Source: a virus (lineage: Duplodnaviria > Caudoviricetes). From it: a DNA stretch of 64,000 bases. The stretch lies in IMG/VR virus record IMGVR_UViG_3300037602_000037; one strand, given 5' to 3'. The notes below the pieces were generated by a model. That model made no database searches. It had not been told where the DNA came from and saw nothing but the letters and a program-made list of their open reading frames with translations. Below, piece after piece: positions 1 through 64,000 of this stretch. The position numbers and the translations under genes were made by a program. Numbering within the stretch: the stretch's first letter is position 1; each line of letters opens with the position of its first letter.

Positions 1-355
1 AGGTAAAAAAGTGTCTAAGGTTATAGTTGACACTGAAAAGTTTCAAACTATGGTAAACACTCTTGTTTCCGCCGTTGAAGAATCAAGTCCTATACAATTC
101 AAGATTAGTAATAAGGCTATTACAGCTAACGTGCGTACTGGAGCTAGTAATGCCAGAGGCGCTGTGAAAGTAAACGAGGTTAAAGGTAAGTCTGACATTG
201 AAGTTGCTGTGTCAATTCACCATTTGAAAGACTGTTTGTCCACAATGAAGGAAAAGGTTACTACCATAGTTTTGTACAAGAACATGCTAGCTCTTGAAAG
301 TTCTGGAAAAGACACTAAGGTAGTAGCCGCTATGTCATGCGTGGGTGTTAAATGA
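1..355 (+). CDS. 5'-truncated protein, possibly the C-terminal part of a sliding clamp (beta-clamp-like)
   Basis: Frame is open to the window edge; alternating beta/helix pattern (IQFKISNKAITANV...IEVAVSIHHLKDCL) resembles clamp domains; lies near the DNA polymerase. Confidence 0.35.
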   Translation, partial: GKKVSKVIVDTEKFQTMVNTLVSAVEESSPIQFKISNKAITANVRTGASNARGAVKVNEVKGKSDIEVAVSIHHLKDCLSTMKEKVTTIVLYKNMLALESSGKDTKVVAAMSCVGVK

Positions 356-771
356 TAGATTTAAATAGGCTGTATTCCGAAAGATTTCTACTAAAAACTT
401 ATGACGAACAAATATTTTCACGTCCTGAGTTTAAAACAGGACTATTGAACCCTTATTTGTTCATAGTTGATAAAGAAGCTTCTACGACGGCTACCCATTA
501 CACTTTGTCTTCCATTGAAGATATAGGGTACGATATACATATTATAACGTCATATCAGAAAGTATTGTTTTACCTTATTGACGTTAAATATGCCTACCAC
601 GATATGTACATCAATGGAATTGTTATACGTAATAAGAAAAACACACCTTTACCAGAAATTGGCCAAGATGTAAGTATTAAGTATAATATGGATCACTTTC
701 TTGTCATTTCTAATAAATCGGGTTCATGTACGGTATTTGGTAAAAACATGACTACCGACCCTAAAACATGA
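352..771 (+). CDS. hypothetical protein
   Basis: 139 aa ORF, ATGA overlap with upstream stop. Confidence 0.6.
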   Translation: MIDLNRLYSERFLLKTYDEQIFSRPEFKTGLLNPYLFIVDKEASTTATHYTLSSIEDIGYDIHIITSYQKVLFYLIDVKYAYHDMYINGIVIRNKKNTPLPEIGQDVSIKYNMDHFLVISNKSGSCTVFGKNMTTDPKT

Positions 772-781
772 GGATTTTACC

Positions 782-1258
782 ATGAAATTGGCTTATTTCT
801 TAGATATAAAAAAGGCCCTAGTAACTACTAAAAAGTTGAGTGATAGTGGTGAACGCGTTGCAGGGTATAAAGGTCCAGACTCAGGCCATGATAAACCTAT
901 ATACAGTTTGGCTTCTTTACAATATAGAGATGATCAAGCCCTGTTGAAAGTTGTACAAAAAGTTATTCGAGACGCTGATAGGTTAAAGATTATACTAGTT
1001 ATTTCGCCAGAAACTTTGTCACGTAGGAATAACGTAGATAGAATATTGGCCAAATTGGACTTTGAATTGAAAAATGGATGGCTTGTAAGAAAACCTAAAA
1101 ACTATTCGATTGTATCGATTACTGAATTTGATAAAACTTATCTTAGGCCAAGGCGTAATTATGATGAAGAATTAGAAGAAGTTTTAGATGAGAGAAAAGC
1201 TGAATACGTTGGTATTAATAACGCATACGGAGAACGTATAGCATTACATACGATTTAG
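782..1258 (+). CDS. hypothetical protein
   Basis: 158 aa ORF with GAGGA SD. Confidence 0.65.
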   Translation: MKLAYFLDIKKALVTTKKLSDSGERVAGYKGPDSGHDKPIYSLASLQYRDDQALLKVVQKVIRDADRLKIILVISPETLSRRNNVDRILAKLDFELKNGWLVRKPKNYSIVSITEFDKTYLRPRRNYDEELEEVLDERKAEYVGINNAYGERIALHTI

Positions 1259-1301
1259 CTGGTAGTAAAGTAATGTATAATGCAAATTAAGGACGTTCGT
1301 A

Positions 1302-4205
1302 GTGGTAGAACTATCAGTTACACGATCTAAGCTTAAAATTGGTAAGACCAAAGTTAAGACGCAAACAGTTATTGTAGGAAGTGGTAAGAAAAATATCATT
1401 ATATTCGACGACTACTTTAACTTAGATGACGAGCAATCTTATGACACGTTTAACTCTATGTGCTACCAAGTATGCGCGTGTCTAAAGAAAGGCTTCACGT
1501 TTATATATGTGGGTACTAATGGCTTAGAAAGTAGTGGTTTAGAAAAGATTATTGACAAGTATGAACCCTCTGGAATACTATACGTAGACTCAGCTCCATT
1601 TACTAAAATGGGGCTTTCTTACATTAAGTACTTCAGTTATGTTAGAGAACATAATGGTGTACCAAGTTGTCTATCTACCCCGATGTATAAATGGTCTTCT
1701 AGTTCCGAGTACAAAAAGGGTGAAGGGCCCAAAAGTATAATAGGCTTTAATTTGAAGCACCTTACTTGGGTCGCTCAAGGTAATAACGGTTTCGAAGATT
1801 ATTCCCATTTGTTCAAGGATTTTCCTATACGAATAGTAAAGACTTTGAATCAATTCAAGAAAATGTATTATAAGCTTAAAAAGGCTGATGTAGTTTGCTG
1901 CGACATTGAGGGTAAGGGTCTAAAGCTTATTACCAACACGGTATACACTGTACAATTTGGTATTTGGGAAAAAGGTAGGATTGTAACATACGTATTACCA
2001 TGGAAACATAGGGACCACGTATGGAATAAGAAGCATCTGAGATTAATAAAACGAGGTTTGGTTAAACTGTTCTCCGATGAGAAAAAAGAGTTTGTTTTCC
2101 ATTCTTCATCCTACGACGTAGGACAACTTTGCCACATTACTAACATGGACGTGTTTCCTGCTCCTATATATGATACTATCTCCGGTATATTTGCAGAAGA
2201 TGAAAACTGGAAATTTTTAGATAAAATATATAGGTCAACTGAATGGTCTAAGGGTTACTTCTCCCCGTATTCTCTTGAAACTCTAGAACATAGACACAAC
2301 TTATTTAGGCCAGGTGATATACTTGAAAAAGATGATCGTACTAATATGTCACGATTCTCTTTGGACGAAATAGCCACATACGGTGCTTATGACGTAGTAT
2401 CTCCATTGATAATACGTAAGCAGCAAATTCAGCGGTCTACTAGTAAGTGGGTAGGATATAAAACTAAAAAAGATTATCTAAATCTGGTATTGTACCAACT
2501 TGGTGTAATGCAAAAAACCTTTTCTCTTTTGAATAGTAAGGGTATTCATATTGATAGAAGTAATTTGGCTGAATTGACCAAGAAGAATAACGTGTTTATA
2601 CAAACAGTTGATAGAATTACTAAGGAACTGTTGAACACTAAACATGGCAAAAAAGCGAATAGGCTAATCTTGCGTAAAAATGGTATAGAACCTTCTGGTG
2701 GATTATTTTCTACGGAAGAAGCTATTGCATTCTCAATGACTAAGCCTGCGCATAGACAAATGCTATTCTTCAAAGTAATGAAGTTAGAAGCTACCTCTAT
2801 AGGCAAATCAGGCGATCCTTCTACTAACAAGGCTTTCCAAAATAAGTATAAGGATATTGAAGAAGTAAAATTATTCTCGCATTTCAACAAAGTTCGTACT
2901 CTTAAATCTAACTTTGCAGATTCCATCAATAAGATAACAAAAAATGATGAAGATTATGCCGTAGATGGAAGACTTCGTAGTATATTTAGTTTTATTCGAG
3001 TTTTGACTGGTAGGTTGTCAACACAACCAAATACACAGAATATACCATCAAGATCAGACGCTGACTTCGAGATACATAAGGATCTGGTTAAGGCTATCAA
3101 GAAACTATTCTCCGTTGCTCCTGGTAGAGTGATGCTTGGATCAGACTTTTCCGCCCATGAAGTTAGAATGTCAGGAGATATTGCTAAGGACAAAGCTATT
3201 AGACAAGCTTTCTTGGCTGCTAATGAAGCTATTAGAAAGTACAGGTTAGCTCCCGATAAATTTGTTGAAGCTGCCGCTAAAATTCTTGCTAGAGAAGGCG
3301 ACATCCACATAATCAACGTGAGGTTCTTCTTTAAACAAGACATTGATAAGAGCCATCCTTTACGATACAAGATTAAAGCAATCGTGTTTGGTGTTTTGTA
3401 TGGTAAGATGGCTAAGGGTCTAGCTAAAGAACTAAAAATTGAAGAATCTGAAGCACAATCTCTTATTGACATTATGTTCGAAAGATGGCATAGCCTAGAT
3501 AGTTGGATACATACTACGCACGATGAAGGTAAAAATAACTTCATGATCCACTATCCTAATAATCGTATCCGCCATTTGTGGGCGTATATGCATGAAGATA
3601 TTTGGGCACACAGAGCTATGGACAGGCGCGGGGTTAACTCCGTCATACAAGGTTTTAGTTCGGATATTGGTGTGGTAGCAGTCGATACCTACAAAATGTG
3701 GGTACACAAAAATATTACTAAAAACGGTTTCAACTTCGATGCTTTCCATACTAATATTGTACATGATGCTCAGTATTCTGATGTTTTGTATGAGCATCTT
3801 CCTTTTGCTATTTACTTAACTGAACATTCTATGTCAACACTTCCTATGGACTACTACAAAGACAAATTTGACTACGAGATTAGTATTCCTTTGAGTTACG
3901 GCCTTGAATTTGGTAAAGACTGGGGAAGCTTAGAAGAATGGAACTTCCGAGTAAACGGTTACGATAGTACCAAAGAAAAAGACGGCAAAACTAGTAAGAC
4001 ATACGTACCCGGATTGCTAGACATGATACGTGATGAAGGTAAGAGAGTTGATAAACCTTACGATGAAGTTATTAAAGATACTAAGTTTATTATGGGTGTA
4101 AGACAAAAAGAATTGGAGAAAAACCCATACAAAATGTTGGTTAACTCTAAAACAATAGATAAGGTTTTCGACAAAATGTATATGTTTAGAAAACAACTGA
4201 ATTAG
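1302..4205 (+). CDS. polA: family A DNA polymerase with 3'-5' exonuclease
   Basis: ExoI CDIEG, ExoII HSSSYD, ExoIII YGAYD; TGRLS..PN.QNIP; motif A SDFSAHEVR, motif B RYKIKAIVFGVLYG, motif C IVHDA. Confidence 0.95.
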   Translation: MVELSVTRSKLKIGKTKVKTQTVIVGSGKKNIIIFDDYFNLDDEQSYDTFNSMCYQVCACLKKGFTFIYVGTNGLESSGLEKIIDKYEPSGILYVDSAPFTKMGLSYIKYFSYVREHNGVPSCLSTPMYKWSSSSEYKKGEGPKSIIGFNLKHLTWVAQGNNGFEDYSHLFKDFPIRIVKTLNQFKKMYYKLKKADVVCCDIEGKGLKLITNTVYTVQFGIWEKGRIVTYVLPWKHRDHVWNKKHLRLIKRGLVKLFSDEKKEFVFHSSSYDVGQLCHITNMDVFPAPIYDTISGIFAEDENWKFLDKIYRSTEWSKGYFSPYSLETLEHRHNLFRPGDILEKDDRTNMSRFSLDEIATYGAYDVVSPLIIRKQQIQRSTSKWVGYKTKKDYLNLVLYQLGVMQKTFSLLNSKGIHIDRSNLAELTKKNNVFIQTVDRITKELLNTKHGKKANRLILRKNGIEPSGGLFSTEEAIAFSMTKPAHRQMLFFKVMKLEATSIGKSGDPSTNKAFQNKYKDIEEVKLFSHFNKVRTLKSNFADSINKITKNDEDYAVDGRLRSIFSFIRVLTGRLSTQPNTQNIPSRSDADFEIHKDLVKAIKKLFSVAPGRVMLGSDFSAHEVRMSGDIAKDKAIRQAFLAANEAIRKYRLAPDKFVEAAAKILAREGDIHIINVRFFFKQDIDKSHPLRYKIKAIVFGVLYGKMAKGLAKELKIEESEAQSLIDIMFERWHSLDSWIHTTHDEGKNNFMIHYPNNRIRHLWAYMHEDIWAHRAMDRRGVNSVIQGFSSDIGVVAVDTYKMWVHKNITKNGFNFDAFHTNIVHDAQYSDVLYEHLPFAIYLTEHSMSTLPMDYYKDKFDYEISIPLSYGLEFGKDWGSLEEWNFRVNGYDSTKEKDGKTSKTYVPGLLDMIRDEGKRVDKPYDEVIKDTKFIMGVRQKELEKNPYKMLVNSKTIDKVFDKMYMFRKQLN

Positions 4206-4214
4206 GAGAGCACT

Positions 4215-4478
4215 ATGATGGATTATTCAGATAAGTATGCAGATAAATTTAGGGCTTCTACACCTGATACCCGGAATATGGATACTCTTTGTAGGCAAGC
4301 AAAAAGGATAAGAGCGTTATCAAGTGATTCAAGCAATAAAGATAAATACGAATTTATAGCTGATAATATGGAAAGAATAGCAGAAGAATATAGTGAATCC
4401 TACACTAAAATGTGTGAAGCTAGAGCGTTAATTTTCGATTTAAAAAAGGCGTTGGAAAAAATTACTAACTTTAAATAG
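4215..4478 (+). CDS. hypothetical protein
   Basis: AGGAG SD, 87 aa ORF. Confidence 0.6.
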   Translation: MMDYSDKYADKFRASTPDTRNMDTLCRQAKRIRALSSDSSNKDKYEFIADNMERIAEEYSESYTKMCEARALIFDLKKALEKITNFK

Positions 4479-4513
4479 CTAATTACTTAGTATATCTACA
4501 TTTCAGGTGATTT

Positions 4514-4930
4514 ATGCTACAAATATACTCAGAATTTCAAAAACCTGTTCAAAGTATACTATTTAAAGCTAACGTAAGAGCTTCTCAAATAAAGTTTGTG
4601 CCAAACTGTCATCCTAGAACGTACTTTGATGAGTCAAATACCCCAGGTAGCTATGTTGTGGAATTACCATTCCATATTGACTGTAACTACGCTTTATACG
4701 TATTAGCCCATGAATGCGCCCATGTATTTTATAAACATTTAACTGACAACATAGGTAAACCTATTTATATTAAAGAGTATGAAGCTGAAATGTGGGCAAT
4801 TAAAATATTGTCTGATTTTGGTATCAAGTTATCTGATACTACAGTAAATGAGATAAAAGACAACATTCGATACAGTATTAAAGGACAATCAAACGTCCCT
4901 TTGCATATTTCTGAATGGATTTCTAGTTAG
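4514..4930 (+). CDS. ImmA/IrrE-like zinc metalloprotease
   Basis: LAHECAH (HExxH) followed by EYEAEMWA. Confidence 0.7.
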   Translation: MLQIYSEFQKPVQSILFKANVRASQIKFVPNCHPRTYFDESNTPGSYVVELPFHIDCNYALYVLAHECAHVFYKHLTDNIGKPIYIKEYEAEMWAIKILSDFGIKLSDTTVNEIKDNIRYSIKGQSNVPLHISEWISS

Positions 4931-4943
4931 AATTGGAATAATA

Positions 4944-5912
4944 ATGAAGCTTAGAGGACAATTAGAGCAACTCATAGATACTTTTATGTTGGATGTTGCT
5001 AGTCAAAAGGAACCTAGCACTAGGTTGCCTGAATTTCGTGTATCTTCTTTTCCTTATTGTCCTTTGAGAAGTCTTCTATTTAGTGGCGGCAGAGATAATT
5101 CGTATTCAATGGAATTTTATACTTCTATTGGTACAGCCGTACACGAGTCACTACAAAAATGGGCGCTTAAATCTTCCTTCAAGGATAAAATATTTTGCTG
5201 TTGGAAGGAAGTAAAGACCAAAAAAGTACACGGACCATGCTTTTTCCGTGATTTACCTAAAGAAATACGTAAAAAAGAACTTATATACGAAGAAATTACC
5301 ATTAAGTACAAAGGTTTAAGCGGTCATGTTGACCTAGTGCTTGAACTTTTACCAGATGTATTTGTAATCATAGATTTTAAGACCACAGATTTGCAAGGTA
5401 AGCGTTTACGCCATAGAAGTAAATGGCAAGATCAATACCCCGCCGAACATTCGTCAATTATTCAGATTAGCACTTACAGTACGCTATTACGTAAACTATT
5501 TGGTTTAAACGTGAAAGCTTGGTGCTTAGTATACGTGGATAGAGCCTCCGCTATACAAAATTCACGTAGTTACTATAAGCTTATGCGTCCTTGGACTAAA
5601 AAGAAGTCTAAGAGTATGATGAAGCACATTGAACGTGCTTGTGATAACAATGCTAAGTTAACTTCGCTGAACAAGATAATAGAATCATCTGATGAGTACT
5701 CTCCCAAAGCCACTAAACTGCTAAAATACCTAGTTAAAAACAGACCATGTGTTGATGAAGAAACTTACAATGATTGGATGTACTACAAATTCAAAAAGAG
5801 TTTCAAAACTGGAGCTTCTGCTAGTACTGATAGCTCAGGGCATTGCATACTGCGTAAACACTGCCAGTCATGTAGTAAAGATGCCTATAAAGCCGTTTTA
5901 TCCCGTCTGTAG
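4944..5912 (+). CDS. Cas4-like PD-(D/E)XK exonuclease
   Basis: SSFPYCPLR, GTAVHE, GHVD, IIDFKT, QISTY, C-terminal Cys cluster. Confidence 0.85.
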   Translation: MKLRGQLEQLIDTFMLDVASQKEPSTRLPEFRVSSFPYCPLRSLLFSGGRDNSYSMEFYTSIGTAVHESLQKWALKSSFKDKIFCCWKEVKTKKVHGPCFFRDLPKEIRKKELIYEEITIKYKGLSGHVDLVLELLPDVFVIIDFKTTDLQGKRLRHRSKWQDQYPAEHSSIIQISTYSTLLRKLFGLNVKAWCLVYVDRASAIQNSRSYYKLMRPWTKKKSKSMMKHIERACDNNAKLTSLNKIIESSDEYSPKATKLLKYLVKNRPCVDEETYNDWMYYKFKKSFKTGASASTDSSGHCILRKHCQSCSKDAYKAVLSRL

Positions 5913-6003
5913 TAAACGTTTGTTTGAAATAGATATATTAAGCTATTGTGCTATTATAGTAAATTAAGTATAGTATAAGTACGATTAAGCAGGGAGATTG
6001 AAC

Positions 6004-6288
6004 ATGTCTAGTGTCAACCATCAACGAGATGGCAAGGCCAAACAACGTCTGTTCTTAGGCCAAAAATCGTCTTCGTCATATACTACATTCCATAAATCAA
6101 TTAAGTGCAAAGAAGCTGGCAAAATTATTTCAGCCAGTTCTACTATTGCTAGTGGATGTTCACGCAAAGTACAAAGAGATAAGCGAGGCGCTAAGAAATT
6201 CTTGCATACTAGATTTCGTCGTGTTGAAGATGCTGCTTTGAATAAAGCTATTAAGGAAGGTGTTTACGATGGATACTGTCAGCGATAA
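6004..6288 (+). CDS. hypothetical basic protein
   Basis: GGGAG SD before ATG at 6004. Confidence 0.5.
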   Translation: MSSVNHQRDGKAKQRLFLGQKSSSSYTTFHKSIKCKEAGKIISASSTIASGCSRKVQRDKRGAKKFLHTRFRRVEDAALNKAIKEGVYDGYCQR

Positions 6289-6607
6289 ACAATTCAAATC
6301 TTTTGAAGAGGTTGGCAGGAGTTACATATTCAATTTAATTGAATCTCTTGAAGAATCAACACCTGGCCTTGACCCAACTTTTTACCTTACTGGATCTTAT
6401 GAACAAGATATTAATCAAGCCACGCAACTACGTGAAGCTTATGGAATGCCCAGACCACAGGAGGTAAAAGATTTACTTGATCGCAACGAAGTTATAATTA
6501 AAAAACAAAATGACTACTTCGATAGTATTAGACATAAACCAAAACCCTCGTCCTTTAAGGAAAAGGCAACTAATTGGTTTCTTAATATTTTAAAATCTGG
6601 AAAGTAA
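6260..6607 (+). CDS. hypothetical protein
   Basis: ORF track. Confidence 0.55.
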   Translation: MFTMDTVSDKQFKSFEEVGRSYIFNLIESLEESTPGLDPTFYLTGSYEQDINQATQLREAYGMPRPQEVKDLLDRNEVIIKKQNDYFDSIRHKPKPSSFKEKATNWFLNILKSGK

Positions 6608-6627
6608 ACGCAAACAGGAGAACAACA

Positions 6628-7128
6628 ATGGAAAAGCAACTTACACCAAAAGCCCCTAGGAAGATCGAACAGCCACGCGATAAAAAGGGTCGGTTTATGA
6701 AAAAACCGAAAGAAAATCTTAGTAAGGACACAGCAGAATTTATGGGGGTAGCTGGACCAGATGAAGAAGTTCTTACTAAGGAAAAGGTCGAAACAAAAGA
6801 TAATATCAAAAAAGAAGTTTACGCAGGTAAAATGGATGTTTTCGGCGGTCAGAAGGAAGCATTTACCCGAGTAATTGGAGACGAACATAATGCGGGCGGT
6901 GGTGGTGTAAAGCCTTCTATTGAATCAGAAGGTTCACCGCATAAGGAAAGAACCAAAGTAGAGAGTATTCATGTAAAATCAAGAGGTGACTGGGTAGAAG
7001 TACACCCTAAAGAACATGATCGCTTGATTGAGCGAGATAAAGACTTATTAGATTATCCTGATCCAAAAGTAAAGGAACCCCAAAAGGGTTTCTTTGGATG
7101 GCTAGGTAGATGGTTTGACAGAAAGTAA
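6628..7128 (+). CDS. hypothetical protein (RDKKGRF motif, charged)
   Basis: AGGAG SD, 166 aa. Confidence 0.65.
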   Translation: MEKQLTPKAPRKIEQPRDKKGRFMKKPKENLSKDTAEFMGVAGPDEEVLTKEKVETKDNIKKEVYAGKMDVFGGQKEAFTRVIGDEHNAGGGGVKPSIESEGSPHKERTKVESIHVKSRGDWVEVHPKEHDRLIERDKDLLDYPDPKVKEPQKGFFGWLGRWFDRK

Positions 7129-7141
7129 CTACAAAGAATAT

Positions 7142-7168
7142 AGGGTTGGTATAGTTCGTACCAACCCT
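7142..7168 (+). terminator. hairpin, possible terminator
   Basis: AGGGTTGGTA/TACCAACCCT inverted repeat just after a stop codon. Confidence 0.5.
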
Positions 7169-7193
7169 TAACCCCATTATGTAGGATAATAGC

Positions 7194-7856
7194 ATGTTCA
7201 AAAAGAATAACCGAAATTTTCCAGTTACTATGGAAAAACCAACATTCGTATTTCTTTCAGGTACTTCAGCTGTAGGTAAGTCCACTTTGATGAACCTAAT
7301 CTCTGATAGGTATGACAATATCACTACAGTACCTATGGCGGCTAGAACTCAAAGAGAGCGTTTAGGTAATCCTTCTTGGGAAACTTTGTGTAATGACGTC
7401 GCTCTAGCTGATAAACACCAAGAATTTATATTTAATGCTTATGGTAATATCATACTAGGTGTAGCACACCATGTAGATAACTTGATGGAAATTAGAGGCC
7501 CGCACTCAAATATATTCATTTTTGAACGTAGTCCTGTGGACGTTGGTGGATACGCGGAAGCTTTCGGTTGTAGTTACGCACTACCTATGAAACTAATGAA
7601 TCGTTTGAAATTCATTGAAAGTATGCTAGACGAGCCACATTTGGGTATTAAATGCGTACATAACCATATGGCGGTAGATAAAAAAATTCCCTACGTACAA
7701 ACAGAAGCAAGACCTACAGAAGAAATTCGTAACAAATGTGCTTCTTTTGTGGAAGTAGTACTTACAGTGCGTAATGATTTTACACACTTTAACAACTACA
7801 GTTCTGATAGTGAAACGGCTTTAACAAACTTAATCACTAACTTAAAGAGGTTTTAA
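7194..7856 (+). CDS. P-loop nucleotide (dNMP-type) kinase
   Basis: Walker A SGTSAVGKST; FERSPVD motif. Confidence 0.75.
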   Translation: MFKKNNRNFPVTMEKPTFVFLSGTSAVGKSTLMNLISDRYDNITTVPMAARTQRERLGNPSWETLCNDVALADKHQEFIFNAYGNIILGVAHHVDNLMEIRGPHSNIFIFERSPVDVGGYAEAFGCSYALPMKLMNRLKFIESMLDEPHLGIKCVHNHMAVDKKIPYVQTEARPTEEIRNKCASFVEVVLTVRNDFTHFNNYSSDSETALTNLITNLKRF

Positions 7857-7857
7857 A

Positions 7858-8055
7858 ATGGCAAGAGGTTTTCGTGGAGGTACCAAACATAAAAAAGCTA
7901 CAACTTGGGGAGTATATACAAAAGACGGAAGTGGATGTTCCACCTGTAGAGTTGGCACAATTAAAGGTAGAACCGCCGATACTGCTTTGTTAAATGCTAA
8001 ATTGAAATTTAGGCACTTAAACAAAGAAGTAAGCGTTAGACAATTGGATAAGTAA
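7858..8055 (+). CDS. hypothetical protein
   Basis: GAGG SD, 65 aa. Confidence 0.55.
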   Translation: MARGFRGGTKHKKATTWGVYTKDGSGCSTCRVGTIKGRTADTALLNAKLKFRHLNKEVSVRQLDK

Positions 8056-8380
8056 ATGAAAACACATCAATTTATGAATAAAGGGGTTAACCCCAATGAC
8101 TGGTTCTAATATACCTTCAATGCTAGACTTTAACACCACTATAAGTGTAGAAGGTGGAAATGATTCTCCCTACATGTGGGTTGGAAAAGTACATGGAGAC
8201 AAAGATAGAGTAGGTATAGTGCTGGCATCTTGTCCTACTATATTGATTTCTCTCGATCAAAGAGTTATTGGAGGACTGATATCTGCCCTTACTCAGGTAC
8301 AAGAAAATCACATTTAAACAAAGAAGTAAGTGTTAAACCTCTGGAGCAGTAACCATGAAACCTCACCAATTTGTAAATAA
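8014..8380 (+). repeat. diverged direct repeat of about 68 bp (8014-8081 and 8311-8380)
   Basis: Both copies read CAYTTAAACAAAGAAGTAAGYGTTA...TGGA...GTAA(CC)ATGAAAMCWCAYCAATTT...AATAA. Confidence 0.85.
8096..8317 (+). CDS. hypothetical protein between the direct repeats
   Basis: 73 aa ORF. Confidence 0.55.
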   Translation: MTGSNIPSMLDFNTTISVEGGNDSPYMWVGKVHGDKDRVGIVLASCPTILISLDQRVIGGLISALTQVQENHI

Positions 8381-8756
8381 GTGGTTACGTAATCGCGCTT
8401 CTGACAGATTTATGTCTGAAATAGGTGCCACTACGGAAGGGTATCGTCATTTTTTACGCAAAACATTATTTGAAGTAACTGGTACTTACTTCGATCCTTA
8501 TATGGAAGAACATAAAGCTGTTGTATCTTACATAGCCAAAACAGATGAATTCGATCGTGCTAAATCAGCTATAAAAGAGTCCTGGGTTATGCTAACTAAT
8601 GATAACATGTTCTACTTAATAGAACCTTCAGCCGTATGTAAACCAGAGGATCATGGTAATTTAAACCCCCACGTGGTAAAGATAAAAAACCTAGCGGATG
8701 AGACACTGTGGATAAGACCTGCTAACAATGATATAGTATCAGTAAATACGGTTTAA
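8355..8756 (+). CDS. hypothetical protein
   Basis: GGAG SD, 133 aa. Confidence 0.65.
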   Translation: MKPHQFVNKWLRNRASDRFMSEIGATTEGYRHFLRKTLFEVTGTYFDPYMEEHKAVVSYIAKTDEFDRAKSAIKESWVMLTNDNMFYLIEPSAVCKPEDHGNLNPHVVKIKNLADETLWIRPANNDIVSVNTV

Positions 8757-8767
8757 GGTGTAATCTC

Positions 8768-9265
8768 ATGGAAAAAATAATTGACTCGCTACTAAAGGAC
8801 TTGGATAGTATATATAGTAAACCGGAAAATGTACCTTTTGATTCTATAGCAAAGAAATGTTCTGAAACTATAAAGCGTCTAAATAGGCGAGTTGATGATC
8901 TGCTAAAGGATAAAGAGAATTTAGAAAAAGACCTTGACGATGTATCCAATGTGAATAGAAGTAGTGATATAGAAAAAATTGTAGCTGCTGCTGTCCAATA
9001 TCAAGGCGTTACATTTAGCTTGCCCCAACCCGCAAGACACTCACATGTTATGTGGGCTTTGGAAAAAGCTTTACGGTTGGCTACTGATGGCAAGGAAGAA
9101 GGTAAAAGCTTGATGTCCCATTTTTGTTGCCAAGGGTTTTTGACTAGTACCGGTCGTTTTGTAAACAGAATTGAAGCTAAGAACATAGCTTTCTTAGCAG
9201 GTCAAAAACCGCGTAGACCTGAAGATTCCCACCCTACAGATGCATTTAGCGAAGATTTTTGGTGA
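8768..9265 (+). CDS. conserved phage hypothetical protein
   Basis: IVAAA...PARH...QGFLTSTGRFVNR.EA motif recognisable from phage accessory proteins. Confidence 0.65.
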   Translation: MEKIIDSLLKDLDSIYSKPENVPFDSIAKKCSETIKRLNRRVDDLLKDKENLEKDLDDVSNVNRSSDIEKIVAAAVQYQGVTFSLPQPARHSHVMWALEKALRLATDGKEEGKSLMSHFCCQGFLTSTGRFVNRIEAKNIAFLAGQKPRRPEDSHPTDAFSEDFW

Positions 9266-9269
9266 TACT

Positions 9270-9551
9270 ATGTTTATACCATTTGATGATCAACTAGAAC
9301 ATGCTCATAGATTAAAGGAAGGGCTTAGCAAACTACCTGAAGAGTTTTTAGCTCAAATATGTCCTATATGTGATGGTAGAACTGAGTATAGACAAACATA
9401 CGCAGCCGGTTGTGGTGGAGGATACTTTAAAAGTATGGGTCCATGTGAACATTGTGGTAAGACAGGCTTAATTATGAAGAGTAGGTTTGTTGCTGCCCCT
9501 GAATCCGTAGTACACCAAGTGCTAAACGCCGCTAATCCAAACTATAACTAG
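9270..9551 (+). CDS. zinc-finger protein
   Basis: CPICDG...CEHCGKTG (DnaJ-type CxxCxG repeats); start moved to the downstream ATG. Confidence 0.6.
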   Translation: MFIPFDDQLEHAHRLKEGLSKLPEEFLAQICPICDGRTEYRQTYAAGCGGGYFKSMGPCEHCGKTGLIMKSRFVAAPESVVHQVLNAANPNYN

Positions 9552-9562
9552 AGACTACTAAA

Positions 9563-9739
9563 ATGTATAAATACCATGCTTCCCATGTGATTATTGAAAT
9601 GTGTCGTCTTTGTGCTAACGCTATTAGAAAAGATAATAAAGAAGAAGCTCAAAGAATAGCTAAGTTAACTTCTGATATAGAAGAACTATTCCCGGAAGCG
9701 GCGAAAGAAATTAACGATATATACGGTAAGGGGGTATAA
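9563..9739 (+). CDS. small hypothetical protein (58 aa, not in ORF track)
   Basis: MYKYHASHVIIEMCRLC...DIYGKGV*; fills the intergenic gap exactly. Confidence 0.55.
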   Translation: MYKYHASHVIIEMCRLCANAIRKDNKEEAQRIAKLTSDIEELFPEAAKEINDIYGKGV

Positions 9740-9741
9740 AA

Positions 9742-9987
9742 ATGAACGTTATCTACCAAGTAGATGGTTTAGCTATTGGGTCTAAAGTAAGGAAAATAAA
9801 AGGATACGATTGGCCAGGTATTATACGATCCTTCACGACTGTTTCAACGGGTGTAGTAACCGCCGCAGTTGAAAGTAGACTATCCCCTGGTACTACCCAT
9901 GTGTTTCCTCCAGCAGCTTTGATGCTAGAAAATAGATCAGATGAAGAAATATTAGGTGAAGTACGTAATAGATTTTTGACCGAGTAA
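9742..9987 (+). CDS. DfrB/R67 type II dihydrofolate reductase-like SH3 protein
   Basis: GSKVRKIKGYDWPG...AAVESRLSPGTTHVFPPAAL aligns by eye with R67 GDRVRKKSGAAWQG...YAVESEAHPGSVQIYPVAAL. Confidence 0.65.
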   Translation: MNVIYQVDGLAIGSKVRKIKGYDWPGIIRSFTTVSTGVVTAAVESRLSPGTTHVFPPAALMLENRSDEEILGEVRNRFLTE

Positions 9988-10000
9988 AGGATTTACTAAT

Positions 10001-10576
10001 ATGGATATAGATAAAAAAGTCAAGCCATTACCTCGTAAACAAATTGAAGAACTCAAAGTAGTTATTGAGAAAAGATGGAAAGATAAGCCACATTACGATG
10101 GAGAAGGTTCTTTAGGTTCTCCAGGGTGTGTTCTTAGGGCTCATGAAGTTTTAGGACTCATATACACTATTGAAAACCTAGAAGAAGCGCTAACTCAAGC
10201 AAACTCTTTAAGTCCACATTCTATTTTTCAAAGTAGAGTTGATAACTGGCTCCACGAATGCTTTGGAGAAGCTACGTCTAACAATGTAGAAGAACGTTGT
10301 GATAGGTTTATAGAAGAAGCCTTGGAGCTGGTGCAAGCTAACGGTTCTAGTAAAGAAAGAGTGTTAGCTTTGGTAGACTACGTGTTTGGTAGAGAAGAAG
10401 GTGATGTAAATCAAGAAATTGGTGGTGTTATTATAACATTGAATGCTCTCGCGTCTGCTACAAATAAAAGTGTAGCTAACGCCGCAGAATGTGAATTGGC
10501 TAGGGTTTGGGATAAAATGGATGTTATTAGGCAAAAGCAAGCTAATAAACCAAAAGGTTCCGCCTTACCACAATAG
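10001..10576 (+). CDS. MazG-like (all-alpha NTP pyrophosphatase) domain protein
   Basis: FQSRVDNW...RFIEEALELVQA...QEIGGV motif. Confidence 0.65.
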   Translation: MDIDKKVKPLPRKQIEELKVVIEKRWKDKPHYDGEGSLGSPGCVLRAHEVLGLIYTIENLEEALTQANSLSPHSIFQSRVDNWLHECFGEATSNNVEERCDRFIEEALELVQANGSSKERVLALVDYVFGREEGDVNQEIGGVIITLNALASATNKSVANAAECELARVWDKMDVIRQKQANKPKGSALPQ

Positions 10577-10596
10577 TCAACTAAAGGATCAAATAA

Positions 10597-10989
10597 ATGG
10601 AAAATATTACGAGATACTCACCGTATATTGAAGAATTAGTAAAACCACATAGTTATAGTGTATTTGTTGACGATAATCACGTACCTGTTTTCCAATGTAA
10701 TATTTCCCTTGATGATTATATCAAGTTAGTAGTACCTGTGGCTGAATCTTCTTTACATATGAGTAATTTAATTCTTAACAAGGATAAAACCCACGAAATC
10801 AAAATAACTTATTATAGCAGTAAGGGTGAAGAAGTTATTAGTCTAAAATTATTTGTTACCGACACAAAAATGGAATTGGAACACGGAATAGACGATGACG
10901 AACTTGGTGATACTATACTAGCAGTATATAGTTCAAAAATTGTTACTAAATATTTTGAACTAAAAAATTCAGATGGTAAACCTCAATAG
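10597..10989 (+). CDS. hypothetical protein
   Basis: AAGGA SD, 130 aa. Confidence 0.6.
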   Translation: MENITRYSPYIEELVKPHSYSVFVDDNHVPVFQCNISLDDYIKLVVPVAESSLHMSNLILNKDKTHEIKITYYSSKGEEVISLKLFVTDTKMELEHGIDDDELGDTILAVYSSKIVTKYFELKNSDGKPQ

Positions 10990-11004
10990 TATAAGGAAAA
11001 TGAT

Positions 11005-11513
11005 ATGAATTATTACGCTGGTATAGGTGCTAGAGAAACTCCGGAAGAAGTATTAAAACAAATGGAAAGTATTTCTAGCAGAATGCGTGAATTAGGTTAC
11101 ACGCTTAGGTCCGGTGGAGCTAGAGGCGCGGATACAGCTTTTGAAAGTAACAGTGGGTCACAAAAAGAAATCTATTTGCCTTATAGAGGATTTGCTAATA
11201 GAGTAGCATCTACCAGTGTAATGTATCCCCTGAATTATCTAATTATGGCGAGGCCGAATTAATAGCAGCGTCTTTCCACCCTAAATGGAAAAGTTTAAAT
11301 GAATACCAAAAAAGGTTTATCATTAGGAATACATATCAAGTACTGGGTAGAGATTTAAAAACGCCGTCCAATTTGATTATATGTTGGACTAAAAATGGTA
11401 AAGCGGTTGGGGGTACTGGACAAGCTTTGAGAATGGCTAAGGAATATGGTATTAAAGTAATCAATTTGAAGATTAATAGTTTTGACATTTGGTACGAAAA
11501 TCGTAGTAGTTAA
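11005..11513 (+). pseudogene. frameshifted SLOG/DprA-like nucleotide-binding protein
   Basis: N-half YAGIGARETP..LRSGGARGAD..EIYLP continues in the -1 frame as ...HPKW..RNTYQVLG..ICWT..GGTGQALRMA..VINL, ending at TAA 11513. Confidence 0.75.
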
Positions 11514-11534
11514 ATATCCGCGAGAGGAAATAAA

Positions 11535-11954
11535 ATGTTGGACTTGAAAAATATAGTCCCTGTAGCTGTAAGGTGCGTTAATTGTGGGAATACTTGGAGT
11601 AATGAACAGTTCGATCAGAGAGAAGAAGGTTCTCAACCGTGCTGCGATCATCCTATACCAGAGAATATTTATACTCAATCCCAATTAAATGAAGTGTTAA
11701 AGCGAGTATTGGTTTTAATCAAAAAGTCAAATAGTAATCTAGATACTTTACTTGAAGAGGTTATACAAACTTTGGAACCTTTTGCCAAGCAATCAAATGA
11801 ATTTAAACTAGCGTGGTCCCCAGATACGCATATGTCAATGCTACCACGAAATGACGTTACCTTAAAGGTGGGAGAAGTATTAAAAGCTCATAGTTTACAC
11901 ACTAAACTATCCGAGTTCAATATTTTACTACAAAATAAAAATGGAAGTAAATAA
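11535..11954 (+). CDS. hypothetical protein (N-terminal Cys motif)
   Basis: GAGGA SD; CVNCG...CCDH. Confidence 0.6.
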   Translation: MLDLKNIVPVAVRCVNCGNTWSNEQFDQREEGSQPCCDHPIPENIYTQSQLNEVLKRVLVLIKKSNSNLDTLLEEVIQTLEPFAKQSNEFKLAWSPDTHMSMLPRNDVTLKVGEVLKAHSLHTKLSEFNILLQNKNGSK

Positions 11955-12454
11955 TGATTAGTGATTCAACGGAAAAAGTTATAGGCCATATAAAAAATGC
12001 AATAGCCGAGAATATTAGTGATCCTCCAAATGAGTCTTATACTATGACAATTGGACCGTATAAACTGTCTGGTAGTGGAGGTACTATAGTAGGAATAAGG
12101 TACGATACTGATGGCACAATACATGCTATTCTTGAAAATGGAACCACCTTTGAATTGGAAGTAGACGATAACGACAATGTAAATGTATCTGTTATTTCAT
12201 CTGAAATACTACCACTGATTCCATTGCAAACTGCTTTAGTACCTGCTGAAGACGAAGACTTTTTACCTACCAAAAATAAAACTATTGAGACGATGGTAGC
12301 CAATTTCCTTAAGTGGGAATTACCTGAAGATTTTTCTCCCGATGGAGGTATAACTTTTTCTAAGTCTGATAGTATGCCAGTAGGTACTAATCTGTTGACA
12401 TATGAGCAAGCCAAGAATATGATTGAATTTATAACTAAGGGTGTACTGAAATGA
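11954..12454 (+). CDS. hypothetical protein
   Basis: C-terminal FLKWELPEDFSPDGGI...PVGTNLL motif seen in phage accessory proteins. Confidence 0.6.
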   Translation: MISDSTEKVIGHIKNAIAENISDPPNESYTMTIGPYKLSGSGGTIVGIRYDTDGTIHAILENGTTFELEVDDNDNVNVSVISSEILPLIPLQTALVPAEDEDFLPTKNKTIETMVANFLKWELPEDFSPDGGITFSKSDSMPVGTNLLTYEQAKNMIEFITKGVLK

Positions 12455-12726
12455 TAATTTTGGGTAACCGCATTCATAAAGATGTTATCGACAGATACGA
12501 TGATATGCTTAAAACTAAAACGAATGAAATTAAACCAACACCAGGATATGAATTAAGTCCTAGCCATCTTAGGTGGATGTTGGTAAATATTAAATATGAG
12601 GCAGATTTGTTTAAAGCCCAGCGTTGGCTTGGGTTCGTACAAGCTGGCGTAGTAATTTTAGGTTTAACAACGGTTGAAAAAGAAAGAGATTTCACCAGAC
12701 CTTACTTTTCCGATAATAGTAAGTAG
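12451..12726 (+). CDS. hypothetical protein
   Basis: KAQRWLGFVQ motif typical of a small phage protein family. Confidence 0.6.
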   Translation: MIILGNRIHKDVIDRYDDMLKTKTNEIKPTPGYELSPSHLRWMLVNIKYEADLFKAQRWLGFVQAGVVILGLTTVEKERDFTRPYFSDNSK

Positions 12727-12833
12727 TTTAGGTCGGTGTAGTAAAACGTTTGTTCTGGTAGCTACTACCAATTAGTTGTTTACTAGTTTGTAACTCCAAT
12801 ATATAATAGTATAAAAGGAGAAAGGTTTACCCG

Positions 12834-13292
12834 ATGATGATAACCGACCGTCGTATAAAAATTGGAATTATGGCTTTGGACCCTAAAGCTTGGCATCCTG
12901 AATATGCTACTAAGGGTTCTGTTGGAGCTGATTTGAGAGCCTGTATAGACAGTCAAATCGAAATTGGTCCCGGACAAACAAAAGTAATATCGACTGGTAT
13001 TGCTATTGACCTGCCCTATAATTACGCGGCGGAAGTGCGTAGCCGTTCGGGTATGGCCGCTAAAAATAGTGTGGTAGTAGCTAATAGCCCTGGTACTATC
13101 GACTCTGACTACAAGGGCGAAATAAAAGTAATTTTGATTAACCATGGGGATAAGGATACCATAATATTCCCGCGTCAGCGTATAGCGCAGCTAGTTATTG
13201 TACCGGCTTACCGAGCGGACTTTGAAAGTATATACGAAATGACAGAATCTACCAGAGGTAAAGGTGGATTAGGTTCAACCGGTAATGAATGA
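12834..13292 (+). CDS. dut: trimeric dUTPase
   Basis: GADL, RSRSG, GTIDSDYKGE, RIAQL, RGKGGLGSTG motifs. Confidence 0.97.
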   Translation: MMITDRRIKIGIMALDPKAWHPEYATKGSVGADLRACIDSQIEIGPGQTKVISTGIAIDLPYNYAAEVRSRSGMAAKNSVVVANSPGTIDSDYKGEIKVILINHGDKDTIIFPRQRIAQLVIVPAYRADFESIYEMTESTRGKGGLGSTGNE

Positions 13293-13326
13293 AAAACGTT
13301 TAGTAAACCAAACGAAGGAAGATAAG

Positions 13327-13533
13327 ATGAAACTGAATGAAGTTGTGGAAGTTCGTGGTGTTACAAAGAAGGGCAAGGACCGAGTAAAGCGTCACGGCAG
13401 CAAATGGAAGGTTATCCGTACTAGCGGTAACGGATTTCTTTTGAGTTCGGTGGAAACACAGTACAATAAGTGGGTTTACACAAACGTTAAAAACGATTTC
13501 GAGGTAGTCCGAAATCTCGAAAACGTGGGCTAA
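13327..13533 (+). CDS. small hypothetical protein
   Basis: AAGGA SD before ATG at 13327 (MKLNEVVEV). Confidence 0.55.
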   Translation: MKLNEVVEVRGVTKKGKDRVKRHGSKWKVIRTSGNGFLLSSVETQYNKWVYTNVKNDFEVVRNLENVG

Positions 13534-13540
13534 TTATCGT

Positions 13541-13898
13541 CTTGAGCTAACGGTAAAGTGCCTACGTTAGGATCGTAGTTCTCCCCGCTCTACGATCCGA
13601 AACTCAAGTGGTAGTAAACTGTCCTGCTACCTTTTGGTGATAGAAATTGTCGTGGACAGTTTGGCAATAACGCCCTCCCGTACCGGCATCTAACAAACGG
13701 GATGATAGACTGACAGGAAGGAAAAGACTTCAATGTGGAGAGGGAAAGTAAAATTTCCCTCTCTGCGACCTTTGTAATTAGGCGAGTGTTGCTGAAGTCA
13801 TTAGTGTAGACAAGGTGCGGCCCATTAGCGGGACAGCGATCTGGTTAGGCCAGCCGGAGCTAGATAAACACCGTCGCAACATTCACCTAATTACAAAG
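13541..13898 (+). ncRNA. array of structured non-coding RNA modules upstream of tRNA-Leu
   Basis: Tandem stems CTTGAG/CTCAAG, AAACTGTCC/GGACAGTTT, TCCCGT/ACGGGA, GAGAGGGAAA/TTTCCCTCTC and a ~22 bp stem at 13770-13898. Confidence 0.55.
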
Positions 13899-13908
13899 TA
13901 TAATTCGT

Positions 13909-13992
13909 GGCCACGTGTCGGAATTGGTAGACGATGGGGACTTAAAATCCCTTGCCTAGTGCGTGCGGGTTCGACTCCCGCCGTGGCCACCA
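13909..13992 (+). tRNA. tRNA-Leu(UAA)
   Basis: GGCCACG/CGTGGCC acceptor stem, anticodon TAA at 13943-13945, long variable arm, GTTCGA, CCA end. Confidence 0.95.
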
Positions 13993-14031
13993 ATTATACT
14001 TTGGTAAGCAAATGTGAAAGAGGAATCACAT

Positions 14032-14265
14032 ATGGGTGCTAGACTTTTAGAAAACGAAGATATTGATAAGTTTATTCCTGAACTCAAAAAGTTAGACGAC
14101 GTAGGATACGTCGAGGAAGGTCCAGTGGATGAGCTTAGAAAAGAGATAGAGCTTCGAGTTGGTTACCCCATTGCTCGTTCTTTGTTCTTTAGATTGATTA
14201 AATATGAGATGGCAGAACGGTACATAGAAAAGGTGTTAAATTCCAAGGAAGATTCAAATGGCTAA
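14032..14265 (+). CDS. hypothetical protein
   Basis: GAGGA SD before ATG at 14032. Confidence 0.55.
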   Translation: MGARLLENEDIDKFIPELKKLDDVGYVEEGPVDELRKEIELRVGYPIARSLFFRLIKYEMAERYIEKVLNSKEDSNG

Positions 14266-14494
14266 AACAACTGGCACTGTCTCAATTGGGGACGAAGTAG
14301 ATTGCGGCGGCGCTGTAGGTAAAGTAAAAGCAATTGAAGGAGCTTACGTAATAGTTAAAGGTGTTTATGACTACGGCGGTTTAGTAGAACCTTACACTTT
14401 TGAATACAAAAAGGAAGAACTAGAAGCTTGTTCTATTAATGAGTGTAACCAACGGGATGCTTCTAATTTGGAACATGGTTACGTGGTAGCTTAA
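14258..14494 (+). CDS. hypothetical protein
   Basis: ORF track, SD present. Confidence 0.55.
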   Translation: MAKTTGTVSIGDEVDCGGAVGKVKAIEGAYVIVKGVYDYGGLVEPYTFEYKKEELEACSINECNQRDASNLEHGYVVA

Positions 14495-14599
14495 ACTTGA
14501 AATTAGGGTGTGTCGTCTTTAATGACATTAAATCGCTGTTGAATAATCGACTGGCTAAGTAGATTTGCGTTCTACCCCTTGTACCTTGAAAGGTAAATT

Positions 14600-14872
14600 A
14601 TGAGAGATGCTGATTTTGACAGTTTTTTAATTGATCCTTATAAAAAAGCTACTTATGAAGATAATAAAAAACAACGCTATTCCATCGTGGAACCGGAATA
14701 TGAAGAAGGTGATCCAACTTGGTCCGTATTATGTCATTATCAGGAAGAAGAAATTGAAGATGGTGAAGTTGTATTGTCCGGAGGCACTAAAACTTTAGGG
14801 TTGTTTCATTCAAAGCAAAGGGCGGTTGACTTTATAGTAAAAGATAGGAAAGCCAGGAAGATACATTTATGA
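14600..14872 (+). CDS. hypothetical protein
   Basis: ORF track. Confidence 0.55.
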   Translation: MRDADFDSFLIDPYKKATYEDNKKQRYSIVEPEYEEGDPTWSVLCHYQEEEIEDGEVVLSGGTKTLGLFHSKQRAVDFIVKDRKARKIHL

Positions 14873-15204
14873 CTACTACTAGTGAAGTAAGAAACGTTTG
14901 CGTTAGGATATACCCCAACGGTGAAGTAAAGTATTCTGTCAGAGACGAGGAAGGTACTAAGAGTTGGCTAGAGTATAACTCTGTATACCGTTTTGGAAAC
15001 ACGCTTTTCATCAATAGAGTGTACCAAGAAAAAACGGGATATGTTAGACCCGGTCAAAAGAACTTTGAATTGTTCCAAGAATTTGTTAATTCCTTCGAAC
15101 CGGAAGATAGTGTAGAAAGGTTCATTCGTGGTGATAATGAAGAGGGTTTTCCTTACTACCATGATGATATTCATGGGCCTTTAATTGAAGTAATCTATGA
15201 ATAA
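14869..15204 (+). CDS. hypothetical protein
   Basis: ORF track, ATGA overlap. Confidence 0.55.
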   Translation: MTTTSEVRNVCVRIYPNGEVKYSVRDEEGTKSWLEYNSVYRFGNTLFINRVYQEKTGYVRPGQKNFELFQEFVNSFEPEDSVERFIRGDNEEGFPYYHDDIHGPLIEVIYE

Positions 15205-15253
15205 CGTATCTGATGAGTTTGTGAAACTCAAACGTAACCAGAGTACTAAGTAG

Positions 15254-15433
15254 GTGAGGCTACTATAAATAATCCTCACAAGTTAGGGCGTCTGCTATAT
15301 GTGATTGGTGTAATCGGTGTTAGCTACCGAGTATAGTAGGTGAAAGCCCTTCCAATTGTTGTTGCTATTCGGTTTGGGGTCGCGACCTAAGCGTATTGCG
15401 GAGTATGAGTTCCGTCAATAACAATTGGAGAAG
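15254..15433 (+). ncRNA. structured non-coding RNA modules
   Basis: Stems GTGAGG/CCTCAC; AGGGC..TCTGCTATAT/GTATAGTAGG..GCCCT; TCCAATTGTTGTTG/CAATAACAATTGGA enclosing two hairpins. Confidence 0.5.
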
Positions 15434-15436
15434 ATT

Positions 15437-15472
15437 GGGTGCTTAGCTCAGCTGGTTAGAGCAACCGCCTTA
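15437..15472 (+). pseudogene. 5' half of interrupted tRNA (Val(UAC)-like)
   Basis: GGGTGCT-TA-GCTC-AGCTGGTTA-GAGC-A-ACCGC-CT-TA, then the tRNA pattern breaks off. Confidence 0.85.
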
Positions 15473-15476
15473 TTTT

Positions 15477-15550
15477 GGGAGTATAGCTTAGTGGTAAAGC
15501 AATCGACTTTTAATCGATTGACCCGAGTTCGATCCTCGGTGCTCCTACCA
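15477..15550 (+). tRNA. tRNA-Lys(UUU), nested
   Basis: GGGAGTA/TGCTCCT acceptor, ATCGA-CTTTTAA-TCGAT anticodon arm, GTTCGATC, CCA. Confidence 0.95.
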
Positions 15551-15574
15551 ATTAATTCGAACTAGAATACTAAT

Positions 15575-15603
15575 TCTTTTATATCGCGGGTTCGATATAA
15601 GGA
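15575..15603 (+). promoter_or_regulatory. hairpin overlapping the SD of the HNH gene
   Basis: TTTTATATCG-CGGGTT-CGATATAAGG pairs into AAGGA upstream of ATG 15612. Confidence 0.55.
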
Positions 15604-15611
15604 TTTATAAT

Positions 15612-16208
15612 ATGAAAAAATTTTTAAGGTGTAATGGTTATATTTTGTTGTATAAACCAAAACATCCTAGAGCTTTTTCAAAAGGTAAAGCAGGTAAGAA
15701 CGGATTAGCAGGATATGTATATGAACATATTTACGTAGCCGAACGAAGTATGCATAGAAGACTTAGACCGGAAGAAGATGTCCATCATATGGACTTAGAT
15801 AGATCAAATAATTCTTGGGATAATTTGTTAGTATTGGAAAATACTCAACATGGTAAATTACACGGATTCCTTAAATCTATTGGGTTAAAAGAAAATAATG
15901 TTGGACATAGTCAGCGTAAATATTCAAAAATACCTCGATGCTGCATATGCAAATTTCCTTTACGTAAAGGACAGGATATTACGTGTTCGATTAAATGTGA
16001 TAGAATCAAAAGAAAAAATAATGCAAAAGTTAAAGTTTCCTGTAAAAAATTACATAAACAGTTATCCAAACATTCTTGGGTTAAAGTGGCTGCTTACTAC
16101 GGTTTGTCAGATAACGGACTTAGAAAACACGCAAAGTCTATTGGATTAACTGTATCCGATTATAAAGGTGGTAAATTTGTAGGATACAAACAACCTGAGT
16201 TCAATTAG
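15612..16208 (+). CDS. HNH homing endonuclease (HNH + Zn finger + HTH)
   Basis: YVYEHIYVAE..DVHHMDLDRSNNSWDNLLVL..HGKLH; CCIC..CSIKC; C-terminal SWVKVAAYYGLSDNGLRK. Confidence 0.9.
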   Translation: MKKFLRCNGYILLYKPKHPRAFSKGKAGKNGLAGYVYEHIYVAERSMHRRLRPEEDVHHMDLDRSNNSWDNLLVLENTQHGKLHGFLKSIGLKENNVGHSQRKYSKIPRCCICKFPLRKGQDITCSIKCDRIKRKNNAKVKVSCKKLHKQLSKHSWVKVAAYYGLSDNGLRKHAKSIGLTVSDYKGGKFVGYKQPEFN

Positions 16209-16242
16209 TAGGTCGTGGGTTCGAGTCCCACAGCACCCACCA
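16208..16242 (+). pseudogene. 3' half of interrupted tRNA (Val-like)
   Basis: GT-AGGTC-GTGGG-TTCGAGT-CCCAC-AGCACCC-ACCA; AGCACCC pairs perfectly with GGGTGCT at 15437. Confidence 0.85.
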
Positions 16243-16260
16243 ATATTTTGGAGAACATCA

Positions 16261-16371
16261 ATGCGTTTAACTATTTACTGTATTTTTATTACTCTTTTCG
16301 TATCATCCTGTGGTATTATTCCTAAGAACTGTTCTCAAGACGAGTACTTAACCAACAGTTTATGCAATTAG
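16261..16371 (+). CDS. small putative lipoprotein (36 aa, not in ORF track)
   Basis: GGAGA SD; MRLTIYCIFITLFVSSC lipobox-like sequence. Confidence 0.55.
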   Translation: MRLTIYCIFITLFVSSCGIIPKNCSQDEYLTNSLCN

Positions 16372-16382
16372 CGAGATTTTCT

Positions 16383-16736
16383 ATGAGTGCTTATACCAAG
16401 CATAATTCAAAATTTTATTATTCTCTTGTAGATGATAAGTACTCAGTAATTGACCCCGTTACTTGGCATGTAGGTTCCATTTATGGTCCTACTATTGAAG
16501 TGCCTGAAGACTTCAATTTCGATGTATCGATACCTAAAATACTGGTTTGGTTATTCGATCCGCACGATAAACGTTATATTAAAGCTGCTTGTTTGCACGA
16601 TTACATGCTAAGTGAACTTAAGTGGAATAGGTTAACAGCCGCTGCTGAATTTCATGAAGCTTTATTGGCAGATAAAGTACCTATTTGGAGGCGGTTAGTT
16701 ATGTTTTTGGCTACTGCTTTGTATAGGTACAAATAA
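16383..16736 (+). CDS. DUF1353-family protein
   Basis: VPEDFNFDVSIP...AACLHDY...VPIWRR. Confidence 0.75.
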   Translation: MSAYTKHNSKFYYSLVDDKYSVIDPVTWHVGSIYGPTIEVPEDFNFDVSIPKILVWLFDPHDKRYIKAACLHDYMLSELKWNRLTAAAEFHEALLADKVPIWRRLVMFLATALYRYK

Positions 16737-16756
16737 TATTATCATAGGATACGATA

Positions 16757-17029
16757 ATGTCAAATAAGCTTATTAAAACTGTTACTGAGGTGAGCGCTCT
16801 ACCTATTGAAAATGCTCCGAAAGACGGTACACTAATTAAGCTACTAGTTGATTATTCAGGTAAAGAATCCCGTTATCCGTTAGATGATTTGAAAGTGGCG
16901 TGGACTATTGGTTTTAACAATCTTGACAATACAGAAATAGACGAGTGGGAAATGGTAGGATGGAATTGGTCACAAGACCATTTTACTAACGGTAAAGGTA
17001 AGGTAATAGGTTGGCTTCCGTTCTTTTAA
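16757..17029 (+). CDS. hypothetical protein (PIENAPKDGT motif, DUF551-like)
   Basis: Motif recognition, AGGA SD. Confidence 0.6.
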   Translation: MSNKLIKTVTEVSALPIENAPKDGTLIKLLVDYSGKESRYPLDDLKVAWTIGFNNLDNTEIDEWEMVGWNWSQDHFTNGKGKVIGWLPFF

Positions 17030-17047
17030 CGTAACATATAGTATGTT

Positions 17048-17071
17048 GGGCTTGTAGCTCAATTGGTTAGA
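17048..17071 (+). pseudogene. 5' fragment of interrupted tRNA (Ile-like)
   Basis: GGGCTTG-TA-GCTC-AATTGGTTA-GA, then the tRNA pattern breaks off. Confidence 0.8.
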
Positions 17072-17080
17072 TATAGTTAC

Positions 17081-17156
17081 GGGGGAGTAGCTCAATGGTT
17101 AGAGCCAGTTGCTCATAACAACTTGGTTGCAGGTTCGAGTCCTGTCTCCCCTACCA
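17081..17156 (+). tRNA. tRNA with CAU anticodon (elongator Met or Ile2), nested
   Basis: GGGGGAG/CTCCCCT acceptor, AGTTG-CTCATAA-CAACT arm, GTTCGAGT, CCA. Confidence 0.93.
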
Positions 17157-17171
17157 ACTGTTAGGTGTATA

Positions 17172-17717
17172 ATGAAAGTATCTTGTACTACAAAAGAAAC
17201 TAGGAAGCGAGATAAATTTTTGTTACCTTATTTAAGGAAACTATTTATTATAGACCAAGGTAAAGGTTTGGTACGTAGTAAATATTCGGGTAAACTAGTA
17301 GGTAAACCTCGTAATAAAAACTCTTATGGAGGTATAGGATTAAAAATAAATGGTAAATGCTATTTTATTAATACCCATAGGGTTATTTGGTTAGTATCAA
17401 AAGGTCTTGTACCCGTAGGTTACGTTATAAACCATAAAAACGGAGTCAAAAGTATATCTAAAATATCTAATTTAGAATGCATTTCAGCCGGAAATAATCA
17501 AAAACACGCTTACAGAAATAAATTGAGAAATATTTCTAATAATCCAGGTTCTAATAACGGCAATGCTCTTTTTACCAATAAACAGGTTAGTAAAATTCGT
17601 AAATTGTTTATTGGTAAAAAGAAAAGTAGAAATAACTTTTACAAAGTAGCTAAATTTTATGGTGTTTCTACCAATACAATACGTTCTATGGTAAACAATC
17701 AAACGTATAAAACATAA
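17172..17717 (+). CDS. HNH homing endonuclease (HNH + C-terminal HTH)
   Basis: HRVIW...INHKNG...SNLECIS..NN.KHA; KVAKFYGVSTNTIRS; true ATG at 17172 with AGGTG SD (the ORF-track start lies inside the tRNA). Confidence 0.88.
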   Translation: MKVSCTTKETRKRDKFLLPYLRKLFIIDQGKGLVRSKYSGKLVGKPRNKNSYGGIGLKINGKCYFINTHRVIWLVSKGLVPVGYVINHKNGVKSISKISNLECISAGNNQKHAYRNKLRNISNNPGSNNGNALFTNKQVSKIRKLFIGKKKSRNNFYKVAKFYGVSTNTIRSMVNNQTYKT

Positions 17718-17753
17718 GATTGGTTGGGGGTTCGAGTCCCTCCAGGCCCACCA
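17718..17753 (+). pseudogene. 3' fragment of interrupted tRNA (Ile-like)
   Basis: GAT-TGGTT-GGGGG-TTCGAGT-CCCTC-CAGGCCC-ACCA; CAGGCCC pairs with GGGCTTG at 17048. Confidence 0.85.
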
Positions 17754-17829
17754 TACTATATGCTATTCAAATTCCGCAATGGTGCGGATAGGCGGTTGCG
17801 GCCGTCGCTTTCGACTATAGGAGATAAGT

Positions 17830-18105
17830 ATGTCGGAATCTGAAGAAGTAAGCATGTCTGTTGAGTACCGCATTAAGGAAGTCAAACGTTATATTGTTAC
17901 TAGATGCTATAATATAACGGGTCCAGGTCAATCATCAGGAGGCGTCGAAGAACGCGGTGAATTTCAAAATGCGGATATAGCCTGGGAAGTAGGTTACGCT
18001 TTGTGTAAAGCCGAGCATGAACGACTCGGATATCCGGTAGATGATGAGCGAATCCAGTACCCTCGTCATCCTAGCAGTAGTATCGCTTCACCCAATGTTA
18101 GTTAA
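17830..18105 (+). CDS. hypothetical protein
   Basis: GGGAG SD, 91 aa. Confidence 0.6.
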   Translation: MSESEEVSMSVEYRIKEVKRYIVTRCYNITGPGQSSGGVEERGEFQNADIAWEVGYALCKAEHERLGYPVDDERIQYPRHPSSSIASPNVS

Positions 18106-18118
18106 GTAACTTAGAACC

Positions 18119-18148
18119 TGGCGGGCTAATAATAAAATTAGCCCGCCA
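18119..18148 (+). terminator. rho-independent terminator-like hairpin
   Basis: TGGCGGGCTAAT/ATTAGCCCGCCA followed by a T-rich tail. Confidence 0.6.
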
Positions 18149-18176
18149 ACTTATTTGAACGAAAATGGAGATAAGC

Positions 18177-18938
18177 ATGACTCAGAAGATTTTTATTGCT
18201 AAAAGCGACGTTAGTATTGATATTAAGGAAGGCCAGTTGTTCTATTATGAAAAAGGCGGTACGGTTGAACTAATTCCCTCTAACTTTGAACTAGTTCCAG
18301 AAGAACTACAACCAATAAACGCTGATTCTTTAGAGGAAAATGATTTTTTCCTTGACATAGAAAATGATTTGCGTATTGTGGGAGGGGTTACCTCTAAGTA
18401 CGTAGTAACCTTGCCGGTTGAAATTGAGTATACAACTGAAACTATTAGTGAAAAACCTCAACTTAAAGGCGGTCCTGATGTAAGTTTAATAGACGATGAT
18501 TACGACGATGACGACATTGAAGAAGATGATAAACCAATATTTGACACTAGTATGGTGCAGGTAATACGTAAAATTAGGGAGGACATCAAGTCTAAAGTAG
18601 TTAAAATGACTTATGAACAAGCTTTAAACTACGTTAAAGAAATAAGTGGTGAGACTTTTAATAAAAAATATGATGACGATGACGAAGGTAACGATGATTT
18701 CCGTAATCGTTACCTTCGTCGTGGCCATAGTAATATCCTTCCTTACCTTAACAAACACGGGCAAAGATGCGTAGTAACTTACCATTTAAAAATTGATGAT
18801 AAACCGGAAGTAATTAATAAAGAAAATTCCGTAATGTTTAAAAATGATGAGTTTTATAATAAGTTCAAACGCACGTCGCCAATAAAAAATAAAAGGAAAA
18901 TAGGTAGGAGTAAACGTGGTGTAGTAATACACAAATAG
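18177..18938 (+). CDS. hypothetical acidic protein
   Basis: GGAG SD before ATG 18177. Confidence 0.65.
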   Translation: MTQKIFIAKSDVSIDIKEGQLFYYEKGGTVELIPSNFELVPEELQPINADSLEENDFFLDIENDLRIVGGVTSKYVVTLPVEIEYTTETISEKPQLKGGPDVSLIDDDYDDDDIEEDDKPIFDTSMVQVIRKIREDIKSKVVKMTYEQALNYVKEISGETFNKKYDDDDEGNDDFRNRYLRRGHSNILPYLNKHGQRCVVTYHLKIDDKPEVINKENSVMFKNDEFYNKFKRTSPIKNKRKIGRSKRGVVIHK

Positions 18939-19073
18939 TACGCTGATCCGGGATGGGGATATTCCGTTGATCGCTACTATATCACAAAATGTTGACCGTG
19001 TTTTGTGATTAGCTTGACTAAATACCAGTTAGTAAACAAGCACGTCCATATTTGAACCTCGCGAATTATGGAC
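18936..19073 (+). ncRNA. tandem hairpin array
   Basis: Four adjacent stems, including ATCACAAAAT/GTTTTGTGAT and GTCCATA/TATGGAC. Confidence 0.4.
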
Positions 19074-19100
19074 AACGGTTTAATTTGAATGGAGATACAT

Positions 19101-19730
19101 ATGACTAAAGTAGTTATTCCCTTGACAGGTGGAATGGACTCTTCCTACATGGTGTACAAAGCCCTTAATATGGGCTTAGACGTTTACCCTCTTATCTTTG
19201 ACGATAGTTATGGTGGTTACTCCATGAGAGATAAGACTATCAAACCAGCTATTAGGGTACTACAACAAGCAGGACTTGCCCACAAAGTTCACATCATACC
19301 CTTCTTTCCCACCAATGTACATAAACTATCTGATGAGCACTACGGTTACACTCCGGGTAGGAATATGCTAATAGCTATGTCTAGTGTTGCTTATGCGGAG
19401 TTTGTTGGTGCTGATGAAGTATGGCTGGGTTTCAACGCTTCACAAGAAGGTTTTTACCCTGATCAAAATCAAAAAATGTTTGATGACATTTCTAATCTGT
19501 ATGAAAGCGTTTACAATTTCAAGGTCACCATTGTTCTTCCTCTTTTAGAAATGACTAGAAAGGAAGTAGTAATTTGGGGTACTCAGCTAGGAGTACCTTT
19601 TGAAGAGACTGTTAGCTGTGTTAATACACCAATATCTGTAAATTGTGGTAAGTGTAACAGGTGTAAAGAACGAAAAGAAGCTTTTAAGTCAGCTGGTATA
19701 CCGGATAAAACCATCTACTATGGGGATTAG
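19101..19730 (+). CDS. queC: QueC-like 7-cyano-7-deazaguanine synthase family protein
   Basis: TGGMDS PP-loop, PGRN, YPD, TVSC...CGKCNRC..R zinc motif. Confidence 0.85.
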   Translation: MTKVVIPLTGGMDSSYMVYKALNMGLDVYPLIFDDSYGGYSMRDKTIKPAIRVLQQAGLAHKVHIIPFFPTNVHKLSDEHYGYTPGRNMLIAMSSVAYAEFVGADEVWLGFNASQEGFYPDQNQKMFDDISNLYESVYNFKVTIVLPLLEMTRKEVVIWGTQLGVPFEETVSCVNTPISVNCGKCNRCKERKEAFKSAGIPDKTIYYGD

Positions 19731-19731
19731 C

Positions 19732-19971
19732 ATGAATGACTATAGAATGATAATTATCCATACAATAAACATTGTAGCAATTTCCGTTATAATTGTATTA
19801 ATGTCTGCATTTGGCCATACTATCCCATATATCTACAATGTTCTATTGTATGATGGTTTAAGTAAAACGTCGGCTATTGGCATTTTAACATCTTTTACGC
19901 TAATTGTATTAGTAGTGTTAGTAGCAGCAATATTCAAAATACAATCACTAACTAAAATGTTGAAGGAATAG
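19732..19971 (+). CDS. membrane protein with 2 TM helices
   Basis: Hydrophobic segments; ATG at 19732. Confidence 0.55.
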   Translation: MNDYRMIIIHTINIVAISVIIVLMSAFGHTIPYIYNVLLYDGLSKTSAIGILTSFTLIVLVVLVAAIFKIQSLTKMLKE

Positions 19972-19976
19972 TTACA

Positions 19977-20326
19977 ATGTTAAAAATAGTAGCCAAATTA
20001 ATACTTTTTTTATCTTCATTATTTTGCTTTTACTAGTTCTATCTTTAACCGGAATGTATAACAGGGTAGAAGCGCACGAGGCTCCTACCGGATGGACTTA
20101 TCCCACGTCTTGTTGCAGCAATAAAGATTGTAGGGAAGTTCCCCACACAGAAATAATCGAAACCCCAAATGGATATCTTATTTCTACTACGAATGAACTA
20201 ATACCTTATGACGATAAACGTATACGGGAAAGCCCGGACGGTTTACACCATAGATGCGCGAGAAGTAACAATTTTACTCCTGACGGTGAAACTCTTTGTA
20301 TATTTGTACCACCGAGCTTATTTTAG
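19977..20326 (+). CDS. secreted Cys-rich protein, frameshifted at a T7 run
   Basis: SD plus ATG at 19977; a -1 shift at 20005-20011 restores the signal peptide in frame with AHEAPTGWTYPTSCCSNKDC. Confidence 0.6.
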
Positions 20327-20337
20327 TTCATTCAATG

Positions 20338-20384
20338 GTTGAAAAGGCGGGTAACTCTTTTTGGAGCTGTCCCGCCTTTTCAAC
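20338..20384. terminator. bidirectional terminator
   Basis: GTTGAAAAGGCGGG/CCCGCCTTTTCAAC between convergent genes. Confidence 0.75.
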
Positions 20385-20391
20385 GTCTATA

Positions 20392-20787
20392 CTAGTATAT
20401 TTTTTTAAGACGCACGTAAGCCTTTGTTGCGTTATGTAGTTTCTTTTTCTTAATCTTTTTCTTAGGTACCCATTCGTACTTAGAACTTTCTTCATTAATC
20501 TTAACTTTGGGAAATTCGTCAACCACTACTTTGTAATAGGCCATCGCTCTATTACGTAAAGTAATCGAGGTCATAAACTTCATTTGCTTAGGTTTAATAC
20601 CTTTTAAACCAGCTTCTTCTTTGGACTCACGAAGAACTGCTTCGATAGGAGATTCACCGGGATCAATATTTCCTCCTGGAAAGTTCCAAAGTCCAGGATT
20701 ATTGGCTTTTGGTCCTCTCTTTAGCATTAGTATTTTGTCTTGACATTCTAATATCAGCCAAGACGACTTCTTGAAATTTTTAGCCAT
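20392..20787 (-). CDS. NUDIX hydrolase
   Basis: Nudix box GGNIDPGESPIEAVLRESKEEAGL. Confidence 0.92.
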   Translation of the reverse strand: MAKNFKKSSWLILECQDKILMLKRGPKANNPGLWNFPGGNIDPGESPIEAVLRESKEEAGLKGIKPKQMKFMTSITLRNRAMAYYKVVVDEFPKVKINEESSKYEWVPKKKIKKKKLHNATKAYVRLKKIY

Positions 20788-20858
20788 AATTATATTCCTG
20801 GGTTAAAGGTAGATAGATACCGTTGTATACTATATAATTAGGTTGAACACATGTAAAG

Positions 20859-20886
20859 GTGACATTACCGTAAAATAGTGTATAAT
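20859..20886 (+). promoter_or_regulatory. sigma70-like promoter upstream of thyA
   Basis: GTGACA-N16-TATAAT. Confidence 0.35.
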
Positions 20887-20952
20887 ATGTTTCGAAGGAT
20901 TAGCGTCAAATAACTTTTGAAACAACCAAATTAGGTAAATAGGATACAAGAT

Positions 20953-21918
20953 ATGAATAACACAGACGAAATTTACCATGATCTATTGAAAAAAGTTTTG
21001 AAGATGCCTGCTAGAGATGACAGAACAGGTACTGGTACACATAGTTTGTTTGGTGCTCAGCTACGATTCAGGAACACATACGAATACTTTCCTTTGGTTT
21101 CTACCAAGAAAGTGTTCTTTAAGGGTGTTGTGCATGAGTTGTTGTGGATGCTATCAGGTGATACTAACATCAAACCTTTAGTAGATGCTGGAGTTAACAT
21201 TTGGAATGATTGGCCTTTAAAGAATTATAATGACGTTATTAATACCTTTAATTTTGATGGTATTGATCGTCAGCTTACTATGGAACAGTATATCAATAAA
21301 ATTAAGACGGACGATGCATTTGCTTCCAAGTGGGGTGACTGCGGTCCTATTTACGGGTACCAGTGGAGGAAATGGCCGATATTCAATGAAATGTCTGAAG
21401 AGTACGGTGGTAATAACTCTATTGACCAGATTCAATTAGCTGTGGACACCTTGAAAAATAACCCGAATAGCAGGCGTATTATTGTAAATACTTGGAACGT
21501 GGCTGACATAGAAGATATGCAAATTTCAGGACTACCTCCGTGCCATATGATGTTCCAGTTCTATACAAGAGAAGTAGAAGAAAATAGAATGTTGGACTGC
21601 CAAGTTTATATTCGTTCTAATGATCTATTTCTTGGGGCTCCATTTAACATTGCTCAATATGCTCTACTAATGCATATTATAGCTAAGAACGTAGGTATGA
21701 TTCCTGGAGACCTTGTGTATACTATTGGGGATGCTCATATTTACACTAATCACGTAGAAGCAGTTAAGCAACAACTAGATCGTGAAATGAGTCACGAACC
21801 TATTACAGTTCGCATCGCTGCTACGGAAGGAACTCCGTTTACTGATATCAAGCCAGAGCATATTGTTCTTGAGGGCTATAACCCACAAGCCGCAATCAAG
21901 GCTAAAGTCGCAGTGTAA
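20953..21918 (+). CDS. thyA: thymidylate synthase
   Basis: DRTGTGT, GPIYGYQWR, LPPCH, RSNDLFLGAPFN, GDAHIY. Confidence 0.97.
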   Translation: MNNTDEIYHDLLKKVLKMPARDDRTGTGTHSLFGAQLRFRNTYEYFPLVSTKKVFFKGVVHELLWMLSGDTNIKPLVDAGVNIWNDWPLKNYNDVINTFNFDGIDRQLTMEQYINKIKTDDAFASKWGDCGPIYGYQWRKWPIFNEMSEEYGGNNSIDQIQLAVDTLKNNPNSRRIIVNTWNVADIEDMQISGLPPCHMMFQFYTREVEENRMLDCQVYIRSNDLFLGAPFNIAQYALLMHIIAKNVGMIPGDLVYTIGDAHIYTNHVEAVKQQLDREMSHEPITVRIAATEGTPFTDIKPEHIVLEGYNPQAAIKAKVAV

Positions 21919-21935
21919 TAAGGAACCTAATTACA

Positions 21936-22370
21936 ATGGATATCTCAAAAAGAAACTTTTTAAAGATAGCTGCGGGTACTGTTGCTGTAGCAGGTCTAGG
22001 ATGGAAATACCCTCCAGCAATTATTACTAACTCTGATAGTGCTCTTAGCAAGGTTAATTCGAATTTAATCATTAACCGAATTAAACGCGATATAGTACAA
22101 ATTCATTTAGAAACTTACGATCATGAAGAAGGTTTTACTAATGATCACAATTTTAGAAGACTAAATGCGTCATTAGCAACTAAAATTTTAGATAAATACC
22201 AAAAGGATAATCTGATTTATGATTTCCAAGTAATATGCAATGACGTAAATAACCCGCCTCTAGTTGTAGCTGATAATGATTTTTGTTTATCAGCTTTCGT
22301 TATTGTAAAAAACTCAACTAAAATAAATAAGATACAAATAGGTTATTCTGATTACTCAGTTACTTTGTAA
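21936..22370 (+). CDS. stand-alone tail-sheath C-terminal-like domain with Tat-like leader
   Basis: SKRNFLK leader; LIYDFQVICNDVNNPP resembles the sheath's GLYDYRIKCDDDNNPP. Confidence 0.55.
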   Translation: MDISKRNFLKIAAGTVAVAGLGWKYPPAIITNSDSALSKVNSNLIINRIKRDIVQIHLETYDHEEGFTNDHNFRRLNASLATKILDKYQKDNLIYDFQVICNDVNNPPLVVADNDFCLSAFVIVKNSTKINKIQIGYSDYSVTL

Positions 22371-22383
22371 AAGGACTACTGAT

Positions 22384-22584
22384 ATGCCAGCCGCTGTAAA
22401 GAAATTAGCACGTAGAATATGGTACGATTGTAGGGGCAGTATACTTCTTAGCCTCACTTTAACACTACCAGCAGGCTCGTTTTTAGCATTCAACGGTGTA
22501 GACTGGAGTATTATACTAAAAATGATGTTGGTGTTATCAGTTTCTTCTTGGGCCATACTGTACTGGCTAATAGGAATCAAATAG
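22384..22584 (+). CDS. small membrane protein with 2 TM helices
   Basis: Hydrophobic helices, AAGGA SD. Confidence 0.55.
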   Translation: MPAAVKKLARRIWYDCRGSILLSLTLTLPAGSFLAFNGVDWSIILKMMLVLSVSSWAILYWLIGIK

Positions 22585-22591
22585 GTGTACT

Positions 22592-23401
22592 ATGTCCAAA
22601 GTTCTTTGTATGTTGGTCATAGCCGGGTACACTAGTACCTGTGAGTTACCACGTTATGATCATTACGATGCTAAATTAGAGAATTACGTATTACAGCCAT
22701 ATGATTCTTCATATTCTTCCTTGGGCTATTTTTCTGGCTTACTACAAGTAAAACCGGGTAGCAAAATACCGGATAATCTTAATTTAGCAGCTATACCTGT
22801 ACCCATTGAAAAACCTAAATATACCCCACCTAAACCTAGGAAATCAGCATCAAAAAATAAAAGTAAGCCTAAGAAAAAACCCAATAAAACAATTAGTAAG
22901 GAAGCAAGTGATAATCTAGTATTGTCTTTCGTGCAGCCAGCCAGAGAAGGCTTATCCGCCTTACTGAGAGGTAATGACGGAGATAATGAAACTACTAAAA
23001 ATCCTGTCAAGAAACCTAAGAAAAAGAGTAGTAACTCTGAAAACTATAGAGGTAAAGTAAGACTAATAAAATCAGATGGTAATGAAATAGTTGATTGCTT
23101 CCGTAAGCATAAGCAGCTTTGGAATGCTCTAAAACTAATAGATCGTAAGTACGGCCCTATTATAGTTGAGAGCGGTTATAGAAGTCGTGCTTACAACGAT
23201 AATTTGAGAAGAAAAGGACGAGGGGCTGCTAAAAATTCACTGCATATTCAGTGCAGGGCTGCTGATATACGAGCTAAAAGAGCATCCGTAACCCAACTAG
23301 CTAGGTACGCCAAACAATTACAAAGAGAAGGAAAAATTGGAGGTGTTGGGATATACAGAAGTTGGGTACACATAGATAATGGACGAACTAGATCATGGTA
23401 G
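22592..23401 (+). CDS. peptidase M15A (YcbK-like) cell-wall peptidase
   Basis: SGYRS...NSLH...AADI...GGVGIY..WVHID. Confidence 0.85.
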   Translation: MSKVLCMLVIAGYTSTCELPRYDHYDAKLENYVLQPYDSSYSSLGYFSGLLQVKPGSKIPDNLNLAAIPVPIEKPKYTPPKPRKSASKNKSKPKKKPNKTISKEASDNLVLSFVQPAREGLSALLRGNDGDNETTKNPVKKPKKKSSNSENYRGKVRLIKSDGNEIVDCFRKHKQLWNALKLIDRKYGPIIVESGYRSRAYNDNLRRKGRGAAKNSLHIQCRAADIRAKRASVTQLARYAKQLQREGKIGGVGIYRSWVHIDNGRTRSW

Positions 23402-23455
23402 GTTACTACGACGAATTAATTCATTAATATAATCTATTTATTAGAGGAATTAATC

Positions 23456-23944
23456 ATGCCTAACTTAGAAACAGCCGCGAAACAACTTTTGAATAATCGT
23501 AATTTAGCTGTTCAATATTGGTTAAATGCGCATCAAAAAGGTAAAATTAAAAAATACAATAAATTCGGGGTTTTTAAAGCTGATATAGTAGAAAAGGAAG
23601 TAAGAGTAAAAACCATTATAAATGGAAAGATAGAAACTGAAAATACTGCTAAACCCGGTGATTACATTTTAACTGGTTCAAAAAATGAAAAATACGTGCT
23701 AACCGCGGATAAGTTAAAAGATAGGTACGTACCAATACCAGGAGAAGACGGTAAGTACAAGGCAGTAGGAACTTGCTATGGTGTAAAATATTTAGGCAAT
23801 TCTTTTACTTTTAAAGCACCTTGGGGAGAAACTATGGTATGTAAAAATGGAGATATGATAGTATCTACTCATCATAACCCCAATTTAGCTAAAAAGGATA
23901 TTTATAGAATTGAAGCAAACGCGTTTAAAGCGACATACAAGTAA
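23456..23944 (+). CDS. PGDYG-like domain protein
   Basis: AKPGDYILTG..EKY; APWGE..GD. Confidence 0.6.
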   Translation: MPNLETAAKQLLNNRNLAVQYWLNAHQKGKIKKYNKFGVFKADIVEKEVRVKTIINGKIETENTAKPGDYILTGSKNEKYVLTADKLKDRYVPIPGEDGKYKAVGTCYGVKYLGNSFTFKAPWGETMVCKNGDMIVSTHHNPNLAKKDIYRIEANAFKATYK

Positions 23945-23976
23945 TATTATAGTAATAAGTAATTAAGAGTGTTAAA

Positions 23977-24237
23977 ATGGATTACTACATAAGATATTGG
24001 TTACGCAATTCCTCTGAACCTATGTGCTTTACTAAACACAGCGGTAGTATGCCTGTTCCACATTTGGGTACTTCCATATTTTTATTAGGGGAGGTATATA
24101 AAATAACTGATGTTATAATGGGTTGTTCAAAATATAATGAAATAGACGTTATTGTTGAGCAACATAAAGGTATGCGTAGGATATCTCTACTTGATATGGT
24201 TAATAAAATTAGGAAGTATAATAATGGCCAAAATTAA
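23977..24237 (+). CDS. hypothetical protein
   Basis: ORF track. Confidence 0.5.
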   Translation: MDYYIRYWLRNSSEPMCFTKHSGSMPVPHLGTSIFLLGEVYKITDVIMGCSKYNEIDVIVEQHKGMRRISLLDMVNKIRKYNNGQN

Positions 24238-24421
24238 AGAAATTTCCTTAACTTTGAAGCGTACTATTTCAGACGGAGATTATGGTAGTATTGGATTTAG
24301 TGTAGGTGAAGTAGTATCCTTAGAGGAAGACGACGATATGGATAGAGAGTATAAAAAGTTGAGTAAACGACTTGAAAATAAAGGTACTAAACTGTTTAAT
24401 AAGCTCAAAAGTGCTGTTTAA
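24224..24421 (+). CDS. hypothetical protein
   Basis: ATG at 24224 (MAKIKEISL) with AGGA SD. Confidence 0.55.
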   Translation: MAKIKEISLTLKRTISDGDYGSIGFSVGEVVSLEEDDDMDREYKKLSKRLENKGTKLFNKLKSAV

Positions 24422-24684
24422 TACTCAATTGAATACTGCACTATTTCATCCCTATTGACGGATGCTGATAAGTATATTTCACTTCCAGAAGGTACCATAT
24501 CTGAAGTAAACTTATTATTAATAAGTATTGATTTCCAAGGTCTTACCCCATGCTTATAATGTATGGTAGTAGGAACATCATTACGCAGTAATTCTAATTT
24601 GAAAGAAGAAATAATAGTGATAGATGGTGATTCTACAATAGTCCGGTAATGCTGACTACCAGTTAGTTCTCCACAACTTTTCAT
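24418..24684 (-). CDS. hypothetical protein
   Basis: Last gene of the minus-strand operon; start taken at the ATG after the PAAR stop. Confidence 0.5.
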   Translation of the reverse strand: MKSCGELTGSQHYRTIVESPSITIISSFKLELLRNDVPTTIHYKHGVRPWKSILINNKFTSDMVPSGSEIYLSASVNRDEIVQYSIEY

Positions 24685-24685
24685 C

Positions 24686-24943
24686 CTATAACCCTCCGAT
24701 GAAAACATTTGGAGAGCCTGAAGCTCGCGGATCGCCAGATTCATCTGCATCACCCTTTCTATTAACCGGTTTACCCTCTATGGAAACCGTTGAAGACCCA
24801 TTAGCTGTACGTATTCCAGGTCCAATAATAGTACTGCCGTCTACGCTGGCAAGTTTTTCATTTATGAAAACTGAGCTTTGTGGAATAGAAGATATAACAC
24901 CACCAGCTTCATTTGCATCACCTAATCTATGAGCATCTTTCAT
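24686..24943 (-). CDS. PAAR-repeat spike tip protein
   Basis: AHRLGD, GSSTVSIEGKPVNRKGD, GSPNVFIGG. Confidence 0.9.
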   Translation of the reverse strand: MKDAHRLGDANEAGGVISSIPQSSVFINEKLASVDGSTIIGPGIRTANGSSTVSIEGKPVNRKGDADESGDPRASGSPNVFIGGL

Positions 24944-25297
24944 TTATTTATCTTTCAGTTTACTTTCTACCCATTTTTTACCCGGATCGCCACCCCATAG
25001 TAACCAAGCTATATATCCAGCACTTGGATTTTCTTTGTTATCCCAATTTTTACCTTTCTTGTCTACTTCATGACGTGCGAAATAACTCTTCATACGCTTC
25101 ATAGTAGATAATGATAGGTTCTTTTGGTTACTTAAATCTCGCGCCCTAGCGACACCTACCTGGGTACCTCCACGTTTAAACTTTTTACGTAGCTCTAGTC
25201 CTTTTTTGGCAGCGTTAGCGACTGCTTTTGGAGGACTAAAAGATTCAGAAGCTGTTTCAACCATATTAGCTATTATGTCATTCAGGGGTTTGGACAC
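24944..25297 (-). CDS. conserved phage protein
   Basis: GGTQVGVARA..RMKSYFARH..IAWLLWGGD motif. Confidence 0.7.
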   Translation of the reverse strand: MSKPLNDIIANMVETASESFSPPKAVANAAKKGLELRKKFKRGGTQVGVARARDLSNQKNLSLSTMKRMKSYFARHEVDKKGKNWDNKENPSAGYIAWLLWGGDPGKKWVESKLKDK

Positions 25298-25592
25298 GTT
25301 TCACCTCTACTATATCAGCACCAATAATTACGAAACTGCCAGTACCCTTAATACGGTACTCTTCACAGTTGTAACCAGTAATGTTTTGTATTCCTACAGA
25401 AAGATCTTCAAGTTTAATCCAGTCAAGACCATGACCCATATGACCTTCAAGGTCTAATACTCCATCGGCTAGTACCTGTATAGTGACGTCTTTTAAAAAT
25501 CCTTCCGGACCTGCATTGTACGCACCTATTCGATTGACTTTGAAGTTAAATTCTTCATCGTCAAGAGTTCGATAATAATTACTTGTACCCAT
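25278..25592 (-). CDS. hypothetical protein
   Basis: ORF track, operon context. Confidence 0.55.
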   Translation of the reverse strand: MGTSNYYRTLDDEEFNFKVNRIGAYNAGPEGFLKDVTIQVLADGVLDLEGHMGHGLDWIKLEDLSVGIQNITGYNCEEYRIKGTGSFVIIGADIVEVKRVQTPE

Positions 25593-25593
25593 T

Positions 25594-25953
25594 TTATTTT
25601 CCTTCTGCGCTGCTAGTATTGGCTATACGTATACGTTTGGTAGCTAGATCATAACAACTAACTATTCGATTATTAGCTTCGAATAAGGCTATATCAGCTT
25701 TCTTACCGAGAACAGCCACGCTGTCACTGTCTTTATAACCAGGATCTACTTTATTACCACATACCCGTGGTAACGGTTTTATACGTAGATTTTCCCTAAC
25801 TTGATCTTGCTGTGATATAGCATCTGTTATTTGTTGCGAAGCTGATTTGGCTACTTCAGATTGAGCTACTTTTTGCTCATCTGTTAAGCAACCCGTTAAA
25901 ATAATCAGGGGGAGCAGGAGAACCAATTTGGTCAGGGTTGCTCTGTAGTTCAT
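25594..25953 (-). CDS. outer-membrane spanin (lipoprotein)
   Basis: Lipobox LTGC; overlaps the 3' end of the i-spanin; next to the endolysin. Confidence 0.75.
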   Translation of the reverse strand: MNYRATLTKLVLLLPLIILTGCLTDEQKVAQSEVAKSASQQITDAISQQDQVRENLRIKPLPRVCGNKVDPGYKDSDSVAVLGKKADIALFEANNRIVSCYDLATKRIRIANTSSAEGK

Positions 25954-26332
25954 TTAACTGACTCCGTGCTTTAGATAATTCTTCTTTGCTGCTTTCAAGT
26001 TGTTGCTCAAATTCTTCCAAAGCTTCTTGGTTTTTCCTAATTATTTCTTCTTTTTCAGCTAGTAACTTAGCTCTATTGTCAAGCAACTTTTGCTTATTAT
26101 CAATGATAGTCTGTTGCGCTTCTATTTTAGCCCCAGCTACTAATTCCGCTATAGCATCTGCCACTAAACTTTTGTTATACGCGTATCCTACTATTAAAGC
26201 TATGATAATTATACCAACTGGTATTTTTAAAGGCGTTTTAGCAACTTCCCAAAGAACTTTTAAAATACCCTTGAGGGCGTTATAAACGCCCCCAAAGATT
26301 GTATTAGCAGCTAGTCCGGATAGTAAGCCCAT
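25877..26332 (-). CDS. inner-membrane spanin
   Basis: N-terminal TM plus coiled coil, directly after the endolysin. Confidence 0.75.
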   Translation of the reverse strand: MGLLSGLAANTIFGGVYNALKGILKVLWEVAKTPLKIPVGIIIIALIVGYAYNKSLVADAIAELVAGAKIEAQQTIIDNKQKLLDNRAKLLAEKEEIIRKNQEALEEFEQQLESSKEELSKARSQLNELQSNPDQIGSPAPPDYFNGLLNR

Positions 26333-26342
26333 GGCTAAATCC

Positions 26343-27626
26343 TCATTTGTTAAATATTACACTAGCAACTTCTTCTAGGTAAGACTCACTATCTGCCTTA
26401 TCCTTTTTGAGTTTATCAACACCACGCTTAACGCGAATACGATCACGTATAGCCATAAATGATAATACTATGGTAACTATTACTAACAGTATCATGCCAG
26501 CCTGTACAATAGGATCTGCATTTACGAACCAATCCCAAGCACCGTTAAGGACGGCAGTAACCATGGTACCGCCACTAAATACATAAGACAGCACAGTCTT
26601 AGACTCGAACAGTGGCTTATCCTTGCTTTCCAGTTCTTCTGGAATATCAGCAGGTACTTCAACTACTTCATTAGTTTCTTCTTCGTAGCTGCTAATTAAC
26701 TCTGCAGGAGCCATTTCTATTGGCTGCTCAAGTAATTCCAGCACGTTATCTATAGCTTCGCGAGTGTTTTTACCTATTACACCATCCACGTTAAGACCCG
26801 CGTACTTTTGGAAAGCTTTCGCAGCCTTCGTAGTTTTAGTACCATTCCACCCGTCTACTTTACCAACGTGGAATGCTTTACGCCCCTTAAGTTCAGAAAT
26901 ACGATTAAGCTTACCTTGGTACTCCATTAACAGTTTGTTAGGCTTACTAGGAGCTTTCTTAGTCTTTGCAGGTCCTTCATCAGTTATAAGTATCTTACGT
27001 GCTCGGTTAATAGCAGTAGTACGTTGCTTTAACCCGTTGTAACCGCCGTTGATAGCTTTAGTAGAAGCACGTATTTGGCCTTTACCTGCATAGAGATAAA
27101 CTTTGTTCTCTAACCAGTACCATACCGCGCTGTAAATAGCCCAAGGCATCCTACGTACTTCTTCCGGGTAACGAACAAAGTCCGGCGCATTTTTACCAAA
27201 AGATTGTTTATGAATCCACTTATTAAATTCATTATAGTTATACGCACCTGTCAATTGTTTTATACCGCCGCCACGGTAGTTCCAACCATCGTCCGTTCCT
27301 GAACGATTACCCATTCGTCCGTTATAGACGTAGTTAGCAAGAGCGCGAGGATTTTTAGCGTACTTTTTAGCTACGCTGTAGTTAGGAAATCTATTAGGCC
27401 ATACTTGCCTAAGACGCTTAGCTGAGTAATAAAGATTTTCTTCCAGACGGGTGAAGTACGTGCTTTCTACGGCGCAATGTCCTAAGAAAAATGCCATCCT
27501 TGACGGAGTGTCAACTTTGAATTCTTCTAAGTTGTCATTTAGGATGTTAACTATAGACATCGCCATAGTCATATTAGCACGTCCATAACTAATATCTTTT
27601 ACCTGTGAAGTAGTGAGGTAATTCAT
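26343..27626 (-). CDS. GH19 endolysin with peptidoglycan-binding domain and C-terminal TM helices
   Basis: FLGHCAVES, EENLYYS, YRGGGIKQLTG..NY, INGGYNG; FQKYAGLNVDGVIGKNT. Confidence 0.88.
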   Translation of the reverse strand: MNYLTTSQVKDISYGRANMTMAMSIVNILNDNLEEFKVDTPSRMAFFLGHCAVESTYFTRLEENLYYSAKRLRQVWPNRFPNYSVAKKYAKNPRALANYVYNGRMGNRSGTDDGWNYRGGGIKQLTGAYNYNEFNKWIHKQSFGKNAPDFVRYPEEVRRMPWAIYSAVWYWLENKVYLYAGKGQIRASTKAINGGYNGLKQRTTAINRARKILITDEGPAKTKKAPSKPNKLLMEYQGKLNRISELKGRKAFHVGKVDGWNGTKTTKAAKAFQKYAGLNVDGVIGKNTREAIDNVLELLEQPIEMAPAELISSYEEETNEVVEVPADIPEELESKDKPLFESKTVLSYVFSGGTMVTAVLNGAWDWFVNADPIVQAGMILLVIVTIVLSFMAIRDRIRVKRGVDKLKKDKADSESYLEEVASVIFNK

Positions 27627-27695
27627 ATCATTCTCCTTTAGTTACTGTACTATAATTAATGTGTACAACTATGGTAGTTTCCAATTAGTATTATC

Positions 27696-28337
27696 TTACG
27701 GCCATAACGAATGGGTAAGATAATTAGATGGTTTAGGATCCATCTCATTAAGTAAAAACGATGCTTGCCAAATTGGTTGACGAAAGGTAGTAGCAGCAGA
27801 AAGAATTTGTTGCCATTCCATAGCTGTAATTTGTACTGGTCCTGTATCTGTAAATATATTGATACTTTTTTCTGTATTACCTAAAGCAATTGCTGCATTA
27901 GAAGCATCAGTAACTTCTTCCCACCCTTTACGATCTTCCGGTGTGGTACCGATACGATGAATACCTCTACTATCTCCGAAGTCGTAATCAAACCCTAGCG
28001 CTAAACGTCTTTCCCTTTCAGTAATAATCATTTGCTCAGTAACTACAATGTCAACTTCATCACTATTTTCAATGTTGTACATATATTGTAGTTGGGTGTA
28101 ATGGTTTCCTTGTGACGCCTCCAAATGAGGTTCCATAAAATCTTGGATTGCGGTCAAAATAGTAGCATCGTCAGTTTCGTCAGAAATCTGGTGATTAGAT
28201 ATATCAATCTGGAATCCGTGAGGCGTTTCTACACCAACAAAATCAGAATGGGAAATCATCACCTGCCCCTGTACAATAGTGACGTATCCATTACTTTTCC
28301 ACTTTCTATGAATATTCCAATTTTTGTTAAATGTCAT
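27696..28337 (-). CDS. tail fibre assembly-associated protein (DUF4376-like)
   Basis: ERERRLALGF motif and position. Confidence 0.6.
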   Translation of the reverse strand: MTFNKNWNIHRKWKSNGYVTIVQGQVMISHSDFVGVETPHGFQIDISNHQISDETDDATILTAIQDFMEPHLEASQGNHYTQLQYMYNIENSDEVDIVVTEQMIITERERRLALGFDYDFGDSRGIHRIGTTPEDRKGWEEVTDASNAAIALGNTEKSINIFTDTGPVQITAMEWQQILSAATTFRQPIWQASFLLNEMDPKPSNYLTHSLWP

Positions 28338-29401
28338 TCTATGGCTCCTTGAATTGTACCACTGTTATTTACTGTAACAGTTTCAATTAAATAAATAGCT
28401 CTACCAGCGGCGCCACCCGATGATCCTGATACGCCCGCGACACCAGATGTGTAATTACCAGCATTACCTGTAGCCCCTGTAGATCCTGGTGATCCAGCTA
28501 CACCCCAAGTACCACCAGCTCCACCAGTTCCACCAGTTCCACCTGTGCCAGCATTGGTTCCACCTGCTGAACCAGCTGAACCAGCCGAACCACTGGTGAC
28601 AGATTGGCCATACCCTTGGCCGCGCCCGCCATTGCCACCGGCGCCACCAGCACCGCCACTTGTGTAAGCAGTGGCAGGGTAAGACCTGCGTATGTAATTG
28701 TAATAAATAGCTTGGGATCCAGGAGCCGGAGAACCTCTATAGTAAGTGTAGCCGCCAACAGTGACCACACCTGACGCGGCTGCTGCACCGGAAGAAATAG
28801 CACTATTGGCAAACACCACCGGGTAATTAATACCAGACCCTCCATAATAATAAAGCGGATGATTGTTAAGTTCGATAAACCAACTAGAGTAAACAGGGTA
28901 AGAGTAAGACCCTTGCCCGCCAGTACCGCCAGCGCCACCAGCCCCGCCGCCGCCACCGCCCGCGCGAATTGAACCCGTATTGTTGATAGTAACTCCTGTT
29001 TGCTCTACTAATATAGCGTTACCACCCGCGCCTCCATTGGATGGTCCATATCCACCTTGAACTTCACCCTGCACGTTTATTGTCAGGGTTCCTCCACGAC
29101 CAGTACCTGTACGTAGAGCATTGTATGATGCAGCATCAGTAGAACCCACTATCACACCAACAGGAATAGTTACAATCTTATCTTTGTCACTAGACCAATC
29201 ACTTGGATCGAATAAGTTCGATAAATCAAGATTAGTAGTCGTTTCTGATACTGTATACTCAATAGCCGCTTTAAATATCTCTACCCAAGAACCTTCTACT
29301 TTTTGGTGTATACTTTTAGATGGTACCCAAGTACCTCCGTCTTTAACGAATATATCTTTAGGTTCATGCCAGGAACCACCTGACTTAAAGTAAGTAACCA
29401 T
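28334..29401 (-). CDS. glycine-rich receptor-binding adhesin (gp38-like)
   Basis: GGNAI..INNTGSIRAGGGGGG, polyglycine runs, ends NNSGTIQG. Confidence 0.7.
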   Translation of the reverse strand: MVTYFKSGGSWHEPKDIFVKDGGTWVPSKSIHQKVEGSWVEIFKAAIEYTVSETTTNLDLSNLFDPSDWSSDKDKIVTIPVGVIVGSTDAASYNALRTGTGRGGTLTINVQGEVQGGYGPSNGGAGGNAILVEQTGVTINNTGSIRAGGGGGGAGGAGGTGGQGSYSYPVYSSWFIELNNHPLYYYGGSGINYPVVFANSAISSGAAAASGVVTVGGYTYYRGSPAPGSQAIYYNYIRRSYPATAYTSGGAGGAGGNGGRGQGYGQSVTSGSAGSAGSAGGTNAGTGGTGGTGGAGGTWGVAGSPGSTGATGNAGNYTSGVAGVSGSSGGAAGRAIYLIETVTVNNSGTIQGAIE

Positions 29402-30996
29402 TATATTTTAACCCATATGTCCCCATTTTCCCCGCCTGAAGGATCAGATGAGGATATGGTCATATTACTTGAAGCTAAAGAACCTAATGAAGATGCGTCT
29501 GCCTTGTAATCAACCGTTTTAGTATATTGAACGGATAAGCCAGATAAATCATCTATAGCCGATATTAAGAACCCCTTAGATATATCTTCTGATGTAACAT
29601 AATGCTGGTTAACTTCTTTAATACTTACCCTTGCATATGTACCAATGTTATTATTACCAATTACCCAACCCGCTCTACTTGAGCCATCATTAACCCATCT
29701 TACTACGCAAGGTTCTTCTCCAGAAATCATTTGAGCGTAGTACCCAGAGCTATACCAAGAATTTCCAATATTATACCCAGCGAGATAGAGCGTAACTGGT
29801 GTACTACTAGTGAAGGTGTAAATTTCCACTACAATTGATACCATACCGGCATTACTAGCTGACGTAGGCATCATAATTTTAATGTAATTTGCTGACAAGT
29901 TACTATGTTCGTAGAAACCGCCGCCAGGATTTAAGTGGCGGTTAACGGTGGTTTCTAAATTTATGTCATTTAATACAAAACTCTTGAATTTTTCAAGAGT
30001 TTGCCTACTAATAAATCCGTCTGAACTATCCTCTATAAATACATGGGACGGCTTATCAGTAACTTCAAGTGCACTAGTGTAAAACTTAGTGCCGTATATA
30101 TTACCATTACCATCTCTGGCTACCAACGTATTAGGTACAGACGACGTAGAGGTACTAAAACCGTCAACAGTATCCGCATCTAATCCTGAACCCGCTCCAT
30201 CAACAGTTAACAGTTTGGCAAGTACGTCTGCTGCTGTGTACGAACTAGCTGCTAAGAAATAAGATTTAGCTTCACCACCCAATGTGTCAGCCGCTTTACC
30301 CCACGCTTGAGCAGCGGCTTTTAAAGCAGTTGCCGGCCAAGCTTTAGCGGTTGTACCATCTCCAGCTGTAGCTTCAGTGTTATCTCCTGAAGCTATGTTA
30401 TTAGCGTTATTATCAATGGCGTCTAGCTTACTTTTATCCGCTGAAGACATAAAACCAGCAGATTCAGTAGTAGCTCCAGAATGTAAAGTACCTCCACCTC
30501 TAGTACCATGTGAAGTATCACTGAACCTAGCTGAAGGAATTGACCCTGTATTCAAATTACTAGCATTTAAAAAATGGGTAGCTTCTAAACCGTCTAAGGT
30601 ATCTGCATCTAGACCTGAGCCGTCACCGTCAACAGACTTCACCACAGTTAGTAGTTCCGCCGCTGATAAATTTATTTCTCCTGGTAAACCTCTAAGATTT
30701 CCTGTTGTAACAGTATATACGCTACCATCCTCCGTGGTAAAGGTTATATCGTATGCGTAGTTATCCTCAGAGTTAACTGCTATTTCCACGTTTGAAATAG
30801 GCGCTGCAGAACTAGCGGTTTTAACCCAATATGATATATTTGTTGGTAGTGTACCAACTGGAGGACTAGATCCCAACTTAACTCTATACGTACTTCCAAG
30901 GTAAAATACTTCATCAAGCTGGTTATACTGAATTGCCTCGTCAAAAGAACCTTTATGATCAGGTATTATTTTACCTAAATTTTGAGCAGATGGCAT
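29401..30996 (-). CDS. tail fibre protein
   Basis: GSGLDADTLDG repeats; PSGGENGDIW C-terminus. Confidence 0.8.
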   Translation of the reverse strand: MPSAQNLGKIIPDHKGSFDEAIQYNQLDEVFYLGSTYRVKLGSSPPVGTLPTNISYWVKTASSAAPISNVEIAVNSEDNYAYDITFTTEDGSVYTVTTGNLRGLPGEINLSAAELLTVVKSVDGDGSGLDADTLDGLEATHFLNASNLNTGSIPSARFSDTSHGTRGGGTLHSGATTESAGFMSSADKSKLDAIDNNANNIASGDNTEATAGDGTTAKAWPATALKAAAQAWGKAADTLGGEAKSYFLAASSYTAADVLAKLLTVDGAGSGLDADTVDGFSTSTSSVPNTLVARDGNGNIYGTKFYTSALEVTDKPSHVFIEDSSDGFISRQTLEKFKSFVLNDINLETTVNRHLNPGGGFYEHSNLSANYIKIMMPTSASNAGMVSIVVEIYTFTSSTPVTLYLAGYNIGNSWYSSGYYAQMISGEEPCVVRWVNDGSSRAGWVIGNNNIGTYARVSIKEVNQHYVTSEDISKGFLISAIDDLSGLSVQYTKTVDYKADASSLGSLASSNMTISSSDPSGGENGDIWVKI

Positions 30997-31034
30997 GATT
31001 TTTCCTACTATCTAGTAATTATAGGTTCTGAGTA

Positions 31035-31367
31035 TTAAATTTGTTCCCAGTTTTCAATGTCTTCTTTCCATATGTACGTATTACCATCATTTGGGTAATC
31101 AATAGGAGGTATCCAATCATGATTTTCATTTAATACCCAACTATTAAAAGGCTTGGGTGCTATAAAAATATCATTAACAGGATCGTAAGTAAATCCTATT
31201 CCTGGAAATTGTTTTCTTATGCTATTGTTATAACTACATTGTATCCAGGTACCACCTAATTTTAAATCCTTACTTAAATAATCATTACCTCTTTGTTCTT
31301 CGTAATCAGGAATTACTAAAACTTGTGTTACTATGCTATTTTCATTGATTTGAGCAAAATGTGCCAT
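31035..31367 (-). CDS. tail fibre-associated small protein
   Basis: MAHFAQI..WIQCSYN..GIGFTYD..FIAPKPF motif, typically found after Gly-rich fibre genes. Confidence 0.65.
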   Translation of the reverse strand: MAHFAQINENSIVTQVLVIPDYEEQRGNDYLSKDLKLGGTWIQCSYNNSIRKQFPGIGFTYDPVNDIFIAPKPFNSWVLNENHDWIPPIDYPNDGNTYIWKEDIENWEQI

Positions 31368-32611
31368 TATATTGCGTACCTCACAACTACTAGTCCAGAA
31401 CCACCGGACGCACCGTATACTATCGGGTCAGAAGCACTTCCGTATCCATTACCTCCTACGGCGGCACCACCACCACCGCCGCCTGTGTTAGCTGCTCCGG
31501 CAATAGGATTAAGAAACACTGAACCGTTAACTTGCGCACGGCCACCATATCCCCCACCTCCGGTACCACCTAAAGCGTAGTCATAACCTGTAGCAGAAAC
31601 TCCGAATTGAACACCGCCACCGCCGCCACCGCCGTAGTAAACACCATTGTACCAAGCTATACCGGGACCACCAGCGCCACCTCTACCGGCGGCACTAGTA
31701 CTAGGAGCTGGAGCTACACCTCCAGCACCACCGCCACCACCGGATGCGAACATGAGTGCGGTGTTACCACTATCGTAGCCGTTATTACCAGCGTTACCTT
31801 GTCCCGGTACGCCACCTGCCGCAGAAGAATTGTTACTATGGTGGCCACCACCACCTGAACCGCCTGAAGCACCATTATAATGGACACCGGCGGACATAAG
31901 GCCACCGTAACCACCACCATAGGCCGTGTAACCAAATGCTACGCTATTAGTACCATTCACGTTTAACGAACCACCTGCGCCAACAATCATGTTGTAACCA
32001 CCGACGCCAATAGCTCCGCCGTTAACAGTTACTACACCACCAGCACCACCACCCGCGCTAGTACGGTCAACACCGTAACCGCCGGGACCGCCGCCACCAA
32101 CAACTATAAAGTCAACGGATAGAGATTTATTAGCAGTAAATACAGCCGTAGCGGTGAATACGTGGTATCTGTATCCACCTGATATATAGGTTGCTCCTCC
32201 AGTAGCTGCTTGAGCCACCGCGCCTGTAGACGCGCTAGTAGCAGCTGCTGATCCAGAAACATTTGTAGCGGTAACAGCTACAGAAATAGCATAACCGATA
32301 TCAGCAGCAACCAACGTATAAGTTGAACCGGTAGCTCCGGATATATTAGAGCCGCCACGCTTCCATTGATAAGAGTAACTAGCGGGATTATTAATCCATG
32401 TTCCAACAGCAGCTGAAAGAGTCGATGTCTCAACTAATTCGCCAGAAATTGTTGGTACTGACGTATTAACAGGAACCCCTGGGTATACATCAACCCAAGA
32501 CCCGCCAATTTTTACAAATGCTTGAGTAACAGATTTCCAAGTTCCAGCGTCTTTAACTAGTATATCTGTAGGTTCTTGGAAAGATCCTCCGGATTTAATG
32601 TAAGCTACCAT
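31367..32611 (-). CDS. glycine-rich adhesin with Ig-like domain
   Basis: YSYQWKRGG..ATGSTYTL Ig repeat; polyglycine; GGSGLVVVRY end. Confidence 0.7.
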   Translation of the reverse strand: MVAYIKSGGSFQEPTDILVKDAGTWKSVTQAFVKIGGSWVDVYPGVPVNTSVPTISGELVETSTLSAAVGTWINNPASYSYQWKRGGSNISGATGSTYTLVAADIGYAISVAVTATNVSGSAAATSASTGAVAQAATGGATYISGGYRYHVFTATAVFTANKSLSVDFIVVGGGGPGGYGVDRTSAGGGAGGVVTVNGGAIGVGGYNMIVGAGGSLNVNGTNSVAFGYTAYGGGYGGLMSAGVHYNGASGGSGGGGHHSNNSSAAGGVPGQGNAGNNGYDSGNTALMFASGGGGGAGGVAPAPSTSAAGRGGAGGPGIAWYNGVYYGGGGGGGVQFGVSATGYDYALGGTGGGGYGGRAQVNGSVFLNPIAGAANTGGGGGGAAVGGNGYGSASDPIVYGASGGSGLVVVRYAI

Positions 32612-34713
32612 TATACTTTAAACCATATATCACCGTTGTTTCCACCGGAAGGACTACTAGAGGAAACTGTTACATTACTCGTGGCTAAATTGCCCAAAGC
32701 TAAAGCAGAAGTATTTCCAGAACCGTCCACTTTTACTACTCCATTTAATAAATTAGGTAGTTTCAAACCCCCCGGTATGGTTACATTACCAGATATATCT
32801 GTAGATATTATTCTTTGCCAAGCAGTCCACGTACTACTATTTTTTGTTCTCATGTATATGGTGTATATATCTGATCCCCCGGCCGCATAAGGAATTGCAA
32901 GTTGAGTTAAATTGCCAGAGTTAGCATATACGAAATTAAAGGGATGAAAATAATCCGCTGTACTTGTGGGGCCATTAGTATCATTACCGTGTAATAGGAT
33001 TAAACCACTACCTCCATCAATGTAATCATTCCAATCGGAAGTTCCAGCGTTAGTAGTAACTGATCCAAAACCTCCTAGTAATCTTGCAGTACCATCTAGA
33101 GTTATATTACCAGTAACAGTACCACCAGAGTTTGGCAAACCTCCAAGTTGAGCTAACGAAGGCGTAGCAGCTAAAACAGTTTCCGTTTTAGCCACAGTTC
33201 CAATGCTAGTTCCGTAACCTACTTCCCACCCACTGGATAAGTCTAGTGTCTCCCCGGCAATATAATGGGTTATAACCTCAGTAACTACTACTCTGGTATA
33301 GGCCCAGCCTGTATTCGTTTCACCGAGCGCTAAACCCAATCTACTATCGCCAAATGTTACCCACCTAATAGAAAAATTGTTATTGCCCGTTTCCATTTGG
33401 CTATAACAGTATATAGGCTGCCATGCATTTGATAAACAATATCCGGTAGCCTTTATTCTGTTAGTAACAGTTCCTGTATCAAAGTTATAAATGTCAATAA
33501 CTAATGTTATCATCATGTTAACGGAATTAGCAGAAACAGGTAGTTTAACCCAAGCGTAGTTTGCACCTATGCTACCAATGTAAGCTTGACCGCCTTTGGG
33601 AAAGGCATAACTTCTAACTCCACCTCCAACCGTAGCGTCAACTTCGGCTTTACTATAAACACTTAAAGAATTTCTAAATCCGGCGGCATCATTTTTTCGT
33701 ATTTCATTTCCACTTGAGGAAAAGAATACGGAGTCAGTATTAGTGCTTACTACCGCGTGGGATAAAGATAATCCTTCACCGATATAGTTTCTAGCAGTTA
33801 AATCTCCACTTGAATCTCTTACGGCTATTGTACTTACAGTGGCACTTTCTGAGGTGTTCAAACCATCTAAAGTATCAGCGTCTATACCAGAACCAGCTCC
33901 GTCCACGGTTAACAGTTTAGCTAAAACATCCGCTGCAGTATACGATGAAGAAAGTAAGAATGCAGATGATGAGTAACCATCTAAAGTATCAGCGTCTAAT
34001 CCCGAACCTACCCCATCAACAGTTAGCAGTTTAGTAAGAATATCATTACCGCTAAAGGATGTAAAAGCATTTGATATTTGGGTACCAACTTCTGCTTTAG
34101 TATACACATCAAGCGAATTTAGAGTCCCTGCAGCATTATTCTTATATACTATATCGCCGTCACTAGTGTAAAAAACTGTGTCACTATCTCTTTGAGTAAC
34201 TTCTGCACTAGTGGATAAATTTTCTGTTAAAATACGTCTAACAACAGCGTCACCATCTGACGTACGTTGTACTATGGAACTTTCTGTAGCAGTTGCGCTA
34301 GAAGGACGCCCCCTTAATAAGTCTGCGTCTAGTCCTGAACCCACCCCGTCAACTGCTTGTAGTAGTGTTATAAGTTCAGAACCTTCTGGTATTTCTCCCG
34401 GTAAACCCCTCAAATTGCCGGTTGTAACAGTAAAAGTACTACCATCCGCCACAGTAAAAGTTATGTCGTACGCATAATTATCTTCGTTATTAACTTCAAT
34501 TTCTACATTTGAAATAGGAGCCGCCGCGCTTGAAGTTTTAACCCAATACGCCATGTTAGTAGGTATGGTTCCTACGGGTGGTACTACTCCCACTTTCACC
34601 CTATACGTGCTTCCTAGGTAAAATACTTCATCTAATTGACCATATTGGGTTGCTTCGTTATAAGCGCCTAAATGATTAGGAGAAATACGACCAAGGTTTA
34701 AAACACTTGACAT
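32611..34713 (-). CDS. tail fibre protein
   Basis: Paralogue of 29401-30996; LDAD repeats; PSGGNNGDIW end. Confidence 0.8.
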   Translation of the reverse strand: MSSVLNLGRISPNHLGAYNEATQYGQLDEVFYLGSTYRVKVGVVPPVGTIPTNMAYWVKTSSAAAPISNVEIEVNNEDNYAYDITFTVADGSTFTVTTGNLRGLPGEIPEGSELITLLQAVDGVGSGLDADLLRGRPSSATATESSIVQRTSDGDAVVRRILTENLSTSAEVTQRDSDTVFYTSDGDIVYKNNAAGTLNSLDVYTKAEVGTQISNAFTSFSGNDILTKLLTVDGVGSGLDADTLDGYSSSAFLLSSSYTAADVLAKLLTVDGAGSGIDADTLDGLNTSESATVSTIAVRDSSGDLTARNYIGEGLSLSHAVVSTNTDSVFFSSSGNEIRKNDAAGFRNSLSVYSKAEVDATVGGGVRSYAFPKGGQAYIGSIGANYAWVKLPVSANSVNMMITLVIDIYNFDTGTVTNRIKATGYCLSNAWQPIYCYSQMETGNNNFSIRWVTFGDSRLGLALGETNTGWAYTRVVVTEVITHYIAGETLDLSSGWEVGYGTSIGTVAKTETVLAATPSLAQLGGLPNSGGTVTGNITLDGTARLLGGFGSVTTNAGTSDWNDYIDGGSGLILLHGNDTNGPTSTADYFHPFNFVYANSGNLTQLAIPYAAGGSDIYTIYMRTKNSSTWTAWQRIISTDISGNVTIPGGLKLPNLLNGVVKVDGSGNTSALALGNLATSNVTVSSSSPSGGNNGDIWFKV

Positions 34714-34735
34714 TTAATACTTCCTATCTAGTAGT

Positions 34736-35647
34736 TCAGATATCGCTGTCGTCTCTAACCATAACCCAGTCAGTAGCATCGTCACCCCTAGCGTAAGCTA
34801 TACCGGCCCCGCCTGTAGCATCCGTGCATAATGCCATAGAACCTTTGTAATCTACTGCTGAAATAGCTAGTAATTCTGCTCTAGTTTTACTGGGCATCTG
34901 GTGTAAACCAGCGCTATTCAAGTTTATAGGTATCCAATAAGTATCGTCTGTTGGCGATGTTCCAATTGGAGGATCAGTATTGTATTTTACTCTATATGTA
35001 GATCCTGCGTAGAACACTTCATCCAGTGGTTCATACTTAGCAGCTGCGTTATACGGACCTTTATGTGTAACAACTACTTTACCCATGTTTAATTCAACGG
35101 GCGTGCCGTTGTACGCACCATATTCAATAACTAAGTCACCATTAACATTGATTTCGCCAGTAACAGGTCTAGTTAAAGTAGTATCGTCCTGTTCAATTAT
35201 TAGCTCACCATTAGAATTAAGCCTGAACATAACTATTGGAGGGCTTCCAGGTGGTCCTTTTGGACCTTTTAAGTTAACAGCCGTACTACTAGATGCGTTT
35301 AACCCTGAAGGCGTTAGAAATACATCTACAGGTGGCTTAGTACCAGTACCACCTGTCCAATCAACTACTTTCATGAGTACTCGTTCGCCGACTTCAACAA
35401 GAGCTAAATCAGCTACCCACCCATTAGAGCCGGGTGTGGAAAGACTTTGTACTAAAGCGTTTGAAAAAGTAATACCTACATTTGAAAAATCGAAATTACC
35501 TGACGATTTATCGGTAAGAAGTCGGGGAGGCGAACTAGTACCGTCCCCTATTCTCATAGTTTTAGTATCAATGTCCCAACCTATAGCACCTAACGGTAAT
35601 GCTGGTACATTAGTTTCAGTACCAATCTGTGATATTACCCTATACAT
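34736..35647 (-). CDS. tail fibre adaptor protein
   Basis: Shares its N-terminal domain with 36304-40917 and the LDEVFY domain with both fibres; short collagen-like GPKGPPG. Confidence 0.65.
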   Translation of the reverse strand: MYRVISQIGTETNVPALPLGAIGWDIDTKTMRIGDGTSSPPRLLTDKSSGNFDFSNVGITFSNALVQSLSTPGSNGWVADLALVEVGERVLMKVVDWTGGTGTKPPVDVFLTPSGLNASSSTAVNLKGPKGPPGSPPIVMFRLNSNGELIIEQDDTTLTRPVTGEINVNGDLVIEYGAYNGTPVELNMGKVVVTHKGPYNAAAKYEPLDEVFYAGSTYRVKYNTDPPIGTSPTDDTYWIPINLNSAGLHQMPSKTRAELLAISAVDYKGSMALCTDATGGAGIAYARGDDATDWVMVRDDSDI

Positions 35648-35662
35648 AGTGCGTGTTTCCCT

Positions 35663-36289
35663 TTATTCCGGCGTTTCTGTTGCTTCGGGTATAGTATGAT
35701 TAACATCTGAGAATAAGGACCAAGGTCTATTTAACGCATTTAGGTAGGCTTTGTATTTATTATCAAAACCCTGAGCAGCCGCTACTTTTTGACGAGATAT
35801 ATTTTCAATAGCGAACACTGATTGAATATGACGATTAGATAGAACCAAAAGGAAAAGAATATCTTCTTCTGGAACAGGTAAAAAATCGCCATTAACCTTT
35901 AATGCAATAGTACCTATGTCTATACCTTTATTAACATTGCTTTGTTGGCCTAAAAGGTTACTAATTGAGGATAGTATACCAGCTTCCGTTATAACTCTCA
36001 TAGAGTCAGGATCAGTTGGATAAGTAGATCCTTTGATTGTTATACCTTTTATTTGTTCTTTCCATCTTTTTGCAGCTAGAGCTTCAAATATTTGAAGCTG
36101 GAAATACTCTTCAGACGGCGGCCTAATTTTACCAGCTACGTACACATAGTCCAAGTTGCAAAACTCTACGTAAAACTGTTCAATTTCTACTGGGGAAACC
36201 AATACTGGATTATCGGTAGGTTCAGTTTCCTGAACCTTTTTTCCGATCACTTTATTAGTCTCCATATTTACTAGGGCCCAATGTTTCAT
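35663..36289 (-). CDS. tail fibre assembly-associated protein (DUF4376-like)
   Basis: LAAKRWKEQIKGITI..TDPDS. Confidence 0.6.
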   Translation of the reverse strand: MKHWALVNMETNKVIGKKVQETEPTDNPVLVSPVEIEQFYVEFCNLDYVYVAGKIRPPSEEYFQLQIFEALAAKRWKEQIKGITIKGSTYPTDPDSMRVITEAGILSSISNLLGQQSNVNKGIDIGTIALKVNGDFLPVPEEDILFLLVLSNRHIQSVFAIENISRQKVAAAQGFDNKYKAYLNALNRPWSLFSDVNHTIPEATETPE

Positions 36290-36303
36290 GTTATTCTCCT
36301 AAA

Positions 36304-39300
36304 TTAAACAGCGTTAGTGGGGTAAACTTTACCAGCGCCCCATATGACCCTTACAGCACCGCTAGTACCTAATCCACTAGGAGCAGCACCACCAGCGCCG
36401 TAACCCGTTGAAGGCGATACATTAGAACCTAGCAGACCGATACCTTCACCAATAAGACCCTGCTGACCGCCTCTACCAAGTCCAGCGGTACCAGTTGATT
36501 CGGTATTAGAATATACTGTAGTATCAACATACGTAGTATTTTCTGTTATGATTTCATCCCAGCGATATGTAGTTTTAATGTACCCAGTTTGGTTAAATCC
36601 TTGGTTATCGGGGTTATTCTCAACACGGTAGGTAAAGGTAGACCACGTTATGTAGGTAGAAGGATATGGTCCAACACCGTACTGGTCACCAGAGTTAACC
36701 GGATTTTCGTTGATTGTTGGGTAACCACCCCCGCCTGAACCGAAGTATTCAGTAGATACCAGGGACTGCACCACATTTGACGTAGTAGTAACGACAGGAG
36801 TAGTTACATTTTCAAATGTATAACTAACACCGTTACCGCCAGCGCTATTGTAGCGACCAGCAGAACCGCCACCTCCGCCGTAACCAGTAATGAAGTTACC
36901 GCCTATACCACCAGCGCCACCGCCATCATGACCTGTTGGGGTACCGCCAGCATTTGTAGTACCACCACTAGCGGATACTAAGTTACCGAAGCTACTAAGA
37001 CCACCAACTGATCCACGACCACCTACTGAAACAGGTATAGTTTGCCCAGGAGTAACAGCTATACTATTTTTGTAGGCAAGTGCACCACCAGAACCAGCTC
37101 TTGAAGCTGTACCATCAGAACCGGCTCCAACAACTACAACGGAAACGCTAAATACGTTATCAGGAACAATAAAATTGTAATTACCGGGCGTGGTATACTC
37201 CGCTACACCAACAGGAGCAGGGAAAGTAAACTCACCAGCCGGAGCATAAGCCGAGTAGGAGGAGTTTCCGTAGCCAGTACCAGTATGCCTTACTCGTGCT
37301 CTATAAAATTCTCCCGAGCTAAGTTCCCCGCCAGATATATCCGTTTTAGCTACGGTAATAGACGTCTTATTGGGAGAATTGTACGCGGAGTATACTAAGG
37401 TGGAGGAAGCTCCACTAATCTTGTAAATCTCCCAGTCACTAGTTGCATGGGTATCCTGAGCACCAGTACCAAATAACCCAAAGGCACTACTACGTAGAAC
37501 TATTTCACTTGGTATCAACCCTGTGTAAGATATAGTAGGAGTTGAAACACCAACAGCGTTAGTAGTAAACACCACAGTAGTCGACCAAGGCGACCATTCA
37601 GTGCTAATACCTTTATGTCTAGCTCTGACGTAGTAAAGAGTATTACTAGACAGTACACCATTCGGCATTGTTATTTGCCTAGGAGTAGACCCAGTAATAG
37701 CTCCAGGATCATAAACGATGTTACTGAAGTTAGATGTAGTTGATACCTGCCACTGTGTAGCGTAATGGGTAACTCCGGGATCCACATTGCTAAACTCAGA
37801 TGTTCTTAACAATGGAGCAACACTATTGTTAACAGACGAGTTAACTGGGTTGATAATAGTCGGAGCACTAGGTACTGAGCTAACGCGGAACTTAGTAGGA
37901 ATTGACCATGGGCCTGGACCTACTATAGCGCCGTAATGTCTTACACGCCAATACAACGTAGCAAAGGCGGTAAGAGCACTAGGCAGCGTGTGCGTTAATA
38001 GATCAGTTACTTCACCTGAATCGTATACAGTAGAAGTAAAGTCTGGAGTAGCAGACACTTGCCACTGTGAACCGTCGTGTGTATCAGGGTTCTCAGAACC
38101 AGTAACAAACGGTGAACTGACCAGAGTAGGAATTAACTTAACGTTGGTTGCGTCGTTAGCGGGTAGCACGTTTGAAGGCTGGTCAACAACTCGGAACACG
38201 GCGGAAGTAGCAAATGCAGTAGGTTCGGACCATTCGGACCAAAAACCAAGGCTATCTTGCATACGTCCACGCCAGTAATACACACGGTTATTTTGTAGAA
38301 GGTCAGAACCCTGTGGGACGGAGTATGAATCACCTACTTCACCTTCAAGTATTTGCGTATGCTGGACTGTACCTCCAGAACCTACTATAAAGGCGTAGTC
38401 ATCAGAAGTATTAAGGGCGATACCCATCATAGTAGCAGTGGAAGCGCCTGCTGGCGGACGAGAAATCCAAGTTTGTCCGCGATTTTCACTAGTTTGAATC
38501 TCGCCGTTAGCACCTACAGCTACCACAGTAGTTCCGCGAAGTTTAACTGCTCGGAAAGCTCCTGTATAACTATCGTCAGCATCACGTGATACCCAAGTAG
38601 AACCGTAGTCTGACGAAGTTTGAATTTCTCCGTCAGTACCGACTGCTACAGCGTATCCGTTATCATCAATTGCAACAGCGTAGAAAGTACCGCTGAACGA
38701 TCCAGCAGGAGTTCTTGATACCCAAGTAACACCGTAGTCAGGAGACGTTTGAATTTCTCCGTCAGTACCAACCGCAATAGCCTTACCATTAGACGTCATT
38801 GACACAGCGTAGAAAGTACCAGTATACGAACCAGCATTAGTAGCGGTTACCCAAATAACACCATTATTAGTTGATGTTAGAATTGTGCCATCGTCACCGA
38901 CTGCAACGCCGTAGTTATCAGCAGCAGCAACACCATACAAATTGTCAGTAAATCCGTCAACACCTGCAGCTTGCACCCAGTTAACACCGTAGTCAACTGT
39001 ATGTTGTATACTTCCACTATCACCGACTGCATAAATACGGTTAGAATAGTTCCAACCCAGTGCATTAATGTCCTTAGTGTCAATTGCAGAAGTTCTCGTA
39101 GTAAACGTCTTACCACCGTTATCAGTAGTAAGAATTACAGCCGCGTCACCTACTAATACGCCCTTTCTATCATCGTACATTAAGGCATCGGTAAAAGCCG
39201 CACTCTGCCCGGACACAGCTTCCCAAGAAATCAAGGGCTCCGTTGACGTATCGATTACTACGTCAAAGAAACGACTATCATTAGATATTTGGAAGTGTGC

Positions 39301-40917
39301 TCCACCTTGGCTTATACCGTACAAGGACAGGAAGTCAGATAGAGTAAGTGTCGGAGTTTGTGATATATTAACTGCCAAATTAGCAGGAGATACGTTTACT
39401 GGTTTATCGACACGTAAGTCATCAGACTGTTCTGGATCAGTATAGAAGGCAAAATACTTTACTTTTTCAACTACTTCAGGATCACCTTCATAAAATACGC
39501 GAACATCAAAGTCCTTACGGTTAACAGGAATGGAGTATAATTCTTCACTCCATTCAGGTTCGTGAGCAACACCTTGAGTGTTAAGTATCTTAGCCTTTAC
39601 CCAAGTGTCAGTACCTGTTTCGCGGTAGTAAACTTGGAATAGACCAGTACCGTAAGCGTCACGGCGTATAAGAACAATGCCTTTATTCCACTTACGTAAT
39701 ACTGAAATACCTTCAGCAATGTAAACTTGGTCGCCCTTTACTTCTGCGTAACCTTCTTTAATATCAAAAGAAGTAGGTCCAATCTTAGCGCCAGCGTCAA
39801 TAGTATATGTAGTTCCAAAAGTAGATGTTATACGCAAAGTTGTACTGCTGGGCTTATTCAAGATAGTTACTTCTTCAACAAGTCCTTCATCAGTAAATAT
39901 AGCATAAGTAGAACCTACTTCAAACGGATAGGAGTTGGGCACGGTAATAGTATCATCACCGGACGTAGTTCCGACTGCCATAGCTTCAAATGAGCGCTGG
40001 TTATAACGAGGATTAGAAACAAAGAAATCCCAAGCGTAACCTTCGTCATTTAATCGCCAGCTTTCCCAAAGTGCGCGTTTAACAAGAGTAGTCTCGGAAG
40101 TATCAGAAGAAAACTCAATATCTAACCAATTATTATCTATACGAGCTTTCAGATTATCAAGAGAAGGCTGTCTCCACCATGAACCCTCAATAGGGTTAAC
40201 TGGTTCGATATCATCAATGTATACTTCGTTACCCCCACCTACTGCTATATAGGCAGTTCCAGACCACATGCGAAGCTTACGATTATCATCGTCAGATGCA
40301 TCTATAAACATCTGAGGGCCAGGTACAGAAGGAATGTTATCGGATAGTACAGGAATACCAATTGGATTATACGTATTGTTTTCTGTATTCCAAATGTAGT
40401 ACGTATTATTATGATGTATTATTGGATCACCTTCCTCGTTAGGAATGTCATCCACATCTTGAACGTCGCCTAAGTTGAAACCACTGTTAAGAATATCAAC
40501 AAAAGCTTGTTTAAGGCTCAAGTTAACAAGTAACCTGGAAGGGTTAAGCGGGTCAATTGACGGACTACCAATAGTTATGGAGCCGTTAGGGGATTGTAAG
40601 GAGACGTTTCCGAATTGACCATTATTAAGATGGTAAGCAAAACCAGCCGCTTTAACCATAGTTTTAGGTTCAACACCGTCAATCTTACCACCGGTGTAAA
40701 GTGAAAGATTACGAAGTTTGAAATCGGTTATGTTTGGAAACTCGAAAGAACCCGACGATTTATTAGTCGGTACTTTTGGTGGTGTAGAAGTGTCGTCACC
40801 AACTCTAAAAGTTTTGGTGTCAATGTCGTAACCAATAACACCTAGGGAAAGTGCTGGGGTCTGCAAAGACGAACCCAGCATAGCAGCTATGTGATATTTA
40901 TATCCGTTCAGAGCCAT
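36304..40917 (-). CDS. large tail protein with beta-propeller (BNR-like) repeats, FN3-like domains and Gly-rich tip
   Basis: AVGxDGEIQTSxDYGxTW repeats; YWRxR...WSxP FN3 motifs. Confidence 0.8.
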   Translation of the reverse strand: MALNGYKYHIAAMLGSSLQTPALSLGVIGYDIDTKTFRVGDDTSTPPKVPTNKSSGSFEFPNITDFKLRNLSLYTGGKIDGVEPKTMVKAAGFAYHLNNGQFGNVSLQSPNGSITIGSPSIDPLNPSRLLVNLSLKQAFVDILNSGFNLGDVQDVDDIPNEEGDPIIHHNNTYYIWNTENNTYNPIGIPVLSDNIPSVPGPQMFIDASDDDNRKLRMWSGTAYIAVGGGNEVYIDDIEPVNPIEGSWWRQPSLDNLKARIDNNWLDIEFSSDTSETTLVKRALWESWRLNDEGYAWDFFVSNPRYNQRSFEAMAVGTTSGDDTITVPNSYPFEVGSTYAIFTDEGLVEEVTILNKPSSTTLRITSTFGTTYTIDAGAKIGPTSFDIKEGYAEVKGDQVYIAEGISVLRKWNKGIVLIRRDAYGTGLFQVYYRETGTDTWVKAKILNTQGVAHEPEWSEELYSIPVNRKDFDVRVFYEGDPEVVEKVKYFAFYTDPEQSDDLRVDKPVNVSPANLAVNISQTPTLTLSDFLSLYGISQGGAHFQISNDSRFFDVVIDTSTEPLISWEAVSGQSAAFTDALMYDDRKGVLVGDAAVILTTDNGGKTFTTRTSAIDTKDINALGWNYSNRIYAVGDSGSIQHTVDYGVNWVQAAGVDGFTDNLYGVAAADNYGVAVGDDGTILTSTNNGVIWVTATNAGSYTGTFYAVSMTSNGKAIAVGTDGEIQTSPDYGVTWVSRTPAGSFSGTFYAVAIDDNGYAVAVGTDGEIQTSSDYGSTWVSRDADDSYTGAFRAVKLRGTTVVAVGANGEIQTSENRGQTWISRPPAGASTATMMGIALNTSDDYAFIVGSGGTVQHTQILEGEVGDSYSVPQGSDLLQNNRVYYWRGRMQDSLGFWSEWSEPTAFATSAVFRVVDQPSNVLPANDATNVKLIPTLVSSPFVTGSENPDTHDGSQWQVSATPDFTSTVYDSGEVTDLLTHTLPSALTAFATLYWRVRHYGAIVGPGPWSIPTKFRVSSVPSAPTIINPVNSSVNNSVAPLLRTSEFSNVDPGVTHYATQWQVSTTSNFSNIVYDPGAITGSTPRQITMPNGVLSSNTLYYVRARHKGISTEWSPWSTTVVFTTNAVGVSTPTISYTGLIPSEIVLRSSAFGLFGTGAQDTHATSDWEIYKISGASSTLVYSAYNSPNKTSITVAKTDISGGELSSGEFYRARVRHTGTGYGNSSYSAYAPAGEFTFPAPVGVAEYTTPGNYNFIVPDNVFSVSVVVVGAGSDGTASRAGSGGALAYKNSIAVTPGQTIPVSVGGRGSVGGLSSFGNLVSASGGTTNAGGTPTGHDGGGAGGIGGNFITGYGGGGGSAGRYNSAGGNGVSYTFENVTTPVVTTTSNVVQSLVSTEYFGSGGGGYPTINENPVNSGDQYGVGPYPSTYITWSTFTYRVENNPDNQGFNQTGYIKTTYRWDEIITENTTYVDTTVYSNTESTGTAGLGRGGQQGLIGEGIGLLGSNVSPSTGYGAGGAAPSGLGTSGAVRVIWGAGKVYPTNAV

Positions 40918-40932
40918 AAGTAAACTACCTTA

Positions 40933-42117
40933 TTAAGTTGTTGGGTTAATGAAGTACGCGGCGTATTTCAATACGCTACCATCTACATCAACAAGGTCTG
41001 GTATTTCGACTTCAAAGCCAGTAGAGTCTAGTCCTGTAACCGAAGGTGTTCCATCCGTAGGATTAACTATACTCACTTTATTAGGGGTAACGACTGTATT
41101 GTTCAATTGAACAGTCTGTACGTCAGAATCATCTATAATGAACACTCTACCTTCTTGGTATAAGTCCGATACTAAAACATTCTCAGCTTGCTTAGACCTT
41201 TTCTCATAAGTAATAGCAGTAGAACCTTTGTTAACCTGCAAGGCACCAATTTTCCAGTTAATAGGATCTTCAGAGCCTGAACTCGGTTCACTTAGTACGT
41301 CTATAGCCCACCAAGTAGGAGTACCTGCAGGCATAAAGACAGGTATTTCTGCTCTAGCCCAATCTCCGGTACCAGTTATCTGAGCTGTTAAGATATTACT
41401 ATTTGTGGATGATAGTATCTTAACGTTACTTACTTCATCTTCAGGTGCTTTGTAGTCGAAACTCACAACAATCTGGCTAGATACTACGAAATTATAGTCG
41501 AAGAAGAAGGTACGTACCCCACAATCATCACTAAAGTTACTTGCTGTAACTGATAAAACTCGGTCCATAGAACCTACTGTAGTATCAACATCAATTTCAT
41601 CGAATTGAACAGATAGACTTCCATTACTGGTATCGGTACACCAAATTAACCAGTTAGGAGCGAATAGATGGATATTATCTGTGCCAGGATCTGTTTGGAA
41701 AGTTACCTTATGATCAACATTTCTTTTAATGGAGAAATTACCATTAACAGCAAGGTTTCTAGTAGTAGCTACCGTTGTAACTTCCTCAGGAACTAAATTA
41801 ATCTTTGACCCATTTATACCTAATGAAGCAATAACAGCTCCAGATATCCTATGTTTAATATCAAGTTGGTCTTGATTACTCCAATCTAAAACTAGATTGT
41901 TTACGTCCCCATTAATTTTCTCTCTACCCGTAAGATACTCATTAGTACCAATAATTGTTAACTCGTCGTCCACTTCTGGTAAAAACTGAAATTTTACACC
42001 ATCAGATATTACACTAATGCCAAGTCTACGGCGTTCGTCATCGTAAAATAATTCACCTTCTAACACCAAATCATCAACTTCTTGTGGGTTATACCTTCTA
42101 ACTTGTACCCTATACAT
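40933..42117 (-). CDS. tail/baseplate-associated protein with possible carbohydrate-binding domain
   Basis: GELFYD N-terminal motif; NLAVNGNF. Confidence 0.55.
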   Translation of the reverse strand: MYRVQVRRYNPQEVDDLVLEGELFYDDERRRLGISVISDGVKFQFLPEVDDELTIIGTNEYLTGREKINGDVNNLVLDWSNQDQLDIKHRISGAVIASLGINGSKINLVPEEVTTVATTRNLAVNGNFSIKRNVDHKVTFQTDPGTDNIHLFAPNWLIWCTDTSNGSLSVQFDEIDVDTTVGSMDRVLSVTASNFSDDCGVRTFFFDYNFVVSSQIVVSFDYKAPEDEVSNVKILSSTNSNILTAQITGTGDWARAEIPVFMPAGTPTWWAIDVLSEPSSGSEDPINWKIGALQVNKGSTAITYEKRSKQAENVLVSDLYQEGRVFIIDDSDVQTVQLNNTVVTPNKVSIVNPTDGTPSVTGLDSTGFEVEIPDLVDVDGSVLKYAAYFINPTT

Positions 42118-42953
42118 TATTCATCTCCTGGGTAATTAATTCCACCGATAACAAAATCAGTGTTACTAAATTCATGTTCGTAGGATGCGCCACCAATTGT
42201 ACCAGCGTATTCACTGGGGTCAGAAGTGTAAAAACCTCCAGAAATTATAGGAGTAGGATCTGGTTTATATCCATCCCCTGAATTACCACCGTCAATAATA
42301 CCGAACTTAGGGCTTCTAAAGTTTTGGGTCATAGGCATACCCCAGTAAGACCCATCGGCTTTCTTTGAAACCATAACAGGGGAACCAGTACGGGAGTCTA
42401 AGTTAACCATGAATTGGTTATAGGGGTTCAACTCTGTGGCTGGAACATTAGCTTCCGTATCGTAGAAGGCCAAGCTAGAAAACTCTGGCGATACCACATT
42501 TATACTCAATGTTTCGCCGAATATAGAATGTTTGACTTCCACGTTCACAATAAAACGGGTACCAGGAGTAGGTGGCTCTAATGAATTTTCAATGTTAGGT
42601 TCACTACGTTTCTTTTCAATAAGAAAAGGAAATGCAACTAAAATAAACGGAATTTTAACCCCGTCTAGATTAGTACCATACACCAAAATATTACCCATAT
42701 TGAAGTTACCTGCACTTTCTGGTATAACAAGAGAATGCCTTACAGTATCTTCTTCAATTTGTTTAGACGCAACTAAACCGCTAAGCCCGGTAAATACCTT
42801 AGTACCGCGTAATCCGGTATCAGCGGAAGAAGGTATAAACCCAGCTACGTTACCAATTTCAAATGAATGAACTGACACAGCGCTAAATCCGGTTAACGCG
42901 CCAGAAATCAATGATTTACCAGTATGCAAAAATGATGCTAAAATATCAGCCAT
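42117..42953 (-). CDS. baseplate/tail fibre attachment protein
   Basis: Paralogue of 43016-43642; position in operon. Confidence 0.55.
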   Translation of the reverse strand: MADILASFLHTGKSLISGALTGFSAVSVHSFEIGNVAGFIPSSADTGLRGTKVFTGLSGLVASKQIEEDTVRHSLVIPESAGNFNMGNILVYGTNLDGVKIPFILVAFPFLIEKKRSEPNIENSLEPPTPGTRFIVNVEVKHSIFGETLSINVVSPEFSSLAFYDTEANVPATELNPYNQFMVNLDSRTGSPVMVSKKADGSYWGMPMTQNFRSPKFGIIDGGNSGDGYKPDPTPIISGGFYTSDPSEYAGTIGGASYEHEFSNTDFVIGGINYPGDE

Positions 42954-43015
42954 TTTCTACCTCTTTTAATTTAAACAGAATTAGAGAATAGGTTTGTAGA
43001 TTTTACCAAAGTATA

Positions 43016-43642
43016 CTATTCTTCTGGTATTCCCATATTATCGAAATCGTATACGAACGGGGAACCCCAAAACATTCTTCCAGACTGAACTACAAAAGCG
43101 GGAGTTTTTGAACGACCGTCTCGTTCTATAAATATTTGATCAGCATCCTCTTGCCAAGGCCATCTAGTTAATGCGTCATCTGTTTCAAATCTAGCGAAGG
43201 TAGCAACATCTTCAGACAGGTTTGATAAATCAAATCTATCCAATAGATTAGGTATATTGAGAATTAAGCGGAACACCATAATTGAACCCGCTGTAGAAGA
43301 ACTGCTTTTGTACTTTGGTATTGTTCTATAGTTGTTTATTCCACCTATCAATGGAACTTCATCATTAGCGTATATAACAATATTACCTACTTGAATTTCA
43401 TCGGCAGTTCTTGGAACTTCTAGTTTAAGTAATATTTCAGAGTCGTGTCTGGGAGTGTACTTAATTTGAGATTCCGCTCCGGTATAGACTGTATCTCCTA
43501 TTGGTATAGTAGAAGCACGCGGCATAACTTCACCAATAGCATTACCTAACTTAAAAGAAGTTATCTGTATTGGATCTTCTTCATCGAGAGCTTGCAAGTT
43601 AAGCAGCTGAGCTCCAGTATCTAGTAAAACTATATGTTCCAT
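43016..43642 (-). CDS. baseplate/tail fibre attachment protein
   Basis: ITSFKLGN..VYTG..GNIVIYA; paralogue of neighbour. Confidence 0.55.
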   Translation of the reverse strand: MEHIVLLDTGAQLLNLQALDEEDPIQITSFKLGNAIGEVMPRASTIPIGDTVYTGAESQIKYTPRHDSEILLKLEVPRTADEIQVGNIVIYANDEVPLIGGINNYRTIPKYKSSSSTAGSIMVFRLILNIPNLLDRFDLSNLSEDVATFARFETDDALTRWPWQEDADQIFIERDGRSKTPAFVVQSGRMFWGSPFVYDFDNMGIPEE

Positions 43643-44574
43643 TATAAGTTCCTTGGGTCAAGTTCTTCAAGACTATTATCTAGTAAAAGCACTCCAGCAA
43701 TATTTGAATCTAGTCCGACTGTGGGTGCAGATAACGATGCTTCAAGAAAAATGTTGGGTGTCCACGTGTAGTTCATTCCAATATTTGGGTCTATATGTCC
43801 TATAACTCCCGCACCTACTTCAATCTCTGCGGTAGCTGCTCCTATTATTCTCTCAAGCACTAAGTGTATAGGAGCAAGTAAATAGAACATACGAATTAGA
43901 TCACTAAGATCAGCGTTAGGACTAAATATTACATCGTATTCTATTTCAACATGCGAAGTTGGGTAGTGAGAACCACCTTCCCATACTGGAGTAAATTCAT
44001 CTTGCAGCTGTTCTAATATTTTGTGGTAGTTAAAAGCAGGATTACTACTAGTAGCGTTATCACCTAGATCTACTGTCCATAACTGACGCATTTGGAGTCG
44101 CAAGTTTTTTACAAATCCAATAAAGTGTACAAATTCAGGTGTACCACTTTTAGGCCAGTAAGTAGAGACATAGTCAAATACTCTAGCGTAATCTTCATCA
44201 GTTAATTTTTCTGAGTAGTAGTCAAAACCCTGTAAAACCGAACCGTCAATAAGAGTTTTGCGAGATTGCAAAGCCCGGCGTCTTTGAGTTATGATAGTGT
44301 TATCGTCTAATTGAACGGTTATATCATCTTTAGGTTCCCCGTTTTCCATAACTCTTTCAACATGAGCTACCTTACCGTAACCATTATTTGTGTTAATGTA
44401 ATCCCCGCGTTTTATGTGAGTACTAGAGCGACTACGTACTAACTGGGATAACGGTTCTCCAACATGTTTATCAATCTTTTCAGCTATTACTTCAAACAGA
44501 GCTACGTAGTACTCATTTTCACGTAAGTTTTCATTTAAGTACCGTATGTAATCAGGTTTATTCTTTTTTCGCAT
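43642..44574 (-). CDS. baseplate wedge protein
   Basis: YWPKSGT..., APIHLVL; follows the J-like wedge gene. Confidence 0.6.
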   Translation of the reverse strand: MRKKNKPDYIRYLNENLRENEYYVALFEVIAEKIDKHVGEPLSQLVRSRSSTHIKRGDYINTNNGYGKVAHVERVMENGEPKDDITVQLDDNTIITQRRRALQSRKTLIDGSVLQGFDYYSEKLTDEDYARVFDYVSTYWPKSGTPEFVHFIGFVKNLRLQMRQLWTVDLGDNATSSNPAFNYHKILEQLQDEFTPVWEGGSHYPTSHVEIEYDVIFSPNADLSDLIRMFYLLAPIHLVLERIIGAATAEIEVGAGVIGHIDPNIGMNYTWTPNIFLEASLSAPTVGLDSNIAGVLLLDNSLEELDPRNL

Positions 44575-46238
44575 TACAGTATCACTCCCGTGGATATATC
44601 CCTGCGTTGTAATACTCGTCTAGTAGTATAATTCATATTTAGAATTACTTTATTAATCTTTATGAAGTACCAATAGTCAGCTATTATATCACCGTTAGTT
44701 CGTATTCCGTAAAGACTGGTATCCAGTAAGCTAGTATTAAATCCTATATCGTAGGATAATACTACATTGTCCACATAGGACACCGCATTTTGAGTGTTAG
44801 TATCAGATAATGATCCTTCTAACATAGCATATATGTCTGAGTTGTATAAGGAATAACCAATACTACCTTGCTTGGGGTTGTTAAAGTCTAAAATAGAATT
44901 GATTATTTTAGGTTTGACTGTAGTTAAATCAGTATTTTCATTGCAGTAAACATTTGCTTCAATATTTACAGGAACTATTAAAGGGTCTTTACGCAGCAAT
45001 GTTACTTGGTAAATAGCATTAGCGTTCATGTAATTTGAAAATTCAGTCCATTCATTCTCAGTTAGAGATTTACTTTCGGACGTTAGCACAGTAGCTTCTA
45101 CCACGTTTATCCAATTGCGCTTATTAGGTGCTATCTCGGCCTGCCCACGAAATAAAGCATCCCGTATTTTAGGGTACTGTAGAGCTACAGTTACGTAAGA
45201 TGATCTAGTAACAGCAACTTCGTTTGATGCTCTAATCTGAGCGCCAACATTTTGGTAAGTTTCTAGAGGCAGTTCATCGTCAAAACCATAAATACCACTT
45301 AAAACATAACCGTTAACATCTAACGGCAAACTGTTATTGGTAAATTCAGATATAGTGTTAATAGAAGGTGTCGCGTTACCTAAAGTTTCAGCCCAAATTA
45401 TTTTAATTTCATCGTCTTTATCCGGGCGTTTACCATATGCATTATTACCAAATTGTACTAGCACATTGCCTGTATCAAGAGTTTTAGAAATGAAAACCTT
45501 TTCATTTTTACCAACCATCCAAGGTCTAAGTGATTTATTATTACTCCACTCTATATCATTTACATATACGTACACGTCTTCATCAGATATGTTGTAATTT
45601 TCATACCCAATTTCTACTTTTTCATACGGGATACCTTCCGCCGTACCTTCCATAGTGAAGATATTACCCTGTACCAGTTCCACATCTTTATACGTTTCAT
45701 AAACGGTAAACACAATATCTTTTCTGTTGAAAAAATTAGTTCCATCTATAACAAACGATGTAAAGGCTGGTATAGTAAAAGGATTATCATGATCCGGTAT
45801 GGATAACCGTACTTTAATTTTAGCTGGTACTTTCCTACGCAGCGGAACCCCTAGAAAATTCATAGCGGCGTAAACAGTTTCTTTAGAAGAACCAGGTAGC
45901 ATGAACGCATTTTGGTTAGCCCTAACCATGCCGTAGTTTAAGTGCGCAATACCGGCGGCAATATTACGCATAAGAGTTTGACCTACAGCAGTTTGGGAGG
46001 TATCAGACCAAGCTGTATTGCTTTGAAGAGATTGCATGAACTGTAGAAGAATACCAGGGAAATCAATGATTTCGCTGTTTAATGTCAATTCATCGGGAAT
46101 TGTATCTACAAAAGCTTGCTGCAACACAGTTTCTAATTCAGAACGATTGACATAGTTAAATACTTGAGGTGCTTGAACCGCCACATGGTCAAGCGCCGAT
46201 TTTATCATAACATTTACTGTATGTAAGTTATCAGTCAT
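44574..46238 (-). CDS. baseplate wedge protein (gp6/J-like)
   Basis: VQFGNNAYGKRP, AVTRSSY motifs. Confidence 0.8.
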   Translation of the reverse strand: MTDNLHTVNVMIKSALDHVAVQAPQVFNYVNRSELETVLQQAFVDTIPDELTLNSEIIDFPGILLQFMQSLQSNTAWSDTSQTAVGQTLMRNIAAGIAHLNYGMVRANQNAFMLPGSSKETVYAAMNFLGVPLRRKVPAKIKVRLSIPDHDNPFTIPAFTSFVIDGTNFFNRKDIVFTVYETYKDVELVQGNIFTMEGTAEGIPYEKVEIGYENYNISDEDVYVYVNDIEWSNNKSLRPWMVGKNEKVFISKTLDTGNVLVQFGNNAYGKRPDKDDEIKIIWAETLGNATPSINTISEFTNNSLPLDVNGYVLSGIYGFDDELPLETYQNVGAQIRASNEVAVTRSSYVTVALQYPKIRDALFRGQAEIAPNKRNWINVVEATVLTSESKSLTENEWTEFSNYMNANAIYQVTLLRKDPLIVPVNIEANVYCNENTDLTTVKPKIINSILDFNNPKQGSIGYSLYNSDIYAMLEGSLSDTNTQNAVSYVDNVVLSYDIGFNTSLLDTSLYGIRTNGDIIADYWYFIKINKVILNMNYTTRRVLQRRDISTGVIL

Positions 46239-46240
46239 GC

Positions 46241-46675
46241 TTACGCTCCGAATTCAAATGAGTAAACTTTTAAGGTAGAATCGGTTATTTTTAGATAAGG
46301 TAAAGTTGCTAAATAGAAATCCGAGTCAACATATGGCGTTATTCTTGGGTTAATTAAAAGGATTTTATTACCTAACCATTTACGAATTGCTAATATAACA
46401 TCCGTTTCCATTAAATAGGCTGTTAAATCACCTATGGGGTCCATTAGTCTAAATGGTAGATTGGAACCATATGTAGGTTCAAAATCTTCTGTACCAATAG
46501 GAGTTGATAGTAAATGTCGTATTTGCTTACGTAAAGCTTCGTCGTCCTCTACCAAAATATTATTGTTATTCAGAAGAGCGTAGTCAGGGTTAACGTCTCT
46601 GATTATAACAGATTTTGCTAAAGTTGCAGATTTTACATTAGGTCTTGATTGATGTACCCAATCATTATAAGCCAT
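46241..46675 (-). CDS. baseplate gp25-like protein
   Basis: LLSTPIGTEDFEPTYGSNL. Confidence 0.85.
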   Translation of the reverse strand: MAYNDWVHQSRPNVKSATLAKSVIIRDVNPDYALLNNNNILVEDDEALRKQIRHLLSTPIGTEDFEPTYGSNLPFRLMDPIGDLTAYLMETDVILAIRKWLGNKILLINPRITPYVDSDFYLATLPYLKITDSTLKVYSFEFGA

Positions 46676-46677
46676 AC

Positions 46678-47343
46678 TTACGCTCCGGTTTTACCTTCTT
46701 GGGAAGGTATCTGAGGTCTGGGTCTTTCCGTGGTGCTAGTAGCTTGTGCTCCACCGTTTATATTAACGTTGGCTCCATCTATATTGCAATCACCTTTAGC
46801 TACTATATTTATGTTACCTTGAGCACCAAGATTAAAATCAGCGGCTGAAGCAATACTAATTGTGCCATTAGCATCAATATGTATTGTAGTGCCAGATTTA
46901 TGTATATCGGTTTTAGTGTTCTTTTCTACGTTTACTGAACTTCTATTACCAGCTGCGTCAACAGTACCACGCGTATGGGGATAATCTTCTTTTAGAAGTT
47001 CATTATCTTTGCTAACGTCATCAGTAGAAGGTGACCCAGAATATCTAGGATTATGGGGATCGTTTTCGTCAAAACGAACGTATAGCTTACTACCAATAGG
47101 TGGTATATTAACTCCTCCAACACCCGCACCAGCATTACTATAGCTGTTAAATGTTACGTCAGGAATACTCCAAGGTAAGTCTTCATCAGAAATATTTCTG
47201 TGTAGCATAGGTATACGTATTTGAACTCGTTGACGTTGTTTTTTATCATCTTCATCCACATTATTAACCACAAAGCCAACCATATTATTTGATTTGACTT
47301 GGGGTCTAGTAAAATCCGTTAGTGGATTACCCATCATAGGCAT
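46678..47343 (-). CDS. baseplate central spike (gp5/gpV OB-fold)
   Basis: RVQIRIP..LPW..PPIGSKLYVRF; HKSGTTIHID. Confidence 0.85.
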   Translation of the reverse strand: MPMMGNPLTDFTRPQVKSNNMVGFVVNNVDEDDKKQRQRVQIRIPMLHRNISDEDLPWSIPDVTFNSYSNAGAGVGGVNIPPIGSKLYVRFDENDPHNPRYSGSPSTDDVSKDNELLKEDYPHTRGTVDAAGNRSSVNVEKNTKTDIHKSGTTIHIDANGTISIASAADFNLGAQGNINIVAKGDCNIDGANVNINGGAQATSTTERPRPQIPSQEGKTGA

Positions 47344-47345
47344 AG

Positions 47346-48455
47346 TTAAACACCTCCAGGGGCTTGCGCAGTTAACACAAGTTTTTCTAAGTACCTATTA
47401 TTTTGAATTAACTTAGTGGATGCAGTTATAATGTACTTACCAGTTAACTCTAAAGCTTCGCCTTGAGTAGCTGGATCCCATCCTTTAAATTCTACTACAT
47501 CCAATAAGTCTACACCCGATACTACGTTAGTAAGTAGCTCAATGTCATACGCAAATGTCGCTTTGATACGAGGGTTCTGGTGTATAGCATCATTCCATTT
47601 TTCGTGTGTGTTACCCGACAACGGAGGCAAGAAATTAATGCGACTACCAAGGTCACCAATAGCATCTTGTATAGAAGATGAAACAGAATTAGCTGCTGAC
47701 ATCATAGCCATTTGAATCTTATTAGCCTCAAACATAGAGCCATCTTCTTTTAACCCTATAGAACTAGTTCCGTAACCGTGACCAGAGTTACTAGCAAGTG
47801 ATTTGGGCGTCGTTGCATAAGTAAGAATAGGTAGACCGGAGTTGTCGTATGTGAATCTAGCTTTAGGTCCAGACTTAGACAGTTTTTCTAAGTCTTTGAA
47901 TTTTAAAACACCTGTATCAGTAACAGCTTGAATCATGGACGTAGCTTCTCCTGCGAAACTCTTAGAAGCTACGTGCTTAAGATACTGCGCGATAGTTGTT
48001 CCATTAGGGAGCCAATTCATAAAATCTTTTGTGGTATCAGCGTCAACTTTCAAACCTACCATACCGCCTATTTCGTTAAATACATCAGCGGAAGTACCCT
48101 TAACATTTTTATCAATAACTTTTTTCATATAACCAATTTTATCAAGAACAGCATTTACGCCAATTGCTGTGTATGTTCCCGAAGGAGCTATTTTAGGTTG
48201 GCCCATACTTTTAAAGTTCAAGGTAGGGTTCATTGATCTAATACCAGTACCTATGTCAATAGAAATAGGAGTACCGTCAAAAATTGGATTGTTTCTAAAT
48301 ATGGAGGCACTATCTTTGAAAGCGAAGTTAAAACTAGGTAAATATTGATGTATATTGTTTATTATATATAAGTGTGATATTATACTAGAATTTATACGCA
48401 AATCAGAACCGTTGGCTCTGATTTCTAAAGCGTACTGACCATCAATACCTTGCAT
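47346..48455 (-). CDS. baseplate hub protein
   Basis: Size and position before the spike; LTGKYII. Confidence 0.6.
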   Translation of the reverse strand: MQGIDGQYALEIRANGSDLRINSSIISHLYIINNIHQYLPSFNFAFKDSASIFRNNPIFDGTPISIDIGTGIRSMNPTLNFKSMGQPKIAPSGTYTAIGVNAVLDKIGYMKKVIDKNVKGTSADVFNEIGGMVGLKVDADTTKDFMNWLPNGTTIAQYLKHVASKSFAGEATSMIQAVTDTGVLKFKDLEKLSKSGPKARFTYDNSGLPILTYATTPKSLASNSGHGYGTSSIGLKEDGSMFEANKIQMAMMSAANSVSSSIQDAIGDLGSRINFLPPLSGNTHEKWNDAIHQNPRIKATFAYDIELLTNVVSGVDLLDVVEFKGWDPATQGEALELTGKYIITASTKLIQNNRYLEKLVLTAQAPGGV

Positions 48456-48464
48456 AGTTATACC

Positions 48465-48836
48465 TCAAAATGTAATTACTTTACCTGATAATGATTCCTT
48501 ACTATCAGATTTTATAATAGAAATTATTCCATTTACGTCCGGTACGTAAAATACTTCCCCAGTAGGTATTTCATGGGGGTGTATATAGTCAGAACATGCT
48601 ACTATTACAGGCCATAATGCTGTAGTGCCCCAAATCTCAAAAGACAGCGTAGTTACAGGCTTTGAGTTACTGTACTCAACTCTAATAGGTCTCGGTAGTT
48701 GCAAAATACTAGTAAATTTTTTACCAAACGGAGTTATTAACCCGCTATTACCTTCAAGTAAATTTTGCAAGAGAACATCTGGGGCAGTATAGGTAGCAAT
48801 AGACGTGTAAACTGCTCCTTGCTTCTTAGTAATCAT
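48465..48836 (-). CDS. baseplate gp53/LysM-like protein
   Basis: LSFEIWGTTALWPVI..P.EIPTGE..YVP. Confidence 0.65.
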   Translation of the reverse strand: MITKKQGAVYTSIATYTAPDVLLQNLLEGNSGLITPFGKKFTSILQLPRPIRVEYSNSKPVTTLSFEIWGTTALWPVIVACSDYIHPHEIPTGEVFYVPDVNGIISIIKSDSKESLSGKVITF

Positions 48837-49486
48837 AGACTACTACCTCCACCAAAGGATCGTGCATTTAAGAAATCCGCTGTACCGTATACAAGTGATG
48901 TACGGAAAGTACATTCTACTTCTCCAGAAATAGGAAACCCGTCTTTATCAAGTTTAGTATCCAATGTTTCTGATGCGGCACTTATTATACAGTCTTCGAA
49001 TATCATCATTCTTCCAATGCGAACAGTGACACCATATCCTTCTCTACCACCGAAAGCTCCTGTCAATCCACCTTTAGGACCAGGAGGATATAGTAACCCA
49101 CCAGCCCCGTTAACTGGAAGAACCATCTGCATTAAGGCAGTTATTGGCCTATATACATCTTCTAACCCTGAAGAATTGGCGTCAAATAATAACGTCAACG
49201 GTATTTCTAAAGGGGTAGTCCCCATCCACATTTGATATGACAAGGCTTGAGACTGTGGGTTAGCACCAATACTAGAAGCTATAGCGCTTGCAGCACCACC
49301 TGTAACATTATCAAGTAAACCTGCCAATGTAGTAGGTAACGGGCTTTCCCAATCTGATTGAACCCCTAGATTAGTAGTTTCGGGTAAATCCGCTAAAATA
49401 TCAATACCATGACCGTTACATGATATTTGACATATATAGTTAGGGTTTGTAGCCTTAGCTCCATTAAGTAATCTATTTTTACCCAT
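48833..49486 (-). CDS. tail tube initiator-like baseplate protein
   Basis: Position after tape measure; GFPISGEV. Confidence 0.5.
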   Translation of the reverse strand: MGKNRLLNGAKATNPNYICQISCNGHGIDILADLPETTNLGVQSDWESPLPTTLAGLLDNVTGGAASAIASSIGANPQSQALSYQMWMGTTPLEIPLTLLFDANSSGLEDVYRPITALMQMVLPVNGAGGLLYPPGPKGGLTGAFGGREGYGVTVRIGRMMIFEDCIISAASETLDTKLDKDGFPISGEVECTFRTSLVYGTADFLNARSFGGGSSL

Positions 49487-49496
49487 ATCTTTTCCT

Positions 49497-52400
49497 TTAA
49501 GCCATAAATTGCGAATTAGCCATCAACATAGCTAACTCGTCAGTATGGGGAATACCGCTAGGATTAGGAACAGTATCATTTGATTTATTGCTTTCACCGC
49601 TACTAGATCTGCCTTGAGCAACTGAGTTGGCTGGTTTCCTAGCGGGTGGTTCAAACGGCGAAGGCATACTTTGAACAGAAGATAAGGATGGAGCTTTAAC
49701 ACGATCTTGCCCGTATTCTCCCATTCCTTTACCTATTAACTTACCCACTTCCGTAGGCCTCATGTTAACAATGTTTTCTTTTAATCCAAGCCTATTTCCT
49801 ACATTGGAACTTAACATCTGTTGAGCAGAAGATGTCTTTGTCTTAACCAATCCCAAAGCTTTATCAGCAGTAAACCCAGGCTTATCCCTTTTATTGCTAA
49901 TCATTTCATTATATGTTGGCATAGGTTTACGTTTAGGATCGCTAGTGTCCTCAACTTTTACTGGTTTTGTAGAAACTACGCGAGCAGGAACACCTACTTG
50001 TCCCTTCTTCCAAGCTTCCATGTTAAAGTCTTTGCGACCAGCACGGCCTTCTTCCATGGCCTTACTAATCCACGACTTTTCAGATCCCCAAGTTGCTTCC
50101 GAACCGTATCCGACATGTATGCGATGCTTTCCCATGTAAGATGCACCAGCACCAACACCAGTAGCGCCCGCACGACTACTTTCTCTAATGAAATTTTCAA
50201 AGTATGGCCTATCGTCTGGGTTAGTAAAATCTAGCTTACGACCACCTTTCCAGAGGTCTATATCTCCTGCTCCCCCATTATCATGCCTAGTAGAACCAGT
50301 CCAACCCCCAGGCTTCTTATGCATAAGTGGATTACGAGAAGATGATTGTCCCCCGGAAGCTACAACTACCTTATCAATACCAGCTTGCTGTGCAGCGTAG
50401 TTATATACATCTTGTAGGGACTCCTGTAAATCTTTATTACGTATCTTGCCTTTGTTAGCCATAACAATGCGGTTTTCAAAACCTGATGGTCCTGAAGGAG
50501 TAATAGGTTTACCATTTCCTAAAGGTATACTATTAGGATCAAGAACACCAGAACTTATTAGACCAGCTGGAGTAGCTGCTCCTTTTTGTACGTCAGCTAA
50601 GTAAGCTTTACGCTTACCAATTTCCTTATTAGGATATTTAGGACGCTCAAACTGACGAACATGGGCGGATAAAGCTTCTTCAGAAGTAGTAGCCGACGTT
50701 ATAGCAGCGTTAGCACCTTTATGTGTACCAAGCATTTCTTGGCGATAAAATTCTTGCTGTACTGATCTATCTCTCCAGTCTTTACCTTGTTTAGCTGCTA
50801 GAGCCTTCAATGCTCTAAGACGCGATCCTCGCCATTGAGCCGTACCACCTGACGGTTTACCTAAATCATTAGGATTGTAAGCAGCAGGATCTAGGCTAGA
50901 TCCACTTTCGCCTCTCATAGAGGCGATTTCACCTTTGGCCTGTTCATGGGTTCTACCAAGACCACCTTGGTCTAAAGGCTTAGTAAGAAACTCGTACCAA
51001 CTCTTAACATTTTCGTTAGCGCCAGAACCAGTAAGTGAAGAAGTACCTTTAACCTTTGTAGATACGTTTTTATAAGCTCCTATATCGGTAGAAGTGAAAG
51101 CATTACTAGGACCAGCAACTTCTGGCATATTGCCATTATAAGGACTTTTGCCAAATAATCCCGTATTAGTTCCTATCTGCCCCGCCGCAGTTGGGCTAAC
51201 AGATTTTCCATCTTGCTGCGAGCCTCCAGTAGATTCATTAGGACTTCTATAAGAAGGATGATTCATAGGGTTACTGGGATCGTTAAATACGCTAGGTCCA
51301 GAACCACCATTCTTCACTTCTTCAGCACTGTCAGCATCGGCTCTATCAAGTCTATGATTTTTACGCCTATCTGAATTACCATCTTCAACAGCGCGAGTAG
51401 TTTCTGACGTGGTGTATGCAAGCACCTTAGTATTATTCTGCATAGCGCGGAATACCCTGCGCATTCCAGCATCAAGTACACTTTCCCTTGCTTTAGACTG
51501 AGTAGACGAACTTGTACTACTCAAGTTTTGCATCATATTTTCTACTGTATCAGCTCCACGAGTGATACCTAAGTAGCCAGTAGTTACGTTGGTAGAAGGC
51601 GTAATAGCCCCGCCAGCTTCCTGACTTTTCCTATAGGCTTCTTTGCGCATAGCATCCAAATAACGAGGGCTATTCACATCAGCATCAAAATTGTCAGCTG
51701 CCTCTTCAAAGGACGTAGTACTACTTCTATTTCTGTTACCACGCCCAGGAAGAGTTTCAGTGAAAGGTCGCTTACCAGAAGGTTTGCTATTATCTTCGCC
51801 AGTAATCCAGTTAAACAAATCTTTTGCATGTCCTAAAGGCGACTTCATAGTCGATTGTCCTTTAGTTATTTCTTCCATTCTTTCTATATTGAGCAATGCT
51901 CTCTCAGCCGACCTAGTAGAAAGGGATTTGCCAGTGAAATACTCTGGAGCTCCGAATAGTATTGAGTCAATAGCCCCCGCTATACCCGCATCTACTTTTT
52001 GTGTAGTACTAAGTTTGTTGCCACTGTCTATTTTATTAGCATTTTGATAGCCTGTGTAACCCCCATAGGCTCCAATAATAGGGGTTGCAACTTTACCTAT
52101 AAGTTTTAGACCGCCTTTCACGCCGCCCTTTATAAGCTTATCAAAACCTATTGTACTTAATAGCTTACCTGCTCCTGACATGCTACTTTTAAACAATAAG
52201 GATACTGAAGCAGCCAGACCTTTAATACTATTAAGAATAGTTGTAGACATATTAGCAACATGTCCACCGGCTTTTGTAACAACTGTTGAGGTTGAGCGAG
52301 TTACTATTTTGCCTGTATTAACAAACATATTCCGCAAGGAACCTGACAGGTTACTAGCAAATTGTTTGGTGCTACTTAAAGTGTTAGAAAATAGCTTATT

Positions 52401-52721
52401 TTTTATGCTATTAGCGGAAGTTGCTAACTTACCGATTTTACCTTTAGAAAATACTTGCTTTAAAGCGTCATGACCAAGCTTTAGACCAATTATATCCGCA
52501 ATACCAAGGCCACCACTACCCGCGCTTGAGTAAATTGCAGCCTTGATATCACGTAATAGTTCAATTTGGTCTTCAGAATTCTCTAGAAGCTCTTTATTAC
52601 TATCTATGACATTGACCTGGTATTCTTCCTCGTTTTTCATACGAGTTTTTTCTTCGCGATCTGAAACAATAGACCGCATACCAAATAGGCTTTTCATTTT
52701 ATCGCTATACAGGTCAGCCAT
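49497..52721 (-). CDS. tape measure / tail-associated lysin
   Basis: Tail lysozyme motif GES..LDP..GTAQW.GSR; peptidase-like RHDNGGAGD...RIHVG; follows the chaperones. Confidence 0.7.
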   Translation of the reverse strand: MADLYSDKMKSLFGMRSIVSDREEKTRMKNEEEYQVNVIDSNKELLENSEDQIELLRDIKAAIYSSAGSGGLGIADIIGLKLGHDALKQVFSKGKIGKLATSANSIKNKLFSNTLSSTKQFASNLSGSLRNMFVNTGKIVTRSTSTVVTKAGGHVANMSTTILNSIKGLAASVSLLFKSSMSGAGKLLSTIGFDKLIKGGVKGGLKLIGKVATPIIGAYGGYTGYQNANKIDSGNKLSTTQKVDAGIAGAIDSILFGAPEYFTGKSLSTRSAERALLNIERMEEITKGQSTMKSPLGHAKDLFNWITGEDNSKPSGKRPFTETLPGRGNRNRSSTTSFEEAADNFDADVNSPRYLDAMRKEAYRKSQEAGGAITPSTNVTTGYLGITRGADTVENMMQNLSSTSSSTQSKARESVLDAGMRRVFRAMQNNTKVLAYTTSETTRAVEDGNSDRRKNHRLDRADADSAEEVKNGGSGPSVFNDPSNPMNHPSYRSPNESTGGSQQDGKSVSPTAAGQIGTNTGLFGKSPYNGNMPEVAGPSNAFTSTDIGAYKNVSTKVKGTSSLTGSGANENVKSWYEFLTKPLDQGGLGRTHEQAKGEIASMRGESGSSLDPAAYNPNDLGKPSGGTAQWRGSRLRALKALAAKQGKDWRDRSVQQEFYRQEMLGTHKGANAAITSATTSEEALSAHVRQFERPKYPNKEIGKRKAYLADVQKGAATPAGLISSGVLDPNSIPLGNGKPITPSGPSGFENRIVMANKGKIRNKDLQESLQDVYNYAAQQAGIDKVVVASGGQSSSRNPLMHKKPGGWTGSTRHDNGGAGDIDLWKGGRKLDFTNPDDRPYFENFIRESSRAGATGVGAGASYMGKHRIHVGYGSEATWGSEKSWISKAMEEGRAGRKDFNMEAWKKGQVGVPARVVSTKPVKVEDTSDPKRKPMPTYNEMISNKRDKPGFTADKALGLVKTKTSSAQQMLSSNVGNRLGLKENIVNMRPTEVGKLIGKGMGEYGQDRVKAPSLSSVQSMPSPFEPPARKPANSVAQGRSSSGESNKSNDTVPNPSGIPHTDELAMLMANSQFMA

Positions 52722-52735
52722 TTATTTATCATCCA

Positions 52736-52954
52736 TTACCGGTTGTTATTTGCTGTTACTTTTATCAAGACGTTCAACGCTCTAACTATAACGTCTAGGG
52801 AAGCAATATACTTCTTAGGATAAGGATCCATACCATCTTCTTGTCTTGATTCCTTCACTAACCTTTGGTGGTTATGAAAGAATTGAATAGTAGGTGTTTC
52901 ATCTGTAATATGTATACCATGGTATTTACATAAGTCATACTGTACATCCATCAA
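52736..52954 (-). CDS. tail assembly chaperone, second ORF
   Basis: Small ORF between chaperone and tape measure, no SD. Confidence 0.5.
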   Translation of the reverse strand: MMDVQYDLCKYHGIHITDETPTIQFFHNHQRLVKESRQEDGMDPYPKKYIASLDVIVRALNVLIKVTANNNR

Positions 52955-52964
52955 GAAGTTAGGA

Positions 52965-54098
52965 TCAAACAGCGGGAAAGAAAGAGGTGGCAGTAATAGC
53001 TACTGGCACCACCTCCGGTGTAGGAGTTACTTTTTCACCCTTATTAAGTGATTCTTCTATATTATCAGCTTCCTCGAATAGAGCTTTGACTAACGAAGCC
53101 ATTCTGATGAGCATCAAATTATCTTCAGTATCACTATTGTCTACTTCTTCCTCGCTACCTTCATTATTAGCTTTTTCCATAAGGGATACAGTTTCTGCTA
53201 GTTCCCTAGCTTCCTTACGGAAGTATTCAATTGCTTTTTGTGGATCAAAGGAAGTATCAACTATTTCAAGAGTTTCTACTAGACCGTGGTTTATATGCTT
53301 TTTAAATTCTACTATATCTTCATATAAAGCTAAACCACCACGGTTTAGCGCTTCTATTTTCTTTTCCACGTAAGACATTTCATCATTATCTACCAAGTCT
53401 TCAGGAATAGGCACAAATTGTGCTTGCTCAAGCAACCACTTCCTATCTTCCGGAAAATCATCGGAGTTTTCTATTAACTCCGCGTCCCTCATAGTAGGGA
53501 AGCATATACCTTTTTCTTTCCATCCATTAAATTCTTTTTGTGTCATGTTCAACTCGTTAATTTCCAAGTTGGACATACGAATTTCAACATCAATAGTGTT
53601 ACCATACCTAGTGGTGTACTGGAACTTATGAGGATACTTCTTATAAGAGTTTTCACGCAGCCAGAACAAGTAAAATTCGAAATCTGTTGGTGTAAGGTTA
53701 CGCACATCAACATTAATATAAGGATCTACAGCATCAAGCAGTATGCTAATAGATTCACTTTTATTAGCCGCATGTATCATCGATAAAGCGGCTATGTCTA
53801 AAGGCTTAACAAATATCTCTTTGGTATCATATGGAACCATAAGAGAAGGTAAATTCTGCCTAATCCAACCCTTTCCTGGCGACGACGAAGAATTAACCAT
53901 AGGGTCTTCAACTTCAGAAGTTTCCCTCCTTTTAATAGTTACTTCGTCATCTTTGATAGTATCATGTCTTTCTTGAGCAGGAGACTTTCTAGCCTTTTGA
54001 ATTTCTTCTTGTATTGACTCATCAAATTTGAAAGGTTTAGCAGCTTTACTACTTCCAAATACATCAACTTCTCCGCTTCGTATTTCTCTGGTTTTCAT
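52965..54098 (-). CDS. tail assembly chaperone (T4 gp26-like)
   Basis: LPS..Y..IFVKP, LT..DF.F..FWLR.NS; ends in FFP. Confidence 0.65.
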   Translation of the reverse strand: MKTREIRSGEVDVFGSSKAAKPFKFDESIQEEIQKARKSPAQERHDTIKDDEVTIKRRETSEVEDPMVNSSSSPGKGWIRQNLPSLMVPYDTKEIFVKPLDIAALSMIHAANKSESISILLDAVDPYINVDVRNLTPTDFEFYLFWLRENSYKKYPHKFQYTTRYGNTIDVEIRMSNLEINELNMTQKEFNGWKEKGICFPTMRDAELIENSDDFPEDRKWLLEQAQFVPIPEDLVDNDEMSYVEKKIEALNRGGLALYEDIVEFKKHINHGLVETLEIVDTSFDPQKAIEYFRKEARELAETVSLMEKANNEGSEEEVDNSDTEDNLMLIRMASLVKALFEEADNIEESLNKGEKVTPTPEVVPVAITATSFFPAV

Positions 54099-54128
54099 TT
54101 TACTTTTCCTTTGTATTGTTGTTCCGTT

Positions 54129-54620
54129 TTATAAGCTAAATTCAAGTGTGTCAACACTGAATTGCTGGTTTACTTGTACCCTGCCAGATGAATCCTCATA
54201 TGAATATGACGTTGCCCCAGTGGCAGCAGGCCAACAATTTTGGTAAGCTAACTGCATTATAGGTTTATTAGTTTTCAAGTTATATAGTTCAACGTATATT
54301 CTCTTTTTATAATCATTGGCTACCCCGTAAGAACCATCTAGCGGGTTAAATACCTTTTCTTTCCATTCTTTAAGCCACTTAGTAACGGAATACTTATCAT
54401 CTTCATAGAACATGATGTTAAGGCTTTCGATGTCAGTAGTATCAGCAAAGTAGTTATTACTACCCTGACTACGTCTACCTTTAGCCTCAGTATTTATATA
54501 CGTAGCTTCAATGGTTTCTACTATTCCCTTATAAGGGCCAGGTTGACCATCAAACAAAGTAATCCACCGGAATAAAGGAGCGGGTGGTGGAAGATTTAAT
54601 ACATCGGTTCTAGTAAGCAT
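54129..54620 (-). CDS. tail tube-like protein
   Basis: Tube-fold paralogue; NCWP..YSY..QFSVD. Confidence 0.65.
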   Translation of the reverse strand: MLTRTDVLNLPPPAPLFRWITLFDGQPGPYKGIVETIEATYINTEAKGRRSQGSNNYFADTTDIESLNIMFYEDDKYSVTKWLKEWKEKVFNPLDGSYGVANDYKKRIYVELYNLKTNKPIMQLAYQNCWPAATGATSYSYEDSSGRVQVNQQFSVDTLEFSL

Positions 54621-55116
54621 TTTTTAAGTCCAATCCGTCGCAACTAAACTGAACAGTGAAAGCATACGGTCCCGGCGTCTCTCCCAATTCAGCGGGTTCC
54701 TTTGCAATAGGATAAGCATTTAGTAGAGTATACGTTAAAGCTGCTTTACCCGTTGTATCATATATAAATACTGGCATGTCAACAGCGTAGTTTAATTTAC
54801 TTACTGACACACCAGAATCTGAATCTCGTACTAACTTCATCCAATTGTAAATAGATAGAGAAACACCACCAGTAACTATTTCATGGAAATTAACTGAGAA
54901 CTGGTTATCGAACTCTAATGATCCAGCGTGGGCTACACTGTGGCCAAATAATTTTACTACTGTATGACCAACACCAACTGTTGGTAAAGATGAAGACTCG
55001 TACAATTTACTCAACAAGTCCCCATTTACTCCCGGTAAAGATGGGAATATTATCTTATGCCTATCACCGGATAATATATCCGGTAAACTGTTTAGTTCAT
55101 TAAAGAATACAGGCAT
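54610..55116 (-). CDS. tail tube-like protein
   Basis: Clear paralogue of 55202-55726. Confidence 0.7.
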   Translation of the reverse strand: MPVFFNELNSLPDILSGDRHKIIFPSLPGVNGDLLSKLYESSSLPTVGVGHTVVKLFGHSVAHAGSLEFDNQFSVNFHEIVTGGVSLSIYNWMKLVRDSDSGVSVSKLNYAVDMPVFIYDTTGKAALTYTLLNAYPIAKEPAELGETPGPYAFTVQFSCDGLDLKNAY

Positions 55117-55136
55117 TTTTATACCTTAAATAGAAA

Positions 55137-55172
55137 AAGGGTTCGCGAAAGAATTAACAATCGCGAACCCTT
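55137..55172 (-). terminator. rho-independent terminator after the main tube gene
   Basis: AAGGGTTCGCGA/TCGCGAACCCTT with a T run on the minus strand. Confidence 0.75.
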
Positions 55173-55201
55173 GGTTATCCAAATGGTATAGGTTATAGAA
55201 A

Positions 55202-55726
55202 TTAAAGTACAGGGATTCCACCTACTAACATTCTATCGAAGGAGAATGTTGCAGATAGTTCCATACCTTGCGATGACTGACCATCAAGCTGTACATCGCC
55301 AACTTCTTGTGGGAAGAAGTTTTCCATTTTAAATGTACCGGCCACAGAACCAGTTACATCGTACACTAGCAAAGTAGCATCAATTGAATACTGATTTTTG
55401 TATCCCGATGAGCTACCACTTTCTGTACCAACTATATACTCATCCCAAGCTTTTAAGGCTATGTAGTTACGTAAGTCAGCAACTTCACGATACGTAACGG
55501 CTAGCGTGCGGGTATACATTTTTCGACCACGGAATTTGGTAACATGTCCGTGTAGATTGTTTTCCCAAACCTCGTTTTGAAATCCAGGAATACTAGCTGT
55601 TAAACAAGATAACGTGAGATCAAAAGATGACCCGGCGTTAGGCAAGTTGCCAAGTAATAGCTCAAAAGCCGATGTATCAATAGCATCAGGAAGGCTATTA
55701 ACTTGGTTAAAAGTTATACGTCCCAT
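55202..55726 (-). CDS. major tail tube protein
   Basis: Directly after the sheath; FFPQEVGDVQLD..ATFSFD. Confidence 0.8.
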   Translation of the reverse strand: MGRITFNQVNSLPDAIDTSAFELLLGNLPNAGSSFDLTLSCLTASIPGFQNEVWENNLHGHVTKFRGRKMYTRTLAVTYREVADLRNYIALKAWDEYIVGTESGSSSGYKNQYSIDATLLVYDVTGSVAGTFKMENFFPQEVGDVQLDGQSSQGMELSATFSFDRMLVGGIPVL

Positions 55727-55747
55727 AGTATAGGTTTCCTTCCACTA

Positions 55748-58021
55748 TTAGGCGAAATTCGCGGTTTCATCAATAATTTCTTCGAACGCAGCACCAGTAC
55801 GTACCAGATAACCACGAACAAGGATGCCTTTAACCACTCGCGTGATTTTCAAGTATACATAGTAGTGTAACTGATCCGCATCGATAACTTCAGGCGGGTT
55901 ATTATCATCATCGCACTTAATACGATAATCATAAAGTCCACCTGTACCATCCCTACGAGTCATAGGCTTCAACAAGGTCTCACCAACTTGTATCGCGTTG
56001 TTACGTGTATACGCGGTATGGGGTTCAAACAATGTGTAATCGAGACTATCAACAAGACCAGTCTTGATGATGTTAAGAATACGACGAGCATGAACCGAAG
56101 AAAGAATAGTTTTCTTCACCTGCAGAGTTTCTTCTGCCATAACCACAGGACCGTTAATAGGTCGATCCTCGATGTAGTTAAGACCAACACCATATAGAAG
56201 TTCTTGCTCAGACGGAGTATACTTATGGCGAAGACCAATAGCGTACTTAACACCGCCACGGTTAAGACCAGCAGGCGCTCCAATATTGTTAGTAAGCCTG
56301 TCAGAATAGGAGTAAGTAGCTCCAATAGGACCAGACGGCGGAATGTACCTATGCTCACCAGTATTGATATCCGCTATAAGAACATCAGGTGTATACATAG
56401 CAACGTAGGAGCTATCGATATCAAGCTCGTTAACTCGATACTCACGTAAAGTCTGCGCTTTCTGCTTATCAGAAGGTGCATCAAGAATAGCCAAGCAGTC
56501 AGAACGACGTTCAGCTACGCCAGCCATTTCCTTTTGAACTTCAATAGCGGTATAACCACCGTTCAGAAGGATATCAACCGGGTAGTTAACGCGGTCTTCA
56601 ATAGATAACCATCCCTGCCTAATCTGGGCAGAAGTACACGCAATACCGTCATCCCCGCCACCAAGCCAAGTAATAAGGCTAGGAGCAGATACTGGGTTAC
56701 CATCCGCTTTGTATACGGACAAGGAGGAAGTATCATAAGACTCAGGGCTTTGTGTAACACGCAATTCTACTGATTGGGTAGAACCCATGTTAATGCGCTG
56801 ACTTATATTCTCCGAGTAACCAAGAGAGTTAAGCTGACGAGGGAAAGCCACTGTGTAAGTATCAATAGGTAGATTAACGTTTGACCTATCAAACACTTCA
56901 AGACGGAATGAATTGTCAGCCGCGTTACCACGTAGTGTCTTAGCTAATGATACTGCAACTTGGCTATCTCCGAGAGTAACCGCCGCATCAGAAATAGTAG
57001 TAACACCATCACCTGGACGGTTAACAACTATTTCAATAGTACGGTCATTATCAGCTCCGCCTGTAACAGAAACAACGGAAGCGGAGAATATGTCATCGTT
57101 TGCTTCAAGAGCGGTAGCCAAGGCTGCTAAAGTAGTATCAGAGTCAGTATCAAAAGTAGCTGATACAGCAGTCTCATTTACGTTCACAGATATTACGTTG
57201 CTAGTTACCAAAGCACCAGCAATAGTAAGAGTCCAGCGTTCACGAACACCAGTATCAATATTACTGATTTTAATACCGATATCGTTAGCCCACTTACCAG
57301 GGTTTTCTGCGAAAACATCGGCAAAGCGATTGTCTTCATGCATAACCGCTACACCGGTGCCATCAAGTGCAAGGTTAGTAAAACTAATCTGGAAAGAACT
57401 AGGAATACGTATCAGTATTAGTTTGTTATTCCCAGATGATTCAGATTTAACTTTGACACTAGAACCAGTACCGAAGGTGTTAAGTGCATTCTGTATAGCG
57501 ATAGCAATGTTTGCTAATGTATCATTAACGCTAGTAGCATACGTTACAGTAGTTATAGACTGTGTAGAGTCACCATCAGTAACGTCTATGTCGAAAGTGT
57601 CATCAGCTACCATGTCTTCCGTGAACGACAACACGAAGAACTGACTAAGCCCTCCTTCATAGTCATTGTACGAAAAACTATCCGGAAATGGATCAATCAT
57701 TAATCGATCATTGTCGGAGTCCAAGAAGATAGTAGCACCAGCATACATAGCCTTATTAACAGTACGCGTAATAAGAACGGTGCTAGTTTCTTTCATAGTA
57801 GCTTCAACGGTATCATAAGCAAAGCTGATAGTAGGATCAGCCTTACTACCATACATACGCTTAAAATTTTCGATAAGCCCATTAGTATAAGTGGGCTTTA
57901 ACGGCCCTCTTTCAAACTCACCAACTACAGCATGACGATTGCCAATTTGGACGTAAGCCTGCTGCGTTAAATCAATAGTTTGAAACTTTGTACTAGGGCG
58001 CAAGAAAACGGGTAGAGTCAT
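55748..58021 (-). CDS. tail sheath protein
   Basis: GEFERGP, PGKWAN, APAGLNRG, VHARR, CDDDNNPPE. Confidence 0.93.
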   Translation of the reverse strand: MTLPVFLRPSTKFQTIDLTQQAYVQIGNRHAVVGEFERGPLKPTYTNGLIENFKRMYGSKADPTISFAYDTVEATMKETSTVLITRTVNKAMYAGATIFLDSDNDRLMIDPFPDSFSYNDYEGGLSQFFVLSFTEDMVADDTFDIDVTDGDSTQSITTVTYATSVNDTLANIAIAIQNALNTFGTGSSVKVKSESSGNNKLILIRIPSSFQISFTNLALDGTGVAVMHEDNRFADVFAENPGKWANDIGIKISNIDTGVRERWTLTIAGALVTSNVISVNVNETAVSATFDTDSDTTLAALATALEANDDIFSASVVSVTGGADNDRTIEIVVNRPGDGVTTISDAAVTLGDSQVAVSLAKTLRGNAADNSFRLEVFDRSNVNLPIDTYTVAFPRQLNSLGYSENISQRINMGSTQSVELRVTQSPESYDTSSLSVYKADGNPVSAPSLITWLGGGDDGIACTSAQIRQGWLSIEDRVNYPVDILLNGGYTAIEVQKEMAGVAERRSDCLAILDAPSDKQKAQTLREYRVNELDIDSSYVAMYTPDVLIADINTGEHRYIPPSGPIGATYSYSDRLTNNIGAPAGLNRGGVKYAIGLRHKYTPSEQELLYGVGLNYIEDRPINGPVVMAEETLQVKKTILSSVHARRILNIIKTGLVDSLDYTLFEPHTAYTRNNAIQVGETLLKPMTRRDGTGGLYDYRIKCDDDNNPPEVIDADQLHYYVYLKITRVVKGILVRGYLVRTGAAFEEIIDETANFA

Positions 58022-58045
58022 TTTTTTAGCCTTTAATAGTAACAG

Positions 58046-58447
58046 TTACGATTTCTTTGAACCAGAAGAACTCCCGGAGCTAGACGACGACCCGCTTCCA
58101 CTTCCAGAACCGGATGAACCAGAACCAGATGATCCACTTCCAGAACCGGACGATCCACTTCCACTAGCGGGTGCCGTAGCTTTCTTTTCTTTAGTGCCTG
58201 TAGGAAGTACCCCAGCCATTTGGTAATCTTCTGTAGAAGGGCTTACGGGACGGAATATGTTCATATTAGGTACTTGAATCAAGTTGGCGGATTCAACACG
58301 AATTGTAGTATTCGCCGGAACCTGAACAGAGTCATCGCCCGCCAACTTTATAATTTGTGGTACATTAGTTCGGTTCTTAATCCTAAAAATAGGAAATTCT
58401 TTTTTCAATTCCTCGAAAGGATTTTTCTTTGGCATTTTTAACTCCAT
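58046..58447 (-). CDS. virion protein with Ser/Gly low-complexity tail
   Basis: C-terminal (GS/SS)n. Confidence 0.6.
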   Translation of the reverse strand: MELKMPKKNPFEELKKEFPIFRIKNRTNVPQIIKLAGDDSVQVPANTTIRVESANLIQVPNMNIFRPVSPSTEDYQMAGVLPTGTKEKKATAPASGSGSSGSGSGSSGSGSSGSGSGSGSSSSSGSSSGSKKS

Positions 58448-58806
58448 TAGGCTGTGACGTAGGAAATAGAACTGGGTAATTGGATAGGATTATCCGATGG
58501 GTTGGATATAACAATCCCTACAGTATCTTCGCTACTAAAAGGAATTAATAAACAACCTAAAACGTTTAATGTGATAGTATTAGACCCAACAGTAATTGCT
58601 ACATTACAAGCAGCATCCTCAATTACTAAAGCAAATAGTCTAATGCCTTCCACATTTCCAACTGTATGAGATTCGTCTCTCTCAAGTTGTATATCAATGT
58701 TTGCAATTTCATTGGCCTCTTCAACAAAGGAAGCTGCTTTCAAGATATCCTGCCTGTTCCGCCTTTGAGTTTTAGACGTACTAAAACCGTAATTTAAAGT
58801 AACCAT
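58447..58806 (-). CDS. hypothetical virion protein
   Basis: Operon context. Confidence 0.6.
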   Translation of the reverse strand: MVTLNYGFSTSKTQRRNRQDILKAASFVEEANEIANIDIQLERDESHTVGNVEGIRLFALVIEDAACNVAITVGSNTITLNVLGCLLIPFSSEDTVGIVISNPSDNPIQLPSSISYVTA

Positions 58807-59568
58807 TTATTTATCCTCGTAAGGCGTAGTTTCATCACTGAAGAAATCGAGGTAGTTCAATTCGTTAGTGACTAGATCAATATATGTGCCATTATATATT
58901 TCTCTATTATATGCATCTGTTTCCCCCTCTTTGACTTTAACTACCACGCTATCAATAAGATTAATGGAACCTTGGTACCCTATGTAAGTTTCAAGAGTAA
59001 GTACAAATTGATATTGGTAAGCTACACCGGGAGAAGAAAAGTTGGCTTCCGGGATTTGAAGATTTGGATCTATATTAAGCGTCACGCCTACAGTAAAATC
59101 ACCAAGTGAAAGTTGAAATGCTTTTTTAGGTGCTTCCATTAACAATACATGGGCTAAGTCAATAACATGTTCTTGTGAATCTGTATTAAATACAAACCCA
59201 ATACCCAATTTAATTGGTCTTATTACTAAGTGAGTTGCAGACTTTTTAGTGAAATCTTTATTAACCGTTATGCCTTTTTCTCTACCAAAACCTTTATTAA
59301 AGCCACCTTTTTCACTGTCAAGACTAATGTCGGCTATAGCTCCTACAGCGTAGGGGTAGTCTAACTTACTTTCATTAGACCCGTCTTTTTCTCTGTTTTT
59401 ACTAGCAAATTCGCGTAAATTTTGCATATTACCAGTAAGCGCCGCGGCAAGATCCCTTCCGGACACTTCTTTAAATTCCTCCCTCAACCATTTAATAGTT
59501 TGAGCTATTGAAATGTTCAAGATAGGAGATTTGTTATATTTTCCATTGCTTTTTAGGTTAACACCCAC
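58807..59568 (-). CDS. putative neck/tail-completion protein
   Basis: Position between capsid and sheath genes. Confidence 0.45.
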   Translation of the reverse strand: MGVNLKSNGKYNKSPILNISIAQTIKWLREEFKEVSGRDLAAALTGNMQNLREFASKNREKDGSNESKLDYPYAVGAIADISLDSEKGGFNKGFGREKGITVNKDFTKKSATHLVIRPIKLGIGFVFNTDSQEHVIDLAHVLLMEAPKKAFQLSLGDFTVGVTLNIDPNLQIPEANFSSPGVAYQYQFVLTLETYIGYQGSINLIDSVVVKVKEGETDAYNREIYNGTYIDLVTNELNYLDFFSDETTPYEDK

Positions 59569-59581
59569 GGATTAAGCCTTT

Positions 59582-59944
59582 TCAAACCTTGGCTGAATTA
59601 GTAGGGCGACCTACCCTGGCTAATATGGAAGCCAATGAAGATCCTGACGAAGACTTTTCTACTTCATTGTCGTAGTCATCGGCTGAATAAAATTCCTCAT
59701 CCCCACTACTATCTTCATCCGTATCGTCATCGGTAGTATTAGCATCATAGAATAGACCATCTTCTTTTTCGACGTCTACTCCAGGAAATATATGTGCTTC
59801 AATATCTTCGGGATCCATTTCCTCTACTATTTCGCCTGCAAGCTCCATAAGATTAGAGAAAATATCAGCGTGCCCATCCTTATTAGACTGACAAGCAGAT
59901 ACCAAGACACCCTTTAAACGTTCAATAGAGGAAGTAGTTGTCAT
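59582..59944 (-). CDS. hypothetical acidic protein
   Basis: ORF track. Confidence 0.6.
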   Translation of the reverse strand: MTTTSSIERLKGVLVSACQSNKDGHADIFSNLMELAGEIVEEMDPEDIEAHIFPGVDVEKEDGLFYDANTTDDDTDEDSSGDEEFYSADDYDNEVEKSSSGSSLASILARVGRPTNSAKV

Positions 59945-59969
59945 TATTTTGATCCCTTTAAATACAATT

Positions 59970-60001
59970 AATGGGTAGGCCAGTTGCCCAGCCTACCCAT
60001 T
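59970..60001 (-). terminator. terminator after the major capsid gene
   Basis: AATGGGTAGGC/GCCTACCCATT. Confidence 0.7.
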
Positions 60002-60015
60002 TAGTTGCTCAATTG

Positions 60016-61092
60016 TTAGGTACGCTGACCGCGCGCGACCGAACGAGCGTTCGCGACTACCATTGAGATCATTTCATGCATAGCCCAACCACGAGCAGGA
60101 ACAAAGCGTTCAAACTCATCAACAGCGCGGGACTGCACAGGGTAACGCGAGGTATAGCCACCCAGGTACTCAGGAGCACCAAGAATGAAGAACTCACCAT
60201 CATTCAGAACTTGAAGTTCAGGCTGGCGGAAACCATCGGTAATAATAGTAGTACCGAGTACGTTACCGATACGACCAGTCTTGATGATTTCCCACTTAGA
60301 GATTGGGTCCCACCAAGTAGAGAACGTAGTACCAGTCGAAGCGTCGGTGAGCAGGTCCATAGCAACTATGGCTGCATTTACCGGGATACGCCAATGTTCA
60401 ACGTTACGCTTAATAGCGGCAAAGATTGCCGGAGTAAACGCACCAGAGAAGTTAGTAAGGTTGTTGCTAACACCGTCGGCAGCGCGAAGCATCTTAACTA
60501 GAATACGATCTTCTTCGACCATAATGGCTTCAAGACCTTCGAAGTACTTGTCGTCAAGAAGGTCAGACGACGACTGCATAAAGTCTTTTTCTTCAACGCG
60601 CGGCTGAGCTGTGACGTAAAATTCGTCAGCCGGGATAAAGTTTTCACGAACGTACTGTGGGTAGACCTGAGCCAGACCCTTAGTAGCAATAGCGTGAACG
60701 TTACGCTGCTTTACACGAATACGAGCAACAGAACCGTCTTCAATAGGCGAGTCCTTAAGGATAGTACGCATGAAACCTTCACGTTCCATACGTTCATTGA
60801 TTTCCATAGTAATAGCAGCACCAAGTTCGGCCCACGAATTACCAGCACGGTCGTAGTAGGCTTCTTTCAGAGCAGCACGACGTTCTGCAGCAGTCTCCAA
60901 AGACGACTGTGTTTCTTCGTGGCTATCCGGAACAAAGTTACCTTGCCTGATCTGTTTAGCAATTTCCGTGATTGCAAGAGCAAGCTCAGTGTTGTTACTA
61001 GCGTTAATATTACCGTCGTTATCGAGAATTTTGGAATCAGATCCAAAAATTCGTGCTTCTGCGACAGGTGTAGCTGATTTTCCAAGACGCAT
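60016..61092 (-). CDS. major capsid protein
   Basis: About 358 aa, biased codon usage, follows scaffold and decoration genes, followed by a terminator; AAGGA SD before ATG 61092. Confidence 0.8.
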   Translation of the reverse strand: MRLGKSATPVAEARIFGSDSKILDNDGNINASNNTELALAITEIAKQIRQGNFVPDSHEETQSSLETAAERRAALKEAYYDRAGNSWAELGAAITMEINERMEREGFMRTILKDSPIEDGSVARIRVKQRNVHAIATKGLAQVYPQYVRENFIPADEFYVTAQPRVEEKDFMQSSSDLLDDKYFEGLEAIMVEEDRILVKMLRAADGVSNNLTNFSGAFTPAIFAAIKRNVEHWRIPVNAAIVAMDLLTDASTGTTFSTWWDPISKWEIIKTGRIGNVLGTTIITDGFRQPELQVLNDGEFFILGAPEYLGGYTSRYPVQSRAVDEFERFVPARGWAMHEMISMVVANARSVARGQRT

Positions 61093-61139
61093 TGTTTTCA
61101 GTCCTTTTTTTGAATTCAAATCTATTTACTGTTTATAGA

Positions 61140-61853
61140 TTAGGGGTGGAAACGAAGGCCAAGAAGACCATTGTTTGCAGCAGAAGGTGCTTCGATAACC
61201 ATAGCATCCGTTTCTGTACCAGAACCACCGATAGTGTATACACCATCACCGATAGTAATCGCAGTACCAGCGTCGATGGAGTGCCAATCAACAGTAATGT
61301 CAAACATGCTGGTGTACAGGCGACCAGTAGTTAAAAGACCCTGGGTACCAATGCTGGTGGAGTTATTGATTGAAGCAAAACCGTCGAAACGATACTTCAT
61401 AATTGCTTCCTGGAGGGTAATGTCGTACTTGTAAGTAACTTCAATTACCAAGCCAGCCTGACCAGAATGCAGGGTAATAACACCATTACTGATAGAGTAG
61501 TTATTAGCGGTAGTTCCGGGGTTACCAGCGGTCTGAGCAGTACGAGTACCATTAGCAGCTATGGAAACAACGCGGATGTCGCTACCTTTCATAGTCTTGC
61601 TAAGAGTAATGGTATACGGACTCGAAGCAGGAGCCACGAAAGTTTCTACAATCGGAACAGTCGTAGGAGTAACCGGAACGCCAATAGCGCAACCAGCATA
61701 TTTCTCATCGGCAGTGTCAGTAGAAGGCTTGACGTACGCCTTGCCACCTTCAAACACGAAGGACATAGGAGTTCCTTCTTCCACAGTAGCAACACTAGAG
61801 TGCAGTTCCGCAACTCGTGTTTCAATCAGTTCTGATTTATTCATGTCGATCAT
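61140..61853 (-). CDS. head decoration/structural protein
   Basis: Between scaffold and capsid genes; beta-rich. Confidence 0.6.
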   Translation of the reverse strand: MIDMNKSELIETRVAELHSSVATVEEGTPMSFVFEGGKAYVKPSTDTADEKYAGCAIGVPVTPTTVPIVETFVAPASSPYTITLSKTMKGSDIRVVSIAANGTRTAQTAGNPGTTANNYSISNGVITLHSGQAGLVIEVTYKYDITLQEAIMKYRFDGFASINNSTSIGTQGLLTTGRLYTSMFDITVDWHSIDAGTAITIGDGVYTIGGSGTETDAMVIEAPSAANNGLLGLRFHP

Positions 61854-61888
61854 TGAATTGTTCCTTTTACAATGAAGGTTGGTAGTTA

Positions 61889-63613
61889 TTAACGCCCGAT
61901 TTTACGAACTAAGTCGCGGTAACGGTTTACCGGAACGCTTGGTTTGTCGTTAACGAAACCGTCATGTGCGACTTCCTTTTTAGCCTTCTTATCAGAAGGC
62001 AAGTAGGAAGAAGCAATTTCTTTAACGGGACCGCCGTTATTAGAACCAGCAACGAATTCTGCATTCGTAACCATTTCTGAGATACCCTTACGATAATCCT
62101 CGGAAGTAGTAGCGAGTTCCTTAGCTTTCTCAAGTATAGCACCGAAGTAACCACTAGACTTAGATGCTAGTGTCCTGCGAACCAAATTCTCTGCGTTAGC
62201 AACACCAGCTGTCTTTAACACAGAAGCCAGTTCGTTAACTAGATCATTTTTGGCAAGCGGGAACACACCTTTATTAACACCAAGAGCAGCAAGAGCTATA
62301 GTCTTATTCATAGCATTAATACTGTTTGCTACGTCTTTAGCCTTAGCTTCTTCAATAGCCGCTTTTTCCTTATTCAAGCGACGCTCAAAGATCTCTCCGA
62401 ATTTAACATCGAATTCACATGGTTCAAAACCAAAGGCCGCAAGTTCACTAGAAGCCATATTATCTTTGTTTTTGTAGAGAGTCGGTCTAAACGCCTTAAA
62501 CAAGCTATTACCAGAATTGAAAACAGCGGCGGCCGTTTCAGAAGCTTGCGATCGTTTAATAGTACCGATATGGGTACTACCAACAAACACAGCAACTTCT
62601 CCGCGATCTGTAGTAAGATCGGCCATACGTAGGCTATGGTCGAAGTTAGCAAATTCAGCGGCGTAAACCTTTACATTTGCTTTTTCGACAGTACGCTGAG
62701 TTCCCTTAATCATGAGGAAACCATCGTCGTCATTCATTTCATCGATTTTGATAGTCAGTACACTACCATCTTCATCATTCTTGAACACAACGGTATCGGT
62801 TTTAAGCACTTTAACTACAGAACCCTTCATAGGTTCACCACGACCATTATCTACAGTGGCCTTAGCTTTGTACTTATCTAACATAGCCTTGAGTTCAGTA
62901 CCCTCAGAAGTAAATTCGTTATCGTCTTCACCGCTGGCTAAATCGACTACTTTACCATCGTCATCGTCTTTAGACATCTTCGAAGTAGAATCGTCTACCT
63001 CGTCAATATCGTTATCCGAATCGTCGTCATCGTCCGAGTCGTCATCTGAATCATCGTCCGAATCGTCATCTGAATCGTCATCTGAATCGTCATTTGACAT
63101 TTCTAAACTGTCGTCATCAGAATCATCATCCGAGTCGTCATCGGAATTCATATCCAGATCTTCCAGACCGTCGTCATCATCCGAGTCGTCATCGTCCAAT
63201 GACATATCACTGTCATCGTCTGAGTCATCGTCCGACTCTTCATAAGAGTAAGCGGTTTCAACCCCAGTAATTGGGCAGTACATAGACTCGTTTACCATAA
63301 CGAATGCGAGTTCGGAGTTAACACCTACTAGAGAACCATCAGCTTCAGAGCGCATAGTAACCAAGTCATTTAGACTATTAAAATCGTCGCCACTAATAAC
63401 TGTTTCAGAAGCGTTCTCTAACGCTGACAAGGAAGCACCGCTTACGGGAGAATGAATAGACTCAAGGTTAGAAACCAAAGACAGATCTCCATCAGTGAAC
63501 AAACGAAGTGTAGTTTGTTCCGCGGCAACTTCCTTCTCCGAAAGGAATACGATAACCATTGGGTCCGAGCAATCGGCCAGCTGGCTACCAAGTTTTGTAA
63601 ATTTCTTTGGCAT
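61889..63613 (-). CDS. putative prohead scaffold protein with acidic (DDDS)n tract
   Basis: Position upstream of capsid genes; long Asp/Ser repeat. Confidence 0.55.
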   Translation of the reverse strand: MPKKFTKLGSQLADCSDPMVIVFLSEKEVAAEQTTLRLFTDGDLSLVSNLESIHSPVSGASLSALENASETVISGDDFNSLNDLVTMRSEADGSLVGVNSELAFVMVNESMYCPITGVETAYSYEESDDDSDDDSDMSLDDDDSDDDDGLEDLDMNSDDDSDDDSDDDSLEMSNDDSDDDSDDDSDDDSDDDSDDDDDSDNDIDEVDDSTSKMSKDDDDGKVVDLASGEDDNEFTSEGTELKAMLDKYKAKATVDNGRGEPMKGSVVKVLKTDTVVFKNDEDGSVLTIKIDEMNDDDGFLMIKGTQRTVEKANVKVYAAEFANFDHSLRMADLTTDRGEVAVFVGSTHIGTIKRSQASETAAAVFNSGNSLFKAFRPTLYKNKDNMASSELAAFGFEPCEFDVKFGEIFERRLNKEKAAIEEAKAKDVANSINAMNKTIALAALGVNKGVFPLAKNDLVNELASVLKTAGVANAENLVRRTLASKSSGYFGAILEKAKELATTSEDYRKGISEMVTNAEFVAGSNNGGPVKEIASSYLPSDKKAKKEVAHDGFVNDKPSVPVNRYRDLVRKIGR

Positions 63614-63730
63614 TTTTTGCCTCCAAAGGGTGAAAGTTGCTATAACAAAAACTTTGTTACAATATAGAATTAACGATACCTAGCTAAATAAAGGTAAATC
63701 CGTAGTGTTTCCTTATAGGTAGTATACGCA

Positions 63731-63777
63731 CAATAAAACCGGCTACCCATATTCAAGAGAAATAGCCGGTTTTATTG
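63731..63777. terminator. terminator hairpin
   Basis: CAATAAAACCGGCTA/TAGCCGGTTTTATTG. Confidence 0.7.
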
Positions 63778-63801
63778 AATAATTATAGAAGTTTGGAGGA
63801 A

Positions 63802-64000
63802 TCAATTAGTAATTGGTAGAGTAATCTCAATCTTAAGTATATTTTTGCTATCAGCAAAACTGTCATTTGCCGTAACAGCGCCTTCTAGATTCCTTGAATA
63901 AAAAGTATTTATCATTTTATCTACAGTTTTACTATCCATCGTCTTAGGCCATTTAATAGTTCCCTTCAATTCGAAGGTACTTAAAGAACCAGAATAATTT
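63802..64000 (-). CDS. 3' end of a gene truncated by the window edge
   Basis: Open frame ...NILKIEITLPITN* ending at TGA 63802. Confidence 0.5.
   Translation of the reverse strand, partial: NYSGSLSTFELKGTIKWPKTMDSKTVDKMINTFYSRNLEGAVTANDSFADSKNILKIEITLPITN

Follow-up and report, generated by a model that had tools for sequence, protein, structure and literature searches.

Intact tRNA genes and predicted HNH endonuclease genes nested inside two broken tRNA genes of a Caudoviricetes phage

Organization of the two cassettes

The window analysed here is a stretch of 64,000 nucleotides from the 165.8-kb genome of a Caudoviricetes phage from a pond (IMG/VR record IMGVR_UViG_3300037602_000037). Within 2.3 kb of it lie two cassettes, in each of which a predicted nuclease gene and an intact tRNA gene upstream of it are enclosed by a broken tRNA gene. 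The resident tRNAs are broken at their anticodon loops, i.e. exactly between A35 and C36 in the tRNA-Val(UAC) of cassette 1 (15437-16242) and, as regards the 3' junction, at C34 in the tRNA(CAU) of cassette 2 (17048-17753). Cassette 1 holds tRNA-Lys(UUU) and the nuclease HNH1; in cassette 2 a spacer of 9 nt is followed by an intact tRNA(CAU) and the nuclease HNH2. The features of the region are as follows:

13909-13992: intact native tRNA-Leu(UAA) (ARAGORN)
15437-15472, plus strand: 5' part of the outer tRNA-Val(UAC), tRNA positions 1-35 (acceptor strand, D-arm, 5' anticodon stem, loop CTTA)
15473-15476, plus strand: spacer TTTT at the irregular 5' junction of cassette 1 (read directly)
15477-15550, plus strand: carried intact tRNA-Lys(UUU) with CCA (ARAGORN; Rfam tRNA, 71.8 bits)
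15551-15611, plus strand: 61-nt spacer with a short hairpin and the HNH1 ribosome-binding site
15612-16208, plus strand: HNH1, 198 amino acids (HNH_3, CxxC...CxxxC zinc ribbon, C-terminal helix-turn-helix)
16202-16242, plus strand: 3' part of the outer tRNA-Val(UAC) (C36 A37 A38, stem strand TTAGT, variable loop, T-arm, acceptor strand, ACCA)
17032-17047, plus strand: leader of the outer tRNA of cassette 2, pairing with the trailer (native-style extended acceptor helix)
17048-17071, plus strand: 5' part of the outer tRNA(CAU), positions 1-23, ending inside the D stem
17072-17080, plus strand: 9-nt spacer at the irregular 5' junction of cassette 2 (read directly)
17081-17156, plus strand: carried intact tRNA(CAU) with CCA (ARAGORN; Rfam tRNA, 65.7 bits)
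17172-17717, plus strand: HNH2, 181 amino acids from an ATG after AGGTG (HNH_3 and C-terminal helix-turn-helix)
17713-17753, plus strand: 3' part of the outer tRNA(CAU) (loop CATAA from C34, shortened stem strand, variable loop, T-arm, acceptor strand, ACCA)
17754-17765, plus strand: trailer of the outer tRNA of cassette 2, pairing with the leader (inverted repeat I1)

This nested order (5' fragment, spacer of 4-9 nt, intact tRNA with CCA, HNH gene, 3' fragment), which the initial annotation had described as occurring twice, was confirmed by ARAGORN and by a genome-wide scan for split tRNAs. The scan paired each T-arm and 3' acceptor strand with a distant 5' acceptor strand and D-arm on both strands of the whole genome, and it returned exactly two clean split tRNAs, spanning 804 and 704 nt, each with 7/7 acceptor pairing. 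The full 7-bp acceptor stems and intact T-arms claimed for both outer pairs are thus present. One additional match was weak and AT-rich and was judged false. A threshold of 6/7 paired bases was unspecific, giving 8 candidates in 2.5 kb.

The acceptor strand of the outer tRNA-Val pairs with 16232-16238, and the first 26 nt of this tRNA are identical to those of 41 bacterial tRNA genes (40 of the 41 for Val, 30 with the anticodon TAC). Its anticodon loop (CTTA and CAA) is complete; the alteration is confined to the 3' stem strand of the anticodon arm, which reads TTAGT where GCGGT would be needed. The outer tRNA(CAU) lacks positions 24-33, and its 3' stem strand is short by two bases. The earlier statement that anticodon-arm bases are missing from the outer tRNAs consequently holds for cassette 2 but is imprecise for cassette 1. 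In both cassettes the stop codon of the nuclease ORF is supplied by the anticodon arm of the broken tRNA (16206-16208 and 17715-17717): the HNH1 ORF runs into the 3' part of the outer tRNA-Val with its final codons and its TAG stop, and the TAA stop of HNH2 is T36-A37-A38 of the outer tRNA(CAU). The 3' junction is precise and conserved, the 5' junction ragged.

The leader and trailer of the outer tRNA(CAU) form an inverted repeat of 26 nt with 85% complementarity (I1). A helix of this kind also flanks the intact native tRNA-Leu (inverted repeat I3), and the inverted-repeat listing contains none around the carried tRNAs.

Both nuclease ORFs are stand-alone and have an intact HNH motif and a DNA-binding region. 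HNH1 matches Pfam HNH_3 with 27.2 bits (cut-off 24.8) and keeps every invariant residue of a 25-member alignment (A1), while HNH2 scores 35.9 bits, above the cut-off, and keeps the invariant residues of alignment A4. The two proteins are mutually unrelated except for a 25-residue C-terminal helix-turn-helix, which is the sole stretch they share. A sequence search of the PDB gave no match for HNH2 or for the HNH1 profile and hence no basis for relating them to a nickase of known structure.

ARAGORN recognised three intact tRNA genes in the whole genome, all of them within the window. The carried tRNA(CAU) is either a Met tRNA or, if lysidine-modified, an Ile2 tRNA, as its sequence fits both. 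The tRNA repertoire has changed here, with Val-UAC lost and Lys-UUU present. Codons ending in A account for 38% of Val (GTA), 39% of Ile (ATA) and 62% of Lys (AAA) codons of the phage, and the A-ending codons that it uses heavily are those read by all its tRNAs, living or broken.

The genome was assembled from a metagenome, and contigs can end at tRNA repeats, as one does at 17749 in run X2, so that an assembly chimera would be conceivable. However, a 47.6-kb contig of a pond metagenome run, with a depth of 345x, covers 13000-17749 without any difference, and each of the four cassette junctions is bridged by separate low-depth contigs from three other pond runs, which rules out a chimeric origin of the split layout. 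None of the contigs in the four runs bypasses a cassette while having phage sequence on either side of it. The sole bypassing contig (run X7) joins 17071 to 17720 via 19 nt, which makes up a complete and regular tRNA(CAU); its upstream flank is foreign, so that it represents the intact tRNA(CAU) of another organism. As the genome-wide scan found only these two clean matches, chance resemblance can also be set aside, and we regard the probability of either artefact as negligible.

Relatives of the two nucleases

HNH1 has homologues with identities of up to 58%, and a tRNA or split tRNA is present at the ORF in about 30 of the 38 full-length IMG/VR loci of its family. In 11 distinct loci the ORF lies inside an Rfam-positive group I intron in a tRNA anticodon loop (intron-borne members found here: L026, L030, L034, L036, L043-L047, L050, L051 and L055), and ARAGORN places the start of these introns at positions 35-36, the very site used in cassette 1. 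Five distinct loci lie no more than 70 nt after an intact tRNA. As much of the HNH1 family lives in anticodon-loop group I introns, the cassettes are ribozyme-less counterparts of tRNA introns.

The Rfam search of the small cassette regions detected neither a group I intron (Intron_gpI) nor any other ribozyme in either cassette at E<=10, whereas L026, L030, L047 and other family members score 56-84 bits as introns in the same search. A hammerhead-like string at about 15210-15238 was dismissed, as Rfam gives it no support even at this threshold. No integrase-sized ORF was listed within or beside the cassettes, and no flanking direct repeat was seen beyond an 8-nt match resembling a ribosome-binding site, noticed by eye. 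The absence of an intron core, an integrase and a target-site duplication, read earlier from the letters of the sequence, is thereby borne out.

Within its family, HNH1 belongs to a clade (support 94/91) with L015, L025, L014 and L023, all of which are intron-less and follow an intact tRNA (Lys in three cases, Leu in one). The carried tRNA-Lys is 92% identical to the tRNA-Lys ahead of the HNH1 homologue in L014, while the flanks of the two loci are unrelated. Altogether, tRNA-Lys(UUU) is found paired with a relative of HNH1 in four settings with different flanks, i.e. the nuclease and its upstream tRNA travel together. In L025 and L023 the carried tRNA-Lys is also preceded by a run of T.

The spacer between tRNA-Lys and HNH1 is, as judged by eye, partly homologous to the corresponding spacer of G001/L025; G001 is a relative of the phage with a 55% identical tail sheath protein. 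Its predicted fold is not significant (z -0.86), and its counterpart in G001 is a long hairpin. A T-arm-like 12-mer in this spacer (D2) was considered and rejected; it is more readily taken as part of the weak hairpin.

The nested layout is recurrent, as had been anticipated. It is clear, with 7/7 acceptor pairing, in L029 (outer tRNA Arg-CCU-like, cargo tRNA CAU) and L039, and it is probably present in L025, whose outer pair differs in sequence and still shows 6/7 pairing. The HNH1 tree requires at least two origins of the nested state, and HNH1 and HNH2 have little in common, so the suggestion that the architecture arose more than once is upheld.

The homologues of HNH2 are 46-53% identical to it, and the three nearest end as HNH2 does, in the CATAA of a tRNA(CAU). 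In its close subfamily all four members (4/4) end in the (C/G)ATAA of a tRNA(CAU) 3' half, and their 5' sides differ. In the homologous loci L017, L021 and L162 the 5' halves are degenerate or non-matching. No intron-borne member of the subfamily was found, and the distant relatives of HNH2 in IMG/VR (<=39% identity) are not associated with tRNAs, which limits the tRNA link to the close subfamily, crAss001 and J2-1.

The tandem of tRNA-Leu and tRNA(CAU) genes is uninterrupted in G001 and split in L017-L022. The tRNA-Arg gene of crAss001 harbours gp99 (32% identical to HNH2) and has its 3' segment duplicated; PhiCrAssBcn4 has the empty allele of this site. Empty alleles, expected from the initial annotation, therefore exist for relatives of HNH2 but were not found for the phage itself. 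No close relative of the phage was present in the collections searched, blastn of the region against phage records gave matches at the tRNA level only, and single-protein searches among viral contigs returned no relatives of the DUF1353 gene, HNH1 or HNH2.

Alternative explanations and known systems

Based on these observations, we suggest that ribozyme-free homing-endonuclease units probably invaded two resident tRNA genes of the phage independently, and that the outer halves are best read as inactive remnants of the invaded genes. The cassettes could alternatively be decayed tRNA introns, i.e. group I introns with an HNH ORF in the anticodon loop, which later had their ribozyme deleted and secondarily captured an upstream tRNA. 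The 11 intron-borne loci of the HNH1 family, with their start at the same position as cassette 1, point in this direction. Nevertheless, we consider such decay unlikely, as both cassettes are devoid of an intron signal and their ORFs end straight in the 3' tRNA half, which leaves no space for the 3' part of a ribozyme core. Moreover, the clade of HNH1 itself is wholly intron-less, the HNH2 subfamily has no intron-borne member among those found, and intron decay gives no reason why an intact tRNA should precede the ORF in several independent cases. It is highly improbable that no insertion took place at all and that local rearrangement or deletion in a tandem tRNA array occurred beside an ordinary free-standing nuclease gene. 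Phage tRNA genes do form dense arrays, and both nuclease families often lie between intact tRNAs (McCartney, PBC2, J2-1, L032, L033, L052). However, the 5' and 3' fragments of each cassette derive from one tRNA (7/7 pairing, a Val-UAC consensus in cassette 1, a single tRNA(CAU) in cassette 2) and flank the unit correctly ordered and oriented, and the rearrangement would be needed independently at least four times (the two cassettes described here, L029 and L039).

It was also proposed in the initial annotation that the paired outer halves act as a tRNA mimic. More generally, they might still be functional, either as a handle for processing or stabilising the nuclease transcript or by being rejoined into a usable tRNA. 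The complete acceptor pairing and intact T-arms of both cassettes, the 26-nt leader/trailer helix persisting around cassette 2 and the 6/7 pairing of the differently sequenced outer pair in L025 are in favour of such a role, which we nonetheless regard as very unlikely. The loss of positions 24-33 from the outer tRNA(CAU) and three anticodon-stem mismatches in the outer tRNA-Val mean that neither could yield a decoding tRNA; the outer exons of neither cassette join into a regular tRNA, and ARAGORN calls neither outer tRNA when introns are allowed. An archaeal-type split tRNA is not indicated either, since the halves are incomplete and no pairing is listed between their inner ends, as a bulge-helix-bulge splice motif would require. 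Furthermore, the 5' halves are degenerate or unmatched in L017, L021 and L162, and 6/7 pairing is, as mentioned above, an unspecific test. The leader/trailer helix is found on the intact native tRNA-Leu as well; it is thus an inherited feature and did not evolve for the cassette, which argues against the mimic.

Among the known systems, SegB of phage T4 is a selfish nuclease residing among phage tRNA genes, as the cassettes are; it recognises a T-loop motif of tRNA genes, drives the inheritance of the tRNA region and, targeting tRNA gene sequence, co-converts neighbouring tRNA genes (PMC2330249). Unlike the cassette nucleases, SegB is a GIY-YIG enzyme, free-standing between intact genes, and splits none of them; its activity is proven, whereas that of HNH1 and HNH2 is predicted. 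The anticodon-loop group I introns with endonuclease ORFs (bioRxiv 10.1101/2020.01.27.920355) involve the protein family of HNH1 and the same insertion place. These introns carry a ribozyme and their tRNA is restorable, whereas the cassettes have no ribozyme, damaged exons and a whole extra tRNA. A 2014 study, as cited in PMC5966550 and PMC6409571, dealt with HNH genes in tRNA arrays tied to tRNA turnover, which resembles the situation described here; in the account given by these two papers, neither a nested anatomy of split tRNAs nor a carried tRNA as a replacement is mentioned.

A further analogy, derived here from public records, is that of crAss001, where gp99, the HNH2 relative, lies inside tRNA-Arg(CCU), the displaced 3' tRNA end starts at the stop codon and a sister phage has the empty allele. 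There, only the T-arm and acceptor end are duplicated and the resident tRNA stays whole, whereas the cassettes bring a complete second tRNA and the resident gene is dead. Integrase-borne islands insert into tRNA genes and restore their 3' end. The cassettes are similar in that the element brings sequence that makes good the interrupted tRNA and has a displaced piece of tRNA at its far end; they differ in having a homing-type nuclease and neither integrase nor direct repeats, and break repair is proposed for them instead of site-specific recombination. In Aeromonas phage Aeh1, mobE reportedly splits nrdA into two genes (Friedrich et al. 2007). It is likewise a free-standing HNH homing endonuclease inside a host gene, with no intron, but the split protein of Aeh1 works as two pieces while the split RNA product of the cassettes cannot work. 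An explicit description of a nested nuclease-plus-tRNA cassette was not found in the literature searched, and 'Clades of huge phages' does not mention introns.

Proposed mode of invasion and its meaning for phage tRNA sets

According to the explanation that we favour, i.e. two independent invasions, the mobile unit would comprise an intact tRNA gene that is separated by a short spacer from an HNH ORF; this ORF extends as far as the anticodon loop of the gene entered and gets its stop codon there. The invaded genes would be tRNA-Val(UAC), entered between A35 and C36, and tRNA(CAU), entered just 5' of C34, both of them being inactivated. During mixed infection, the nuclease may cut or nick an uninterrupted tRNA allele, and the 3' tRNA half, moving with the ORF, could serve as a homologous arm for repair. 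The other end would be joined irregularly, so that the 5' fragment is left resected and some additional bases precede the donor's upstream tRNA. The carried tRNA, being co-copied, could then replace the lost function (cassette 2, CAU for CAU) or alter the repertoire (cassette 1). Cutting, homing, one-sided repair and a benefit of the carried tRNA are what we infer, and the one-sided route of repair is suggested by the precise 3' and ragged 5' junctions. Like-for-like replacement was rejected as a general rule: cassette 1 swaps Val for Lys, so compensation cannot be the general rationale, and L029 combines an Arg-CCU-like outer tRNA with a CAU cargo.

More tentatively, nuclease-plus-tRNA units devoid of a ribozyme might constitute a distinct and widespread strategy by which homing endonucleases persist in tRNA genes, one that either descends from tRNA group I introns or arose in parallel with them. 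In such units the carried tRNA, not splicing, would offset the damage, and the 3' half would be a portable homology arm into the tRNA genes of unrelated phages, rewriting their tRNA sets. In a bolder version of this proposal, the retained acceptor/T-arm pair would be kept because it guides the processing of the nuclease transcript by RNase P and at the 3' end.

Phage tRNA genes aid the translation of AT-rich phages in hosts with other codon preferences, and some phage tRNAs counter host defences that cut tRNAs. If the units move as proposed, they would directly drive the gain, loss and replacement of tRNAs between phages; their layout shows how such nucleases could reshuffle phage tRNA sets without a self-splicing intron. 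Cassettes of this kind account for tRNA halves left without a partner in annotated phage genomes and for odd calls of 'intron-containing' tRNAs. With a pair of unrelated nucleases, each accompanied by a broken target and a carried tRNA, in only 2.3 kb, the window is a compact natural test case. If true, the proposed arrangement would represent a third solution for a selfish nuclease in a conserved gene, besides self-splicing introns and intergenic residence.

Two broken tRNA genes and their inserts

The virus genome containing the window, assembled from pond metagenomes, is 165.8 kb long (38% G+C) and encodes a contractile tail, the sheath of which shares 38% identity with its counterpart in Rhizobium phages. 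In the whole genome just three tRNA genes are intact: Leu-UAA, Lys-UUU and a CAU tRNA. Both strands were scanned for a T-arm with a 3' acceptor strand and then, no more than 3.5 kb upstream, for a D-arm preceded by a 5' acceptor strand complementary over its full length. The output comprised the three intact genes, two split genes and one weak, AT-rich false match; the split genes are exactly the two described in the initial annotation, which confirms that observation. ARAGORN did not call these outer tRNA genes even with introns allowed. Each is interrupted by a cassette consisting of a spacer, an intact carried tRNA and an HNH nuclease gene.

Features of cassettes 1 and 2
15437-15472: outer tRNA-Val(UAC), 5' part, tRNA positions 1-35, with the loop start CTTA at 15469-15472; spacer TTTT follows
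15477-15550: carried tRNA-Lys(UUU); 61-nt spacer follows
15612-16208: HNH1 ORF
16202-16242: outer tRNA-Val(UAC), 3' part (CAA, AGGTC, intact T-arm, AGCACCC, ACCA)
17048-17071: outer tRNA(CAU), 5' part, positions 1-23, ending within the D stem; 9-nt spacer follows
17081-17156: carried intact tRNA(CAU); 15-nt spacer with a ribosome-binding site follows
17172-17717: HNH2 ORF
17713-17753: outer tRNA(CAU), 3' part (CATAA, shortened stem strand, variable loop, T-arm, acceptor strand, ACCA)

An assembly chimera, a possibility marked beforehand for checking, was ruled out. In the pond metagenome run X2, a single 47.6 kb contig (345x) spans 13000-17749 with no differences, and in three further runs each of the four junctions is bridged by separate low-depth contigs; an artefact is therefore excluded by the reads. 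Neither a group I intron nor any other ribozyme was detectable in the cassettes, even at E<=10 on small regions, in line with the earlier remark that no group I/II intron core was visible.

The first 26 nt of the outer gene of cassette 1 are identical in 41 bacterial tRNA genes (Val in 40, anticodon TAC in 30), which run on with loop CTTACAA, variable loop AGGTC and acceptor strand AGCACCC. As CTTA closes the 5' part and CAA opens the 3' part, the insert lies exactly between A35 and C36. No bases of the target loop were lost, and the exons are damaged solely in the anticodon stem, whose 3' strand reads TTAGT in place of the required GCGGT. The HNH1 stop codon, TAG, constitutes tRNA positions 40-42. 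The non-coding 232 nt upstream of the cassette (15205-15436) fold better than shuffled sequences (z -2.85) and include a 14-bp stem (15351-15364 / 15416-15429); a hammerhead-like CUGAUGAG string at their start was rejected, since Rfam does not back it at E<=10 either. Immediately downstream of the cassette, a small ORF (16262-16372) has a lipoprotein-like signal sequence (MRLTIYCIFITLFVSSCG...), and a comparable one follows the corresponding cassette (L025, from about 3131 onward) of G001, a relative of the window phage.

The outer gene of cassette 2 was identified through a contig of another organism in one pond run, which connects 17071 to 17720 via 19 bases completing a regular tRNA with anticodon CAT. 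The HNH2 stop codon, TAA, is T36-A37-A38 of its loop. This outer gene is enclosed by a 26-nt leader/trailer helix (inverted repeat I1), as is the intact tRNA-Leu (I3), and no such repeat surrounds the carried tRNAs among the inverted repeats listed; the outer gene is thus native in style. The helix of tRNA-Leu(UAA) (13909-13992) is 22 nt long and 95% complementary (13894-13915 / 13982-14003), with a second, 23-nt inverted repeat just upstream (13770-13792 / 13876-13898); both may be processing stems of the phage's native tRNAs. Another 23-nt inverted repeat (17567-17622, 91% complementary, 10-nt loop) lies within the HNH2 coding region and may form a regulatory or processing hairpin. Abundant contigs of other pond organisms match the carried tRNA(CAU) core (17087-17144) with 4 differences in 58 nt, as well as part of tRNA-Leu (13906-13951), with differing acceptor stems; the carried tRNA(CAU) thus closely resembles tRNAs of bacteria sharing its habitat. 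Near the tRNA region are also a DUF1353 gene (16362-16736), with a counterpart downstream of the HNH1 homologue at locus L015, and a homologue of the 7-cyano-7-deazaguanine synthase QueC (19089-19730, E 7e-30), a sign that DNA or tRNA may carry a deazaguanine modification.

The two nuclease families in other phages

HNH1 and HNH2 both match Pfam HNH_3 above the cut-off, but have only a 25-residue C-terminal helix-turn-helix in common and so belong to different families. HNH1 keeps all invariant residues of a 25-member alignment (catalytic histidines and asparagines, four zinc-ribbon cysteines), HNH2 those of its small subfamily, and the 165.8 kb genome holds no further copy of either.

HNH1 homologues of phiKZ, Psa21 and the Bacillus phages McCartney and PBC2 are each located in a tRNA cluster, with an annotated tRNA 67-158 nt upstream in the first three. 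A profile search of IMG/VR returned 38 full-length loci. Eleven distinct ones (17 with near-duplicates) reside in Rfam-positive group I introns (56-84 bits), which split the anticodon loop of a tRNA gene, with the ARAGORN intron start after 35-36 nt, as in cassette 1; two further distinct loci occupy split tRNAs without an intron match, and five distinct loci follow an intact tRNA at a distance of at most 70 nt. The predicted recurrence of the nested layout is borne out by L029 and L039 (contigs of 206 and 180 kb), in which a 5' fragment, intact tRNA, HNH gene and 3' fragment follow one another with 7/7 acceptor pairing. L025 is probably nested likewise: its fragment has a canonical D-arm and the pairing is 6/7, a threshold at which the test is non-specific.

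In a maximum-likelihood tree HNH1 groups with L015, L025, L014 and L023 (support 94/91), all intron-less and directly after an intact tRNA (three Lys, one Leu), and 8 of the 11 proteins from introns fall in other clusters. The tree requires the nested state to have arisen at least twice, which, together with the distinct families of HNH1 and HNH2, upholds the idea of independent origin. The suggested linkage of nuclease and carried tRNA also stands: L014 resembles cassette 1 in its tRNA-Lys (92% identical) and nuclease (~50-57%) and has unrelated flanks, so the pair stays together as the surroundings change.

Two hammerhead-ribozyme-like motifs (3513-3571 and 4557-4598; E 0.002 and 0.013, both under Rfam gathering scores) flank the tRNA-Lys and HNH unit of L014 (164 kb contig), one immediately after the nuclease stop, with long non-coding stretches around both. 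A twister-P3-like match in L058 is likewise under its gathering score. In several IMG/VR phage contigs, tmRNA genes (79-131 bits) occur within about 0.3-0.8 kb of the HNH1-family gene, as in L047 (1571-1930), L050 (1799-2141) and L041 (3273-3668); in L047 and L050 that gene is located in an intron-bearing tRNA. The HNH1 homologue of G001 (L103, 10790-11501) is split between two overlapping reading frames, reflecting either a frameshift, suggestive of a decaying gene, or a sequencing error.

The ORFs of the three closest HNH2 homologues (46-53% identity) all end in (C/G)ATAA of a tRNA(CAU) 3' half; their 5' sides range from roughly complete to degenerate or unmatched, and no tRNA is carried. 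More distant relatives in IMG/VR (<=39% identity) are not found near tRNAs. Empty alleles, expected from the initial annotation, exist in two comparisons. Loci L017-L022 correspond by homology to a tandem of tRNA-Leu(UAA) and tRNA(CAU), which G001 (174 kb, tail sheath 55% identical to that of the window phage) has without interruption; G001 thus represents their empty allele. In Bacteroides phage crAss001, gp99 (L007, 1844-2444), an HNH protein 32% identical to HNH2, is encoded 16 nt after tRNA-Arg(CCU), and a duplicated T-arm and acceptor end starts exactly at its stop codon, the nuclease gene thus sitting inside the tRNA gene. The single intact tRNA-Arg of PhiCrAssBcn4 first matches the 5' part of the crAss001 tRNA gene, and at the T-arm its alignment shifts to the displaced fragment and the sequence downstream of it. 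The crAss001 unit carries a replacement 3' segment only. The site is empty in PhiCrAssBcn4 and Bcn22 (comparison including L011 and L012); the nuclease gene of PhiCrAssBcn14 is 5'-truncated, lacking its first 311 nt.

Origin of the nested layout

Group I introns are known in tRNA anticodon loops (bioRxiv 10.1101/2020.01.27.920355), and for the whole family, descent from decayed introns is a plausible reading. The local data disagree with it: the cassettes show no ribozyme trace and have no room for one, and the HNH1 clade is intron-less. Rearrangement of a tRNA array would need to have yielded this ordered layout on at least four occasions. The outer halves could also be read as a functional split tRNA or as the tRNA mimic proposed earlier. 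Both readings are opposed by the anticodon-arm bases that are missing or mismatched and by the degeneration of the 5' halves at homologous loci; the leader/trailer helix belongs to the native tRNA genes of this phage, and the mimic finds no support.

The junctions suggest that insertion most likely took place by break repair. The 3' junction is precise and conserved: here the ORF joins the 3' half of the target in its anticodon region. The 5' junction is ragged; the resident gene breaks off at position 35, 23 or elsewhere, with 4 to ~30 unrelated bases before the carried tRNA. Such a pattern is expected from one-sided homologous repair, and from it we infer the following route. The nuclease would break an intact tRNA allele; the 3' tRNA half, moving with the ORF, would pair with the target and prime copying of the ORF and of the donor sequence upstream, a tRNA; the other end would be resected somewhat and then joined without homology. 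Illegitimate break repair is known from intron acquisition in T4.

Known systems and consequences for the phage

Homing endonucleases of phage tRNA clusters include T4 SegB, which recognises a T-loop motif, and the T5 enzymes mentioned in the same paper (PMC2330249); HNH genes are also described from mycobacteriophage tRNA arrays (PMC5966550, PMC6409571). A full-text literature search found no description of a ribozyme-free, tRNA-carrying nuclease unit nested in a broken tRNA gene. This locus contributes the presence of two unrelated nuclease families side by side, the exact mapping of the break to A35|C36 of a Val(UAC) gene, and a tie between the tRNA-linked clade and relatives in introns that occupy the same part of the anticodon loop.

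The carried tRNA may make up for the broken gene. Such compensation, suggested in the initial annotation, agrees with cassette 2 (CAU for CAU) and crAss001, but not with cassette 1 or L029; it is safer to regard the carried tRNA as linked baggage that sometimes compensates. The proposed change of tRNA repertoire holds. Overall, the initial interpretation is partly supported, with target cutting, homing and self-immunity as its putative elements. All the tRNAs involved read codons ending in A, which the window phage uses heavily, and their gains and losses should therefore matter to it.

Follow-up and report, generated by a model that had tools for sequence, protein, structure and literature searches.

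We have identified, in the genome of a tailed phage, a tRNA-Val(UAC) gene that is split in two at positions 15437-16242 by a 736-base insert, which contains an intact tRNA-Lys(UUU) gene and an intact HNH endonuclease gene (HNH1). We propose that this locus, cassette 1, is probably the free-standing gene of an HNH homing endonuclease and that the tRNA-Lys(UUU) gene just upstream travels along with it, an arrangement that would have left the tRNA-Val gene permanently broken and a tRNA-Lys gained. The split was read from the sequence of the window, the whole 64,000-nucleotide stretch of DNA that was analyzed (IMG/VR virus record IMGVR_UViG_3300037602_000037; Duplodnaviria, Caudoviricetes). The source is a complete 165.8-kb virus record with terminal repeats, and the phage is of the contractile-tailed type. 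For the capsid protein, the identity is 41% with Rhizobium phage RHEph12 and 48% with G001, an uncultured 174-kb phage that was the closest found. Neither megablast against phages nor single-protein searches with the locus (the DUF1353 neighbor and HNH1) recovered a close relative.

Coordinates of the two tRNA-plus-nuclease cassettes in the window
Feature	Position	Strand	Basis or remark
Cassette 1, outer tRNA-Val(UAC) 5' piece, nt 1-35 (35-36 nt)	15437..15472	+	Sequence reading; pairs 7/7 with 16233-16239
Cassette 1, TTTT spacer, left junction	15473..15476	+	Sequence reading
Cassette 1, intact cargo tRNA-Lys(UUU)	15477..15550	+	ARAGORN; Rfam tRNA, 71.8 bits
Cassette 1, HNH gene leader, 61 nt	15551..15611	+	Hairpins and SD sequence
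Cassette 1, HNH homing-endonuclease gene HNH1 (putative homing function), 198 aa	15612..16208	+	Pfam HNH_3
Cassette 1, outer tRNA-Val 3' piece	16209..16242	+	Sequence reading; G16208 may also belong
Cassette 2, whole, same architecture, 800 bases downstream	17048..17753	+	Rfam; Pfam HNH_3
Cassette 2, outer tRNA(CAU) 5' piece, breaks in D stem	17048-17071	+	
Cassette 2, cargo tRNA-Met(CAU)	17081-17156	+	
Cassette 2, second HNH_3 gene, HNH2	17172-17717	+	
Cassette 2, outer 3' piece	to 17753	+	

The broken ends and the sequences that flank them read as a first-pass annotation of this DNA had described them. In the 5' piece, the acceptor strand GGGTGCT is followed by the D arm, by the anticodon stem strand ACCGC, and by the loop bases CTTA, and the 3' piece runs from (G)T43 through the variable loop AGGTC, the T arm GTGGG/TTCGAGT/CCCAC, and the acceptor strand AGCACCC to the terminal ACCA. 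The two acceptor strands form seven Watson-Crick pairs out of seven, the D and T arms are canonical, and the T arm is perfect. The loss is confined to the anticodon arm, from which 6 to 7 nucleotides are gone, including the 3' strand of the anticodon stem, so that the break lies in the anticodon loop, in agreement with the break in the anticodon and the small deletion that had been annotated. HNH1 ends in two adjacent in-frame TAG codons (16206-08 and 16209-11), and since the second one coincides with T43, A44, and G45 of the tRNA, the 3' piece may start at 16209 and the gap may be 7 nucleotides rather than 6. Not a single base separates the stop of the HNH1 open reading frame (ORF) from the 3' tRNA piece. 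Neither of the two Val pieces has decayed at all, which speaks against a dead gene unless the event was recent or the pieces are under some selection.

The annotation had inferred the identity of the broken gene and predicted about 6 missing nucleotides, CAAGCG; the Val(UAC) identity and a gap of 6 to 7 nucleotides are both supported. When the outer halves are joined directly, ARAGORN detects no tRNA; when they are joined with CAAGCG, it returns a 77-nucleotide tRNA-Val(tac) with a perfect cloverleaf. As an independent test of identity, viral contigs were scanned for tRNA-sized stretches whose first 15 and last 9 bases match those of the outer gene, and the viral tRNA genes that share these ends are tRNA-Val(TAC) in 20 cases out of 20. 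The anticodon arm of these look-alikes, for example GCGCC-CTTACAA-GGCGT-AGGTC, fits both broken ends (..CC-CTTACAA-GG..T-AGGTC). The filled-in gene has the UAC-anticodon cloverleaf and the discriminator A73 of a tRNA-Val(UAC), with C36, one of the missing bases, being deduced. Exact patterns derived from the 5' half and applied to viral and metagenome contigs retrieved neither an intact (empty) tRNA-Val allele nor a second copy of the exact cassette 1 locus. Given a metagenome-derived record and an exact locus for which no second copy was found, a chimeric assembly might be suspected, or fragments that merely resemble the two halves of a tRNA gene. We regard either as very improbable in view of the seven acceptor pairs, the canonical D and T arms, and the unanimous Val identity of the look-alikes, and also because the phage has a second cassette of this build 800 bases further on and other samples, assembled independently, show the same layout.

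The cargo tRNA-Lys decodes a different amino acid and, as the annotation had pointed out, is no replacement for the broken tRNA-Val. This mismatch argues that the cargo is flanking DNA transferred along with the nuclease gene and is not in every case a spare that makes up for the loss. The whole 165.8-kb genome carries intact tRNA genes for Leu-UAA, Lys-UUU, and Met-CAU, three in all, and has no tRNA-Val gene besides the broken one. GTA codons are frequent in this phage, at 25 per 1000, so that losing tRNA-Val(UAC) may be costly, a point against our model.

No match to Intron_gpI or to any other ribozyme was found by Rfam between positions 12000 and 20000 at an E value of ≤1. In addition, a family intron profile was built from the 300 bases that precede the 3' exon in 13 intron-bearing relatives of HNH1. 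Two held-out introns, L065 and L013, match this profile over positions 19-299 (E values of 1e-70 and 1e-59, respectively). Cassette 1 matches it only at positions 35-115, which represent the coding sequence of the C-terminal helix-turn-helix of HNH1, and at four other loci (L046, L050, L060, and L079) the match is confined to positions up to 138, again within the ORF. Cassette 1 possesses neither the catalytic core (P3-P9) of a group I intron nor exons that join into an intact gene, and the suggestion of the annotation that no intron-like mechanism is involved is thereby strengthened. With the ribozyme absent, the outer tRNA-Val is a dead gene and not an intron host. Furthermore, because one strand of the stem is missing and the ORF stop directly adjoins the tRNA piece, there is no splicing or ligation route to tRNA-Val, and the phage genome yielded no match to the RNA ligase family PF09414 or to RtcB. 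In the archaeal split tRNAs (Nanoarchaeum and others), complete halves with complementary leaders are joined by a splicing endonuclease and a ligase. Cassette 1 resembles them in that two halves with complementary acceptor strands are encoded apart, but the 3' strand of its anticodon stem is absent and it has no bulge-helix-bulge motif, and a split tRNA of the archaeal type was therefore rejected.

HNH1 scores barely above the Pfam HNH_3 cutoff (27.2 bits versus 24.8). The protein contains an HNH motif, a CxxC..CSxxC zinc finger with four cysteines, and a C-terminal helix-turn-helix with the signature GxSDNGLRK. It keeps 20 of the 20 invariant columns in an alignment of 19 family members, across which H58, H59, N66, N67, N71, H80, and H84 do not vary. 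As judged from these conserved catalytic residues, the enzyme is intact. We found 30 homologs in a large protein collection, and a sequence profile search of the PDB gave no relative. Two hairpins are present in the leader of the gene, one formed by CGAAC (15558-62) and GTTCG (15590-94) and the other at 15582-15601; the SD sequence is AAGGA (15599-15603). HNH1 has its own SD sequence and start codon, is flanked by tRNA sequences, and lies in neither an intron nor an intein, as is the case for free-standing endonuclease genes. Sigma-70 promoters and terminators are no more numerous at cassette 1 than in shuffled sequence.

Relatives of HNH1 occur in three settings, all of them connected with phage tRNA genes. 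At least 14 loci hold the relative within a group I intron (Rfam Intron_gpI, 56-90 bits) that splits a phage tRNA(CAU) gene just after CTCAT (L005, L009, L013, L047, L051, L055, L057, L064-L066, L068, L071, L072, and L076). Others stand free between intact tRNA genes in large phage tRNA arrays (L014, L015, L017, L053, L054, L073, and L074). Nesting without a ribozyme, as in cassette 1, recurs in at least five more loci, where the order is an outer 5' piece, an inner tRNA that is either whole or partial, a leader, the HNH gene, and an outer 3' piece that begins at the variable loop and has no 3' strand of the anticodon stem. The outer and inner genes are, respectively, a UUU-like tRNA and a long-armed tRNA-UUU in L046, an Arg-CCU-like tRNA and a tRNA-Met in L050, a tRNA of unassigned identity broken in the D stem and a tRNA-Thr in L060, and a Lys-like tRNA and a fragment of another tRNA in L128. 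The tRNA-Lys of L079 is otherwise complete, and an HNH element with the shape of a tRNA is placed precisely between its nt 36 and 37. A run of T similar to the TTTT spacer of cassette 1 is found directly 5' of the inner tRNA in L046.

Of 32 distinct family loci, 11 have a leader hairpin of the form YGAAC..GTTCR ahead of the ATG, compared to 67 of 5000 random windows (1.3%), and in the intron-borne forms this hairpin begins right at the 5' splice site. In the protein tree, intron-borne and free-standing members are interleaved. HNH1 is thus evolutionary kin of the endonucleases of tRNA group I introns, and the positions at which the family is inserted suggest that it targets tRNA anticodon arms. 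This kinship leads to another possible history, namely that cassette 1 is a degenerate group I intron of the tRNA-Val anticodon loop, whose core and 3' splice site were later deleted together with nt 36-42 and which acquired the tRNA-Lys gene between the 5' exon and the leader. Such a descent would agree with the location of intron-borne HNH1 relatives at nt 36/37 of tRNA(CAU), with the hairpin before the HNH1 ATG, since the family introns open with this hairpin at their 5' splice site, and with the tree, on which the intron label needs five changes, at least two of them forced by well-supported branches. We nevertheless consider it unlikely, since it requires two extra events, the deletion of the core and the insertion of tRNA-Lys, and since L002, L003, L044, and L046, each located after a whole tRNA, all lack a ribozyme. 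Moreover, the TAG-GTC junction that L060 and L128 share with cassette 1 would have to result from independent deletions.

The closest relatives of HNH1 are informative with regard to the tRNA-Lys cargo. In the protein tree, HNH1 groups with L003 (support of 100/99) and then with L002 and L044 (99/99). L046, a frameshifted copy, was placed by BLASTP instead of the tree, its N-terminal part being 55-57% identical to HNH1, L003, L002, and L044. The HNH gene directly follows a tRNA-Lys(UUU) in cassette 1, L002, and L044 and a tRNA(UUU) in L046. The cargo tRNA-Lys is 92% and 85% identical to the tRNA-Lys of L002 and L044, respectively, with compensatory changes in the stems. Beyond the HNH gene and the tRNA-Lys, no synteny of neighboring genes was detected with L002, L003, or G001. 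Because the surrounding genes are not detectably related, the tRNA-Lys and HNH genes appear to form a module common to divergent phages. The outer tRNA is Val in cassette 1, UUU-like in L046, and Lys-like in L128; L003 has only the 3' piece of another tRNA, and L002 and L044 have no outer pieces. These differences from locus to locus imply that the module has entered tRNA genes of several kinds. The 3' piece of the tRNA-Val of cassette 1 and the Lys 3' piece of L128 are nearly identical between T43 and the end of the T arm. Since the readable outer tRNAs of the clade are Lys-like, the tRNA-Val gene was probably an off-target (ectopic) landing site of a clade that normally targets tRNA-Lys, and the landing was probably helped by this near-identical variable-loop and T-arm sequence.

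The junctions of the nests differ in their precision. On the right, the junction is identical and in frame in three lineages, namely cassette 1 (TAG-TAG-GTC-GTG-GGT), L060 (GAA-TAG-GTC-GGC-AGT), and L128 (AGA-TAG-GTC-GTG-CGT), the stop codon being formed by T43 and the first two bases of AGGTC; in L017, it is shifted by one base (TAA-GGTC). On the left, the junction varies: it follows nt 35 in cassette 1 and nt 38 in L128, and both L060 and cassette 2 are broken in the D stem; captured sequence is also present. A precise junction paired with a ragged one is expected if homology guides the repair of a site-specific break on its T-arm side and the opposite end is resected and then end-joined. 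An origin by cut and repair, as the comparison of the junctions leads us to infer, is thus favored by the constancy of the right junction and the variability of the left. Direct repeats of 11 nucleotides with one mismatch surround the outer tRNA of cassette 1, a match reached in 1 of 300 shuffles. They were considered as a sign of target-site duplication and dropped as a general feature, as they are present only at cassette 1 and absent from nine other nests.

Our working model is as follows. HNH1 would recognize the DNA of tRNA genes, most likely the segment of the variable loop and T arm, T-AGGTC-G..GTTCGAGTC, and its cut would fall on the 3' side of the anticodon arm. The right end would then be repaired by homology, generating the precise junction at which T43-A44-G45 serves as the stop codon of the ORF, and the left end would be resected and joined without homology upstream of the donor tRNA, with the result that nt 36-42 are deleted and the whole tRNA-Lys is captured. 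The Val pieces that remain may afterwards supply the homology for homing when a coinfecting phage carries an intact tRNA-Val allele. The near identity of the cassette 1 Val and L128 Lys pieces from T43 through the T arm fits the recognition of this segment and is reminiscent of the T-arm motif of the T4 enzyme SegB.

The perfect state of the Val pieces, with all acceptor pairs and the T arm preserved, could also be ascribed to a role at the RNA level. The T arm, acceptor, and CCA, with the 5' piece or on their own, would form a tRNA-like end that directs processing of the HNH mRNA or stabilizes it, or the insert would be taken out by tRNA-trimming enzymes and the halves ligated. Several loci are in line with such a role: a 3' piece follows the stop codon even where there is no 5' piece (L003 and L017), the acceptor stems of L038 and L041 differ by a compensatory pair, and the tRNA-shaped element of L079 lies exactly between nt 36/37 of an otherwise complete tRNA-Lys. 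In addition, it has been proposed that processing of the adjoining tRNA tunes the expression of T4 segB (PMC2330249). With 6 to 7 nucleotides of the anticodon stem gone, however, ligation cannot give a working tRNA-Val, and neither PF09414 nor RtcB is matched in the genome. L002 and L044 keep the tRNA-Lys and HNH pair without outer pieces, the 5' piece of L041 is partly lost, and the paired changes are equally explained by homing into alleles that had already diverged. On balance, we find an RNA-level role quite doubtful for cassette 1, and we favor the view that its outer pieces are what the invasion by the endonuclease gene left behind.

Cassette 2 shows that the architecture of cassette 1 is not unique in this phage. 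Its outer gene is a tRNA(CAU), both viral tRNAs with the same ends (2/2) being Met(cat). HNH2 is only distantly similar to HNH1, and because the two enzymes barely align, we rejected the idea that cassette 1 is a recent duplicate of cassette 2. Relatives of HNH2 also split tRNA genes with no detectable ribozyme (L038, L041, and L043). In L038, the split gene is Val(UAC)-like, and L041 carries the same insertion with part of the 5' piece lost, a partial loss that supports the view that the outer pieces are relics. A long-range CCGAAG/CTTCGG helix that would close the L038 insert was considered and dropped, since it is not kept in L041.

Among known systems, cassette 1 is allied to free-standing homing endonucleases such as T4 SegB. 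SegB is a free-standing GIY-YIG homing endonuclease encoded in the T4 tRNA gene cluster (PMC2330249; PMC13096335). Many tRNA genes contain the T-arm motif that it recognizes, GGTTCRANTCC, and adjacent tRNA genes spread together with it (PMC2330249). Like HNH1, SegB is specified by a free-standing endonuclease gene that lies among phage tRNA genes and whose ORF end abuts a tRNA, and, as we propose for HNH1, it is inherited with neighboring tRNA genes and recognizes conserved tRNA-gene DNA, so that several tRNA genes can be cut. The two differ in that SegB is a GIY-YIG enzyme, HNH1 an HNH enzyme, and in that segB lies between intact tRNA genes, with no report of a tRNA gene left split around SegB and a cargo tRNA; furthermore, cleavage has been demonstrated for SegB and is only predicted for HNH1. 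Endonuclease genes are also found in phage tRNA clusters in the case of the T5 F-Tfl enzymes, which are located, like HNH1, in a tRNA gene region; nesting inside a tRNA gene is not mentioned for them in the text consulted.

The group I introns of tRNA anticodon loops occupy the same insertion region as cassette 1, both in cyanobacterial tRNA-fMet, for which an intron endonuclease was described (Bonocora and Shub 2001, as cited in PMC3984707), and in phage tRNA(CAU) (L005, L009, L047, and others). The phage tRNA(CAU) introns share the enzyme family and the leader hairpin with cassette 1, whereas the cyanobacterial example has neither. Cassette 1 differs from all of these introns in that it has no catalytic core, lacks exon nt 36-42, and carries a whole extra tRNA gene. 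Of note, a review from 2014 stated that all phage introns known at that time were in protein-coding genes (PMC3984707), whereas our comparison set contains many group I introns in phage tRNA genes; bacterial tRNA introns are covered by a 2020 preprint. Full-text searches of the literature outside subscription journals turned up no account of cassettes in which a tRNA and a nuclease gene together lie within a broken tRNA gene.

Introns restore the gene that they interrupt by RNA splicing and inteins do so by protein splicing. As a tentative and rather speculative extension, we suggest that cassettes composed of a homing endonuclease and a whole tRNA could represent a third way of living inside an important gene, by supplying a spare copy, with the retained 3' piece as a working tRNA-like mRNA end and with elements of the L079 type being cut out by ordinary tRNA-processing enzymes. 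If this reading were true, resident tRNAs would be overwritten and the tRNA sets of phages would turn over, and cassette 1 would be an informative exception, a Lys-type cassette caught after a jump into a Val gene.

Cassette 1 indicates that a self-splicing intron is not required for homing endonucleases to enter phage tRNA genes, where they can bring in a neighboring tRNA and destroy the resident one. Invasion of this kind is a concrete way for the tRNA repertoires of phages to turn over rapidly; these repertoires matter both for codon use and for escape from host defenses that cut tRNAs. Indeed, the PARIS defense is neutralized by a phage tRNA-Lys (PMC11464382), and SegB amplifies tRNA loci against Septu (PMC13096335). 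Finally, with a single enzyme family found in three states, intron-borne, free-standing, and nested, the relatives of HNH1 constitute a natural system for following the movement of endonucleases into and out of introns.

Several arrangements of tRNA and HNH genes occur at phage loci that carry relatives of HNH1, the HNH gene of cassette 1 (feature coordinates are collected in the table). At locus L079, a complete tRNA-Lys(UUU) gene is split exactly between nucleotides 36 and 37 (CTTTT/AA), without any deletion, by a 585-nt element that lacks a ribozyme and whose ends are themselves tRNA parts (acceptor stem, both the D and the T arm, and CCA) enclosing an HNH ORF. At L068 and L071, an entire intron-bearing tRNA(CAU) gene is nested between two pieces of another tRNA, the inner and outer tRNAs of L071 being near-duplicates. 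Group I introns with HNH genes interrupt phage tRNA(CAU) genes in the anticodon loop at L005, L009, L013, L047, L051, L055 and L057, as well as at L064-L066, L068, L071, L072 and L076, and the 3' end of the HNH ORF overlaps the ribozyme core in these loci. According to a 2014 review (PMC3984707), the phage introns known up to then all lay in protein-coding genes. Three unrelated tRNA arrays (L014, L015 and L017) contain odd tRNA-like genes before the HNH gene; their anticodon loop reads CTCATAA, their variable region measures 20 nt and a D arm is not clearly recognisable.

In cassette 2, which holds tRNA-Met(CAU) and the second HNH gene (HNH2) inside a broken tRNA(CAU), an exact 11-nt inverted repeat, CATATAGTATG / CATACTATATG, lengthens the outer tRNA's acceptor stem and spans about 700 nt. 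The HNH2 stop codon falls within CATAA, a remnant of the anticodon loop of this outer tRNA, as it does at L043, a locus with an HNH2 relative. At L046, from the closest relative phage found (G001), the HNH gene is frameshifted at an A-run, through either decay of this copy or faulty assembly.

Long non-coding stretches adjoin tRNAs in the window and at L002, where they include two motifs resembling hammerhead ribozymes (Rfam scores of 29 and 29.5 bits, under the curated cut-offs) flanking the tRNA-Lys and HNH pair on both sides; the second has the core CUGACGAG..CGAAAC. Downstream of the split tRNA in the related phages L038, L041 and L042 lies a conserved non-coding stretch of more than 300 nt, which may be a structured RNA.

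An 11-nt direct repeat brackets the whole split tRNA-Val of cassette 1, its two copies, TTGGAGAAGAT and TTGGAGAACAT, differing at one position; this was equalled in only 1 of 300 shuffles, and a comparable flanking repeat was absent from all nine other nests checked. The ORF that follows has the downstream copy as its ribosome-binding site, and the whole tRNA unit may therefore have been inserted at this site, duplicating it.

Coordinates of features in the window and in related phage loci
Feature	Locus	Position
Direct repeat, upstream copy	window	15425-15435
Direct repeat, downstream copy	window	16248-16258
Start of following ORF	window	16262
Inverted repeat arms	window	17035-17045; 17752-17762
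Non-coding stretch	window	13534-13898
Split tRNA-Lys(UUU)	L079	1434-2095
Nest around tRNA(CAU)	L068	1281-2287
Nest around tRNA(CAU)	L071	
Odd tRNA-like genes	L014	393-469; 1061-1137
Odd tRNA-like genes	L015, L017	immediately upstream of HNH gene
HNH frameshift	L046	1905-1925
Hammerhead-like motifs	L002	4513-4571; 5557-5598
Conserved non-coding stretch	L038	2970-3300
Conserved non-coding stretch	L041, L042
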